From Candidatus Xenobia bacterium (GTDB lineage: Bacteria; Vulcanimicrobiota; CADAWZ01): a stretch of DNA of 64,000 nucleotides. This document shows, piece after piece, positions 1-64,000 of the stretch. The notes under the pieces were generated by a model. It was not told the origin of the DNA, made no database searches, and worked only from the letters and a program-made list of their open reading frames with translations. A program made the position numbers and the translations under genes. Location of the stretch: contig JAVBNT010000001.1 in NCBI GenBank assembly GCA_031551355.1, positions 64,477-128,476 on the forward strand. Reading direction: 5' to 3'. Numbering within the stretch: position 1 is the stretch's first letter; each line of letters begins with the position of its first letter.

Positions 1-1
1 G

Positions 2-364
2 CATTTATTTTTTAATGCCTATTGTCTGTTTATCCTGTGTCCGTCGATAGAACGCATTATAAATGTTCCCAGATTTCTGCTGTTATATTTTATGTCCGGA
101 ATTGCCGGGTTTGCGTTGAGTATGATAATGTATCCTGATACGCCTACGGTTGGCGCATCGGGAGCATTGTTTGGGATCATGGCGTCTTATCTGGGTCTTC
201 AGGCCAGAAATCATATTTTTAATGCTGAAGTGATAAAGCAGCTTACTTTTTGGTTTGTTCTCAATATGATTCTTGGTATATTTGTACCTAATATTAATAT
301 ATGGGCACATGTAGGCGGAGCGATAACCGGTTTCCTTTACGCTTACTCCATAAAAAAAGTATAG
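2..364 (+). CDS. Rhomboid-family intramembrane serine protease, C-terminal part. The ORF is open to the window start, so the 5' end lies outside the window.
   Basis: Frame is open from nt 2. GxSG catalytic motif (GASGALFG) and AHVGG histidine motif are present. The sequence is TM-rich. Confidence 0.6.
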   Translation, partial: HLFFNAYCLFILCPSIERIINVPRFLLLYFMSGIAGFALSMIMYPDTPTVGASGALFGIMASYLGLQARNHIFNAEVIKQLTFWFVLNMILGIFVPNINIWAHVGGAITGFLYAYSIKKV

Positions 365-393
365 CCATAGCCATTTTAACCGGGGCTTAGCTT

Positions 394-1770
394 TTGTCTG
401 ACAATAGTTATTGGGAGTTATTGCGTATTATGAAAATAATGGTGTATGGTTCAACGGAAACGGCTTACCGTATTGCCCTTGATTTGTATGAAAGCCATGA
501 TGTCACGATCATTGATGATATTGAAGAAATTCCGGAAAGATTTGCCAAACTGGATTTAAGTTTTGTTTCGGGGACTCCTTCCGATATAGATGTTTTGGAG
601 TCTTCGGGCGTCAGGGATGCCGATGTTTTTATTGCCTGCTGTCCTTTGGATGAGGCAAATATTGTTGCTTCATGGGCCGTTAAAAAGTTTGCCCAAATTG
701 AGACCGTTTGTTTTGTCAGCAAAATGGAATATTACAAAAGTTTTGCCAACATGAAAGGCGGCTTTCAATTTTCCGATATCGGTATAGATTATATTATTTG
801 GCCTGAAGAGGCGCTTGTCCAGACAATTTTCAGAATAATTACCGTTCCGGAAGCAATTGATGTAGAGTATTTTGAAGGCGGTAAAGCCAGGCTTCTGGAG
901 TATAAAATAAAAGAAGACTCCCTGCTTTTAAACAAGGAACTCAAAGATTGTGATTTTCCTGAATCAACTCTTGTTGTCGGTGTAACCAGGAAAAATGAAT
1001 TATTTATCCCCAATGGTTTTACAAAATTGGAACTTGGTGATAAGGCTATATTTATGGGCGCCGACAAAGCGCTTAATATGCTTTCCCGGAAATATTTTTT
1101 GAAAAAGGATGACCGTGTTGAAAATGTGGCCATTCTCGGCGGCGGCAATGTAGGCTTTATGCTTGCCAAAAGGCTTGAAGACGTTGGGATACGCGCAAAA
1201 ATTATTGAAATAAATCCGGAAAGATGTGAATTGCTTGCGGATAAACTGCAGACAACTCTTGTAATAAACGCAGATGCGACCAATATTGAGATCTTTGATG
1301 AAGAAGAGCTTGGTGATTCTGATGTTGTGATGACCGTTACCAATAATGACGAGAAAAATTTGCTGGCATCGCTGCTTGCAAAGCAAAAGGGTGTGCCCAA
1401 AGTTTTTGCCAGAGTAAGCAGTGAAAGTATGATCGATCTTTTTGAACGTGTAGGTGTGGACGTTACCCTGTCCCCCAAAGAAGCGACTTTAAATGAGCTT
1501 AAAAATAAGGTTCTTGATAAGCATACAAATATTTTAGCCGTAGTCGAGCGCGGGCAGGGTGGGGTTATAGAAATGACCGTTCCACACCGTATACATAACA
1601 CTCCCGTTAAAAATATTGATTTACCCCGGCAATCCATTATCGGTATTGTCAGACGCGGGCATAAAATTATTGTTCCCAGAGGCGACACTGTCCTTAAGCA
1701 CGGTGATATTATTATTGTTTTCACAATGGCTGATAATGTTTCCACGTTGAAAGAGTTTTTTCATCAATGA
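394..1770 (+). CDS. trkA: Trk potassium uptake system, NAD-binding peripheral subunit TrkA.
   Basis: 458 aa. Two RCK/Rossmann GxGxxG segments (MVYGSTETAYRIA and VAILGGGNVGFMLAKRL). Translationally coupled to trkH. TTG start in the track. An internal ATG near 433 could be the true start. Confidence 0.85.
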   Translation: MSDNSYWELLRIMKIMVYGSTETAYRIALDLYESHDVTIIDDIEEIPERFAKLDLSFVSGTPSDIDVLESSGVRDADVFIACCPLDEANIVASWAVKKFAQIETVCFVSKMEYYKSFANMKGGFQFSDIGIDYIIWPEEALVQTIFRIITVPEAIDVEYFEGGKARLLEYKIKEDSLLLNKELKDCDFPESTLVVGVTRKNELFIPNGFTKLELGDKAIFMGADKALNMLSRKYFLKKDDRVENVAILGGGNVGFMLAKRLEDVGIRAKIIEINPERCELLADKLQTTLVINADATNIEIFDEEELGDSDVVMTVTNNDEKNLLASLLAKQKGVPKVFARVSSESMIDLFERVGVDVTLSPKEATLNELKNKVLDKHTNILAVVERGQGGVIEMTVPHRIHNTPVKNIDLPRQSIIGIVRRGHKIIVPRGDTVLKHGDIIIVFTMADNVSTLKEFFHQ

Positions 1771-3233
1771 GGCCGAATTATATTTTTGGTGCCCTTGGCC
1801 TTGTTTTAATATATTTTGGTTCTTTGCTGATTGTACCGGTGATTGTTGCCGTATGTTTTTTGGGAGATTTTTATGCGATAGTTCCATTTTTTTTATCCTC
1901 AGGAATTTCTGTGTTTACGGGTTATTGTTTATATAGATTTTCAGGTTATCATAAAAATCTTAATGATTTGAAGAAAAAAGAAGCTTTATTTATTGTAACA
2001 TTTACCTGGGTTTGTATTTCCATTGTGACTGCCATACCTTACCTTTTTTATGGACTTTCACCGATAAATGCTTTGTTTGAAGCTATCTCCGGAGTATCGA
2101 CCTGTGGCGCGACAATATTGTCGGATTTTTCAAAATACCCTAAAGTTTTCTTTTTTTGGAGAGCAATGAGTCAATGGATTGGCGGTATCGGCGTAATTGT
2201 ACTTTTTATCGCTGTTTTGCCTCAATTGGCTGTTGCAGGCCGTCAGTTGTTTTTTGCCGAATCTCCCGGGCCGCAGGAAGATAAGTTTACTCCCAGGGTA
2301 AAAGATACGGCGATGGGCCTTTTGTATATATACATACTGCTTACGGTTGTTGAAGTGGTGGCATTACATCTTACGGGGATGCCGCTTTTCGATTCGGTAT
2401 GTAATTCTTTTGCTACTTTATCTGCCGGTGGTTTCTCTCCCAATCCTTCAAGTATAATGGGGTATAAAAATGATTGGGCTACGCTGATTATCGGTATTTT
2501 TATGTTTTTGTCCGGTGTAAACTTTGCTTTGCAGTATAAAGCAATATTTTGCAGAAATATTAATGCGGTATTGAAAAACGGAGAATTCAGATTTTATTGT
2601 TTTGTTATTTTTTTTGTATCCTTGCTTTTGTCTGTATTGCTATATTTTTCAAACGGTTATCCGTCTGCCGGCCGCAGCTTTTTTGAGGCAATATTCCAGG
2701 TTACATCAATAATAACTTCGACCGGGTTTGCTTCCGTTGATTTCAATCTTTGGAATATGCAGGCAAAAACTTTATTATTTATGACTATTTTTATTGGAGC
2801 ATCAGCCGGTTCTGCAGGTGGAGGTATTAAAGTCATAAGAGTAATGTATCTTTTACAATATCTTAGAAATGAAGTGCTCTATATATTGCATCCTAAAGCA
2901 TCGTTACCTATAAAGCTTGATAATATTGTTGTTCCTAAAGATGTCGGCAGGCAAATTCTTGGTTTTGTTGCGTTTTATTTCCTTATTTTTATTTTAACAT
3001 CGGCTGCTGTTTCCATTATTGAGAACAATCCCACAATAGGAATAACCGGTACAGCGGCAACTCTTGGAGACATTGGTCCCGGATACGACTTAATCGGACC
3101 GATGTCGCATTTTGCACACTTGAACCCGGTTACGAAAATAATTTTTATGTTTACCATGATTATCGGCCGTCTTGAATTAATACCGATATTGGTGATGTTT
3201 CAATCGGATTTTTGGAGAAAAGCGTCTAGATGA
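1767..3233 (+). CDS. trkH: Trk potassium transporter membrane subunit TrkH/KtrB family, copy 1.
   Basis: 488 aa polytopic protein. TrkH-type selectivity-filter-like motifs (TCGATIL, GASAGSAGGG). 4-nt overlap with trkA. Confidence 0.85.
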   Translation: MRPNYIFGALGLVLIYFGSLLIVPVIVAVCFLGDFYAIVPFFLSSGISVFTGYCLYRFSGYHKNLNDLKKKEALFIVTFTWVCISIVTAIPYLFYGLSPINALFEAISGVSTCGATILSDFSKYPKVFFFWRAMSQWIGGIGVIVLFIAVLPQLAVAGRQLFFAESPGPQEDKFTPRVKDTAMGLLYIYILLTVVEVVALHLTGMPLFDSVCNSFATLSAGGFSPNPSSIMGYKNDWATLIIGIFMFLSGVNFALQYKAIFCRNINAVLKNGEFRFYCFVIFFVSLLLSVLLYFSNGYPSAGRSFFEAIFQVTSIITSTGFASVDFNLWNMQAKTLLFMTIFIGASAGSAGGGIKVIRVMYLLQYLRNEVLYILHPKASLPIKLDNIVVPKDVGRQILGFVAFYFLIFILTSAAVSIIENNPTIGITGTAATLGDIGPGYDLIGPMSHFAHLNPVTKIIFMFTMIIGRLELIPILVMFQSDFWRKASR

Positions 3234-4696
3234 GACTGAATTACATTTTTGGTGCCCTTGGGCTTGTTTTAAGATATTTTGGTTTATTAATGCTCGTTCC
3301 GCTGCTGGCAGCTTTATTTTTTGAACGTAGTCTGACTGCAGCTGTTCCTTTTTTTACTGCCTTTCTTTCCTCATCGGTAGTGGGATATTGCTTCTACCGT
3401 TTTTCAGGTTGCTGCAGCAATTTTAATGACCTGAAAAAGAAGGAAGGATTGTTCATTGTTACTATGACCTGGATTTGTGTATCCACCGTGACTGCTATTC
3501 CGTATTTTTTTTATCATTTATCGCCGATAGACGCTTTTTTTGAGGCCGTATCCGGAATTACCACTTGCGGAGCTACTATTTTGACTGACTTTTCTCTTTA
3601 TCCCAGAAGTTTTTTCTTTTGGAGAAGTATGAGTCAGTGGCTGGGCGGCCTTGGTATTATTGTTCTTTTTATCGCTGTTTTGCCGCAGTTTGCCGTTGCC
3701 GGTCGTCAGATGTTTTTTGCCGAAGCACCGGGACCTCAGGAAGATAAGTTTACTCCCAGGGTAAAAGATACGGCAATTGGTATTTTATGTGTATATCTGT
3801 TGCTGACTTTTCTTGAAATAGTAGCCCTCAAACTTGCGGGGATGCCGTTTTTTGATGCTTTCTGCAACACTTTCTCTACAATTGCCGCCGGAGGATTTTC
3901 GCCGAACCCTTACAGTGTGATGGGATATAAAAATGACATGATTACGCTCATTGTTACGGTTTTTATGTTTCTTTCAGGAGTTAACTTTGCGCTTCAGTAT
4001 AAGGCTTTGTTTAACCGTGATATAGGATCAATTCTAAGAAACGGTGAGTTCCGGTTTTATTGTGTTGTGGTCTTGATAGCCTCTATTGTCCTTGCTACTG
4101 TTCTTTATTGGTTCAATAATTACAGCAGCAGCGGCCGCAGTTTTTTTGATGCTGTTTTTCAGATTATTTCCATTATAACTTCAACCGGTTTTGCGTCGGT
4201 TGATTTTAATGAGTGGAATATGCAGGCAAAGGCGGTCCTGTTTTCGGTGATGTTTATCGGAGCTTCCGCCGGTTCCGCCGGCGGCGGTATGAAAATTATC
4301 AGGGTTCAGTATGTGATTGAGTATCTTAAAAATGAAATATTCTATATACTGCATCCTAAGGCAACTTTGCCGATCAAGCTTGATAAAATTGTGATCCCTA
4401 AGGATGTCGGCAGGCACATACTCGGATTTGTAGTTTTCTATTTTTTGATATTTATTATTATTGCAACTATTGTCACCATTGTTGAAAACAATGCCGTTAT
4501 AGGCATCACCGGTACGGCGGCGTCCATAGGAAATATCGGACCCGGGTATGACTTGATCGGACCGATGTCACATTTCGCCCATTTGAAGCCGCTTACAAAA
4601 TTGTTGTTTATGTTCGCCATGCTTATAGGCCGCCTGGAATTGATCCCGATACTGGCGATGTTCCAGGCTGATTTTTGGAGAAAATCCAAGTCCTGA
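3230..4696 (+). CDS. trkH: Trk potassium transporter membrane subunit TrkH/KtrB family, copy 2. Tandem paralog, same length and motifs as copy 1.
   Basis: 488 aa with the same motif order as the upstream gene. 4-nt overlap with it. Confidence 0.85.
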   Translation: MRLNYIFGALGLVLRYFGLLMLVPLLAALFFERSLTAAVPFFTAFLSSSVVGYCFYRFSGCCSNFNDLKKKEGLFIVTMTWICVSTVTAIPYFFYHLSPIDAFFEAVSGITTCGATILTDFSLYPRSFFFWRSMSQWLGGLGIIVLFIAVLPQFAVAGRQMFFAEAPGPQEDKFTPRVKDTAIGILCVYLLLTFLEIVALKLAGMPFFDAFCNTFSTIAAGGFSPNPYSVMGYKNDMITLIVTVFMFLSGVNFALQYKALFNRDIGSILRNGEFRFYCVVVLIASIVLATVLYWFNNYSSSGRSFFDAVFQIISIITSTGFASVDFNEWNMQAKAVLFSVMFIGASAGSAGGGMKIIRVQYVIEYLKNEIFYILHPKATLPIKLDKIVIPKDVGRHILGFVVFYFLIFIIIATIVTIVENNAVIGITGTAASIGNIGPGYDLIGPMSHFAHLKPLTKLLFMFAMLIGRLELIPILAMFQADFWRKSKS

Positions 4697-4878
4697 AATT
4701 TTTGCGCCTATATTTTTCATCGCCTATTTTAACATCTTTTGGTATGTTTATGGGGCGTTTCTGTCTTTCCCTCACAGAGAAGAGGGAGAACACAGAGAGT
4801 TTTACCTGGTATAGAAACCCTTTTCTGTACCTTGCCGATCTTTTCAACGGGTAATGATGTTTTAGGGGTGTTTGCCGA

Positions 4879-5733
4879 CTATTTTGATATCGATATTTTT
4901 GCCGCTGTCAGTATGTTTTTCATCAGCATGCTTATCGTCATCGGCCCTGTTCCGCCGGGGACCGGCGTTATTTTTGCCGCTATTTTTGAGACCTCGTCAA
5001 ATTTGACGTCACCGACCAGAGTTCCGTCTTCCCTGGTATTAGTGCCTACATCTATTACAACGGCGCCGCTTTTTACGAATTTTTCGGTTACAAACTCCGG
5101 TTTGCCTATTGCCGATATCAGGATATCGGCATTCACTGATGCCTCACATGGGTTTTGCGTGTGTGAATGGCACATTGTGACGGTTGCATTTTCATTTAAA
5201 AGCATAAGCGCGGCCGGTTTGCCTACAACTGTACTGCGACCCAGTATAACGGCAGATGTTCCGGCAATACGGATCGATGATGATTTTAACAGTTGTATTA
5301 TTCCCGCGGCAGTACAAGGAGGCAGTTGGCAGTTGCCCATAGCCAGTTTCCCAAGGTTTTCCGGATGACACCCGTCTACATCCTTGTTTGGCAGGATCAG
5401 ACTGACCATTTCCCGGGTATTTATATGCTCGGGCAGAGGCATTTGCAGCATAATCCCGCTGACCGCATTGTCGCCGTTCAGCAAACATATAAGATTTTTT
5501 AATTCTTCTGCGGAAGTGTTAGAACAAATGCGGTGTAAACTGGTTGCAATACCGCATTTGCCGCATCTTCTTTCAATATTTCTTACATAGAGCTCCGACG
5601 GCGGGCTGTTGCCTGCCATTATAATATGAAGCGAAGGAATTACTCCCGACTTGCTGATAAAATTATTAACATCGGCAGACAGTCCGGCATCAATGTTTTT
5701 TGCAATTTCTTTTCCGTTGATTATTTTATCCAT
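4879..5733 (-). CDS. folD: Bifunctional methylenetetrahydrofolate dehydrogenase/methenyl-THF cyclohydrolase FolD.
   Basis: 284 aa. N-terminal MDKIINGKEIA..., internal GRSTVVGKP and PVPGGTGPMT signatures typical of FolD. Confidence 0.85.
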   Translation of the reverse strand: MDKIINGKEIAKNIDAGLSADVNNFISKSGVIPSLHIIMAGNSPPSELYVRNIERRCGKCGIATSLHRICSNTSAEELKNLICLLNGDNAVSGIMLQMPLPEHINTREMVSLILPNKDVDGCHPENLGKLAMGNCQLPPCTAAGIIQLLKSSSIRIAGTSAVILGRSTVVGKPAALMLLNENATVTMCHSHTQNPCEASVNADILISAIGKPEFVTEKFVKSGAVVIDVGTNTREDGTLVGDVKFDEVSKIAAKITPVPGGTGPMTISMLMKNILTAAKISISK

Positions 5734-5737
5734 GTTT

Positions 5738-6916
5738 TTAACTGAACGGTGACATTTTCCTTAATCTCTCTATTATCGGCGGAAATTGCTCGATAACGTA
5801 GTCTATCTCGGCCTCAGTATTGTATTTCCCGAGACTTATCCTTATCGAGCTGTGTGTGTGCTCAATACAGGTGCCTGTAGCAACAAGGACATGCGAAGGA
5901 TCGAGTGATCCGGAGCTGCATGCGGAACCGGTTGAAACTTCTATGCCCACATTGTCCAGCATGTAAAGTATCGACTCGCCTTCAATGAACGAGAACGAGA
6001 TATTAAGAGTATTAGGAACACGCAGCGTAGGATGCCCGTTTACAAATGACTTGGGAATTTTTGCTAACATGGCTTTTTCGAGTTTATCCCTGAGAAAGCG
6101 GACTTTTTCTATTTCCTTATCTCCGTCGCGCATGGCGATTTCGGCGGCTTTACCCATTGCGATTATTCCAATGGTATTTTCAGTTCCGGCCCTTAATCCG
6201 GTTTCCTGATGTCCTCCGGAAATTAAAGGACATACTTTGGTACCTTTTTTTGCGTATAAAATACCGACGCCTTTGGGGGCATACATTTTGTGACCGGAGA
6301 GCGACAGATAATCGACATTCAGTTCCTTTACGTCTATAGGTATTTTCGTCGGCGCCTGAATGGCGTCGGTGTGGAACAGAAGTCCGTTCTCATGTGCTAT
6401 TGCCGCCAGTTCCTTAATCGGCTGGATGGTGCCGATTTCGTTGTTGGCGTACATTATTGACACCAGATCGGCTCTTTTTGCAGCTTCATTCCTGAAAAAA
6501 TCAACATCTACCACTCCGTATTTGTCGACCGGCAGGTAAACGGTTTCCACACCTTCACATTCGAGATGTCTTGCCGTTTCTATGATTGACGGGTGCTCTA
6601 TGCCGGAGGTTATAAATTTTCTGATACTGCTGGTGTTGGCTTCGGGACAGCATTTTTGTCCACACAACATGCTTCTCATCACGATATTATTCGATTCCGA
6701 GCCGCCGCTTGTAAAGACAATCTCTTCCGGAGATGCATTGATGAATTCGGCGATGTTGGAGCGGGCCTCTTCCATCTTATCCCTGGCGACTCTGCCCAGC
6801 GTATGATGACTTGACGGATTACCATAGAGATCCAATGTTTCTATAATTGCCTGCTTGACTTCCTGATCCAGCGGCGTTGTTGCATTATTATCCAAATATA
6901 CTCTCATACTGTTCAC
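5738..6916 (-). CDS. nifS: Cysteine desulfurase, NifS/IscS class V aminotransferase.
   Basis: 392 aa. PLP-lysine motif SGHK and active-site SxxSGSACSSG. Immediately upstream of nifU. Confidence 0.85.
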   Translation of the reverse strand: MNSMRVYLDNNATTPLDQEVKQAIIETLDLYGNPSSHHTLGRVARDKMEEARSNIAEFINASPEEIVFTSGGSESNNIVMRSMLCGQKCCPEANTSSIRKFITSGIEHPSIIETARHLECEGVETVYLPVDKYGVVDVDFFRNEAAKRADLVSIMYANNEIGTIQPIKELAAIAHENGLLFHTDAIQAPTKIPIDVKELNVDYLSLSGHKMYAPKGVGILYAKKGTKVCPLISGGHQETGLRAGTENTIGIIAMGKAAEIAMRDGDKEIEKVRFLRDKLEKAMLAKIPKSFVNGHPTLRVPNTLNISFSFIEGESILYMLDNVGIEVSTGSACSSGSLDPSHVLVATGTCIEHTHSSIRISLGKYNTEAEIDYVIEQFPPIIERLRKMSPFS

Positions 6917-6928
6917 CTTTTTCTTTAA

Positions 6929-7546
6929 TTATATAGAGCACTTTTGGCTGTTGAGCTCTTCCAGAATCTCTTTTGCTTTTTCAATGCACTGGCCGCAGCT
7001 TGTACCTATTTTTGTTTTGGCCTGCAGCTCTTCGAACGTAGAAACGCCTTCCTTGTTATAAAGGTTTTCTATTTCTTCCCTGTCTACATCAAGGCATTTG
7101 CAGATTATTTTCCGCTTTTTCCAAAATATTTTTTCGGGAGTGCCCTTTCTGTTATAATAATCTTCTATTGCCGCCCTCAGGGCCTTGTCCCCGAGAACGC
7201 TGCAATGGAACTTTTGATCGGGTATGCCGCCCAGCGCATCGGCAATATCTTTAGGAGTTATTTTCACTACCTCTTCAATCTTTTTGCCGGTGACCATTTC
7301 GGAAAGCATTGAAGTACTGCCGATTGCCGATGCACACCCGTAGGTTTTCCATCTGCAGTCGGTAATGACTTCATTTTCTCCGACTTTTATATACATTTTC
7401 ATCATATCGCCGCATTTGACGTTACCGACTTCTCCGACTCCGTCGGCATTAAATTCCTCTTCGGGAATATCCAATATATTTCTCGGATTGAAAAAATGAT
7501 CTCTTAATGTTTCAGTATAATCCCATGCCATGCCAATCCCTCCCAT
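6929..7546 (-). CDS. nifU: Fe-S cluster assembly scaffold NifU. N-terminal IscU-like domain plus BFD-like [2Fe-2S] domain.
   Basis: 205 aa. Conserved Cys residues in the U-type scaffold positions. C-terminal CxC...CGQC BFD-like motif. Operon with nifS. Confidence 0.8.
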   Translation of the reverse strand: MGGIGMAWDYTETLRDHFFNPRNILDIPEEEFNADGVGEVGNVKCGDMMKMYIKVGENEVITDCRWKTYGCASAIGSTSMLSEMVTGKKIEEVVKITPKDIADALGGIPDQKFHCSVLGDKALRAAIEDYYNRKGTPEKIFWKKRKIICKCLDVDREEIENLYNKEGVSTFEELQAKTKIGTSCGQCIEKAKEILEELNSQKCSI

Positions 7547-7674
7547 CAGTTTTTGTTTTTATCTGCAATTTATATAGATGCCGGTTTTTATAAAAAGGAT
7601 GGCTGCTTTTTATTTTTTTTCGGAAAAGTTAAAAATTTGACAATTAAATTTTTTAACCTTTAAGTTTTTCCCGG

Positions 7675-8097
7675 TCAGTTGTTGCTTATTGAATCGCGGT
7701 CTATTTCGTAGCCGTCGTCCTGCTCTTCGCTTTCATCATCGTCCATGTTTTCACCCTCATTTTCCGCATCAGGCATTAACGCGCCTTCTTCCTGTATAAT
7801 TGATGAAAGGAATAGATCGTCAAATTCTCCGATCAAATCGGCAAGGTTGAGATAATGAAGCCTGAAATCGGATAACAGTTCCAGCATGCTTTCGCGATCG
7901 TTCTTTTCTATAATCCTTGGTGTTATTCTGGTGTAGATATTCTTTGCCGCGGTCATTATTTCTGCAAGGCGGTAGCAAATTGATTCCTTATGCTCTTCTT
8001 CAAGGCATTTTTCCTGTTTAATTTTTTCATGAAAAATTTTCATCAGTGCCTGAGACTGTTTTAAATCTTCTTCAAAAGTATTTTTATTATCTTCCAT
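7675..8097 (-). CDS. Hypothetical small cytoplasmic protein with a highly acidic C-terminus.
   Basis: 140-aa ORF with a D/E-rich tail. No recognisable motif. Confidence 0.4.
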   Translation of the reverse strand: MEDNKNTFEEDLKQSQALMKIFHEKIKQEKCLEEEHKESICYRLAEIMTAAKNIYTRITPRIIEKNDRESMLELLSDFRLHYLNLADLIGEFDDLFLSSIIQEEGALMPDAENEGENMDDDESEEQDDGYEIDRDSISNN

Positions 8098-8127
8098 AAT
8101 TCTTTCTCCGTTTTATTGTTTTTTACA

Positions 8128-9714
8128 TTAGAGTCCCGGTATTGTTACAGGTGAAATTCCCGTTGCCGCATATTCTCCAAAAATTATCCCGGCAACGCAT
8201 TCCATCGAAATCCGCCCGTGGTTGTAGCAGTTTATATATGTTGAGACCCAGGGAATACTGCTTAATATATACGGGCTGCTTAACGAAATGACGATCGTTT
8301 TTTCGTTGTATGACTGTATTTTTGCGGCAACATTTTTCTGCGCATCACCTAGCAGTCCGTTGGCATACAGGCAGAGTATTATGCAGTCGGCCTCGCCGGC
8401 CTTGACGTCAAGTTCCTTGATGTTTATTTCTCCTGATTTGATACCAAACCATACGGTGTCAACTTTTCCTGCTCTTTGGGCGGCAAAATTCTGCAGGGTA
8501 GGTGGTATTATTGCTTCGCCCTGGGGGGAGGGCGGAATGTATTCGGGAGAAACAAGCAGTACCTTTATTCCCTGTTTTAGCGGGATAATATTTCTTTCAT
8601 TGCGCACAACCGTTATGGATTTTGATGTTATTTCTTTTATTACCTGCTCGGTTTCAGAGGCAATAGCACCTGTGTGGGAAACGTTCGCTTTTTCTCTCAG
8701 TCTTGCTGTTCTCAGAAATGACTTTTGGAGTAAATCCCTGCTCAGCCTGCCTGTTGTAAGCGCGCTTTCCATTGTCTCAAGCGCCTGCATTTTTTCTTCT
8801 CTGCTGCCGCAGAGCATAACGATATCGGCCCCGGCCTCAAAGGCCATCACGGCTGCTTCCGAATATCCGAAATATTTTTTTATACCCTGCATGGACATCG
8901 AATCGGTAATAATAACGCCGTCAAACCGGAGTTTATTTCTCAGATATCCTGTTAATACATTTTGTGAAAGCGTTGCCGGAATGCAAGCTTCCTTGTCTAA
9001 TGCCTCAAAGTATATATGTGAGGTCATAATCATGTCTACACCGCAGTCAATGGCGCGTTTGAAAGGTACTATTTCACATGCTTCCAGTTCTTCAATTGTT
9101 TTGTTTATCGCCGGCATCGTGAAATGACTGTCAAGGCTTACATCACCATGTCCCGGGAAATGTTTGGCACATGTAATCATTCCTTCGGCTTTGGTGCCTT
9201 TGATGAAATGTTCCACAAAATCGGCCACTTTCTGCGGATTTTCGCCGAAAGAGCGGGCGCCGATAATAGGATTCATTGGGTTTGAGTTGACGTCTGCCAC
9301 AGGAGCAAAGTTGATGTTAAAGCCGAGTTTTAGGAGATCGGCTGCACATATTTGCCCTGATATTTCCGCATTCTTAGGGTCATCGGTTGCACCCAGAGCC
9401 ATATTCCCGCACAGCGGAGTTGTGGTGGCAAATGAAAATCTGGTTACGATTCCGCCCTCATGATCGGAGCCTATGAACATTGGAAGATAAGGTTCCTTAC
9501 TGCAGGATATGTCTTTGAGATTTTTATTAAGTTCTTTTAATTGCTTTTCATTTTTAATATTTTTGGCAAAAAGTATCACTCCGCCCCAGGGGGTAGCCTG
9601 ATAATCATTTGCCAGATCTCTGCCTGCATAAGTTTCCGGAATGTCTACCATTATCAGTTGGCATATCAGTTCCCTGTCGGTCAGCCGGTTAGCTTTTTCT
9701 GTAAGTTCTTTCAT
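8128..9714 (-). CDS. Glycoside hydrolase family 3, NagZ-like beta-N-acetylhexosaminidase with a C-terminal extension.
   Basis: 528 aa. GH3 N-terminal domain motifs (GGVILFAKNI, FIGSDHEGG, KHFPGHG, catalytic region ITDSMSM). Confidence 0.7.
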   Translation of the reverse strand: MKELTEKANRLTDRELICQLIMVDIPETYAGRDLANDYQATPWGGVILFAKNIKNEKQLKELNKNLKDISCSKEPYLPMFIGSDHEGGIVTRFSFATTTPLCGNMALGATDDPKNAEISGQICAADLLKLGFNINFAPVADVNSNPMNPIIGARSFGENPQKVADFVEHFIKGTKAEGMITCAKHFPGHGDVSLDSHFTMPAINKTIEELEACEIVPFKRAIDCGVDMIMTSHIYFEALDKEACIPATLSQNVLTGYLRNKLRFDGVIITDSMSMQGIKKYFGYSEAAVMAFEAGADIVMLCGSREEKMQALETMESALTTGRLSRDLLQKSFLRTARLREKANVSHTGAIASETEQVIKEITSKSITVVRNERNIIPLKQGIKVLLVSPEYIPPSPQGEAIIPPTLQNFAAQRAGKVDTVWFGIKSGEINIKELDVKAGEADCIILCLYANGLLGDAQKNVAAKIQSYNEKTIVISLSSPYILSSIPWVSTYINCYNHGRISMECVAGIIFGEYAATGISPVTIPGL

Positions 9715-10024
9715 TTCTTATTCTCCCTGTTGGTCTTTGAGCCCCTTGCTTATTGATGTTCAAAAAACTCTTGATTTTTTCTCCCTCTCACCCCTCTTTT
9801 GCCGGAGTGAGTATGGGGTGAGGGGTTAATATGAATACCGTTTTATTATTCTAGTATTTTCCGTCGCTAAACCTTTAAAATTCATATAAGTATAACATAA
9901 TTGGCCAACAAAGGCATATGCATCGTAATTTTTATATTGCTTTAAAATTTGAAGGTAGATGTTATTTTAAAAAGAATTGTTTATTTGTGTTTTTGTCATT
10001 AAATGATTTTGTCAGGAGGTTGTT

Positions 10025-18601: not shown

Positions 18602-19576
18602 TCAGGCTGTTTCCAGTCTGATTCTCGGATCGGCGGCGCTGTAGCACATATCTGCCGCGATATTAGCGAAAACAACCAGCAGGCTGCTGATAAAAATGTC
18701 GCCCATAAGAAGTGTATAATCCCGGTGAAAAACGGCTTCCATGCCCAGACGTCCCATTCCCGGCCAGGCAAAAATCTGTTCTACAATAAATGCTCCGGCA
18801 AGGATTTCCGGTATGGACAGCGCGATAATGGTTATCAGCGGCAGCAGGCTGTTTCTGAGTGCATGCCTCCATAGAACCATCATTTCACTAAACCCTTTTG
18901 AGTATGCCGTGCGGATATAATCTTCTCCCATTACATCTATCAGGGAGGAGCGTATATATCTTCCCCAGGCGGCAAGATTTCTTATTGTCAGCACAAATAC
19001 CGGCAGTGCCAGATGCCAGGAAATATCTATGATGTTGTCCCAGAAATTTGCTTCGACAAGCGTCGTCATTCCCATCGGAGGAAAGATCGGAAGTTTCAGA
19101 GCTAAATAATAAACGGCCATAAGTGCCAGCCAGAATGCCGGCATCGACAATCCGATAAAAGAAAAGAATGTCAGTATATAGTCAAACAGCGAGTATGGCC
19201 GCATTGCCGAATATATTCCGATCGGCAGGGCAATAATAATACTCAATATATATGATGTGCCCATTAACAGCAGCGTCGCTGGTACACGCTCGAAAATCTC
19301 CTTTGTTACCGGTTTGCCGTTTACAAGCGAATAACCCAGATCACCTTTGGTCAAAAGGTTTTTTAGCCATATTGCATATTGAATGTGCAAAGGGCGGTCA
19401 AGTCCCAGATTTTTACGTATCTGCTCTCTGTCTTCCGGTCTTGTGTGGGGGCTTATGAACATTTTTGTCGGATCGCCGGGAGCAAGTCTGACAAGCAAGA
19501 ATGTTACGATCGATATTGCCAGTATTAGGGGTATTGCTCCCAGTAATCTTTTTAAAAAATATTTCAGCATAAACAT
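18602..19576 (-). CDS. ABC transporter permease, OppB/DppB (peptide/nickel) family.
   Basis: 324 aa, 6 TM helices. EAA-loop region YSKGFSEMMVLWRHALRNSLLP. Confidence 0.8.
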   Translation of the reverse strand: MFMLKYFLKRLLGAIPLILAISIVTFLLVRLAPGDPTKMFISPHTRPEDREQIRKNLGLDRPLHIQYAIWLKNLLTKGDLGYSLVNGKPVTKEIFERVPATLLLMGTSYILSIIIALPIGIYSAMRPYSLFDYILTFFSFIGLSMPAFWLALMAVYYLALKLPIFPPMGMTTLVEANFWDNIIDISWHLALPVFVLTIRNLAAWGRYIRSSLIDVMGEDYIRTAYSKGFSEMMVLWRHALRNSLLPLITIIALSIPEILAGAFIVEQIFAWPGMGRLGMEAVFHRDYTLLMGDIFISSLLVVFANIAADMCYSAADPRIRLETA

Positions 19577-19722
19577 CCTTGTAAGGATAAACTTTATTGT
19601 GAATGTTATAAATTGGGCAATTGCTGTTTTCTTTCCTTTCTTTTGTGCCTGAAAATTATTGGCCTGTCGCTGCTGCCGGTTAAAAATACAGGAAAGAATA
19701 AGTTTTTTTAGAAAATAAGCTT

Positions 19723-20580
19723 ATGTCGAAACAATGCTATGGAATAACAGGCTGGCCGCTTGCCTATACTCTTTCGCCTCTGATGCATAACAGGGCTTTT
19801 GAACAACTGTCAGTAAATGCGTCATATGACGTCTACCCTTGTGAAGATGCCGCCTCTGTTTTCACTCTTGCCGCGGAAAAGAATTTATCTGGTTTTAATG
19901 TTACCATGCCGCATAAGACTGCGATAATGGCTTACCTTGACTCGGTTGACGCCGATGCCCGGACTATTGGTTCGGTTAACACCGTAAGGAGAATTGCTGC
20001 ACCGTCAGGATGGAAGTATGAAGGTATAAATACTGATTTTAAGGGATTTTTATCTGCTTTGCGGTATGAGGGGGTCGGGCTTTGCGGGGCTGAGGCCATC
20101 ATTCTCGGTTCCGGCGGCAGTGCCAGAAGCATATACTATGCACTGGCAGGAGCCGGCGTTACCGGGATTATTGTTGCCGCCAGAAGAGTGACGGAGGCTG
20201 TGAAGCTTCATGCGCTGTATTCCGGCATTTTCAGTAAATTCACGAAGACACTGCCTCTTGATGCCGCTTTTTTTTCAAAGCGTACTTTTAAAAACTGCCG
20301 TTTGCTCGTTAATTGTACTCCTGTTGCCGGTATTCATGAAAGTGAACCTGTTTTGCTGTCACTTATGAAAAAACTGCCTGAGGATTGTTTTATTTTTGAT
20401 CTTATATACCATCCATCTGAGACTTTTTTCCTTTTCCAAAGCCGCCGCCTTGGCCTTAAAGCCGCCAACGGGCTTGCCATGCTTGTATATCAGGGAATTG
20501 AGTCGTGCAGATATTGGACGGGTATCCCGTTTGAGGCCGAAGATATGATTGATTTTTTGCGGAGGACTTTATGCGTTTAA
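19723..20580 (+). CDS. aroE: Shikimate dehydrogenase AroE.
   Basis: 285 aa. N-terminal YGITGWPLAYTLSPLMHN substrate-binding motif and NAD(P) motif ILGSGGSARS. Confidence 0.75.
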   Translation: MSKQCYGITGWPLAYTLSPLMHNRAFEQLSVNASYDVYPCEDAASVFTLAAEKNLSGFNVTMPHKTAIMAYLDSVDADARTIGSVNTVRRIAAPSGWKYEGINTDFKGFLSALRYEGVGLCGAEAIILGSGGSARSIYYALAGAGVTGIIVAARRVTEAVKLHALYSGIFSKFTKTLPLDAAFFSKRTFKNCRLLVNCTPVAGIHESEPVLLSLMKKLPEDCFIFDLIYHPSETFFLFQSRRLGLKAANGLAMLVYQGIESCRYWTGIPFEAEDMIDFLRRTLCV

Positions 20581-21695
20581 TCACGTCCGGGGAATCACAT
20601 GGCCCCGGATTAACTGCGATAATAGAGGGGGTTCCCTCCGGTTTTAGTCCCGATATATCCGGAATAAACGCTGTCCTTTCGATGAGGCGCAGTTTTTATG
20701 GCCGGGGTGCGCGTATGAAAATGGAGACCGATTCGATTGTTTTTACCGGCGGTTTGGTTAACGGCAGGACTTATGGGGCGCCGCTGTCGTTTTTTATAAA
20801 AAACAATGATGACAGATCGTCAGATCCACGCGATCGTTTGGCCGTGCCGAGACCGGGACATTCAGATTTGCCGGGAACACTCAAATACGGTCTTGATGAC
20901 TTTTCCATTCCTTCCGAATTTTCCGGCGGCAGGATGACGGCTGTTTTGACTGCTGCCGGTGAACTTGCCGGACAATTCCTGCTTAACTTTGGCATAAATG
21001 TTTTGGGATTCGTTACCGCTGTCGGCAATATGGAGACTTCTTTAAATCTGATGAACGCCGGTTTGCCGGATATTAAAAATATAGCTGAGCTTTCTCCGCT
21101 AAGACTGCCTGATTTGTCGCTGGAGCCCGGCATTTTGAAGCTGATAGACGACACGGCTGACGAGGGCGATACGCTTGGCGGTAAGTTTGTTGTCATCGCT
21201 GAAGGCCTTCCCCCCGGACTTGGTTCTTTTTCGCCCCTTTCCAGGCGGCTTGATTCTGCGCTTGCTTCCGCGATTATTTCACTGCCGGGGGTTAAGGGAG
21301 TGGAAATAGGGGATGGATTCCGTTCACATTTGCTGAAGGGGTCCCATTTTCAGGATGCTTTGTATAAGTCCGGTTCCTGGCTTCGCAAGACGAACCATGC
21401 CGGAGGTGTTGAGGGCGGGTTTTCCAACGGAGAACGGATTTTGCTGACGGCGGTTATGAAGCCTTTGCCGTCCGTTAAAAAAGGGATTTCTTCCTATAAT
21501 ATTGAAAGCGAAATTAAATGCAGTACGGTTTATATACGTTCTGATGTGTGTGCCGTTCCTGCCGCTGCACTGGCGGCTGAAAAAACGGTGGCTTTTACGG
21601 TAATGGAGTTGTTTTTGGATAAATTCAGTGCTGATACTATGGATGAAGTGAAACTCAATTTTGACCGCTATATGGAAAAAATAAATTATGCGTAA
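20571..21695 (+). CDS. aroC: Chorismate synthase AroC.
   Basis: 374 aa. MRLITSGESHGPGL N-terminus and GRSSARETA-like region. Overlaps aroE by 10 nt. Confidence 0.85.
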   Translation: MRLITSGESHGPGLTAIIEGVPSGFSPDISGINAVLSMRRSFYGRGARMKMETDSIVFTGGLVNGRTYGAPLSFFIKNNDDRSSDPRDRLAVPRPGHSDLPGTLKYGLDDFSIPSEFSGGRMTAVLTAAGELAGQFLLNFGINVLGFVTAVGNMETSLNLMNAGLPDIKNIAELSPLRLPDLSLEPGILKLIDDTADEGDTLGGKFVVIAEGLPPGLGSFSPLSRRLDSALASAIISLPGVKGVEIGDGFRSHLLKGSHFQDALYKSGSWLRKTNHAGGVEGGFSNGERILLTAVMKPLPSVKKGISSYNIESEIKCSTVYIRSDVCAVPAAALAAEKTVAFTVMELFLDKFSADTMDEVKLNFDRYMEKINYA

Positions 21696-22242
21696 AAATA
21701 TTTATCTTGTAGGTTTTATGGGTACCGGAAAAAGTACTATCGGCAGAGAACTTGCCAAGGTTACCGGCCGTCGCTTTATTGATATGGATACCGAACTTGA
21801 AAAACGGCTTAATATGAGTGTTAACAAGATATTTGATACCGAAGGTGAAGAATTTTTCCGGGATCGGGAACGGGAACTGGCTTTTGAGCTGATAGAGAAG
21901 TCAAACTATGTCGTATCTACCGGCGGCGGTACCATCATGGATGAGGAAATTTATGCTGCTTTTAAAAGCAGCGGCATAATGATATGTCTTGTTGCCGATA
22001 GAGCTGAGCTTATCGAACGTTTGAAGCGTACTTCCAAGAGGCCGCATTTGCGTGTTAGTGACATAGATAAGAAAGTTGAAGAGCTTTTGCGGGAACGCGG
22101 TGTTGTTTTTGATTCGGTTCCCATAAAAATAAATACCAGCGATATGACGCCGATGGAAGTGGTTTCCAAACTTGTCAAACTCTTTAAAATTCGTCAGAAT
22201 ATACTGGATAAACTGACTAATCAGCAAATTGAAATTACCTGA
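21688..22242 (+). CDS. aroK: Shikimate kinase AroK.
   Basis: 184 aa. Walker A GFMGTGKSTIG. Confidence 0.75.
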   Translation: MRKNIYLVGFMGTGKSTIGRELAKVTGRRFIDMDTELEKRLNMSVNKIFDTEGEEFFRDRERELAFELIEKSNYVVSTGGGTIMDEEIYAAFKSSGIMICLVADRAELIERLKRTSKRPHLRVSDIDKKVEELLRERGVVFDSVPIKINTSDMTPMEVVSKLVKLFKIRQNILDKLTNQQIEIT

Positions 22243-22702
22243 GGTTAAGATGACTTTTCCGAAAGTTCTGGTTATAAACGGGGCAAATTTGAATCTTTTG
22301 GGTGTCAGGGAGCCCGATATTTACGGCTTGGAAACACTGGCGGATCTTGAAGCTTTTATGAAAAAACGCGCAACTGAGCTGTCTTTGTCTATTGATTTTT
22401 TTCAATCGAACAGCGAGGGCGATATTGTTGATGCGATTCACGCCTCAATGGGATGTACTGACTTGCTGATCATAAACGCCGGGGCTTATTCACATTATTC
22501 GATAGCAATCAGGGATGCAATTGCCTGTGCCGCGTGTCCGGCAATAGAGGTACATATTTCAAATATATATGCCAGGGAAGAGTTCAGAAGATTCTCATGT
22601 CTATCCGGAGTCTGCTGCGGGACAATTTCCGGCTTCGGATTTTACGGATATATTATGGCACTGGAGGCCGGAGGGGACATGTTAAGAGAGTCTTCACCCT
22701 GA
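22229..22702 (+). CDS. aroQ: 3-dehydroquinate dehydratase type II (AroQ).
   Basis: 157 aa. VINGANLNLLGVREPDIYG and HISN motifs of type II DHQase. Confidence 0.8.
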   Translation: MKLPEVKMTFPKVLVINGANLNLLGVREPDIYGLETLADLEAFMKKRATELSLSIDFFQSNSEGDIVDAIHASMGCTDLLIINAGAYSHYSIAIRDAIACAACPAIEVHISNIYAREEFRRFSCLSGVCCGTISGFGFYGYIMALEAGGDMLRESSP

Positions 22703-22832
22703 GATATAGTATCGGTCTATATTTAGGAGACAACGTGTTTTTAGAAGGATAGTTGTCCTTTGCTAAGGAATTTTATTTTTGTATTCTTACTGGGGTATGT
22801 TGACCCTAAATGTGTAAAGGAGACATATTGTA

Positions 22833-23357
22833 ATGAATAAAAGATTTGTATTTGCTTCACTGTTTGCATTTGCTTTGGTGCTTTTTGTGCCTGCGTTTTT
22901 GTCGGCGGCTCCGGATCCCGGCGCGTGCGGACTTATAGTCGGAGAATCTGTTATTTATCCCGGTGATAAGAAAGAGTTTATTTTCAGTGCCTTCGGTGTG
23001 CCTGAGCGTATATATGCAATGCGCGGCAAGGGCGATAAAACAAAGGATTACGTTAAACTTTATTATCAGGAAAACGATTTGTCTTTTGATATTACCAATG
23101 ATGATAATACTATAAGGGCTATACTGATTAAAGGTGATTCCAAGATTAAAAATGTTCCTTTTAAGGTTGGCGAAACTTACGACAGCGTAAAAGCCAAATG
23201 GGGCGAACCGGACCGCAAGGAAGCCGGTTTTGCAAATTACTCCAAAAAAGGAGTAATGTTTAAAGTAAGTGATGCCGGTATTATAGAAATTATCGCTGTT
23301 TTTCTTCCCGGAAATATGGATTCTGAGCCGCCAAGCAATGAAGCTGTAAAGTCATAA
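22833..23357 (+). CDS. Secreted hypothetical protein.
   Basis: 174 aa with an N-terminal signal peptide. No recognisable motif. Confidence 0.4.
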   Translation: MNKRFVFASLFAFALVLFVPAFLSAAPDPGACGLIVGESVIYPGDKKEFIFSAFGVPERIYAMRGKGDKTKDYVKLYYQENDLSFDITNDDNTIRAILIKGDSKIKNVPFKVGETYDSVKAKWGEPDRKEAGFANYSKKGVMFKVSDAGIIEIIAVFLPGNMDSEPPSNEAVKS

Positions 23358-24263
23358 ATGAAGCCAGTCGGTTTTGTAAATTTTTTAAAGCCTCCCGGAA
23401 TGACGTCGCATGATGTTGTTTCCTCTCTGCGGAGGCTTTTTGGCGAAAAATGTATCGGTCATCTTGGCACACTGGACCCCGGAGCTGCTGGTGTTTTGCC
23501 TGTTGCGGTGGGAAGTCAGGCTACAAAAATCATCGAGTATGTTTCATCGGTGTCCAAGGGTTACAGGGCGGAAATGCTTTTAGGGCGGACAAGCAATACC
23601 GGCGATCTTTTCGGAGATGTCATTGTCTCCGGCGAACATGCTGTGCCTGATGCGGAACGTATTTTGGCGATACTTGCTTCTTTTGAGGGAACAATTGAGC
23701 AGACGCCGCCGATGGCCTCAAGCATAAAAGTTAACGGGAAAAAACTTTATGAATATTTCCGCAAGGGCGCCAACGTTGAAATCCCCCAAAGAACCGTAGT
23801 CATATCTTCGGTATCACTTGTCGAGTATACTTATCCAAAGCTTGTTATTGATGTTGAATGCAGTTGCGGCACATATATCAGGACATTGTGCAGCGATATC
23901 GGAGCCGCCGCCGGGTGCGGTGCCCTGATGTCTTTTCTGGTCAGATACAGAAGCGGCAATTTTTGTCTTGAACAGAGCCTTTCTTACGAAGAGATCAGCG
24001 TACGTTTTCCTGAAGATATCAGTTTTTTTATTTCTCCATATGATGTTATGGAGACTTATGGAACAATAATTCTTACAGAGCCTTTAGTGGAAAAAGTCCG
24101 GCATGGGAATCAGTTTTGTTTGCAGTCTGGAGAACCGTATCCGCCTGAAAATACTATCTTAAGACTGGCCGATGAGCAGGGCAATCTGCTTGCGGTAGGC
24201 AAAGCTTTTTATGACGGCGGCATCTATATAAAGCCTGAAAAAGTTTTTATTTCCGGGAGTTGA
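23358..24263 (+). CDS. truB: tRNA pseudouridine(55) synthase TruB.
   Basis: 301 aa. GxxNxxKPPGMTSHDVV and catalytic GTLDPxAxGVLP motifs. Confidence 0.85.
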   Translation: MKPVGFVNFLKPPGMTSHDVVSSLRRLFGEKCIGHLGTLDPGAAGVLPVAVGSQATKIIEYVSSVSKGYRAEMLLGRTSNTGDLFGDVIVSGEHAVPDAERILAILASFEGTIEQTPPMASSIKVNGKKLYEYFRKGANVEIPQRTVVISSVSLVEYTYPKLVIDVECSCGTYIRTLCSDIGAAAGCGALMSFLVRYRSGNFCLEQSLSYEEISVRFPEDISFFISPYDVMETYGTIILTEPLVEKVRHGNQFCLQSGEPYPPENTILRLADEQGNLLAVGKAFYDGGIYIKPEKVFISGS

Positions 24264-24267
24264 TATT

Positions 24268-25275
24268 ATGCATGAAGCTTTGTTTTGGGAGAAACTAAAA
24301 GGTGATAAGGTCGGCTGCAGGCTTTGTCCTCACCGATGCCGTCTGAATGCCGGTCAGCACGGTCTTTGCCGCGAGCGTATGAATAGAGACGGAACAATGG
24401 TTTCCCTTATATATGGGAAAGTTTGTTCGATAGCGCTTGATCCTGTGGAAAAGAAGCCGCTGTATCATTTTTATCCCGGACATAAAATTTTGTCGGCGGG
24501 AACGCTTGGCTGTAATTTTTCCTGCCGGTTTTGCCAGAATTGGACGTTAAGTCATCCGGAAGTAAGTGCCGATAAGGCATGTAGAACAATAAGCCCGTCA
24601 CGGCTTTGTGAGCTGGCTGTGGAATGCGTGCCCGACGGAAATATCGGTGTTGCATACACTTACAATGAACCTTCGGTTTGGTATGAATTTGTTTATGATA
24701 CCGCCAAACTTGTGAAGGATGCAGGTCTTAAGAATGTGCTGGTGACAAACGGTTTTCTAAACAGGGAGCCGTTGTCGGCTTTGCTGCCTTTTATTGATGC
24801 GGTAAATGTTGATATAAAATCAATCAATCCGGCTTTTTATAAGGATTATTGCCAGGGTATGCTGAAACCTGTTTTGAATTACTGTAAACTGGCTAAGGAA
24901 TACTGCCTTGTAGAAATAACAAATTTAATGATACCGACTTTGAATGATTCGGATGATGATATAAAGAAACTGGCTGCCTGGGTCGCCAAAAATCTCGGTA
25001 AAGACACGCCTTTGCATTTTTCAGCGTACCGTCCGGAATTTAAAATGGATATTCCTCCGACTTCACCTGAGTCGCTTGAACGAGCACGCGGTATCGCCGT
25101 AAAAAAACTCTCCAGCGTATATATCGGTAACATTATTACCGGTAATGGTGCGGATTCTTTCTGTCCGTCCTGCAAAAAGCCTTTGGTTAAAAGGATGGCT
25201 TTTCGCTCTATTGAAAGTTTTATCAAAGAGCCGTCCTGTCCGTTTTGTGGTAAAGATATCAATTTTAGAGTTTGA
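24268..25275 (+). CDS. AmmeMemoRadiSam-system-type radical SAM enzyme (PflA-like).
   Basis: 335 aa. N-terminal CRLCPHRC...C cluster, radical SAM CNFSCRFCQNW motif, C-terminal CPSCKK...CPFCG. Confidence 0.6.
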   Translation: MHEALFWEKLKGDKVGCRLCPHRCRLNAGQHGLCRERMNRDGTMVSLIYGKVCSIALDPVEKKPLYHFYPGHKILSAGTLGCNFSCRFCQNWTLSHPEVSADKACRTISPSRLCELAVECVPDGNIGVAYTYNEPSVWYEFVYDTAKLVKDAGLKNVLVTNGFLNREPLSALLPFIDAVNVDIKSINPAFYKDYCQGMLKPVLNYCKLAKEYCLVEITNLMIPTLNDSDDDIKKLAAWVAKNLGKDTPLHFSAYRPEFKMDIPPTSPESLERARGIAVKKLSSVYIGNIITGNGADSFCPSCKKPLVKRMAFRSIESFIKEPSCPFCGKDINFRV

Positions 25276-25289
25276 AAATTTGGTGAACG

Positions 25290-26816
25290 ATGAGATTTAA
25301 TATTTTCCTGACATTACTGCTGCCAATGTTTATGCTTGTTGTTCTGCTGATATTTTTTAATACAAGTACTTTTAGAGAAAGTATTGACTCCAGTTTGCAG
25401 CAGAGGATGATGCTTGAATCGGATCTGATAGTGGAACGTCTTGAGCGCTGCCTGGAAAAGTATAATACCGACAGCGGACTTGAAATTGATTCGCAGGCTG
25501 TTGCCGATTTAAACCTGATATCGGATCAATTTGACCGTATTACCAGTTTGCAGTTACTGCAAAACGGCACGAAAGAAATTTATGGTTTTCCTGAAAAAGG
25601 TGCTGCCAGTGGTTTAAATAATGCCCGTTCCGATGAAAAAGAGACTACTCCATCTCTGATAAACAATCTTCTGAAAGTGAGGCCGCTTCCTTTCAAATCG
25701 GAAAGAATGCTCGGATTAAAGCTGAAAGAGCCGGTGTTGATTTCATTGACTCTGACATCTTCTTCCGCAGTCGCCTTGTCAAGGATTAATTTTGTCATCA
25801 ATATTTTTCTGACTGTTTTCTTTTTGATTTGTGCGTACGTGGCTGTTTCCAGCTGGATTTCCAATGCTCTTGAAAGACCGCTTGCCCTGATGTTGTCTGC
25901 TCAGGAAAAGATAGCCAGAGGCGAATATGATGCCAGACTGCATACGGAGTTGGCGAACTCAAACGAGCTCACACAGACTTATGCTTCTTTTAATAATATG
26001 GCAACAGAGCTGCAGAGTTCAAGAGATGAGCTTGAGAAAAAGAATAAGACTTTGGCGGAACTCAATGAAAGTTATAAAAATCTTAATGAAAAACTTGAAA
26101 TGGAAGTCCAGCATAAAACACAGGAACTCAGGGAGTATTTTTCGCTTATAAGCCATGATTTGAAAGTTCCCATTGCTGCCGCCAAAGGATATACCGATTT
26201 GCTGATGAGGCCCAAGACCGGGCCTCTTAATGATAAACAGAAAGAGTTTATAAAAAACATTTCACTTACTCACGGATATCTTTTAAATTTGGTCAGGAAT
26301 ATGATCGATTCCGTTAAATATGAAGGCGGAAAGATCAGTTACTTTTTTGAATGTTTTGATATTGACGAAGTTGTTGAAGAATGTGAAAGTAATGTTATGC
26401 TTAGTATTCAGGAAAGAAATTTGCATTTTAGGGTAGTCAGGCCTTCTGATGAAAAGTTGTTTGTTTGGGGAGACAAAGTTAAAATCACCCGTGTAATCTC
26501 AAATTTGCTCAGCAACGCGATAAAAATATCTCCGGATGATTCTGACATTAGTCTTATTTTTAAAGAAAAGGATGATACCGTTGAAATTTGCGTGTCCGAT
26601 GAAGGCTGCGGCATTTCACGGGAGAATATCTCAAAAATATTTGATAAGTTTACCCAGTTCCCTTATGGAGATAAGACTTCGGGCGGTATGGGACTCGGAT
26701 TGTATATTGTCAATAAAATTATTGAAGGGCATGAACGTAAAATAGAGGTTAAGAGTGAAGTCGGGCAGGGTACAAGTTTTTCTTTTGAACTTAACAGGTG
26801 CAAACCGGGGAATTAA
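25290..26816 (+). CDS. Membrane sensor histidine kinase (2 TM, HAMP-like linker, HisKA, HATPase).
   Basis: 508 aa. H-box ISHDLKVPIAA, N-box NLLSNAIKIS, G-boxes DEGCGI and GGMGLGLYIV. Confidence 0.8.
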   Translation: MRFNIFLTLLLPMFMLVVLLIFFNTSTFRESIDSSLQQRMMLESDLIVERLERCLEKYNTDSGLEIDSQAVADLNLISDQFDRITSLQLLQNGTKEIYGFPEKGAASGLNNARSDEKETTPSLINNLLKVRPLPFKSERMLGLKLKEPVLISLTLTSSSAVALSRINFVINIFLTVFFLICAYVAVSSWISNALERPLALMLSAQEKIARGEYDARLHTELANSNELTQTYASFNNMATELQSSRDELEKKNKTLAELNESYKNLNEKLEMEVQHKTQELREYFSLISHDLKVPIAAAKGYTDLLMRPKTGPLNDKQKEFIKNISLTHGYLLNLVRNMIDSVKYEGGKISYFFECFDIDEVVEECESNVMLSIQERNLHFRVVRPSDEKLFVWGDKVKITRVISNLLSNAIKISPDDSDISLIFKEKDDTVEICVSDEGCGISRENISKIFDKFTQFPYGDKTSGGMGLGLYIVNKIIEGHERKIEVKSEVGQGTSFSFELNRCKPGN

Positions 26817-27526
26817 ATGCGAGTGTGAGGTTATTTATGGATGAAGCCGGAAATAAAATCAGGATTTTGATTGCCGATGATCATAATTTGTTTCGCCAGA
26901 TGCTTTTTCATATGATCAGCGATGAAGATGATATGGAAGTTATCGCCGAGGCCAATAACGGCAAGGAGGCTGTTGAGTTTTGTATTTCAGAAAAACCTGA
27001 CGTGGTTGTATTGGATATTAATATGCCTGTTATGGACGGACTTGAAGCTATACGTCTTATCCATAAAAACAATCATGATACAAAGGTTGTAATCCTTACG
27101 GCGATCGAGGATGATGATTATATTTTTAAGTTTATCAGAGAAGGGGCAACGGCTTATCTGATAAAAGATACTACTCCTGAGGAAATGCTCATGACCATCA
27201 GATCTGCCCATTTCGGCGAATCACTTGTTCAGCCCAGGGTTATGAATAAAATTTTTAAGGAATTCTGCAAACTTTCCGAGGGCAAGGAAGAAAGGTCCCA
27301 TCTTAATGAGGATGCCGAGGGGATTGCTAATCTTACCGACAGGGAAAAAGAAGTTCTTGCTCTTGTCTCAAAGGGTCTGAATAATAAAGAAATTGCCTCG
27401 TCCCTTTTTATTTCCGATGCTACGGTCAAAACACATGTCGCGAACCTGATGTCAAAACTGGGGATGAGGGACAGGGTGGAGTTGGTGCTGTTTGCTTTGA
27501 AAAGCGGCTTTTCAAGTCTGTCATAA
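26798..27526 (+). CDS. Response regulator, NarL/FixJ family (REC plus LuxR-type HTH). True start is probably the ATG at about 26837 (MDEAGNKIRILIADDH).
   Basis: Receiver D-box ILIADDH...VLDINMP and GerE-type HTH LTDREKEVLALVSKGLNNKEIA. Confidence 0.85.
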   Translation: MQTGELNASVRLFMDEAGNKIRILIADDHNLFRQMLFHMISDEDDMEVIAEANNGKEAVEFCISEKPDVVVLDINMPVMDGLEAIRLIHKNNHDTKVVILTAIEDDDYIFKFIREGATAYLIKDTTPEEMLMTIRSAHFGESLVQPRVMNKIFKEFCKLSEGKEERSHLNEDAEGIANLTDREKEVLALVSKGLNNKEIASSLFISDATVKTHVANLMSKLGMRDRVELVLFALKSGFSSLS

Positions 27527-27600
27527 ATATAGTTACGCCACTTAGTAAAGTCTAAAAAAAAATTTAGCTAAAAATACTTTAAGGTGGGTATAACTCCTGA

Positions 27601-27785
27601 TTAGAGCAATTTGTATTCTATATGTCACAAAAATCCGGTAAACATTTTTAAAAGACGGCGTAGCCGTCATCGCGAGTCCCCGCCTTCGCGGGGATAAACT
27701 CCGCTGTGGCGAACCATTATTTTATGGATTGATCGATGTCGGTTGTTTGTTAGGAATATGACGTTTCAATTGCAAACTGCTCTAG
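27601..27785. mobile_element. MITE-like element copy B (~185 bp). Same TIRs and core as copy A with small internal indels.
   Basis: Direct alignment to 14891-15066. TIR ttagagcaatttg ... caaactgctctag. Confidence 0.5.
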
Positions 27786-27788
27786 GGG

Positions 27789-27835
27789 ATAAAATACTAA
27801 AGGGAACTGAATCAGTTCCCTTTAGTATTTTATAA
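27789..27835. terminator. Bidirectional terminator hairpin (22-bp perfect arms) between the convergent response regulator gene and a glycine-zipper gene.
   Basis: ataaaatactaaagggaactga-atc-agttccctttagtattttat read directly. Confidence 0.55.
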
Positions 27836-27851
27836 AATTATTTTTCTGTTT

Positions 27852-28443
27852 TTATACTCCCAGCATTGCAAGGCCTAGCCCTAGAAGTAAGGTTTTTCCA
27901 TCAATAAGTTTTTCAGCTATTTTCTGAGTCAGCATAAAACCTGCCGCTCCGAGTGCTCCGCCGCCGGCGATTCCACCGGCAACACTAAGTGCCGTTCCGC
28001 CGCCGATAGCTGACATTGCCGCAGAACCCAGCATTGCTCCGCCGACAGCTCCGGCGATGGTTGGGGCAAGTACTAGACCGGCAAGTCCGAGGACTATAGG
28101 CGGTGTAGCTATGGCATACAGTACGTTGCCTACTTTTTTAGCAATATTCCCTGCTTTTTGCAAGAATGTTTTTGACTCTTCTGATTTTGTTGCTTCCGCT
28201 TTTTCTTCTGCTTTAACTTCTGCGCTATTGCCGGTAATAGCAGAAGTTTTAGGCGCCGGGATATTCAAATCCATTGGATTTGATTTTGCGTCGCCGGATT
28301 TATATTCTTCCGTTCCGATTGCCGCATTGTTCTGTTCAATATTTTCCTGACTGTTTTTTATACCATCAGCCTTATTGGCATTTTTTGTCTGGTGTATGTC
28401 ATATTGTGCCGGGATACTGTTTATACTGTTCATTGAAAGCCCC
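27852..28443 (-). CDS. Membrane protein with an N/S/Q-rich N-terminal region and a C-terminal glycine-zipper (GxxxG repeat) 2-TM domain. Start reassigned to the ATG with an AAGGAGG SD.
   Basis: Tail reads AGAVGGAMLGSAAMSAIGGGTALSVAGGIAGGGALGAAG. Paralog of the next gene. Shared MDLNIPAPK motif. Confidence 0.5.
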
Positions 28444-28663
28444 TCCTTAGTTATGTATACAACTATGCTGACATTATACATTATTGCTGCTAAATTTGTC
28501 TGTTAAAATCATGTTAACAGATCTACAATTATCTGTATCAACGTATTTACCATGCAAAACAATTTTTCTCTGTGAGGAACTTTTCATTGTTGATAAAATA
28601 AATAAAGGAGCTGTCTTATTTCCTTAACGAGACGGCTCCTTGACTTATAACCAATTTATCTGT

Positions 28664-29224
28664 TTAGCCAATCATAAACTTTTCGCCTATTTTCATAACT
28701 CCTGCCGCAGCAAGCGGGACTCCCACAAACGCACCGATTGCTCCACCGGCTATTTTTGCGGCCATTCCTCCGCCGAGGGCTGCTGCTCCTGATACTCCAA
28801 GAAATGCTCCTGCTCCCAGTGCTCCGATGACCGGTGCGGCAAACATAGCTCCGATGGCTGCTCCGGCTGCATACATAGGGGCGTTCCAGAGAAAATCTGC
28901 AACTTTATCTCCTATTTTGCTGAATATTCCCGGTTCGTCATTTTTGGTTTTAACTTCTTCTGTTTTATTTGCCGAATTTTTTGCAACCGGTTCCGGTGTT
29001 TTTATATCGGTGCCTGTTTTGTCTGCAGACTTATTTCCGAATTTAGGGTAGGGGAAATTTAATTCCATTAGTTCTAAATCGCTGATCTGTCCTGCATTAT
29101 ACTCGTCAAGTCCTTCGGTTATTTGCGGGTCCCAATATTTGCTGACTTTATTTTCAGAATTTGTATTATTGCTATGATTAATGTTTTGAATACTTGAATT
29201 TAATGAGGGTCCTATATTGTTCAT
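28664..29224 (-). CDS. Paralogous glycine-zipper membrane protein. Start reassigned to the ATG at 29224 with an AAGGAG SD.
   Basis: C-terminal GAAIGAMFAAPVIGALGAGAFLGVSGAAALGGGMAAKIAGGAIGAFVG. MELNFPYPK motif. N/S-rich N-terminus. Confidence 0.5.
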   Translation of the reverse strand: MNNIGPSLNSSIQNINHSNNTNSENKVSKYWDPQITEGLDEYNAGQISDLELMELNFPYPKFGNKSADKTGTDIKTPEPVAKNSANKTEEVKTKNDEPGIFSKIGDKVADFLWNAPMYAAGAAIGAMFAAPVIGALGAGAFLGVSGAAALGGGMAAKIAGGAIGAFVGVPLAAAGVMKIGEKFMIG

Positions 29225-29749
29225 AGATATTACACACTCCTTAAACATAAATTATAGAATTTATCAATATAAACATTGATTTTACACCCAGTTACTATTA
29301 TATTTCCAGGAGGGAAATACTGCAACTTTTATTTTGTTAAAAGTATGTAACTTTTTAGTATTGTTAATGTTTATTAAATTTTTATAATGTTTTGAATTTT
29401 GGAAAGGATTTTATCCTGATTTTTTAGAAAATATTTAATAATTATTTAATAATTGATTTTTAGTTAATATAATTATTAATATTAACAACAATCAGTTTAT
29501 ATGTTTAACGGTTTATGGAGTTGTTGGGTCCGTTATTTGAATCCTTAAAAAAATCCGCTGCTGACAGGCAATATGTTTTTTATGACCTTACGCCCGGCCT
29601 TTATTTTCCCTGTGTATATAGCGAATATTTGCTGCAAAAGTAAAGTATTTTGCTTACATGTCTAATTTTTACAAGTATTCTGTTGTTAATTATGCGTTCT
29701 GTGCGTTTTAAAACCGGAGACTTGTTTTGTTTTTTAGGAGGTTGTCAAA

Positions 29750-30286
29750 ATGGGTAATATATTTTTGAATGACAAAGACCACAGTGTCTTTTCATGGGAG
29801 AAACTAGGTAATATAAAGGAAGGGCGCGGTGATTTGGGGGAAGATGTTCCGGTGCTGGTATACAGGCTTATGCAGTTTACAATGCTTGACGTCCTGACTA
29901 AGAATTTTGGGCGTAAAAAGGCCAATGAGTGTTTACAGGAAGCCGGGTTTCTTGCCGGAACGGAATTTGCCCGAAATGTGCTTGATTTGAATGTAGATTT
30001 TAATACGTTTGTTGCTAATTTGCAAAAAGCGTTGAAGGATTTAAAAATAGGTATTCTGCGTATGGAGTTTTTTGATGAAAATACGGGAGAAATTGTCCTG
30101 ACTGTGGGACAGGATTTAGACTGCAGCGGACTGCCAATTACGAATGAAACAGTTTGTGATTACGATGAGGGGTTTATAGCCGGGATCCTTGAACTGTATA
30201 CCGGTAAATCTTATTCTGTGCGTGAGGTTGATTGCTGGGCCAGCGGCGACAGGGTATGCCGTTTCCGTGGGGTTCTCAAACAATAG
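29750..30286 (+). CDS. V4R (vinyl-4-reductase / hydrocarbon-binding) domain protein.
   Basis: 178 aa. Conserved Cys pattern near the C-terminus (CSGLP...C...C...CWASGDRVCRF) typical of V4R domains. Confidence 0.55.
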   Translation: MGNIFLNDKDHSVFSWEKLGNIKEGRGDLGEDVPVLVYRLMQFTMLDVLTKNFGRKKANECLQEAGFLAGTEFARNVLDLNVDFNTFVANLQKALKDLKIGILRMEFFDENTGEIVLTVGQDLDCSGLPITNETVCDYDEGFIAGILELYTGKSYSVREVDCWASGDRVCRFRGVLKQ

Positions 30287-30299
30287 AAAGCAGGCTTTT

Positions 30300-32720
30300 G
30301 TGGAAGAATGTACTGAATATTCGGACGAAATCAGAGACACATTAAAATCCGTTGCCGATACTTGTTTTGCTTATTTACGTGATGTTATTTACGATCCGGC
30401 GCACGCTTCGCTGGATCTCACACAATTACCGGAAGAGTTTGTTGACTTGGGTAAGGGGTTGCGCTTTTTCTGTGATATTGTAATTGAAACCAGAAATCTT
30501 GCCAAAGAGCTGGCCGGCGGAAATTTACAGTGCAAATTGCCGTCGCCGGGCAATGAAATAGCCGCTCCGCTTAAGACGCTGCATGCATCTCTGAGCCATC
30601 TTACCTGGCAGACTCAGCAGGTGGCAAAAGGTGATTATCAGCAGCGTGTCGAGTTTATGGGCGCTTTTTCGGAAGCATTCAACAATATGGTTAAACAGTT
30701 GGAACAGCGGCAGAGAATCACCCTTGATGAAAAATCAAGGCTTGAAATGTATGTGAATCTGGTGCTTAAGAACTGTCCTGATCCGGTAATTTTATTTGAC
30801 CGCAGCGGACAATTGGCTTATGCCAGCGATTCTTTTCTGCTATGCTGCGGCATTTCGCAAATCGACGGAATTTTAGGAAAAAAAATAGGTGAATTGTTTG
30901 CGCCCGTTGTCTCCGTTGACTTTTTAAGTGATCTTGAGATCCTGTTTGATGCCGCTGCAGTTGAGGCGCTTACAGTGAAAATAGGACAGGAGATAGATTT
31001 CAGCAATAGTGGAAATATGCGTAATTACCAGATACAGATAACGCCTATGCTGGAAGCCGGTGGTAATGCCGGTGTAATGGTTCTTCTCCATGACAATACT
31101 GACATTGAGCGGGCACTCAGCGAAGCTGAGAGGCTGCGTGCGCTTGCGGAGCAATCTTCAAGAGCCAAGTCGCTTTTTTTGGCCAACATGAGTCATGAGA
31201 TACGTACGCCGATGAATGCGATTATCGGCATGACTATGATCGGAAAATCTGCGGATGATATCGCCCGCAAGAACTATTGCTTTACGAATGTTGAAAATGC
31301 TTCGAAGCACCTGCTTGGCGTGATCAATGATATTCTGGATATGTCTAAAATTGAGGCTAACAAGTTTGAGCTGTCACCGGTAGAGTTTGATTTTGAAAAC
31401 ATGATTAAGATGGCTGTGAATATCGTAAATCTGCGTATTAGTGAAAAGCAACAGAAATTTATGATAAATATCGATCCCCAAATACCTGCGGCTCTTATAG
31501 GCGATGATCAACGGTTAGCCCAGGTAATAACTAATTTATTGGGGAATGCGGTCAAGTTCACACCGGAGGACGGTTCCATTTATCTTGATACACAGTTTTT
31601 GAGTGAAGAAAACGGCGTCTGCACGGTAAAAGTGTCTGTGACCGACACCGGTATCGGTATTACTCCAGAACAGCAGCTTCTTTTATTCAAATCCTTTCAG
31701 CAGGTGGAAAATTCGATGTCGCGCAAATTTGGGGGAACGGGGCTGGGGCTCTCCATTTCTAAAAACATTATTGAAATAATGGGTGGAAGTATATGGGTGG
31801 AGTCCGAGTTTGGCAGAGGTTCTACTTTTGCCTTTACCGTTAAGCTTGCGCGCGGAGAGGACAGAAAGCAGGAATTAAAGGGGGTAAGCGTAGATTGTAG
31901 CCATCTTCGTATTCTGGCAATAGACGGTGATGCGGACGTGTTGAACTGTTTTAAGAATATATTAAATGGCTTTGGCGTCTCCTGTGACACGGCTTCGAGT
32001 TCAGAAGAAGCTTTCCGGATGATTGAGCTGAATGGTGCTTATAATATCTATTTTGTGGACTGGAATCTGCCTGGTACTGACGGCATAAAATTAATAAAGG
32101 CTATCCGTGAAAAAGAGCAGGGCACTCCCGGCATTGCCGCACTGATTCTTTCGGATGCCGAACGTCTTATTGTTGAGGATGAGGCAAGGAGGTCCGGTAT
32201 CGCCGACTTTCTGTCAAAGCCCTTGTTTCCGTCTGCCGTTGCTGATATTATCGGCAATTCTCTCGGTGCCGTAAAATGTATGAAAGAGCCGCTGCCGGAT
32301 TCGGCCGGCATATTCAAGGGCCGCTGCATTCTTCTGGCTGAAGATGTGGAAATTAACCGTGAAATTGTAATAGCTTTGCTTGAGTCCACGCTTTTAAGTA
32401 TTGAATGCGCGGAAAATGGTGTTGAAGCTGTGCGTATGTTCCGTGAAGCCCCGGATAAATATGATATGATTTTTATGGACTTGCAGATGCCTGAAATGGA
32501 CGGCTATGAAGCCACCCGCCAAATCAGAGCGCTTGATGCTCCGCAGGCTAAAACCATTCCCATTATTGCAATGACTGCCAATGTCTTTAAGGAAGATATT
32601 GAAAGAAGCTTTGCCGCCGGTATGAATGGTCACGTCGGCAAACCTCTTGATTTTGATGAGGTGCTGGAAAAACTGTGCAGTTACCTGCCTAAAGGCATTT
32701 GCGGCAATGCTGCCCGCTAA
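30300..32720 (+). CDS. Cytoplasmic hybrid sensor histidine kinase with two C-terminal receiver domains. The track ORF starts at 30189 inside the V4R gene. The in-frame GTG at about 30300 is proposed as the start.
   Basis: HisKA LANMSHEIRTPMNAIIGMT, HATPase G-boxes, REC1 (ILAIDGD...DWNLPGTDG), REC2 (ILLAEDVEIN...MDLQMPEMDG). No TM segments. Confidence 0.75.
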   Translation: MEECTEYSDEIRDTLKSVADTCFAYLRDVIYDPAHASLDLTQLPEEFVDLGKGLRFFCDIVIETRNLAKELAGGNLQCKLPSPGNEIAAPLKTLHASLSHLTWQTQQVAKGDYQQRVEFMGAFSEAFNNMVKQLEQRQRITLDEKSRLEMYVNLVLKNCPDPVILFDRSGQLAYASDSFLLCCGISQIDGILGKKIGELFAPVVSVDFLSDLEILFDAAAVEALTVKIGQEIDFSNSGNMRNYQIQITPMLEAGGNAGVMVLLHDNTDIERALSEAERLRALAEQSSRAKSLFLANMSHEIRTPMNAIIGMTMIGKSADDIARKNYCFTNVENASKHLLGVINDILDMSKIEANKFELSPVEFDFENMIKMAVNIVNLRISEKQQKFMINIDPQIPAALIGDDQRLAQVITNLLGNAVKFTPEDGSIYLDTQFLSEENGVCTVKVSVTDTGIGITPEQQLLLFKSFQQVENSMSRKFGGTGLGLSISKNIIEIMGGSIWVESEFGRGSTFAFTVKLARGEDRKQELKGVSVDCSHLRILAIDGDADVLNCFKNILNGFGVSCDTASSSEEAFRMIELNGAYNIYFVDWNLPGTDGIKLIKAIREKEQGTPGIAALILSDAERLIVEDEARRSGIADFLSKPLFPSAVADIIGNSLGAVKCMKEPLPDSAGIFKGRCILLAEDVEINREIVIALLESTLLSIECAENGVEAVRMFREAPDKYDMIFMDLQMPEMDGYEATRQIRALDAPQAKTIPIIAMTANVFKEDIERSFAAGMNGHVGKPLDFDEVLEKLCSYLPKGICGNAAR

Positions 32721-32876
32721 TTGTTTTTTATATTATCACCTTAATTAATGAATCTTTATTATTTTTGATTTTAGAAAGGGTTTTGTCTTAACTGTTTAGA
32801 AGAGTATTTTAAATAAATCATTTTATAATATTGTCGATATGTTGTGTATTTTCCTGAGTCGGTTTAAGGAGTTTTT

Positions 32877-33671
32877 ATGAGACTGAAAATAGGCTTGCTG
32901 ACTGATGAAACAAATGGCATTTTGCCGGTAAATTATCAATACCCTCTTTCTTCGGCAATATACAGAATAATATCAAGCTCTGATCAGGCTTATGCCGAAT
33001 TTCTTCATAGTCATGGTTATCAAAAAACAGGTTCTCTTAAGACATTTAAACTCTTCACTTTTTCCGATTTAAAAACCCCGTTTAAAATTAACAAAGACCG
33101 CCTCATTATGACTTCTAATGAGGCTAATTTTATTGCATGCTTTCATATGCCTGAAGCTCTGACGCATTTTGTTCAGGGCCTGTTTCTGAACGAGCATATA
33201 GATATTGCCGACAAGATAAGCCGCGTCAGGTTTGCGGTCAAACAGGTGGAGACGCTGCCGTTGTTTCCTGATTCCGGGGATGATTTATTGGAGGTTATCC
33301 TGCAGCCGCTGTCTCCATTGGTAGTATCTGTCGTCAATGAGAATGATCGTCAGGACTTTCTGTATCCCGGAGACGAACGTTTTGCAACTGCTCTTTTGAG
33401 TAACTGGAAGGACAGGTATTCCGTTGTTTACGGCAAGGAGCAGGCCGATGTGGATTTTGAAGAGGCTTATGTTGCGGTTGTTAATCCGGAGAAGGCAAAA
33501 TCGCGTTTGATTACCATTAAATCGGGGACTAGGGCAGAAACGAAGATCAGGGGGATGGTTGGGTTTAAAATCCGTGTGATCGCCAAGGCGAGGGTTTTAA
33601 ATCTGGCGCTTGATGCCGGGGTAGGGAGGTATTGTTCGCAGGGATTCGGGTGCATGGGGGTTGTGGGGTAA
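32877..33671 (+). CDS. cas6: CRISPR-associated endoribonuclease Cas6. Orphan: no array or other cas genes in the window.
   Basis: 264 aa. N-terminus MRLKIGLLTDE...PVNYQYPLSSAIYRII...YAEFLH closely resembles archaeal/bacterial Cas6. C-terminal glycine-rich loop GFGCMGVVG. Confidence 0.7.
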   Translation: MRLKIGLLTDETNGILPVNYQYPLSSAIYRIISSSDQAYAEFLHSHGYQKTGSLKTFKLFTFSDLKTPFKINKDRLIMTSNEANFIACFHMPEALTHFVQGLFLNEHIDIADKISRVRFAVKQVETLPLFPDSGDDLLEVILQPLSPLVVSVVNENDRQDFLYPGDERFATALLSNWKDRYSVVYGKEQADVDFEEAYVAVVNPEKAKSRLITIKSGTRAETKIRGMVGFKIRVIAKARVLNLALDAGVGRYCSQGFGCMGVVG

Positions 33672-33694
33672 GCTAAAGATATAGTGATTTGCCG

Positions 33695-33745
33695 TCATCG
33701 CGAGCCGTTAGGCGTGGCGAGCCAGGGTGTGCGTGGTTGTTGCCC
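33695..33745. repeat. Degenerate fragment related to the internal core of the MITE-like element.
   Basis: gccgtcatcgcgag ... ccgttaggcgtggcgagcca compared with MITE core gccgtcatcgcgagtcc...ccgctgtggcgaacca. Confidence 0.3.
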
Positions 33746-34574
33746 CTGTTTTTATGAAGATAAACTTAAACAGGAATTAGTGTTTCAAGGGGGGGGTGTC
33801 ATTCCCATGTAGACGGGAATCCATCTTCGTAGGATGTCCGGAGACCATTGGGCCAGTCCGATCCGCTATTGTTTTATGTGCAGGAACAAAGAAACTCCCG
33901 ACAGCGACCATTTTACGCGTATTTTAATTTGGACAAACCTCAATGCAGCTTACTTCTTGTTGTGACCAGCACAACAAGAAGTGGTACCCTAACGGGCACC
34001 ATTTTGATTTATATTGGACGGCCTCCGCCGCATTTTATGTTCAAATCTGCGACGCTGTTCGGTTTGATGGAATCCATAAAAAATACGCGAATGGTTCCCG
34101 TTATCTCCGTTAAAGGTTCCTGCACATAAAACAACCGCATATATTCTGTGGAAGTGCCCATTGTAAGAAGGAAGATTACAATAATCTTGTCACAGCGGTG
34201 CAGAAACATGTTGTAAAGGTGAAGAAGGAGCGAAAGCTAGAAAAGCTATTCAAGCAGCTGAAAAAACTATAGTTGGTCTGAAGGCTAAATTTGTGGAGCT
34301 GCCGTAACAAAATAATTTCTATAAATTTATTATTGGGTAGCACATGGACTTACTCTTCTGCCGGGCATGGAGAAAGATCCGCAGCAGACACGGGATTTGC
34401 GGTGATATGAGATAAGTGATAGACCATCATATTCAATATGACATAAAAAGGGCTGTGAATCATCAACATCGTGGAGCATTAGAAATTTGTCAAAAGATGT
34501 ATATAGGTGCTATAATTCATTGGCGAGATGAGTTCAATAAATTTTCCTACTATTGTGAAGTATGCGCGCTAAAA

Positions 34575-34608
34575 GTAAGGCATGTGCCATTTTTCTTGGC
34601 ACGTGCCT
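34575..34608 (+). terminator. Perfect 13-bp-stem hairpin upstream of hsdM (aaggcatgtgcca-tttttctt-ggcacgtgcctt). Terminator-like insulator.
   Basis: Read directly. Followed by an A-rich stretch. Confidence 0.35.
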
Positions 34609-34745
34609 TAAAAAATCAGTTTTGTTACAATCAGTAGATGGGAAAACGGCAGAACTCACCCAAACAAGATGGCAAAGTCTGTGTTCTTCGATTTCTGTGA
34701 ACAAAAAGGGATTAACGCGGAAGCCATGCTCCAGAAAAAAGGTAA

Positions 34746-37244
34746 ATGAGAGAAATAACGATTATGGCTATCAAGAAGAGTGAGATTTACAGCCAAATAT
34801 GGGCTGCTTGTGATAAACTACGCGGAGGCGTTGAGCCTGCGCGTTATAAGGATTATATTCTGACATTATTGTTTGTCAAATATGTTTCTGACCGCTTTAA
34901 GAGCAACGATATGTGGGATATCGAAGTCCCGCAGGGCGGCAGTTTTGATGATATAATTAAGCTCAAAGGTACTAAAAATATTGGCGAGGGCATCAATATT
35001 GCTATTGGCGCACTCGCAGAAGCAAATGAATTAAAAGGCATTATTGATATTGCCGATTTTAACAGCGAGGAACTTGGCACTGATAAAGAGGCCGTGGACA
35101 AGCTCTCCGGCTTGATAGAGATATTTCAGAAGCCGGAGCTTGATTTTACGTATAACCGCGCAGGTGGTGATGATATTCTTGGCGATGCTTATGAGTATTT
35201 AATGCAAAATTTTGCCAAGGATTCCGGCAAGAGTAAAGGGCAATTTTATACGCCTGCCGAGGTTTCCCGTATTATTGCACAGATTATCGGAATTGAGCAG
35301 GCAACAGGAACGGACAAAACCCTTTACGATCCTGCGTGCGGTTCGGGTTCGCTGCTGATTCGCGCTGCGGATGCTGCCCCGAAAAAAACAGATGGAACTC
35401 CGAATGTAGCAATCTACGGACAAGAGATAACGAAAGAGACCGCTGGCCTTGCCCGTATGAACTTTGTACTGCACAATATGGCGGCGGCTGAGGTTGCCGG
35501 AAACAAGAGCACACTTGCCAATCCACATTTCAAAGATGAGCGCAATCCCAATCTGCTTAGAACTTTTGATTACATCGTTATGAATCCGCCGTTCTCCTAT
35601 AAGTCTTGGATGGACGGAATGAATATAACTGTCAAAGGTGATGTGGCAACAGAACCGTTTGGCCGCTTTGATGGCTACAAAGTGCCGCCGGAAAAGAATG
35701 GTGATTATGCGTGGTTCCTCCAGGTGCTGCGTTCATTGAAATCCGCAGGTAAAGCCGCTGTCATATTACCACACGGTGTATTGTTCCGTGGAAATTCAGA
35801 AGCGGATATCCGCAAAGAGATTATTGACCGGGGCTATATCAAGGGGATTATTGGACTTCCTGCTAACTTATTTTTTGGAACGGGTATACCCGCCTGCATT
35901 ATCGTGATTGATAAAGAGGATGCAGCAGAGCGTAAGGGCATTTTTATGATTGATGCCTCAAAAGGTTTTATCAAAGACGGTAATAAAAATCGCCTGCGCG
36001 AACAGGACATCCATAAGATTGTTACGGTATTCAATGGGCAGATTAAGCTGGACAAATACTCCCGCTTCGTGCCCAACGATGAAATCAAGAATACTAACGA
36101 GTATAACCTGAACATTCCCCGCTATATTGATAGCAGTGATCCGGAAGATTTGCAGGACATCAATGCGCATTTGAACGGTGGTATTCCTGCGGTTGATATT
36201 GAAAACAAGGCGGAGTTCTGGAAGGTCTATCCTTCCATGAAGGCAATGTTGTTCAAGCCTCTGCGCGATGGATATTATCAGCCAGTTATAGAAAAGGACG
36301 ATGTGGTCGGCGCTATCACCTCTCATACGGAGTTTATCAGCCACGCCAATATGGTGGATGGCGCGTATTCGGCATGGAAGGAAAAGGTCACACCTAAGCT
36401 GATGAACCTGAACCAAGGGGACGAGCCGAAGGCGATTATCTGTGAGTTGTCGGAATCGCTTCTTTCGGCATTTTCCGAAGTTCCATTGATTGATAAATAT
36501 GATGTTTACCAAAAACTCATGGAATACTGGGCGGACACCATGCAGGATGATGTATATGCTGTCTGCTTTGACGGCTACGGTGTTGGCCGCAAAATTTCCT
36601 ATGAATATGCCGTTAAGACGAAAAAGGTCAATGGCGTAAAAGTCGAAGAAAAGACCGACAAGGTAAAAAACTATGATGGAGAAATCATCCCCAAGGCGTT
36701 GCTGATTGAGCATTTCTACCCTGAAGAGCTAAGCGCCTTGCAAAAGCATCAGGGAGAGCTGGATGGCATTACGGCACAGCTTGAGGAGCTCGTGGAAGAA
36801 AACCACGGTGAGGACGGCTATTTTACGTCCTTAGACAATTTGAAAGACGCAACAATCAAAGCCCGCATAAAGGTTCTTAAAAAGGATGCCGACAGTGCGG
36901 TGGAGCTTGCTGTTTTAGAGGAATATCTGCTCTTGTCTGGCTATGGGTCTGACGCTAAGAAAATGTTGAAACAAGCTGATATGGCTCTGGATATGGCAGC
37001 AAGAGAAAATTACGAAAAGCTAACGGATACGGAGATCAAGCAGCTTTTGGTGGAAGAAAAGTGGTTCCGCGCTATTTATAATGGCATAGATGCCATTCAT
37101 TCCGCTGTATCGCACCGACTTTCTTACCGCGTCATCGAGTTGGTGGAGCGATATGAGTTTACACTGCCTGAATGCGAGGCGGAGGTTACTGCACTGGAAA
37201 GAAAGGTCAAATCTCATTTGGAAAGGATGGGGTTTGTATGGTAA
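34746..37244 (+). CDS. hsdM: Type I restriction-modification system, N6-adenine DNA methyltransferase subunit HsdM, with a long C-terminal coiled-coil extension.
   Basis: 832 aa. HsdM N-terminal domain, SAM motif DPACGSGSLL, catalytic NPPF (IVMNPPFSYKSW). Confidence 0.85.
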   Translation: MREITIMAIKKSEIYSQIWAACDKLRGGVEPARYKDYILTLLFVKYVSDRFKSNDMWDIEVPQGGSFDDIIKLKGTKNIGEGINIAIGALAEANELKGIIDIADFNSEELGTDKEAVDKLSGLIEIFQKPELDFTYNRAGGDDILGDAYEYLMQNFAKDSGKSKGQFYTPAEVSRIIAQIIGIEQATGTDKTLYDPACGSGSLLIRAADAAPKKTDGTPNVAIYGQEITKETAGLARMNFVLHNMAAAEVAGNKSTLANPHFKDERNPNLLRTFDYIVMNPPFSYKSWMDGMNITVKGDVATEPFGRFDGYKVPPEKNGDYAWFLQVLRSLKSAGKAAVILPHGVLFRGNSEADIRKEIIDRGYIKGIIGLPANLFFGTGIPACIIVIDKEDAAERKGIFMIDASKGFIKDGNKNRLREQDIHKIVTVFNGQIKLDKYSRFVPNDEIKNTNEYNLNIPRYIDSSDPEDLQDINAHLNGGIPAVDIENKAEFWKVYPSMKAMLFKPLRDGYYQPVIEKDDVVGAITSHTEFISHANMVDGAYSAWKEKVTPKLMNLNQGDEPKAIICELSESLLSAFSEVPLIDKYDVYQKLMEYWADTMQDDVYAVCFDGYGVGRKISYEYAVKTKKVNGVKVEEKTDKVKNYDGEIIPKALLIEHFYPEELSALQKHQGELDGITAQLEELVEENHGEDGYFTSLDNLKDATIKARIKVLKKDADSAVELAVLEEYLLLSGYGSDAKKMLKQADMALDMAARENYEKLTDTEIKQLLVEEKWFRAIYNGIDAIHSAVSHRLSYRVIELVERYEFTLPECEAEVTALERKVKSHLERMGFVW

Positions 37245-39094
37245 TACCAAAAGGTTACAGAGCTACAGATTTAGGCCTTTTGCCTGAGGGTTGGGACATT
37301 GTTAAAATTGGTGATATCACGACTGCAAAAGCTGGCGGAACACCTTCTACACTAATACCCCATTATTGGGGTGGAAGTATTCCGTGGATGAGTTCGGGCG
37401 AACTACATCAAAAGCGCATACGGAATGTTGTGGGCAGAATTACAGTTGATGGATTAAACAACTCAAGTACCCATATGATACCTCACAAATGTGTCTTAGT
37501 TGGTTTGGCAGGGCAAGGTAAAACGAGAGGTACAGCAGCTATTAACTATATTGAGCTATGTACAAATCAGTCAATTGCTGCAATATATCCATCTGATAAT
37601 CATGTAAGCGAGTATCTTTACCAGAATATTGATAGTCGTTATTCTGAGTTGAGAGAATTGTCAACTGGAGACGGTGGGAGAGGCGGCTTAAATTTAAAAA
37701 TCATCCTCAATATTCCCTTCCCATATCCTCCGTTGCCCGAGCAAGCCGCCATTGCCGAAGCTCTTTCCGATGCGGATAGCTTGATTGCATCCATTGAAAA
37801 GCTGATAGCAAAGAAAAAGGCCATTAAGCAGGGCGCTATGCAGGAGCTTCTCACAGGCAAAAAACGCCTGCCGGGGTTTAGTGGGGAGTGGTTTGAAACT
37901 TCACTCGGCGAATTATGCTATCTTGTGACAAAACAGACCGGGTTTGATTACACAGCGACTATAAAGCCCTCACTGTCTATTAAAAAGAGACAGGGGTATA
38001 TACCATTTATTCAAAACAAAGATTTTCAAGGATATGTTATTAATAACGATACCGATTTTTTCATTCCATTAATAGTAGCACAGGCATTCCCTAAAATTTT
38101 GCTCAATGAGCCGTGTTTGCTTATTTCGATCTCTGGGCGCATAGGAAACGTAGGATACTATGATAAATCGGAACTTGCATTTATTGGAGGTGCAGTTTGC
38201 ATCGCTCGATTCAAAAATATGAATCATGCTAAATGGGTGATGATTTACTTGCAATCCAGTAAAGGTCAAGTGCAGATATTTGCTAATGAAAAGTCAGGTG
38301 CCCAGCATAACCTTACGATTGCTGACATCCGAAACCTTATAATACCTATGCCAAACGAAAATGAACAAACCGCAATCACTTCTTTTCTTTCTGATATGGA
38401 CATCGAAATAGAGCAACTTGAAAAGAAGCTGGCGAAATACCACCTAATCAAGCAGGGCATGATGCAGGAGCTTCTAACGGGGCGGATACGGCTGATTGAG
38501 ACTGACAAAAAGGCTGAATCTGCACCAAAAGGACACAATCAACATTATGACGACGCCATTGCCATATCCGCGATTGTCAACGCATTTTATGATGACAGGT
38601 TTATTCTTGGGCGCGTGAAAGTACAAAAGCTCTTGTATTTGCTGCGCCGCAAGCAGGATGCCGATGTGTCCGCTTTCAAGAAGAAGGCGGCAGGGCCCTA
38701 CAATGAGGAAGCGCGATACAAGGGCGGCGAATCGATTGCTGTCAAGAGCGGATATATAGCAGTTGAACGCAGCGATAAGGGATCGAAGTTCAGCAAAGGT
38801 GGCAGTATAGCTGCTGCTTTGAAGTATGTTGACAATATGCAATCGGATATCGATTGGTTGGTTGAAAAGTTCAGGTTTTACAACACAAACAAGGAAACCA
38901 AAAACCTTGAAGTGCTGGCAACGGTGGATATGGCCGCCTGTGAACTTGAGAAGGATGGTAAGGCGGTTAATCTTGATGCTGTCAAGGATGTGATCCGTTC
39001 CAACAAGGAATGGGCGCCGAAGTTGCAAAAGACATATTTTACGGATCCGGCAATCAATCAGGCAATACTTGAAAGCAAGGAGCTTTTCAGTTGA
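37238..39094 (+). CDS. hsdS: Type I RM specificity subunit HsdS (two target-recognition domains) fused to a ~190-aa C-terminal Panacea/DUF4065-like domain. ATG overlaps the hsdM stop (ATGGTAA).
   Basis: Conserved central and distal repeats (LPEQAAIAEAL...IKQGAMQELLTGKKRL and EQTAITSFL...IKQGMMQELLTGRIRL). The tail carries the VKVQKLLYLL...GPY motif characteristic of DUF4065. Confidence 0.75.
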   Translation: MVIPKGYRATDLGLLPEGWDIVKIGDITTAKAGGTPSTLIPHYWGGSIPWMSSGELHQKRIRNVVGRITVDGLNNSSTHMIPHKCVLVGLAGQGKTRGTAAINYIELCTNQSIAAIYPSDNHVSEYLYQNIDSRYSELRELSTGDGGRGGLNLKIILNIPFPYPPLPEQAAIAEALSDADSLIASIEKLIAKKKAIKQGAMQELLTGKKRLPGFSGEWFETSLGELCYLVTKQTGFDYTATIKPSLSIKKRQGYIPFIQNKDFQGYVINNDTDFFIPLIVAQAFPKILLNEPCLLISISGRIGNVGYYDKSELAFIGGAVCIARFKNMNHAKWVMIYLQSSKGQVQIFANEKSGAQHNLTIADIRNLIIPMPNENEQTAITSFLSDMDIEIEQLEKKLAKYHLIKQGMMQELLTGRIRLIETDKKAESAPKGHNQHYDDAIAISAIVNAFYDDRFILGRVKVQKLLYLLRRKQDADVSAFKKKAAGPYNEEARYKGGESIAVKSGYIAVERSDKGSKFSKGGSIAAALKYVDNMQSDIDWLVEKFRFYNTNKETKNLEVLATVDMAACELEKDGKAVNLDAVKDVIRSNKEWAPKLQKTYFTDPAINQAILESKELFS

Positions 39095-39125
39095 CGGATG
39101 CCTGTATCGATGAGGAGGGCTCTAT

Positions 39126-42100
39126 ATGAGCGTCGGTGTAAGAGAAAAGAAAACGCAGGAGCGGGTCATCAAGCTCTTTGTGAATGAGCTGAGATATACT
39201 TATCTCGGTGATTTTACCGACCGCCCAAACAACTCCAACATCGAGCAGGAATATCTGCGTGCTTTTTTGCAAAAGCAAGGGTATTCCGATGTTCTCATTG
39301 ACCGTGCAATACGAGAGCTTGTCAACACGGCAGGCAACCAGCAGCTAAGCCTATATGACCTGAACAAAGCTACGTATGCCTTGCTCCGTTACGGCGCAAA
39401 GGTCAGCGAGAGCGTGGGACTGCATAATGTTACGGTTAATTATGTGAATTGGAACAAGCCGCTTGAAAACGACTTTTACATTGCCGAGGAAGTTACCTAC
39501 TATGGCAAGCAGCAGAAACGCCCGGATTTAGTGCTTTATATCAACGGCATTGCCTTTGGCGTTATAGAGCTAAAACGCAGCACAGTATCTATGTCTGAAG
39601 GAATACGCCAAAACCTCACCAATCAGCGCAAAGAATTTATTATGCCGTTCTTTGCCACGATTGGCATTATCATGGCGGGCAACGATTCCGAGGGGCTTCG
39701 CTATGGCGTTATAGGCACGCCTGAAAAGTATTTTCTCTCTTGGCGTGAGGATGAAACCGCCATGGATAAAGTATCTGTATCCATCCGCAAGACAAACGAA
39801 GGCTACCCCATTAAACTGGACAAAAATCTGATTTCGCTTTGCAGCAAAGAGCGTTTTGTTGAGATTCTACATAATTTCATTGTCTATGACGGTGGAACGA
39901 AAAAGACCTGCCGGCCCAATCAATTCTTTGGCGTTAAGGCTGCGCAGGACTATATTGAGCGGCGTGCAGGCGGCATCATTTGGCATACACAGGGATCAGG
40001 CAAATCGCTGACGATGGTGTGGCTTAGCAAGTGGGTCAAGGAAAATGTGCCCGATAGCAGGATTTTGATTGTTACTGACCGAGATGAACTGGATACGCAG
40101 ATTGAGCGAGTGTATAAAGGCGTGGATGAAAAAATCGTCCGCACTAAAAGCGGGCGCGATCTGGTAAATAAAATCAATGATACTTCGCCATCGCTTATGT
40201 GCTCACTGATCCATAAGTTTGGAAGGCGTGGCGGTGAAGCGTCAGAAAAAGACTATGAGAGCTTTATTGAGGAAGTAAAAGCCGCGTTGCCACAAAACTT
40301 TTCACCTAAGGGAGATTTCTATGTTTTTGTGGACGAGTGCCACCGAACACAGTCCGGCAGACTGCATAAAGCAATGAACATTATTCTGCCCAATGTTGTC
40401 TTTGTCGGCTTTACAGGAACGCCGCTGATGAAAAAGGACAAACTCACGAGCCTTGAAATATTTGGTCCGTATATTCATAAATACAAGTTTGACGAGGCCG
40501 TGCGAGATAGGGTTGTGCTTGACTTACGGTATGAAGCGCGCGAAGTGGAACAGGATGTCGTTTCACAGGAAAAAATTGACGCTTGGTTTGAATCAAAAAC
40601 GAGTGGTCTTAGCGATGTTGCGAAGGCAAGACTGAAAAAACGATGGGGCAATCTGCAAAAGGTATTTAGCTCAAAGGCACGGCTTGGTGTTATTGCGTCT
40701 GATATTATCTTTGATATGGAGACAAAATCACGGTTGCGTGAAGATGGGCGTGGTAATGCTATGTTGGTTGCCAGCAGCATTTATCAGGCGTGTAAATACT
40801 ACGAAATATTTCAGGATAGTGGCTTAAAGAAATGCGCCATAGTAACATCTTACGTTCCGAACCCTGGCGATTTGAGGACGGAAACGGTCGGTGAAGATGG
40901 CGAGACTGAAACCGCAGAGCAATATGAGATTTACCGTAAGATGTTGGACGGCAAAGATGCTGATACCTTTGAAGCGGCAGTCAAGCAGAAGTTTGTGGAG
41001 CAGCCCGACCAAATGAAATTGCTTATTGTAGTTGATAAGTTGTTGACCGGATTTGATGCACCAGCCGCCACATATCTTTACATTGATAAATCAATGAGGG
41101 ATCATGGTCTTTTTCAAGCGATTTGTAGGGTTAACCGCCTTGATGGTGAAGACAAGGATTTTGGTTTTATCATCGATTACAAAGATTTGTTCCGTTCCCT
41201 TGAAAAAGCTGTAGAGGACTATACTTCAGAGGCATTTGATAATTATGATGCGGCAGATGTATCTGGTCTGCTCAATAATCGCCTTGACAAAGCAAAAGAA
41301 CAGCTTGATGATGCGCTGGAAGCGCTTCGCGCACTCTGCGAGCCCGTAGCTGTGCCCAAAGATGATATTGACTTTATACACTATTTCTGTGGCAGAGATT
41401 CCGAGGCGTTTGATTTAGATGAGCTTGAAGATAATATGCCCAAGCGGGAGCAGCTCTATGAGCTTTCGGCTACGGTTATGCGTGCTTTTTCTGAGGTGTC
41501 CGGGGAGCTGAAAGAGAAATATTCATATACTTCGGAACAAGTAAAGGCGCTTGATGGTGAACTACATTACTTTGTTAAAGTGCGGGATGTCGTTCGTGTT
41601 GCCAGCAGGGATTATATTGATCTTAAAGGTTATGATCCTGATATGCGGCATTTGATTGACACCTATCTTTCAGCCTATCCAAGCCGTGTTCTTTCTTCGT
41701 TTGGTGATATTCCGCTGGTTCAGCTTCTTGTTGAACGTGGAATTGATGCGGTCAAAGATATGCCTGCCAAGACTAAGAAGGAACAAGAGGCCGTTGCTGA
41801 GACAATTGAAAACAATGTGCAGAAAGAAATCGTTGAAAAACGCCAGAGTAATCCCAAATACTATGAAAAAATGTCCGCCTTGTTGCGTGAGCTTATTGAG
41901 CAGCGGCGCAATGAGGTTATCAATTATGAGGACTATCTTAAACGAATCGTAGAGTTGGCGAAAGATATTCGTCAGCCGGAAAGCACCTCGCGCTATCCTG
42001 AATGTATTAAGAATAGCGCTGCGATGCGGGCACTTTATGATAATTTAGATGGAGATGAAGAACTTGCTGTTAGTGTTCACCAGGCTATCCTTGAAGCACG

Positions 42101-42230
42101 GTTAGATGGTTTTAGAGGGAACATTGTGAAGGAGAGAAAGATACGCCGCGCAATTGAAGCAGCTTTGCATGGTGATAAAGCAAAGGCGGAGGAATTGATG
42201 AAAATTGTAAATGAGCAGGGTGAATATTGA
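39126..42230 (+). CDS. hsdR: Type I restriction endonuclease subunit HsdR.
   Basis: 1034 aa. HsdR N-terminal nuclease region, helicase motifs (WHTQGSGKSLTMV Walker A, DECHRTQ DEAH-like box, FTGTPL). Confidence 0.9.
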   Translation: MSVGVREKKTQERVIKLFVNELRYTYLGDFTDRPNNSNIEQEYLRAFLQKQGYSDVLIDRAIRELVNTAGNQQLSLYDLNKATYALLRYGAKVSESVGLHNVTVNYVNWNKPLENDFYIAEEVTYYGKQQKRPDLVLYINGIAFGVIELKRSTVSMSEGIRQNLTNQRKEFIMPFFATIGIIMAGNDSEGLRYGVIGTPEKYFLSWREDETAMDKVSVSIRKTNEGYPIKLDKNLISLCSKERFVEILHNFIVYDGGTKKTCRPNQFFGVKAAQDYIERRAGGIIWHTQGSGKSLTMVWLSKWVKENVPDSRILIVTDRDELDTQIERVYKGVDEKIVRTKSGRDLVNKINDTSPSLMCSLIHKFGRRGGEASEKDYESFIEEVKAALPQNFSPKGDFYVFVDECHRTQSGRLHKAMNIILPNVVFVGFTGTPLMKKDKLTSLEIFGPYIHKYKFDEAVRDRVVLDLRYEAREVEQDVVSQEKIDAWFESKTSGLSDVAKARLKKRWGNLQKVFSSKARLGVIASDIIFDMETKSRLREDGRGNAMLVASSIYQACKYYEIFQDSGLKKCAIVTSYVPNPGDLRTETVGEDGETETAEQYEIYRKMLDGKDADTFEAAVKQKFVEQPDQMKLLIVVDKLLTGFDAPAATYLYIDKSMRDHGLFQAICRVNRLDGEDKDFGFIIDYKDLFRSLEKAVEDYTSEAFDNYDAADVSGLLNNRLDKAKEQLDDALEALRALCEPVAVPKDDIDFIHYFCGRDSEAFDLDELEDNMPKREQLYELSATVMRAFSEVSGELKEKYSYTSEQVKALDGELHYFVKVRDVVRVASRDYIDLKGYDPDMRHLIDTYLSAYPSRVLSSFGDIPLVQLLVERGIDAVKDMPAKTKKEQEAVAETIENNVQKEIVEKRQSNPKYYEKMSALLRELIEQRRNEVINYEDYLKRIVELAKDIRQPESTSRYPECIKNSAAMRALYDNLDGDEELAVSVHQAILEARLDGFRGNIVKERKIRRAIEAALHGDKAKAEELMKIVNEQGEY

Positions 42231-42937
42231 TGATCGACTTGAATGTTGGCGGGGTTGATATATCTGCTGAAAAGAAGCAAATTAAAAATATGTATATACG
42301 GGTTCTTCCCCCTAATGGCAAGGTCAAGATAACTGCACCAATCTCAGCTACAGAAGATGCAATCCGAATGTTCGCGGTATCTCGTATTGCTTGGATTAAA
42401 AAGCAGCGCCAAAAGTTTGTAGAACAACCAAGACAGACTGAGCGTAAATATGTGACTGGTGAAAGCTATTATTTATGGGGAAAACGGTATCGCTTGAATG
42501 TCATATGTAGTAATGTTAGAAATGATATTTATATAAGCGGTCAAAAAATAGTCTTACAAGTGCGAAAAGACAGTACACCGCAGCAACGTGCCAATGTAAT
42601 GGACGAATGGTATAGAGAAGTATTGAAAAATGCTATTCCTCCAGTATTTGAGAAGTGTGAGAGGCTTGTCGGGGTTAAGGCAAAAGAGTGGCAAGTGAAA
42701 AACATGAGAACCAAATGGGGTACATGCAATATACAGGCAAAACGTATCTGGCTCAATTTGCAATTGGCTAAAAAAACGCCGGAATGCCTTGAATATGTAA
42801 TAATCCACGAGCTTGTTCATCTATTGGAGAAAAACCATAATGATGTTTTTAAACAGCACATGGAGAGGTTTTTTCCCAACTGGAGGACTGTGAAAGCTAA
42901 TCTGAATGAGCAGATGCTGGAGTATATGGACGAATAG
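42227..42937 (+). CDS. DUF45/YgjP-family (WLM/M48-like) zinc metallopeptidase, commonly encoded next to hsdR.
   Basis: 236 aa. HExxH motif IIHELVHLLEKNHNDVF. 4-nt overlap with hsdR. Confidence 0.75.
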   Translation: MMIDLNVGGVDISAEKKQIKNMYIRVLPPNGKVKITAPISATEDAIRMFAVSRIAWIKKQRQKFVEQPRQTERKYVTGESYYLWGKRYRLNVICSNVRNDIYISGQKIVLQVRKDSTPQQRANVMDEWYREVLKNAIPPVFEKCERLVGVKAKEWQVKNMRTKWGTCNIQAKRIWLNLQLAKKTPECLEYVIIHELVHLLEKNHNDVFKQHMERFFPNWRTVKANLNEQMLEYMDE

Positions 42938-43075
42938 AAACGTAAACCAGAGCCTTTGAAATATGATTTAGAAGGTTTTTGGAGTCGTCGCATAACCGAG
43001 GAACATAGACTGATATATTGCATTAAAGAGGATTGTATTTATATGGCAAAATGCAGAATGCATTATCATAAATGA
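42938..43075 (+). pseudogene. yoeB: Remnant of a YoeB/Txe-family toxin gene (C-terminal ~45 codons only, no start, no antitoxin).
   Basis: Translation KPEPLKYDLEGFWSRRITEEHRLIYCIKEDCIYMAKCRMHYHK* matches the YoeB C-terminus (KPEPLK..LSG.WSRRI..EHRLVY...CRYHY). Confidence 0.6.
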
Positions 43076-43319
43076 GATTTAAAAAATCAGTAAATTGGTT
43101 TTTATTCATCCGGATCTCACATTCAAAAATCAAATAAAAAAATTAGGCGTTCAAATTGATGAAGAACCTTATTATAGTTTAGAAAAAATAAATGCAGTCA
43201 ATTGCTTCTGTAGGCTAAGGCAAAACGGAGCACCACGAGTGAGGCGTAGGTGTTTCTACGTTGAACGAGGGTGACTCTGTTTTGACGACGCATACAGATG
43301 TAATTCACTGCATTTTTAT

Positions 43320-44453
43320 TTAGTAGTCGCCTGTTGGCGGCAGTATCCCACCCGTCGAAACTGAATATTTTTCTTTTTCTTCAAACACTTCGGTAATTTT
43401 TTTAATGCCTTTGATAGCCATTGAAAGCTTATCCGGGAATGATTCCAGATCACGCAGCACCGATTTTACTTCCGAAAGGCTTGAGGTGAATTTTCCGGCA
43501 ATACGGAAATCGCGTATGGCGATAGCCGATAAATTGGCCATATCGGTCAGCAGCTTTGTATGTTCGTTGGTAAAGAAATTCTCGGCGCTGTGTTCAAAAT
43601 TTAAAACGGCGATAACTTCCTGCCCGTCGATGATCGGTATTACCAGTTCACTGCTCATCTCGCCAAGATACGACTTGTAAAGGTTGGCATAAATTTCGTC
43701 TTTAATATTGCCGATGTTTACGACTCTTTTTTCCCGGACAGCAATACCGCTGATACAGTTGTCGATGTTTACGACTGTTGACATCGGTTTTTCTTTTCCC
43801 GTTGTGGCGGCAATGACGAGTAAATCCCCCTCTTTTAAAAGCAACTGGCCGGATCTCCCGTTGATGAGCTTTAGGGCACCGGATATTATCTGGTTATAGA
43901 CTTTGTCCGGATCATCAAGGCAGGAAGCCAGGCTCTTTTCAATTTCCGCAAGTGTTTTTTGCTGTGCGTATAGGCTGGCTATTTTTATTGTATGTGATGC
44001 CTGCAGAGCCAGGGTGGAGATTGTTCTGGCAGTATCTTCGTTAAATGCGTTTTGTTTGTTGCTTTCAACATTTAAGACGCCTAAAATTTTACCGCCCTGC
44101 ATCAGCGGGACTGCCAGCTCGCTTGCGGAGTCTACAAAGAAACGGTTATATCTTTTGTCCTCAAGTACATTGCCGAGAACGAGAGTCTGCCGGTTTTTTA
44201 CGACTTCACCGCAGAGGCATTCGTCTACCGAAATTCTGGTGTCAATCCCGGTATTGTTTGTCGACGCGGCTATTTTCAGGTCATAGCCGTCGTAAAGCAG
44301 TATCTGCCCGTATGTTCCGCCGCTTAGTTCCAGTGCTTTGTCGATGATTATTTTTAAAACCGATTTTAATGAAAAGTCGGATGTTATCAGAAAGTTGTTA
44401 ATTTCGTCAATAGAGGCAAGAAGTTTTAGCAAATCATTGTTGTCCTGTTTCAC
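43320..44453 (-). CDS. Stand-alone tandem GAF-domain protein, no output domain.
   Basis: 377 aa. Two GAF-like blocks (GGTYGQILLYDG... and GRSGQLLLKEG...) with a ~110-aa C-terminal tail. Confidence 0.6.
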   Translation of the reverse strand: MKQDNNDLLKLLASIDEINNFLITSDFSLKSVLKIIIDKALELSGGTYGQILLYDGYDLKIAASTNNTGIDTRISVDECLCGEVVKNRQTLVLGNVLEDKRYNRFFVDSASELAVPLMQGGKILGVLNVESNKQNAFNEDTARTISTLALQASHTIKIASLYAQQKTLAEIEKSLASCLDDPDKVYNQIISGALKLINGRSGQLLLKEGDLLVIAATTGKEKPMSTVVNIDNCISGIAVREKRVVNIGNIKDEIYANLYKSYLGEMSSELVIPIIDGQEVIAVLNFEHSAENFFTNEHTKLLTDMANLSAIAIRDFRIAGKFTSSLSEVKSVLRDLESFPDKLSMAIKGIKKITEVFEEKEKYSVSTGGILPPTGDY

Positions 44454-44456
44454 TTT

Positions 44457-47400
44457 TTATCTCTCCATGTTTATTTTATTATATCTCCTGAACGGAACCT
44501 CAAGTTTGTTTCCGGTAGCTTTACGTGAAGCTTTGGGCATTGTTTCCGTTATGAACCCGGTAAGATATGCGGGATTATTTATTTTCGATTCTATTTTTTC
44601 CATTTCCCCAGCCGGAATTAAATTTTTACCGTCTCCGCCGGCTATTTTATTCAATATTTCCGTGATCGGCTCATCCGCCAGCGGCTTTACCGATTGGCTG
44701 ATATTTTTTTCCGTATAATTAAATGCGGTTACGGTACCGCCGGTTTCAGCCGTCGTTGTCAGCGGCAGTATCACATCGGCTTTTTGTGTGAATTCCGAAT
44801 GATACAGTGAACATACCGCCAGGAATTCCAGTCCGCTTAAACTGCTTTTTATCTGCGCAGCCGGCAGATCTTCACCGATAAACAAAGCGCCTTTAAATTC
44901 CGCTAAATTCATTTTGCTTTTAGCTGCCGGCAGTTTGCTTTGCCATAATTTTTCGAAAATTTCTCTGTCCTGCGGTTCTTCCAGAGACCTGAATCCCGGA
45001 AGCATTCCCGGCCAGGCTCCCCATTTTTTCAGACCATCGTTATTGGCTCCGTCTTCGAGCAATATCAAACCTTTGCCGTTACCGGATACGGAATTTGTTA
45101 AAAGCATAAGGTTCAATATTTCCATAATACAGCCGTCTTTGGTGTTGGTGTCATAAATGAAAGTAATTTTAGGCGAATTTTCAATCAGCGTATTCGCTGT
45201 TGTTCTAAGGCTTTGCTCGTCTATACCTAAAAAAGCAATATCTTTTATTGAGTTAAGATGTTTTACAAAACCATCGCTGTTTTTTATTTCCGCCATACGT
45301 TTGTTCACTGCGGCGTCGCCGCTTGCGGTGATAAATTTCGAGATGACTAAGAAGAATTTACCCAGCGTCCCGTTTTCCGGTTCTATTATGTCGTATGCAA
45401 TATTTTTAAGCTTTGTATCGGTATCTCCGACAATTATAAGTTTGGCGCCGTTTTTTACGGCACTCCTTATCTTCCAGTTTACGGCGGGAACTGTTTTGCC
45501 CGCCGAGGCACCGGTCAGAATAATTATATCCGACTGTTCAAGCCTGTCAAGTGAAGCTGTTGAGATGACAGGGCTGTTTTTGACGGTAAAATCCTGATGG
45601 TACTTGTCATATTTGTGTCTGAAGGAGAAAACATTGTCTGTTCCGATAATTCCCTTAGCCAGTTTTACTGCGGCGTAGACAGCAGCGGAAGGCATCGTAG
45701 GCGAAATAAAAACAGCAATTGAATCCGGAGTATATTTTTTTGCGATCTCTTTAAGTTTTTCCGAGACATTTTTGCATGCATCGCCGACGGATGCCTTTGC
45801 TAACATTCCGTCTTTATTTTTTATGCCGGCCCCTGTGATTCTGTCTGTGTCAAAAAAGCGGTTCATTGCAAAACGGCCGTATTTGCATAGATAATCTCCG
45901 TCTCCGTTTACTTTATCCCTTGCCGGGCTGACTCTGACAAATCTGCCGTAGGAGCTGAGACTTATCTCACAAAGAGCATTACAGAACATGCAGTTGCTTT
46001 TTTCTCTGTCCGACTCAAACGGGAAATATCCTTCCTTGTCTGAAATAGCGCCGGTAGGGCAGGAGTCAAGACAGTTTCCGCAGCTGATACAGGTACTTTC
46101 CGCAAGTTTTTTGTCCATTTCCGGAATAATGGCACTGACAAAGCCCCTGTTTCGCAGTCCGAGAACGGAATATCCGAGGATATTCTCACATGTTTTTATA
46201 CATCTTTGACATTTGATGCATTTACTATTGTCCAAAATTATATTCGGATGACTGCGATCTGCCGGATTATTTTCCCTGTTTCCGGAGGTGTAAGCGGATG
46301 AAACACTGTATTGGGAAGCATATTTTTTCAGCAGACAGTATAGTGTGGCACTGCAGCCGCATTCCAGACAGCGTTTTGATTCCGCTGCCGCTTTGGCCGG
46401 ACTCAGACTTGTTTCGGTTTCCATAAAATCTGTTGCCCGTATTCTGGCCGGTCTTTGCTCCATCTCGGCACGTTTGGCTTTGGGAACTTCGGGAACGGAT
46501 TTTTCAGTCAGCGGACCGAAAAAATCTTTGGAGACATAAAATCCCTTGTCATTTTCCACAGCTATTATTGCCGTTAAGGCTTTTTTGCCGGAAGCAATGG
46601 CTTCTATAACTGTCGACGGGCCGGTGACGGCGTCTCCTCCGGCAAATATATTGACTGACGATGTCTGCTGATTTTTGGCCGCTTGTATACGGCCTCTGCT
46701 GGCAACGACATTTTCCGGAAGAAAATCAAAATTGGAACTTTGTCCCGTAGCGGTGATGACCAGATCGAATTTTTTTATAAATTCGGATCCGGCTATTTCC
46801 ACGGGACGTCTTCTGCCGCTTTCATCCGCTTCTCCAAGCTGCATTTTTATGCATTCAAGTCCGGTTATTTTAGAATTTTCATTTAACACTTTTTTAGGCG
46901 CCGTCAGCAGCAGCAGCTTTACGCCTTCCTTTTTTGCGGCGTCGATCTCTTCATGATGAGCCGGCATTTCATCTTCCGTTCTGCGGTATATGATTGTGAC
47001 TTCGGATGCTTTGAGGCGTATCGCCGTTCTGGAAGCGTCTATTGCCGTGTTGCCGCCGCCGATAACCGCTACTTTCAAACCGGTAAGATCATTGTTTTCA
47101 TCAGTATATGCTTTTCTCAGAAAATCAAGGCCGCTTGTAACGGAAGCGCCGTTTTCGATACCGGCATCGCTTGCTTTCCAGGCTCCGCATGCTACGAAAA
47201 AGTAATCAAAAGATTTTTTTATTTCTTCAAATTGCAGGTTTGTTCCCAGAGCAGTATTATATTTAAACGAAACGCCCATATCTTCTATGGCTTTAATCTC
47301 CAGATCCAGAAGCTCTTTCGGCAGTCTGTAGGAAGGTATCCCGTAACGCAGCATACCCCCGGCCTGAGGCATAGCCTCAAATACCGTAACGTTATAACCG

Positions 47401-48041
47401 GCCTGTGCTGCATAATATGAGAAGGAGAGACCGGCGGGACCGGCTCCGATAACGGCTATTTTTTTGCCGTTGCCTTTGTTTTGCAATGTCTCCGATTTCA
47501 GACCGTCTTCGGACTCGGAAATTGTTCGTTTTACGGAATCAATTGCTATCGACTGGTCGACAAGTTCTCTTCTGCATTTAAGCTCGCACGGCCTTACGCA
47601 AACCCTTCCGCAAACAATAGGCAGCGGGTTTGTCTGTTTGATTAGCTCAACCGCTTCTTTAAACAGTGACTGCTCGGTAAGTTTCAGATAGCCCTGAATA
47701 TCTATTTCCGCGGGGCATTCAAGTCTGCACGGACTGTAACAGTCGGCGCAGTGGTCCGACATCAGAAGCGTCAGGCATTCCTTTCTTGCAGCCGCGACAT
47801 TTTCAGAATCGGTCTCAATGACCATTCCCTCGGCTACCTTTGTGCTGCATGATGGTAATAATGTTCTGGCCCCTTTCACCTCGACGACGCACAGGTAACA
47901 GGAGTTTATGTGTCCGAGCCTTTTTTCATAACAAAGCGTAGGTATTTCCGCTATTTTCAGCGATGTTACCGCTTCAAGAATTGTTATATTTTCTTCAACT
48001 TTATAGTCTTGACCGTTTACGGTAATATTAATCTGTTTCAA
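44457..48041 (-). CDS. Large iron-sulfur flavoprotein. N-terminal 2Fe-2S/4Fe-4S NuoG-like region, NADPH-dependent GltD/NfnB-like FAD/NAD(P) domain, C-terminal molybdopterin-oxidoreductase-like (NuoG/FdhA-like) region.
   Basis: 1194 aa. 2Fe-2S Cys pattern in the first 60 aa, multiple CxxCxxCxxxCP clusters, dinucleotide motifs KIAVIGAGPAGL and KVAVIGGGNTAID. Confidence 0.7.
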   Translation of the reverse strand: MKQINITVNGQDYKVEENITILEAVTSLKIAEIPTLCYEKRLGHINSCYLCVVEVKGARTLLPSCSTKVAEGMVIETDSENVAAARKECLTLLMSDHCADCYSPCRLECPAEIDIQGYLKLTEQSLFKEAVELIKQTNPLPIVCGRVCVRPCELKCRRELVDQSIAIDSVKRTISESEDGLKSETLQNKGNGKKIAVIGAGPAGLSFSYYAAQAGYNVTVFEAMPQAGGMLRYGIPSYRLPKELLDLEIKAIEDMGVSFKYNTALGTNLQFEEIKKSFDYFFVACGAWKASDAGIENGASVTSGLDFLRKAYTDENNDLTGLKVAVIGGGNTAIDASRTAIRLKASEVTIIYRRTEDEMPAHHEEIDAAKKEGVKLLLLTAPKKVLNENSKITGLECIKMQLGEADESGRRRPVEIAGSEFIKKFDLVITATGQSSNFDFLPENVVASRGRIQAAKNQQTSSVNIFAGGDAVTGPSTVIEAIASGKKALTAIIAVENDKGFYVSKDFFGPLTEKSVPEVPKAKRAEMEQRPARIRATDFMETETSLSPAKAAAESKRCLECGCSATLYCLLKKYASQYSVSSAYTSGNRENNPADRSHPNIILDNSKCIKCQRCIKTCENILGYSVLGLRNRGFVSAIIPEMDKKLAESTCISCGNCLDSCPTGAISDKEGYFPFESDREKSNCMFCNALCEISLSSYGRFVRVSPARDKVNGDGDYLCKYGRFAMNRFFDTDRITGAGIKNKDGMLAKASVGDACKNVSEKLKEIAKKYTPDSIAVFISPTMPSAAVYAAVKLAKGIIGTDNVFSFRHKYDKYHQDFTVKNSPVISTASLDRLEQSDIIILTGASAGKTVPAVNWKIRSAVKNGAKLIIVGDTDTKLKNIAYDIIEPENGTLGKFFLVISKFITASGDAAVNKRMAEIKNSDGFVKHLNSIKDIAFLGIDEQSLRTTANTLIENSPKITFIYDTNTKDGCIMEILNLMLLTNSVSGNGKGLILLEDGANNDGLKKWGAWPGMLPGFRSLEEPQDREIFEKLWQSKLPAAKSKMNLAEFKGALFIGEDLPAAQIKSSLSGLEFLAVCSLYHSEFTQKADVILPLTTTAETGGTVTAFNYTEKNISQSVKPLADEPITEILNKIAGGDGKNLIPAGEMEKIESKINNPAYLTGFITETMPKASRKATGNKLEVPFRRYNKINMER

Positions 48042-48094
48042 TTTTTTTACCTCATGGTGTTGTTTTGTTGGTTATTTTTAAAGGACGTAAGCTG

Positions 48095-49843
48095 TTAATC
48101 CCTGGAGATAGCCCCGAATTTGCAGGTATCAAAGCATTTTCCGCACTTTATGCACAGTTCCTGGGTTATGGTATACACCTTATCCTGAGAAACAGTCGCG
48201 GCATGGGTCGGGCAGACTTTTTTGCACATATTGCATTTTTTACATTTTTGCTGATCCACGGAATATGTTATCAGGCTTTTACAGTATTTTGCCGGGCACT
48301 TTTTATTATGTGCATGCGCCATATACTCATCATGGAAATGCTTAAGTGTTGTCAGAACCGGGTTTGGCGCGCTTTGGCCAAGACCGCACAGAGATGATTT
48401 TTTGGTCAGCAGCGCAATATCTTCCAGTCTTTTCAGATCGTCCTCGCATGCTTTGCCGCTTACGAGATTTTCCAGTATTTCCAACATTCTTTTGGTGCCT
48501 ATACGGCAGAAAGTGCATTTACCGCAGGACTCTTCCTGGGTAAACGAAAGAAAAAATCTGGCCATTTCAACCATACAGGTGCTGTCATCAATTATGATCA
48601 TTCCGCCGGACCCCATAATGGCCCCGGTGGACATTAGGCTTTCGTAATCTACCGGCGTTTCCGCCATTGAGGCGGGTATGCAGCCCCCGGAAGGCCCTCC
48701 CATCTGCACTGCCTTGAACTTGCCGCCTCCGGCGATGCCGCCGCCGATGTTGTTAACAATCTCCGAGATCGTCATTCCCATCTCGACTTCAATAAGTCCC
48801 GGTCTGGCTATTTTTCCGGCAGTAGTGAATACTTTCGTTCCTTTGGAGCGTCCAACCCCGAGAGACGCAAAATGCTCACCTCCGTTTAAAATAATCCATG
48901 GTATATTGGCCAGTGTTTCAACATTATTGATGTTGGTCGGCTTTCCATGCAGCCCGCTCTGAGCAGGATAGGGAGGTCTGACCCTCGGCATACCGCGCAT
49001 TCCTTCAATGCTGGCGATCAGTGCCGTTTCTTCGCCGCAGACAAAAGCCCCGGCGCCTTCTTTAATTTTTATATCAAATGAAAAACCGCTGTTTTTTATG
49101 TTGTCACCAAGCAAATTGTGCTGTTTGGCCTGCTCGATTGCATCTTTTATACGCTCGATCGCCAGCGGATATTCGGCTCTTACATATATATATCCATGCT
49201 GTGCGCCTATTGCTCTGGCGGCAATCAGCATGCCTTCCACTACCGAATGCGGATCGCCTTCCAGTATCGAACGATCCATAAATGCTCCCGGATCGCCCTC
49301 GTCAGCGTTGCAGATCAGGTATTTAGGTTCTCCCTTTGCTTCGTGCGCCGCTTTCCATTTAAAAGCAGTCGGAAAACCACCGCCGCCGCGTCCCCGCAGG
49401 CCGGAAGTCTCTATTTCCTCGATAATTTTTTCCGACGATATTTTATTTTCCAGAATTGAACAGATGGCTTTATAGCCGTCATGGGCAATATAATCTTCAA
49501 TTGATGACGGGACAATGTTACCGCAGTTGCGCAGCGCGATTCTTTTTTGCGGTTTTAAAAATTTTTCCTTGTCAATAAGCCATTCTTCGATCGGTTTTTT
49601 TTCGATAATGTCTTTGTGGACTATGTCAATGGCTCTTTCGGGAGTTATATTCCCATAAAGCCGTTTATTTTCTCCGTCATCTATTTCTACAAGGACTTCA
49701 CAAAAACACATACCGACGCAGCCGGTTTTAAAAACTTCGATATGTCCAAGATTATTTTTGAAAAGCTCGGCCGTCAATGTTGTTATTACCGCAGTTGCGC
49801 CTGCCGATATTCCACAGGTTCCCGCCCCGATCATAATCTTCAT
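48095..49843 (-). CDS. NuoF/HydB/HndC-like NADH-binding FMN iron-sulfur subunit.
   Basis: 582 aa. NuoF core (GRGGGGFPT, 4Fe-4S CGKCTFCR), N-terminal thioredoxin-like 2Fe-2S, C-terminal 2x[4Fe-4S] ferredoxin motifs. Confidence 0.8.
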   Translation of the reverse strand: MKIMIGAGTCGISAGATAVITTLTAELFKNNLGHIEVFKTGCVGMCFCEVLVEIDDGENKRLYGNITPERAIDIVHKDIIEKKPIEEWLIDKEKFLKPQKRIALRNCGNIVPSSIEDYIAHDGYKAICSILENKISSEKIIEEIETSGLRGRGGGGFPTAFKWKAAHEAKGEPKYLICNADEGDPGAFMDRSILEGDPHSVVEGMLIAARAIGAQHGYIYVRAEYPLAIERIKDAIEQAKQHNLLGDNIKNSGFSFDIKIKEGAGAFVCGEETALIASIEGMRGMPRVRPPYPAQSGLHGKPTNINNVETLANIPWIILNGGEHFASLGVGRSKGTKVFTTAGKIARPGLIEVEMGMTISEIVNNIGGGIAGGGKFKAVQMGGPSGGCIPASMAETPVDYESLMSTGAIMGSGGMIIIDDSTCMVEMARFFLSFTQEESCGKCTFCRIGTKRMLEILENLVSGKACEDDLKRLEDIALLTKKSSLCGLGQSAPNPVLTTLKHFHDEYMAHAHNKKCPAKYCKSLITYSVDQQKCKKCNMCKKVCPTHAATVSQDKVYTITQELCIKCGKCFDTCKFGAISRD

Positions 49844-49846
49844 TAT

Positions 49847-50341
49847 CTATCTGTCCTCTCTTAAAATGTTCATTACTGATGTATTGGTTCTGTACTCATC
49901 GAGAATTTTTTTTATGGAGTCGGTTGTCAGCCTGCCGAATACTTTTTGGTCGATCATCATCGCAGGAGCAAGAGAACAGCAGCCAAGGCAGGAGACGGTT
50001 GTTAAAGTGAAATAACCGTCTTCAGTCGTTTCGTCTACATCCGTGTTTAGAAGTTCTTTGAGGGTATCTATTATTTTGGTGGAGTCGTTTACGTGGCAGG
50101 CTGTTCCGTCGCAGACCTTAATGGTGAACATTCCCGGTTCTGTAAGCCTGAATTGCCTGTAAAAAGTTACGACGCCGTATATATCGGACAAAGAGATTCC
50201 GGTATGGGCGGATATTTTTTCCATTATTCCGGCAGAAATGTATGAATACTCTTTCTGTGCGGCCTGAAGCAGAGGAATTAGGTCGCTGTGTTCCTTATAT
50301 TCCGCCAGTGCTTCCTGGAAACTGATATTTTTATTGCTCAT
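49847..50341 (-). CDS. NuoE/HydC/HndA-like thioredoxin-fold [2Fe-2S] subunit.
   Basis: 164 aa. CxxxxC...CxxxC pattern (CDGTACHV...CLGCCSLAP). Confidence 0.8.
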   Translation of the reverse strand: MSNKNISFQEALAEYKEHSDLIPLLQAAQKEYSYISAGIMEKISAHTGISLSDIYGVVTFYRQFRLTEPGMFTIKVCDGTACHVNDSTKIIDTLKELLNTDVDETTEDGYFTLTTVSCLGCCSLAPAMMIDQKVFGRLTTDSIKKILDEYRTNTSVMNILREDR

Positions 50342-50880
50342 TGTTTTAAAACCTCGGTCGGATTCATTTGTTTTTTGTAAATATTTCTGATTGTAAGTAA
50401 GTCATTATAGTAAAGGCTGTTCCTGAAATCAGGGAATGTCCAGGGAAAGCCGCTGAATTTTCCTTTTGAATAAATAAGGGTCAAATCGGCATAGATACCG
50501 CTTCTCAGATATATTTTATGCGGTCCGTATTTAGCCGAAGCCAGTACTACTTTCATGTAGTCGACATAACCGGGATCTATATTGACCGTCCTTCTGCCGT
50601 TCAGCATTAAAATTTTCTCTGTCCGGTTGGTAAAAACCTTGATTTCCGTAAAAATTTCGGGATCTATGCATTTATTGAAAGAGACAATAACTCTTTTCAG
50701 GTCTTTTCCCATTTCCGCCTCGTAATAGCCGGTTTTGTCAAAACTAAATTCCTTGCCGCAAAAATCTGCCGTTCCCAATTGCGGTTCAAGTTTTTCAAGT
50801 GCCTGCTTGAATACATTTTTATCACTGTAAAGCAGGGCACAGAAGATTTTTACTTTTGGAGGTTTTTCCGTTTCTGCCAT
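50338..50880 (-). CDS. Hypothetical protein, translationally coupled upstream of the NuoE-like gene.
   Basis: 180-aa ORF with a 4-nt overlap. No motif recognised. Confidence 0.4.
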   Translation of the reverse strand: MAETEKPPKVKIFCALLYSDKNVFKQALEKLEPQLGTADFCGKEFSFDKTGYYEAEMGKDLKRVIVSFNKCIDPEIFTEIKVFTNRTEKILMLNGRRTVNIDPGYVDYMKVVLASAKYGPHKIYLRSGIYADLTLIYSKGKFSGFPWTFPDFRNSLYYNDLLTIRNIYKKQMNPTEVLKQ

Positions 50881-50897
50881 ATTTTCACCTGTAATTG

Positions 50898-51701
50898 TTA
50901 TTTTAGTCCAAGGATAACAGCGGCTTTTTCACTTATCTGTCTGGAGATACCTATGCCTGACAGCAGTGATATGATGCTTTCAATATCTTTTTTGCCGCCG
51001 TCTTTTGTTCCATGTATATGTATGTCTTTTACATAAATATGAGAGTCGTCCGTATATGCATTCACAATCATATGATTCATCATATCGAATTTGAAACTTT
51101 CCTTCCAGGCATCAAAGAATGTGTTATTATCCACCGGGGTTGTTTTTATTCTGTATCTGAATTTAGTATACCCTTTGTTAAACACCGAAGAAATGTCGAT
51201 AAGGTTTTCCGTTCTTTGGGCCATAAAGCTGTAAGAACCATAAGAGAACGGAAAACTGCCGCCGGATTCCGGCATTTTTACCGGTTTGAAAATCAGATAA
51301 CCGATATCAGCGAGAAATAGTGAGCCTTTTATGTCGGCAAGGATGCAGCAGTGCGTGTTGCTTCCGTAAGTTCTGTCTGCGAGAACAAGGCCGCTCTTAA
51401 ATCCGCAGTAATCAAGTATCTGTTTCAGAAAAAATGTGAGTGAGAAGCATGTTCCCCCGGTTCCGTGCAGAATATGTTCTTCGATCAATGTGTCCGGCAT
51501 CCTGAATTCCTGATGGTGTGCAGACTCATCCGCCGAGATTATTTTTGATATGTTTTCATATGGTATGGATTTGAAAGCGGACAGTATTTTTGACAGCAGC
51601 TGCTCATCGGGCAAAGCCCTGGCAATTCCGTAATGCCGTATAAAATGTTCCGCGGAGATTAAATATTTGTGCATTTTACCTTGTAAATATTGAATTTGCA
51701 A
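50898..51701 (-). CDS. Arylamine N-acetyltransferase (NAT)-fold protein. True start is probably the internal ATG (MHKYL).
   Basis: PYENISK motif and HGTGGTCFSLT matching the NAT catalytic-Cys region (RGGxCxxLN). Confidence 0.5.
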   Translation of the reverse strand: MQIQYLQGKMHKYLISAEHFIRHYGIARALPDEQLLSKILSAFKSIPYENISKIISADESAHHQEFRMPDTLIEEHILHGTGGTCFSLTFFLKQILDYCGFKSGLVLADRTYGSNTHCCILADIKGSLFLADIGYLIFKPVKMPESGGSFPFSYGSYSFMAQRTENLIDISSVFNKGYTKFRYRIKTTPVDNNTFFDAWKESFKFDMMNHMIVNAYTDDSHIYVKDIHIHGTKDGGKKDIESIISLLSGIGISRQISEKAAVILGLK

Positions 51702-52286
51702 TTATTTTATATTTGGATTATACTTATGGTTCTTTTGTATTTTACCGTCATTTTACGGCATATTATATGTTTTGCGGCTTGCCGCATCGCGATTCGGGGT
51801 GTGCGTTTGACTTACCGTTCTTATTTCAGAAAGTATTTTTTTAATCTGGCTTCTATTATAACTGTCGGCTTTCCTTTTGTCGGCTATAAATTTTTAGCCG
51901 GCTACATAATTTATAATTCATCGAAAAGCAATATATCACTGGCTTTATTTGCCGTATTTTCCGTTTGGGCCATAGTTGATCTTTTGTTTAATCTTGTAAG
52001 CCTTTTCAGCTATTTACGCAGGGGGCGTAATGTCTATCCGGTCTGTTTCCTGGCATATCTTTGCCGGCGTATTTCTTTTTTAAAGCAATGGACGGATCTC
52101 GGAGAAACGCTTGATATGCTTTTCTCTTTTACCATTGTTGCCTGTGTTGTCGGCTTAAATCTTTTTGTTTTTATAAATCCGCTGGTCCCGTTATGGAATA
52201 TTTCCACTGTGGTGAATGTTCTGGGTGCAGGAATTGTCAGGCTTGGCGTTACGCTTATGAGCGCCAATGAAGAGAACGTTAAATAA
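51690..52286 (+). CDS. Hypothetical polytopic membrane protein. Start uncertain.
   Basis: 198-aa ORF, 4-5 hydrophobic helices. Precedes the paralog array. Confidence 0.35.
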   Translation: MNLQLFYIWIILMVLLYFTVILRHIICFAACRIAIRGVRLTYRSYFRKYFFNLASIITVGFPFVGYKFLAGYIIYNSSKSNISLALFAVFSVWAIVDLLFNLVSLFSYLRRGRNVYPVCFLAYLCRRISFLKQWTDLGETLDMLFSFTIVACVVGLNLFVFINPLVPLWNISTVVNVLGAGIVRLGVTLMSANEENVK

Positions 52287-52610
52287 TGTAACCGTTATAA
52301 AAACCTAAGTTGATTACCCTTATCTTACACTTTTATATCCAACCTTGATTATCTGTATTTTTATGTAATATTGCATGATTACGTATCGTGTTATTATTAT
52401 ATTTTTAGTAAAGTATCAGAAAATATATAGCTTATATTGATTTTTTCACCTATTATTGTTATAATTATGATGAAATTTAAAGTTTAAAAATCTCTGCATA
52501 TATAAAAAACGGAATAAGTGGGCCTGGTCTTTTGAGCGGCTAGTGTCATTCATCATAATTTTGAGTTTAAATTTCTGTAATTTCAAATCTCATATGAGAG
52601 GATAGTTTTA

Positions 52611-53279
52611 ATGGAAGTAACTTGTCCTAACTGCGAAATGTCTTTTTCCGAAAACAGTATGGAATCACGGTTTGGGCTGCTTGTCTGCAGTAATTGCGAT
52701 CACCGTTTTAAACCGAAGCTTAGCGGCAATACATCATTGCCCTCAATTTATACTGTTGCCAATGAAGGCTCGGATTTGGTGATACGGAAGAAATGGTATA
52801 GGAAAATTTGGGTTTTAGCCTTTTCTGCCAATTTTGCGGCGTGGTTTTTATTTCTTTTGTGTATCTCTTTTATTCCGCATAAAAGAGAAGACGGTGAGTT
52901 TGTGCTGATTATTATTATGGGATTAATCTGTTTCATTATGGCCTATCTTGTTATTTTGTATCTTTTTGGTGTTACAGAAATAAGAGCCGGAAGAACAGGT
53001 ATTGACGTAACTTATGCAGCTCCTTTTCCGGTACCGTTTCTAAAAAATATTTCATTGCCGCTAAATTCTTTGGAACAAATATTCTGTCATCAGAAACTAT
53101 CAACCGCTAACAGAGGGAAACAAGCCATAACTTATGATATAAGTGCCGTTCTTAAGAGTGGAGATACTGCAAAGATTGACAATGTGGAAACATGGGAAGA
53201 AGGTAAAGCTGTAGAGGCCATACTTGAAAAACATCTTGGAATTGAAGATGTAGCTGTAGAGGTTGGGTATGGTATATAA
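52611..53279 (+). CDS. Array paralog A1: N-terminal 4-Cys zinc ribbon, two TM helices, conserved C-terminal cytoplasmic domain. Unrecognised family.
   Basis: CPNCEMSF...CSNCDHRFKP, two hydrophobic helices, C-terminal AVEAILEKHLGIEDVAV. Own RBS. Confidence 0.6.
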   Translation: MEVTCPNCEMSFSENSMESRFGLLVCSNCDHRFKPKLSGNTSLPSIYTVANEGSDLVIRKKWYRKIWVLAFSANFAAWFLFLLCISFIPHKREDGEFVLIIIMGLICFIMAYLVILYLFGVTEIRAGRTGIDVTYAAPFPVPFLKNISLPLNSLEQIFCHQKLSTANRGKQAITYDISAVLKSGDTAKIDNVETWEEGKAVEAILEKHLGIEDVAVEVGYGI

Positions 53280-53322
53280 CCGGCCGTGTTTTAAGGAGTA
53301 ATTAGAATTTGGAGGGGTTGTG

Positions 53323-54009
53323 ATGGAAGTAACTTGTCCTAACTGCGAAATGTCTTTTGCCGAAAACAGTATGGAATCACGGTTTGGGCTGCTTGTCTGC
53401 AGTAATTGTGATCACCGTTTTAAACCGAAACTTAGCGGCAATACATCATTGCCCTCAATTTATACTGTTGCCAATGAAGGCTCGGATCTGGTGATACGGA
53501 AGAAATGGTACCGAAAAGAAAACATTATTGTAACCGGTTTTATGACATTCATGGCCTCTGTTTTTATGATTTTGGGAGGGGGATTGCTTTTTAGTTCCGG
53601 GCATGATTTTGTAACAAAATTGGCGGTACTTCCTTTTTTCGTCTGTTTTATTGTTCCCGGCTATTCCCTGATTCTTTCTCTTTACAGTATAACGGAAATC
53701 AGGGCCGGAACTTTTGGTGTTGTTGTAACTTATAAGACTCCTCTGCCGGTTCCGTTTTTGAAAAAAATCTCCTTGCCGCTGTCATCTATTCAACAGATAT
53801 ACTGTGAACAGAAAATAACGTACAGCGGTTCCCGCAGGGGAGTGCGCAAAACCACATTTAACTATAATATCAATGCTGTTTTGAAAAACGGGGCAACTGC
53901 AAAGATTGACAATGTGGAAACGGCGGAAGAAGGCAGAGCTGTTGAAGGTATGATCGAAAAACATCTTGGAATTTGGGATGAGGCTGTTCCTCAGGAATTT
54001 AACTGGTGA
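53323..54009 (+). CDS. Array paralog A2. First ~63 codons nearly identical to A1 at the nucleotide level.
   Basis: Same architecture. NxTEIR after TM2, TYKTPLPVPF, C-terminal EGMIEKHLGIWDEAV. SD GGAGGGG. Confidence 0.6.
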   Translation: MEVTCPNCEMSFAENSMESRFGLLVCSNCDHRFKPKLSGNTSLPSIYTVANEGSDLVIRKKWYRKENIIVTGFMTFMASVFMILGGGLLFSSGHDFVTKLAVLPFFVCFIVPGYSLILSLYSITEIRAGTFGVVVTYKTPLPVPFLKKISLPLSSIQQIYCEQKITYSGSRRGVRKTTFNYNINAVLKNGATAKIDNVETAEEGRAVEGMIEKHLGIWDEAVPQEFNW

Positions 54010-54078
54010 TGTGAAATAGAGAGATTATCTTCTCAATTAAGCAGTTTTGTTTCGTATGAGCAATGGAGGTCCCAAAGG

Positions 54079-54801
54079 ATGGATATAACTTGTTCCCGGT
54101 GTGGCAGAGTTTCTAAAGAGAGAGAGCTTTTGGTAAAATTTGGACTTGCATTTTGTCCGGCCTGCAACCGTAAGACGGTGTATGAGGCTGAACCTGTTTT
54201 TTCATGTCTGTCTTCTAATTACTCGGTATCTGTTGACGGAGAAGCTCTTGTAATCAAAAGAAGCTGGCGCGATCCTGTTTCCCTGATTTGGACTGTTTTT
54301 CTTTTGTTTTTGCCGGTAATTACGTTTTTATTTATATTATATTCCAATAAATCAGGAGATCTGGAACTTTGCAAAAATATTGTTTGCAATACGGTAAGTA
54401 ATTTTATCAGTAATATTGTCAACGGGAAGGATGCTGCAAGTATTTTAATTGCATCCCTGATATCCATTTTGGTTTTGTTATTGATTGGCGGTATTTTGGG
54501 TAATTTGCTGAATACGACGGAGATGCGTGTTGACGGTAGGCAGATTGCTTTTAGAACATATCCGTTGTTTTTCCTGTCTTCGAATACGCTTGTAGATTGC
54601 CACTTCATAGAGAAAATTTTCTGTGAGAAGGCAGAATACTTAAGCAGGGGGGGAACTCACATATCCTTCAGACTTATTGCCAAATTGAAGGATGGTAAAT
54701 CTGTTTTGCTTGCCACTTTTAGTGAAGAGTGTCATGCCGATGCTTATAAAGCGTTTATAGAAAAACGTCTTGGTCTGTATGACGGGCCTGCTGATTTTTA
54801 A
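54079..54801 (+). CDS. Array paralog A3.
   Basis: CSRCGRV...CPACNRK zinc ribbon, 2 TM, NTTEMRVDGR, C-terminal AYKAFIEKRLGLYD. Confidence 0.6.
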   Translation: MDITCSRCGRVSKERELLVKFGLAFCPACNRKTVYEAEPVFSCLSSNYSVSVDGEALVIKRSWRDPVSLIWTVFLLFLPVITFLFILYSNKSGDLELCKNIVCNTVSNFISNIVNGKDAASILIASLISILVLLLIGGILGNLLNTTEMRVDGRQIAFRTYPLFFLSSNTLVDCHFIEKIFCEKAEYLSRGGTHISFRLIAKLKDGKSVLLATFSEECHADAYKAFIEKRLGLYDGPADF

Positions 54802-54856
54802 TGGAAAAGGATATTGCCTTTAATTACCCGGTAGTAAAAATAAAGGAGTAAAAAAT

Positions 54857-55540
54857 ATGGAGATAACCTGCCCGCAGTGTAATGCGGTTTTTCAAAAGAG
54901 TGATGCAAAAATAAAATTCGGTCTTGTGTTTTGCCCTGAGTGTGAACATAAGTTCAAGCATGAGGCGGCAACAGTTTTTGTGGATTTGCCGCCGAATTAT
55001 ACTACCTATATTGAAGGCAGGGATCTGGTAATCAAGAAAAGCTGGCGCAATATGGTGGGTTTTATTGTAATGACTGTTTTTTCCATTGTCTGGCTTATCG
55101 TTCCTTTGACCAGCATAGCGGTAATTGTAATAGACGGCAGTACCCAATGGGGCGAGAAGCTTATTGGTGTTATGTTTATATCTGTTTTTCTGATCATAGG
55201 TTTGCTAATACTTTATGGTGGCTTGGGAATGCTGCTTAATACTACGGAGACACGGGTTGATGACAGATATATCACAATATCAACATATCCCTTGCCGTCC
55301 TCCTTTAAGAAAGTCGTGGAATCATCTTCTGTCGAGCAAATATACTGCAGGGAAGCAATACGTAACGGCTCTAAGGGGAGAACATATATAGTTTATGAAC
55401 TTACCGCCATACTTACGGACGGCAGGCGCGTTGCGCTGGAAAGCTTTGACGATGTAGCCCATGCGCGTGCCTATGAAACGTTTATGGAAAAACGGCTGGG
55501 GATTAAAAATGAAGCCGTTGATGATGAGTATACTTTTTAG
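54857..55540 (+). CDS. Array paralog A4.
   Basis: CPQCNAV...CPECEHKFK, 2 TM, NTTETRVDDRYITISTYPLP, C-terminal ARAYETFMEKRLGIKNEAVDDEY. Confidence 0.6.
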   Translation: MEITCPQCNAVFQKSDAKIKFGLVFCPECEHKFKHEAATVFVDLPPNYTTYIEGRDLVIKKSWRNMVGFIVMTVFSIVWLIVPLTSIAVIVIDGSTQWGEKLIGVMFISVFLIIGLLILYGGLGMLLNTTETRVDDRYITISTYPLPSSFKKVVESSSVEQIYCREAIRNGSKGRTYIVYELTAILTDGRRVALESFDDVAHARAYETFMEKRLGIKNEAVDDEYTF

Positions 55541-55595
55541 CTGTATCTGTTTTGCAGAATGAGCCGTAATTAATTTATTTTTTGGAGGTTAAAAG

Positions 55596-56294
55596 ATGAA
55601 TAGATCCAAAACTTGCCCTCAGTGTAATTCTTTTTTCATGCCTCAGGCCGCAGAGGCTGAATCCGGTCTTTTCTGCCCGGAATGCTGGCAGAAAATAAAG
55701 CAGGATACACCTGCTGTTTCTGTAGAACTGCCTTCAAATTACAGTAATTATGTTGAAGGCAGAGATCTTGTCATCAAAAAAGGCTGGCGTAAAATATCGG
55801 TATTTATTGGTTCTCTGGTTGTTTTTTTTATCTGGGTTAACCTATTTTTAGCAATTATTTCATCTATATTTATGTCACGTCTGACTGATGGAGGCTTTGA
55901 TTTTTCCGAAGAGCCTTTTCAGATTTTATTTGCCCTGGTTTTTTTAATTATTGGTCTTTTTATCTTCTATAAAATGATTGGTTGTCTGGTTAATGTTACG
56001 GAGACGCGTATTGATGACAGGTCTATAACAATAAGAACTTATCCCTTTCCGATGTCAGCGAAGAAAGTTCTGGAGTCATACTCTGTTGAGCAGATTTACT
56101 GTAAAAAAATAGATTGCAGCGGCTACAAAGGACGTCCATATAAAGTTTATGAACTTATGGCTGTGCTTAAAGGCGATCGTCGTGTAAGTTTGGATAAGTT
56201 TACCAATATTTACCATGCACGAGCCTATGAAAAGTTGATGGAAAAGCGTCTGGGAATTAAAAACGCATCTGTTGATGATGAGTATACCGTTTAA
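55596..56294 (+). CDS. Array paralog A5.
   Basis: CPQCNSF...CPECWQK, 2 TM, NVTETRIDDRSITIRTYPFP, C-terminal ARAYEKLMEKRLGIKNASVDDEY. Confidence 0.6.
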   Translation: MNRSKTCPQCNSFFMPQAAEAESGLFCPECWQKIKQDTPAVSVELPSNYSNYVEGRDLVIKKGWRKISVFIGSLVVFFIWVNLFLAIISSIFMSRLTDGGFDFSEEPFQILFALVFLIIGLFIFYKMIGCLVNVTETRIDDRSITIRTYPFPMSAKKVLESYSVEQIYCKKIDCSGYKGRPYKVYELMAVLKGDRRVSLDKFTNIYHARAYEKLMEKRLGIKNASVDDEYTV

Positions 56295-56343
56295 TATTTA
56301 TACTTATGCGCTGATATCTTATAAAATAACGGAGGTATTAAAT

Positions 56344-64000: not shown

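Follow-up and report, generated by a model that had tools for sequence, protein, structure and literature searches.

The type I restriction-modification (RM) operon in the window (the whole 64-kb stretch of DNA that was analysed) encodes an HsdS specificity subunit with an additional C-terminal domain that is clearly homologous, in sequence and in fold, to the C-terminal (DarT-binding) domain of DarG, DarT binding by the tail itself being putative. Related operons in many phyla encode the same fusion in the same genomic context, and the tail is under purifying selection. The best explanation, to which we give a rough probability of 0.45, is that a domain of the DarG C-terminal family has been fixed and selected on the HsdS of one RM lineage, where it would serve as a tethered binding module.

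The hsdS gene is a single unbroken ORF of 618 aa on the forward strand, from an ATG at 37238 to a TGA at 39092-39094, within the operon set out in Table 1. A sequence-only reading of this DNA had described the hsdS start as overlapping the hsdM stop (ATGGTAA, 37238-37244), with hsdR downstream, and the coordinates agree. The HsdS core is complete: PF01420 matches it twice (Pfam, E 5e-35), and residues 3-420 align with positions 13-439 of the 443 of the PADLOC Specificity_I profile (E 1.5e-84). The C-terminus of tail-less E. coli HsdS of the same RM family, ...LKQGMMQELLTGKIRLI (…LLTGKIRLI, followed by the stop), aligns with ...IKQGMMQELLTGRIRLI(420) of the window HsdS, and thus the long extension that the sequence-only reading had noticed comprises residues 421-618 (38498-39091, ~198 residues). 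Both motifs quoted in that reading are present in the tail, VKVQKLLYLLRRKQ at 38615-38656 and AAGPY at 38687-38701. The linker corresponds to columns 1-24 of the tail-family alignment (A1), which are unconserved and of variable length, and the first residues of the AF2 tail model have pLDDT <50.

Table 1. Features of the RM operon and its flanks, in window coordinates.
Feature	Position	Strand	Details
Small XRE-type HTH regulator, pseudogene	34519..34755	+	just 5' of hsdM
hsdM, long form, 832 aa	34746..37244	+	PF12161 and PF02384, residues 16-467
hsdS core, residues 1-420	37238..38497	+	two target-recognition domains and both conserved helices
Linker, residues 421-433, ETDKKAESAPKGH	38498..38536	+	length and composition vary among relatives
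DarG-C-terminal-domain-like module, residues 434-618 and stop	38537..39094	+	basic winged-helix-like subdomain, then helical subdomain
hsdR, 1034 aa	39126..42230	+	PF04313, PF18766, PF22679, PF11867
YgjP-like / M48-type metallopeptidase gene	42227..42937	+	conserved last operon gene; PF01863, E 6e-61
yoeB toxin gene remnant, C-terminal half only	42935..43072	+	PF06769 positions 40-80 of 80, E 3e-18; tblastn alignment

Among PADLOC models, HsdM matches positions 1-810 of the 810 of MTase_I (PDLC03027) and HsdR covers REase_I (PDLC03044) end to end; the C-terminal extension of HsdM (~365 aa) has no Pfam match. The regulator pseudogene contains 4 in-frame stops and is 66% identical across 79 aa to an intact 79-aa ORF of a related locus, L004 (tblastn), and intact copies lie 5' of hsdM in 7 related loci. 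A degraded yoeB had been placed at the island end by the sequence-only reading, and a PF06769 remnant is indeed found there; it is located beyond ygjP, not beside the hsdS tail.

No Pfam model exists for the tail domain, and its named homologues are labelled 'restriction endonuclease subunit S', 'type I restriction enzyme S subunit' or 'hypothetical protein'. The NCBIfam DarG model NF048014 matches the tail over positions 165-335 of 338 (170-335 at E 2.4e-6), scoring 24-27 bits where the cut-off is 250, and the PADLOC DarG model matches the window tail (E 6.9e-9) and 20 of 21 tail-family members (best E 1.8e-12). Profile alignment with hhalign, extending over 159 columns, pairs the tail family with residues 170-351 of E. 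coli DarG (probability 89.7%, E 1.9e-6) and with a DarG alignment (probability 88.7%, E 2.5e-6). For the AF2 model of the tail (pLDDT 85.6, pTM 0.84) the only significant fold match in the PDB is 7YK3_B/D (probability 1.00, TM 0.60-0.62; E 1.8e-4 for 7YK3_B); weaker matches are to winged-helix DNA-/RNA-binding proteins. The two motifs of the tail occur in equal register in the DarG C-terminal domain (IQKLAWLL...YYGPYAP), and the DarG motifs QKL, GPY, LELLxTVD and W..KL..F are all retained. Fold and whole-domain motifs are common to the tail and to DarG of DarTG2 (7YK3 chain B; E. coli WP_000634203.1, residues ~165-355), although the tail has no preceding macrodomain, the N-terminal part of DarG to which ADP-ribosyl glycohydrolase activity belongs (PF01661 has no Pfam match in the window HsdS) and no adjoining darT, and is attached to HsdS. 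Sequence identity is low (25% to E. coli DarG across the aligned columns, 15% to the M. tuberculosis protein), and the net charge of the tail is basic (+4 to +10), whereas that of the DarG C-terminal domain is acidic (-4 to -9).

An exhaustive search with the tail profile recovered 1023 clusters at E<=1e-3, of which 328 reach E<=1e-30, and the tail was found in at least 171 species genomes of many phyla. Across the 80 related loci that were examined, also from many phyla, the conserved operon order is long hsdM, hsdS-tail, a slot that may hold cargo, hsdR and the M48 peptidase gene (which follows hsdR in ~73 of the 80), and the fusion is the usual form of HsdS. Surveying HsdS homologues for the fusion, as the sequence-only reading had proposed, showed it at full length in 113 of 143 cluster representatives, and the ORF is unbroken in ~70 of the 80 loci; a sequencing frameshift, which that reading had named as a possible source of the tail, is not borne out. 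The tail has a dN/dS of 0.06-0.21, similar to that of ygjP and somewhat above those of hsdM and hsdR, and 20 positions are invariant in alignment A1 across sequences down to 41% identity. A separate ORF for the tail after a broken hsdS was observed in a few relatives (L001/L002, L058, L073), as might be expected if the tail were a degenerating fragment of darG remaining after a deletion or a product of two wrongly joined genes; however, a relic or an artefact of this kind is very improbable, being contradicted by the conservation and selection data and at odds with the confident AF2 model. The PADLOC type I HsdM model PDLC03039, which is matched by 11 of the 21 tail sequences, includes a tail-type domain at positions ~499-681 of 708, on the methyltransferase subunit instead of HsdS; judging from this profile model, the domain has probably become attached to the RM complex at least twice.

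From the motif pair, the sequence-only reading had assigned the tail to the Panacea (DUF4065) domain. The antitoxin-type character of the domain stands, and the motifs do reflect a real relationship, but one level up, with the DarG C-terminal domain; membership of Panacea itself is not supported. The PF13274 profile check that the reading had proposed gave no match at E<=1 in the window HsdS or its tail (Pfam), nor did the 21 tail-family members yield one at E<=10, which is the outcome that the reading had named as refuting its assignment, and hhalign of A1 against an alignment of 28 genuine PF13274 proteins (A2) was not significant (probability 6.4%, E 0.0058, 34 columns). Panacea proteins such as the antitoxins SocA and PanA do have the pair 'KLQKLLY ... 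GP[VY]' in the same register as the tail, and the AlphaFold model of a genuine Panacea protein has 7YK3_B as its best, weak PDB match (E 0.036, TM 0.45/0.37). As the best match of the tail model is the same chain, a distant superfamily link between Panacea and the tail/DarG domain is plausible; a 2026 paper calls DUF4065 proteins homologous to the DarG C-terminal domain, with a marginal E-value (PMC13621843). That the tail is a Panacea antitoxin domain neutralising a toxin, be it a cargo effector or HsdR itself (like PrrC masked by EcoprrI), so that the RM system gains a toxin-antitoxin or abortive-infection arm, is nevertheless distinctly unlikely. Genes encoding Fic, RhuM, TIR-like, DUF3800 and Schlafen/AlbA-like proteins, a heterogeneous set of possible effectors, occupy the cargo slot directly 3' of the tail in ~35 of the 80 tail-bearing loci, but more than half of the loci, the window among them, have no cargo, and tail-less E. 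coli systems carry cargo too. Moreover, Panacea proteins (~145 aa) are strongly acidic (-10 to -17), opposite in charge to the tail, and are encoded beside a toxin gene, whereas no toxin gene adjoins the hsdS tail in the window, where hsdR begins after 31 bp with no ORF between.

Two tail-less E. coli loci (L084 and L085) have the order rptR-hsdM-hsdS-darT-darG-hsdR-M48, with HsdS of 444/453 aa, and represent the RRDM island described in EPEC (PMC12255303). The RM family and gene order are common to this island and the window, as are the long HsdM, an HsdR of ~1030 aa and the terminal M48 peptidase (full-length identities of 52% for HsdR, 49.5% for HsdM and 46% for M48). In the island, HsdS is normal (444 aa), darT and darG are separate genes and the repressor RptR is encoded, in contrast to the window, which has none of the three and has the dead XRE-type regulator in the place of RptR. 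The E. coli DarG C-terminal domain occupies the genomic position of the tail, directly 5' of hsdR in the identical type I RM family, and because the tail-less version has darT-darG in the cargo slot, the fusion most likely descends from DarTG cargo in this slot or has a common ancestor with it. Tail-less E. coli versions of the RM family give phage defence (PMC12255303), which argues that the tail is dispensable for basic restriction.

The DarG C-terminal domain has been demonstrated to sequester DarT (PMC7003065), and the tail, with its retained DarG motifs and its position where E. coli has the C-terminal half of darG, might therefore still bind ADP-ribosyltransferases of the DarT type. Such an orphan neutraliser would protect against DarT made by DarTG systems at other places in the genome or on incoming elements or, as an anti-addiction device, would have let the ancestral darT be lost without cell death. 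A tblastn search with a single query, E. coli DarT (PF14487, E 3e-53), which a very divergent DarT could escape, detected no DarT at E<=0.01 across the 64-kb window and 82 related loci, and no obvious DarT-like protein stands out in the cargo clusters. The charge of the tail is opposite to that of the DarG domain, which a 2023 paper by Deep et al., going by its title as given in PMC13621843, reports to be a mimic of ssDNA, and identity with DarG is only ~25%; strong purifying selection across phyla would also be hard to explain by an occasional foreign DarT. We thus consider retained DarT neutralisation unlikely. With no toxin encoded nearby, the tail in the window is not the antitoxin of a neighbouring toxin.

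The positive charge of the tail is concentrated in its winged-helix-like half, where several basic residues are conserved (R30, K35, R42 and K54), and the secondary fold matches are the winged helices of MarR, F-93, Sso10a, ScpB and ROQ. Since the hosts of the domain, HsdS and HsdM, are DNA-bound subunits, the basic part might act as an extra winged helix on DNA, either adding contacts to the methylase or repressing the operon promoter according to the level of HsdS. An RptR homologue was found in no tail-bearing locus examined, and rptR is intact in the tail-less E. coli loci L083 and L084 (L085 has a truncated ORF there), a point in favour of such an account. However, other small HTH regulators are encoded 5' of hsdM in many tail-bearing loci, which weakens an autoregulatory role, and the winged-helix matches are individually insignificant (E >0.3), so that a DNA-binding winged helix is a rather unlikely account of the tail.

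In the preferred explanation, that of a tethered binding module, residues 434-618 form a folded domain of the DarG C-terminal family, joined to a normal HsdS C-terminus by the short variable linker and constituting a fixed and selected component of a widespread type I RM lineage; this domain would be carried on the M2S methylase core. The tail is basic where the DarG domain is an acidic DNA mimic, and its ligand is therefore probably nucleic acid or else an acidic partner, candidates for the latter being an RM subunit, a cargo effector and a phage protein. With no cargo in the window, and cargo in fewer than half of the tail-bearing loci, docking of cargo cannot be its general role. On the methylase core the tail would be an accessory module for binding or regulation, one that tunes or guards restriction and does not set sequence specificity.

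There is precedent for an antitoxin-like function of RM subunits: the PrrC anticodon nuclease, product of an accessory gene between hsdS and hsdR, is kept latent by EcoprrI, a type Ic RM complex whose proteins serve as its 'antitoxin'. PrrC/EcoprrI has no sequence relationship to the window system, and the window has no effector gene. It is conceivable, if improbable, that the tail acts as an inbuilt antitoxin or guard, through which the methylase core restrains HsdR or an effector in the slot until a phage disables the RM complex and the restrained protein is freed or passed to a protease. If so, the fusion would amount to PrrC/EcoprrI masking, or SocA-type delivery to ClpXP, in hard-wired form, and the frequent presence of DarTG in type I RM operons would be explained, the toxin-binding domain of DarG being an RM docking domain that had been borrowed.

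Type I specificity subunits are viewed as pure DNA-recognition scaffolds. The HsdS of the window bears in addition a conserved domain of a toxin-antitoxin lineage, in a fusion that recurs across phyla, which raises the questions of what partner the tail has where there is no DarT, and of whether the domain of DarG also contacts RM subunits. The association of DarTG with type I RM operons was noted in 2016 in the original DarTG paper and left unexplained (PMC5179494), and the fusion provides a concrete handle on it.

The hsdS reading frame is unbroken from its ATG at 37238 to its stop codon at 39092-39094 and encodes a protein of 618 aa. Residues 1-420 form a complete HsdS with two PF01420 stretches (Pfam), and the protein covers positions 13-439 of the 443 in the PADLOC type I specificity model. 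An E. coli HsdS of the same RM family without the extension ends in ...LKQGMMQELLTGKIRLI followed by the stop codon, an end that aligns with ...IKQGMMQELLTGRIRLI at residue 420 of the window protein. Thus, the C-terminal extension recognised in the sequence-only reading consists of residues 421-618 (38498-39091; hereafter the tail), and the motifs quoted in that reading are found within it. HsdM exceeds classical HsdM by ~300 residues and has a helix-rich C-terminal extension of its own (residues ~468-832, 36150-37241) without a Pfam match, which is kept in tail-bearing and tail-less members of the RM family (812-832 aa).

Features of the RM island and its upstream flank, in window positions
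Feature	Position	Strand	Remarks
hybrid histidine kinase/response regulator gene	30189-32720	+	upstream neighbour of cas6
cas6	32877-33671	+	PF21350 and PF01881
XRE-type HTH pseudogene	34519-34755	+	directly upstream of hsdM
hsdM	34746-37244	+	last codons contain the hsdS ATG (ATGGTAA)
hsdS-tail	37238-39094	+	single ORF, 618 aa
hsdR	39126-42230	+	start 31 bp past the hsdS stop
ygjP (YgjP-like/M48 metallopeptidase gene)	42227-42937	+	next after hsdR
yoeB remnant	42935-43072	+	PF06769 positions 40-80/80, C-terminal half

The cas6 gene stands alone, with the hybrid histidine kinase/response regulator gene on one side and the RM island on the other; no further cas genes were recognised nearby, and ~850 bp of non-coding-looking sequence come after it.

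The identification of the tail as a DarG-type domain is well supported. The tail matches positions 165-335 of the 338 in the NCBIfam DarG model NF048014 (E 2.4e-6) and the PADLOC DarG profile (E 6.9e-9), and the latter is matched by 20 of 21 tail-family members, with a best E of 1.8e-12. When the alignment of these 21 members was compared by hhalign with E. coli DarG, 159 columns were aligned to DarG residues 170-351 of 355 (probability 89.7%, E 1.9e-6), and comparison with an alignment of 17 DarG proteins gave 88.7% and E 2.5e-6. Common blocks (DarG/tail) are IQKLAWLL/VQKLLYLL, YYGPYAP/AAGPYA, LELLATVDW/LELLATVDMA and W..RKL.LF/W..KL.K..F. An AlphaFold model of the tail from the family alignment is confident (pLDDT 85.6, pTM 0.84); it is winged-helix-like in its N-terminal half and helical in its C-terminal half. 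Its sole significant Foldseek match in the PDB, spanning the whole domain (probability 1.00, TM 0.60-0.62), is to chains B and D of 7YK3, the DarG C-terminal domain within the M. tuberculosis DarT-DarG complex; this match came from the fold search only, as a PDB sequence search with the tail-family profile returned nothing at E<=10. No significant fold match was found among the BFVD viral structures. Binding and sequestering of DarT by the DarG C-terminal domain have been demonstrated by experiment (PMC7003065).

The sequence-only reading had assigned the tail to the Panacea (DUF4065, PF13274) family; by the profile test that this reading itself proposed, the tail does not count as Panacea. 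In Pfam, PF13274 was absent from the whole HsdS and from the tail at E<=1, no other credible domain was found in the window tail, and none of the 21 aligned family members had a match at E<=10. Against an alignment of 28 genuine PF13274 proteins, which were collected with a consensus-like query and whose identities are backed by the database Pfam column and by designations like 'SocA family' or 'Panacea domain-containing', the tail family gave an hhalign probability of 6.4% (E 0.006) over 34 columns, namely the KLQKLLY...GPV stretch that had prompted the assignment. At the level of sequence, the likeness to Panacea is real as a motif, without significance. [quoted passage not shown] In our comparisons the support for this homology is mixed: hhalign of Panacea with DarG was not significant (probability 2.5% with a single sequence, 0.5% with the family) but nonetheless paired the same motifs, and the AlphaFold model of one Panacea protein (pLDDT 93.9) had 7YK3_B as its best and sole notable PDB match (E 0.036, probability 0.91, TM 0.45/0.37). 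Thus, a probable superfamily link had been sensed in the sequence-only reading and the wrong branch named.

An exhaustive search of 1.84 billion cluster representatives with the tail profile gave 1023 clusters at E<=1e-3, 328 of them reaching E<=1e-30. Among the best 150, 143 representatives were new, and 113 of these are at least 550 aa long and have the domain at the very C-terminal end of an HsdS. The tail is present in 171 species (scan of one genome per species), from Bacillota, Bacteroidota, Spirochaetota, Pseudomonadota, Planctomycetota, Verrucomicrobiota, Acidobacteriota, Latescibacterota and other phyla. A word-indexed protein search gave nothing longer than fragments of 352 aa, which suggested half-size or split genes, and the exhaustive search gave mostly full-length proteins of ~600 aa; an architecture taken from the word-indexed search alone would have been wrong, as full-length fusions dominate both the exhaustive search and the genome loci. 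The operon is near-invariant in 80 fetched loci: hsdM (~815 aa), hsdS-tail (~600 aa), a gap of 0-6 kb, hsdR (~1030 aa) and then an M48 peptidase. Where dS is unsaturated, dN/dS of the tail is 0.06-0.21, indicating purifying selection; the neighbouring genes have values of 0.02-0.05 (hsdR), 0.03-0.07 (hsdM) and 0.02-0.11 (ygjP). The fusion is thus common, and its conservation across loci together with purifying selection rules out a decaying relic or a frameshift artefact, the latter having been raised in the sequence-only reading.

Exceptions are L001, L002, L058 and L073, loci in which hsdS is broken and the tail is a separate ORF. In L001 (8900-10723) and L002, both contigs from human-gut metagenomes, hsdS is divided between ORFs of 328 aa and 240 aa, the latter comprising the last helix and the tail and belonging to a cluster with 82 members; this 240-aa product was read on four contigs, and the two places shown are from different samples. 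Either a broken allele in circulation or a true split form of hsdS may be behind this. The tail was absent from the plasmid collection (tblastn), and among IMG/VR viral contigs it was found at one locus only, which makes a phage anti-defence origin unlikely.

The window proteins are 52% (HsdR), 49.5% (HsdM) and 46% (M48) identical over full length to those of the same RM family in E. coli, where HsdS is 444-457 aa long without the tail and the slot between hsdS and hsdR is filled by cargo. A spread sample of 60 rows, together with direct inspection of two loci, leads to an estimate of ~240 records with darT and darG in this slot among the 282 E. coli records that match. This variant corresponds to the RRDM island described from EPEC (rptR-hsdM-hsdS-darT-darG-hsdR-M48; PMC12255303); a second variant has two DUF262 genes there. 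The DarG C-terminal domain thus lies directly before hsdR in E. coli, the position occupied by the HsdS tail in the window. The simplest history would be a deletion of darT and the macrodomain, with the remainder joined in frame to hsdS; alternatively, an RM-borne domain would have been captured by DarG. Transfer could have gone either way, and the low identity (about 25%) indicates that the fusion event is old. Whichever history holds, the PADLOC type I MTase_I model PDLC03039 contains the same DarG-like domain at positions ~499-681 of 708 and is matched by 11 of the 21 tail sequences. Judging from this profile, some HsdM proteins appear to carry the domain, which, with the HsdS tail, would mean that the methylase complex acquired it on at least two occasions. 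In L073 (10016-11978; Nitrospirales MAG OY729426.1), an M-S type gene is followed by a stand-alone tail homologue of 171 aa without the first helix and then by a full-length DarG (macrodomain and C-terminal domain) that is 43% identical to E. coli DarG; the two domain copies lie side by side, and DarT was not detectable there.

By tblastn with E. coli DarT at E<=0.01, a single-sequence search that could miss very divergent forms, no DarT was detected in the window or the 82 related loci. Some 35 of 80 loci (L003-L082) have a cargo slot of 1-6 kb between hsdS-tail and hsdR, the same hotspot as noted for darTG (PMC12255303), and some have cargo between hsdM and hsdS. The cargo is heterogeneous and, with names read from sequence except for DUF3800, includes AlbA/Schlafen-like ATPases (10), DUF3800 (8), RhuM-like (3) and Fic (3) proteins, a DUF262 pair, TIR-like, FRG and SIR2-like proteins and large helicase-nuclease proteins; no obvious DarT-like protein is among the cargo of tail-bearing loci. 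Docking of cargo fails as a general role of the tail, as more than half of the loci, the window included, have none. The yoeB gene is degraded, as had been noticed from the sequence: its C-terminal remnant lies beyond ygjP, in frame from the ygjP stop codon onward, and its N-terminal half and yefM were not evident. With no DarT detected, an empty slot and yoeB a remnant, the tail in the window is not the antitoxin of an adjacent toxin.

The tail is basic (net charge +4 in the window, family mean +7.3), with ~+9 in the winged-helix half, where R30, K35, R42 and K54 are conserved, whereas the DarG C-terminal domain is acidic (-4 to -9) and Panacea strongly so (-10 to -17). The acidic charge fits the ssDNA mimicry reported for the DarG C-terminal domain, as cited in PMC13621843. 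The inverted charge argues against neutralisation of DarT by the known mechanism and favours nucleic acid or an acidic partner as the predicted ligand. Autoregulation by the tail was considered because no RptR homologue was found in tail-bearing loci; this possibility is weakened by other small HTH genes, which are common upstream in many loci. The window's XRE-type HTH pseudogene, 66% identical to an intact 79-aa ORF of a related locus (L004), has four in-frame stops; a small gene of this type is likely the operon's controller, dead here, while hsdM, hsdS, hsdR and ygjP are intact.

The tail-less RRDM island of E. coli is an active phage defence (PMC12255303), and the tail is therefore an accessory, not a core requirement. 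Our preferred explanation is that it would serve as an accessory binding module, tethered to the methylase core, by which restriction is modulated or guarded; the identity of the domain is well supported, but the mechanism is one that we infer, and the statement as a whole is given a probability of about 0.45. The architecture, of which no description was found within the literature searched, is a new and widespread variant in which a type I RM specificity subunit carries a DarG-type, probably Panacea-related domain.
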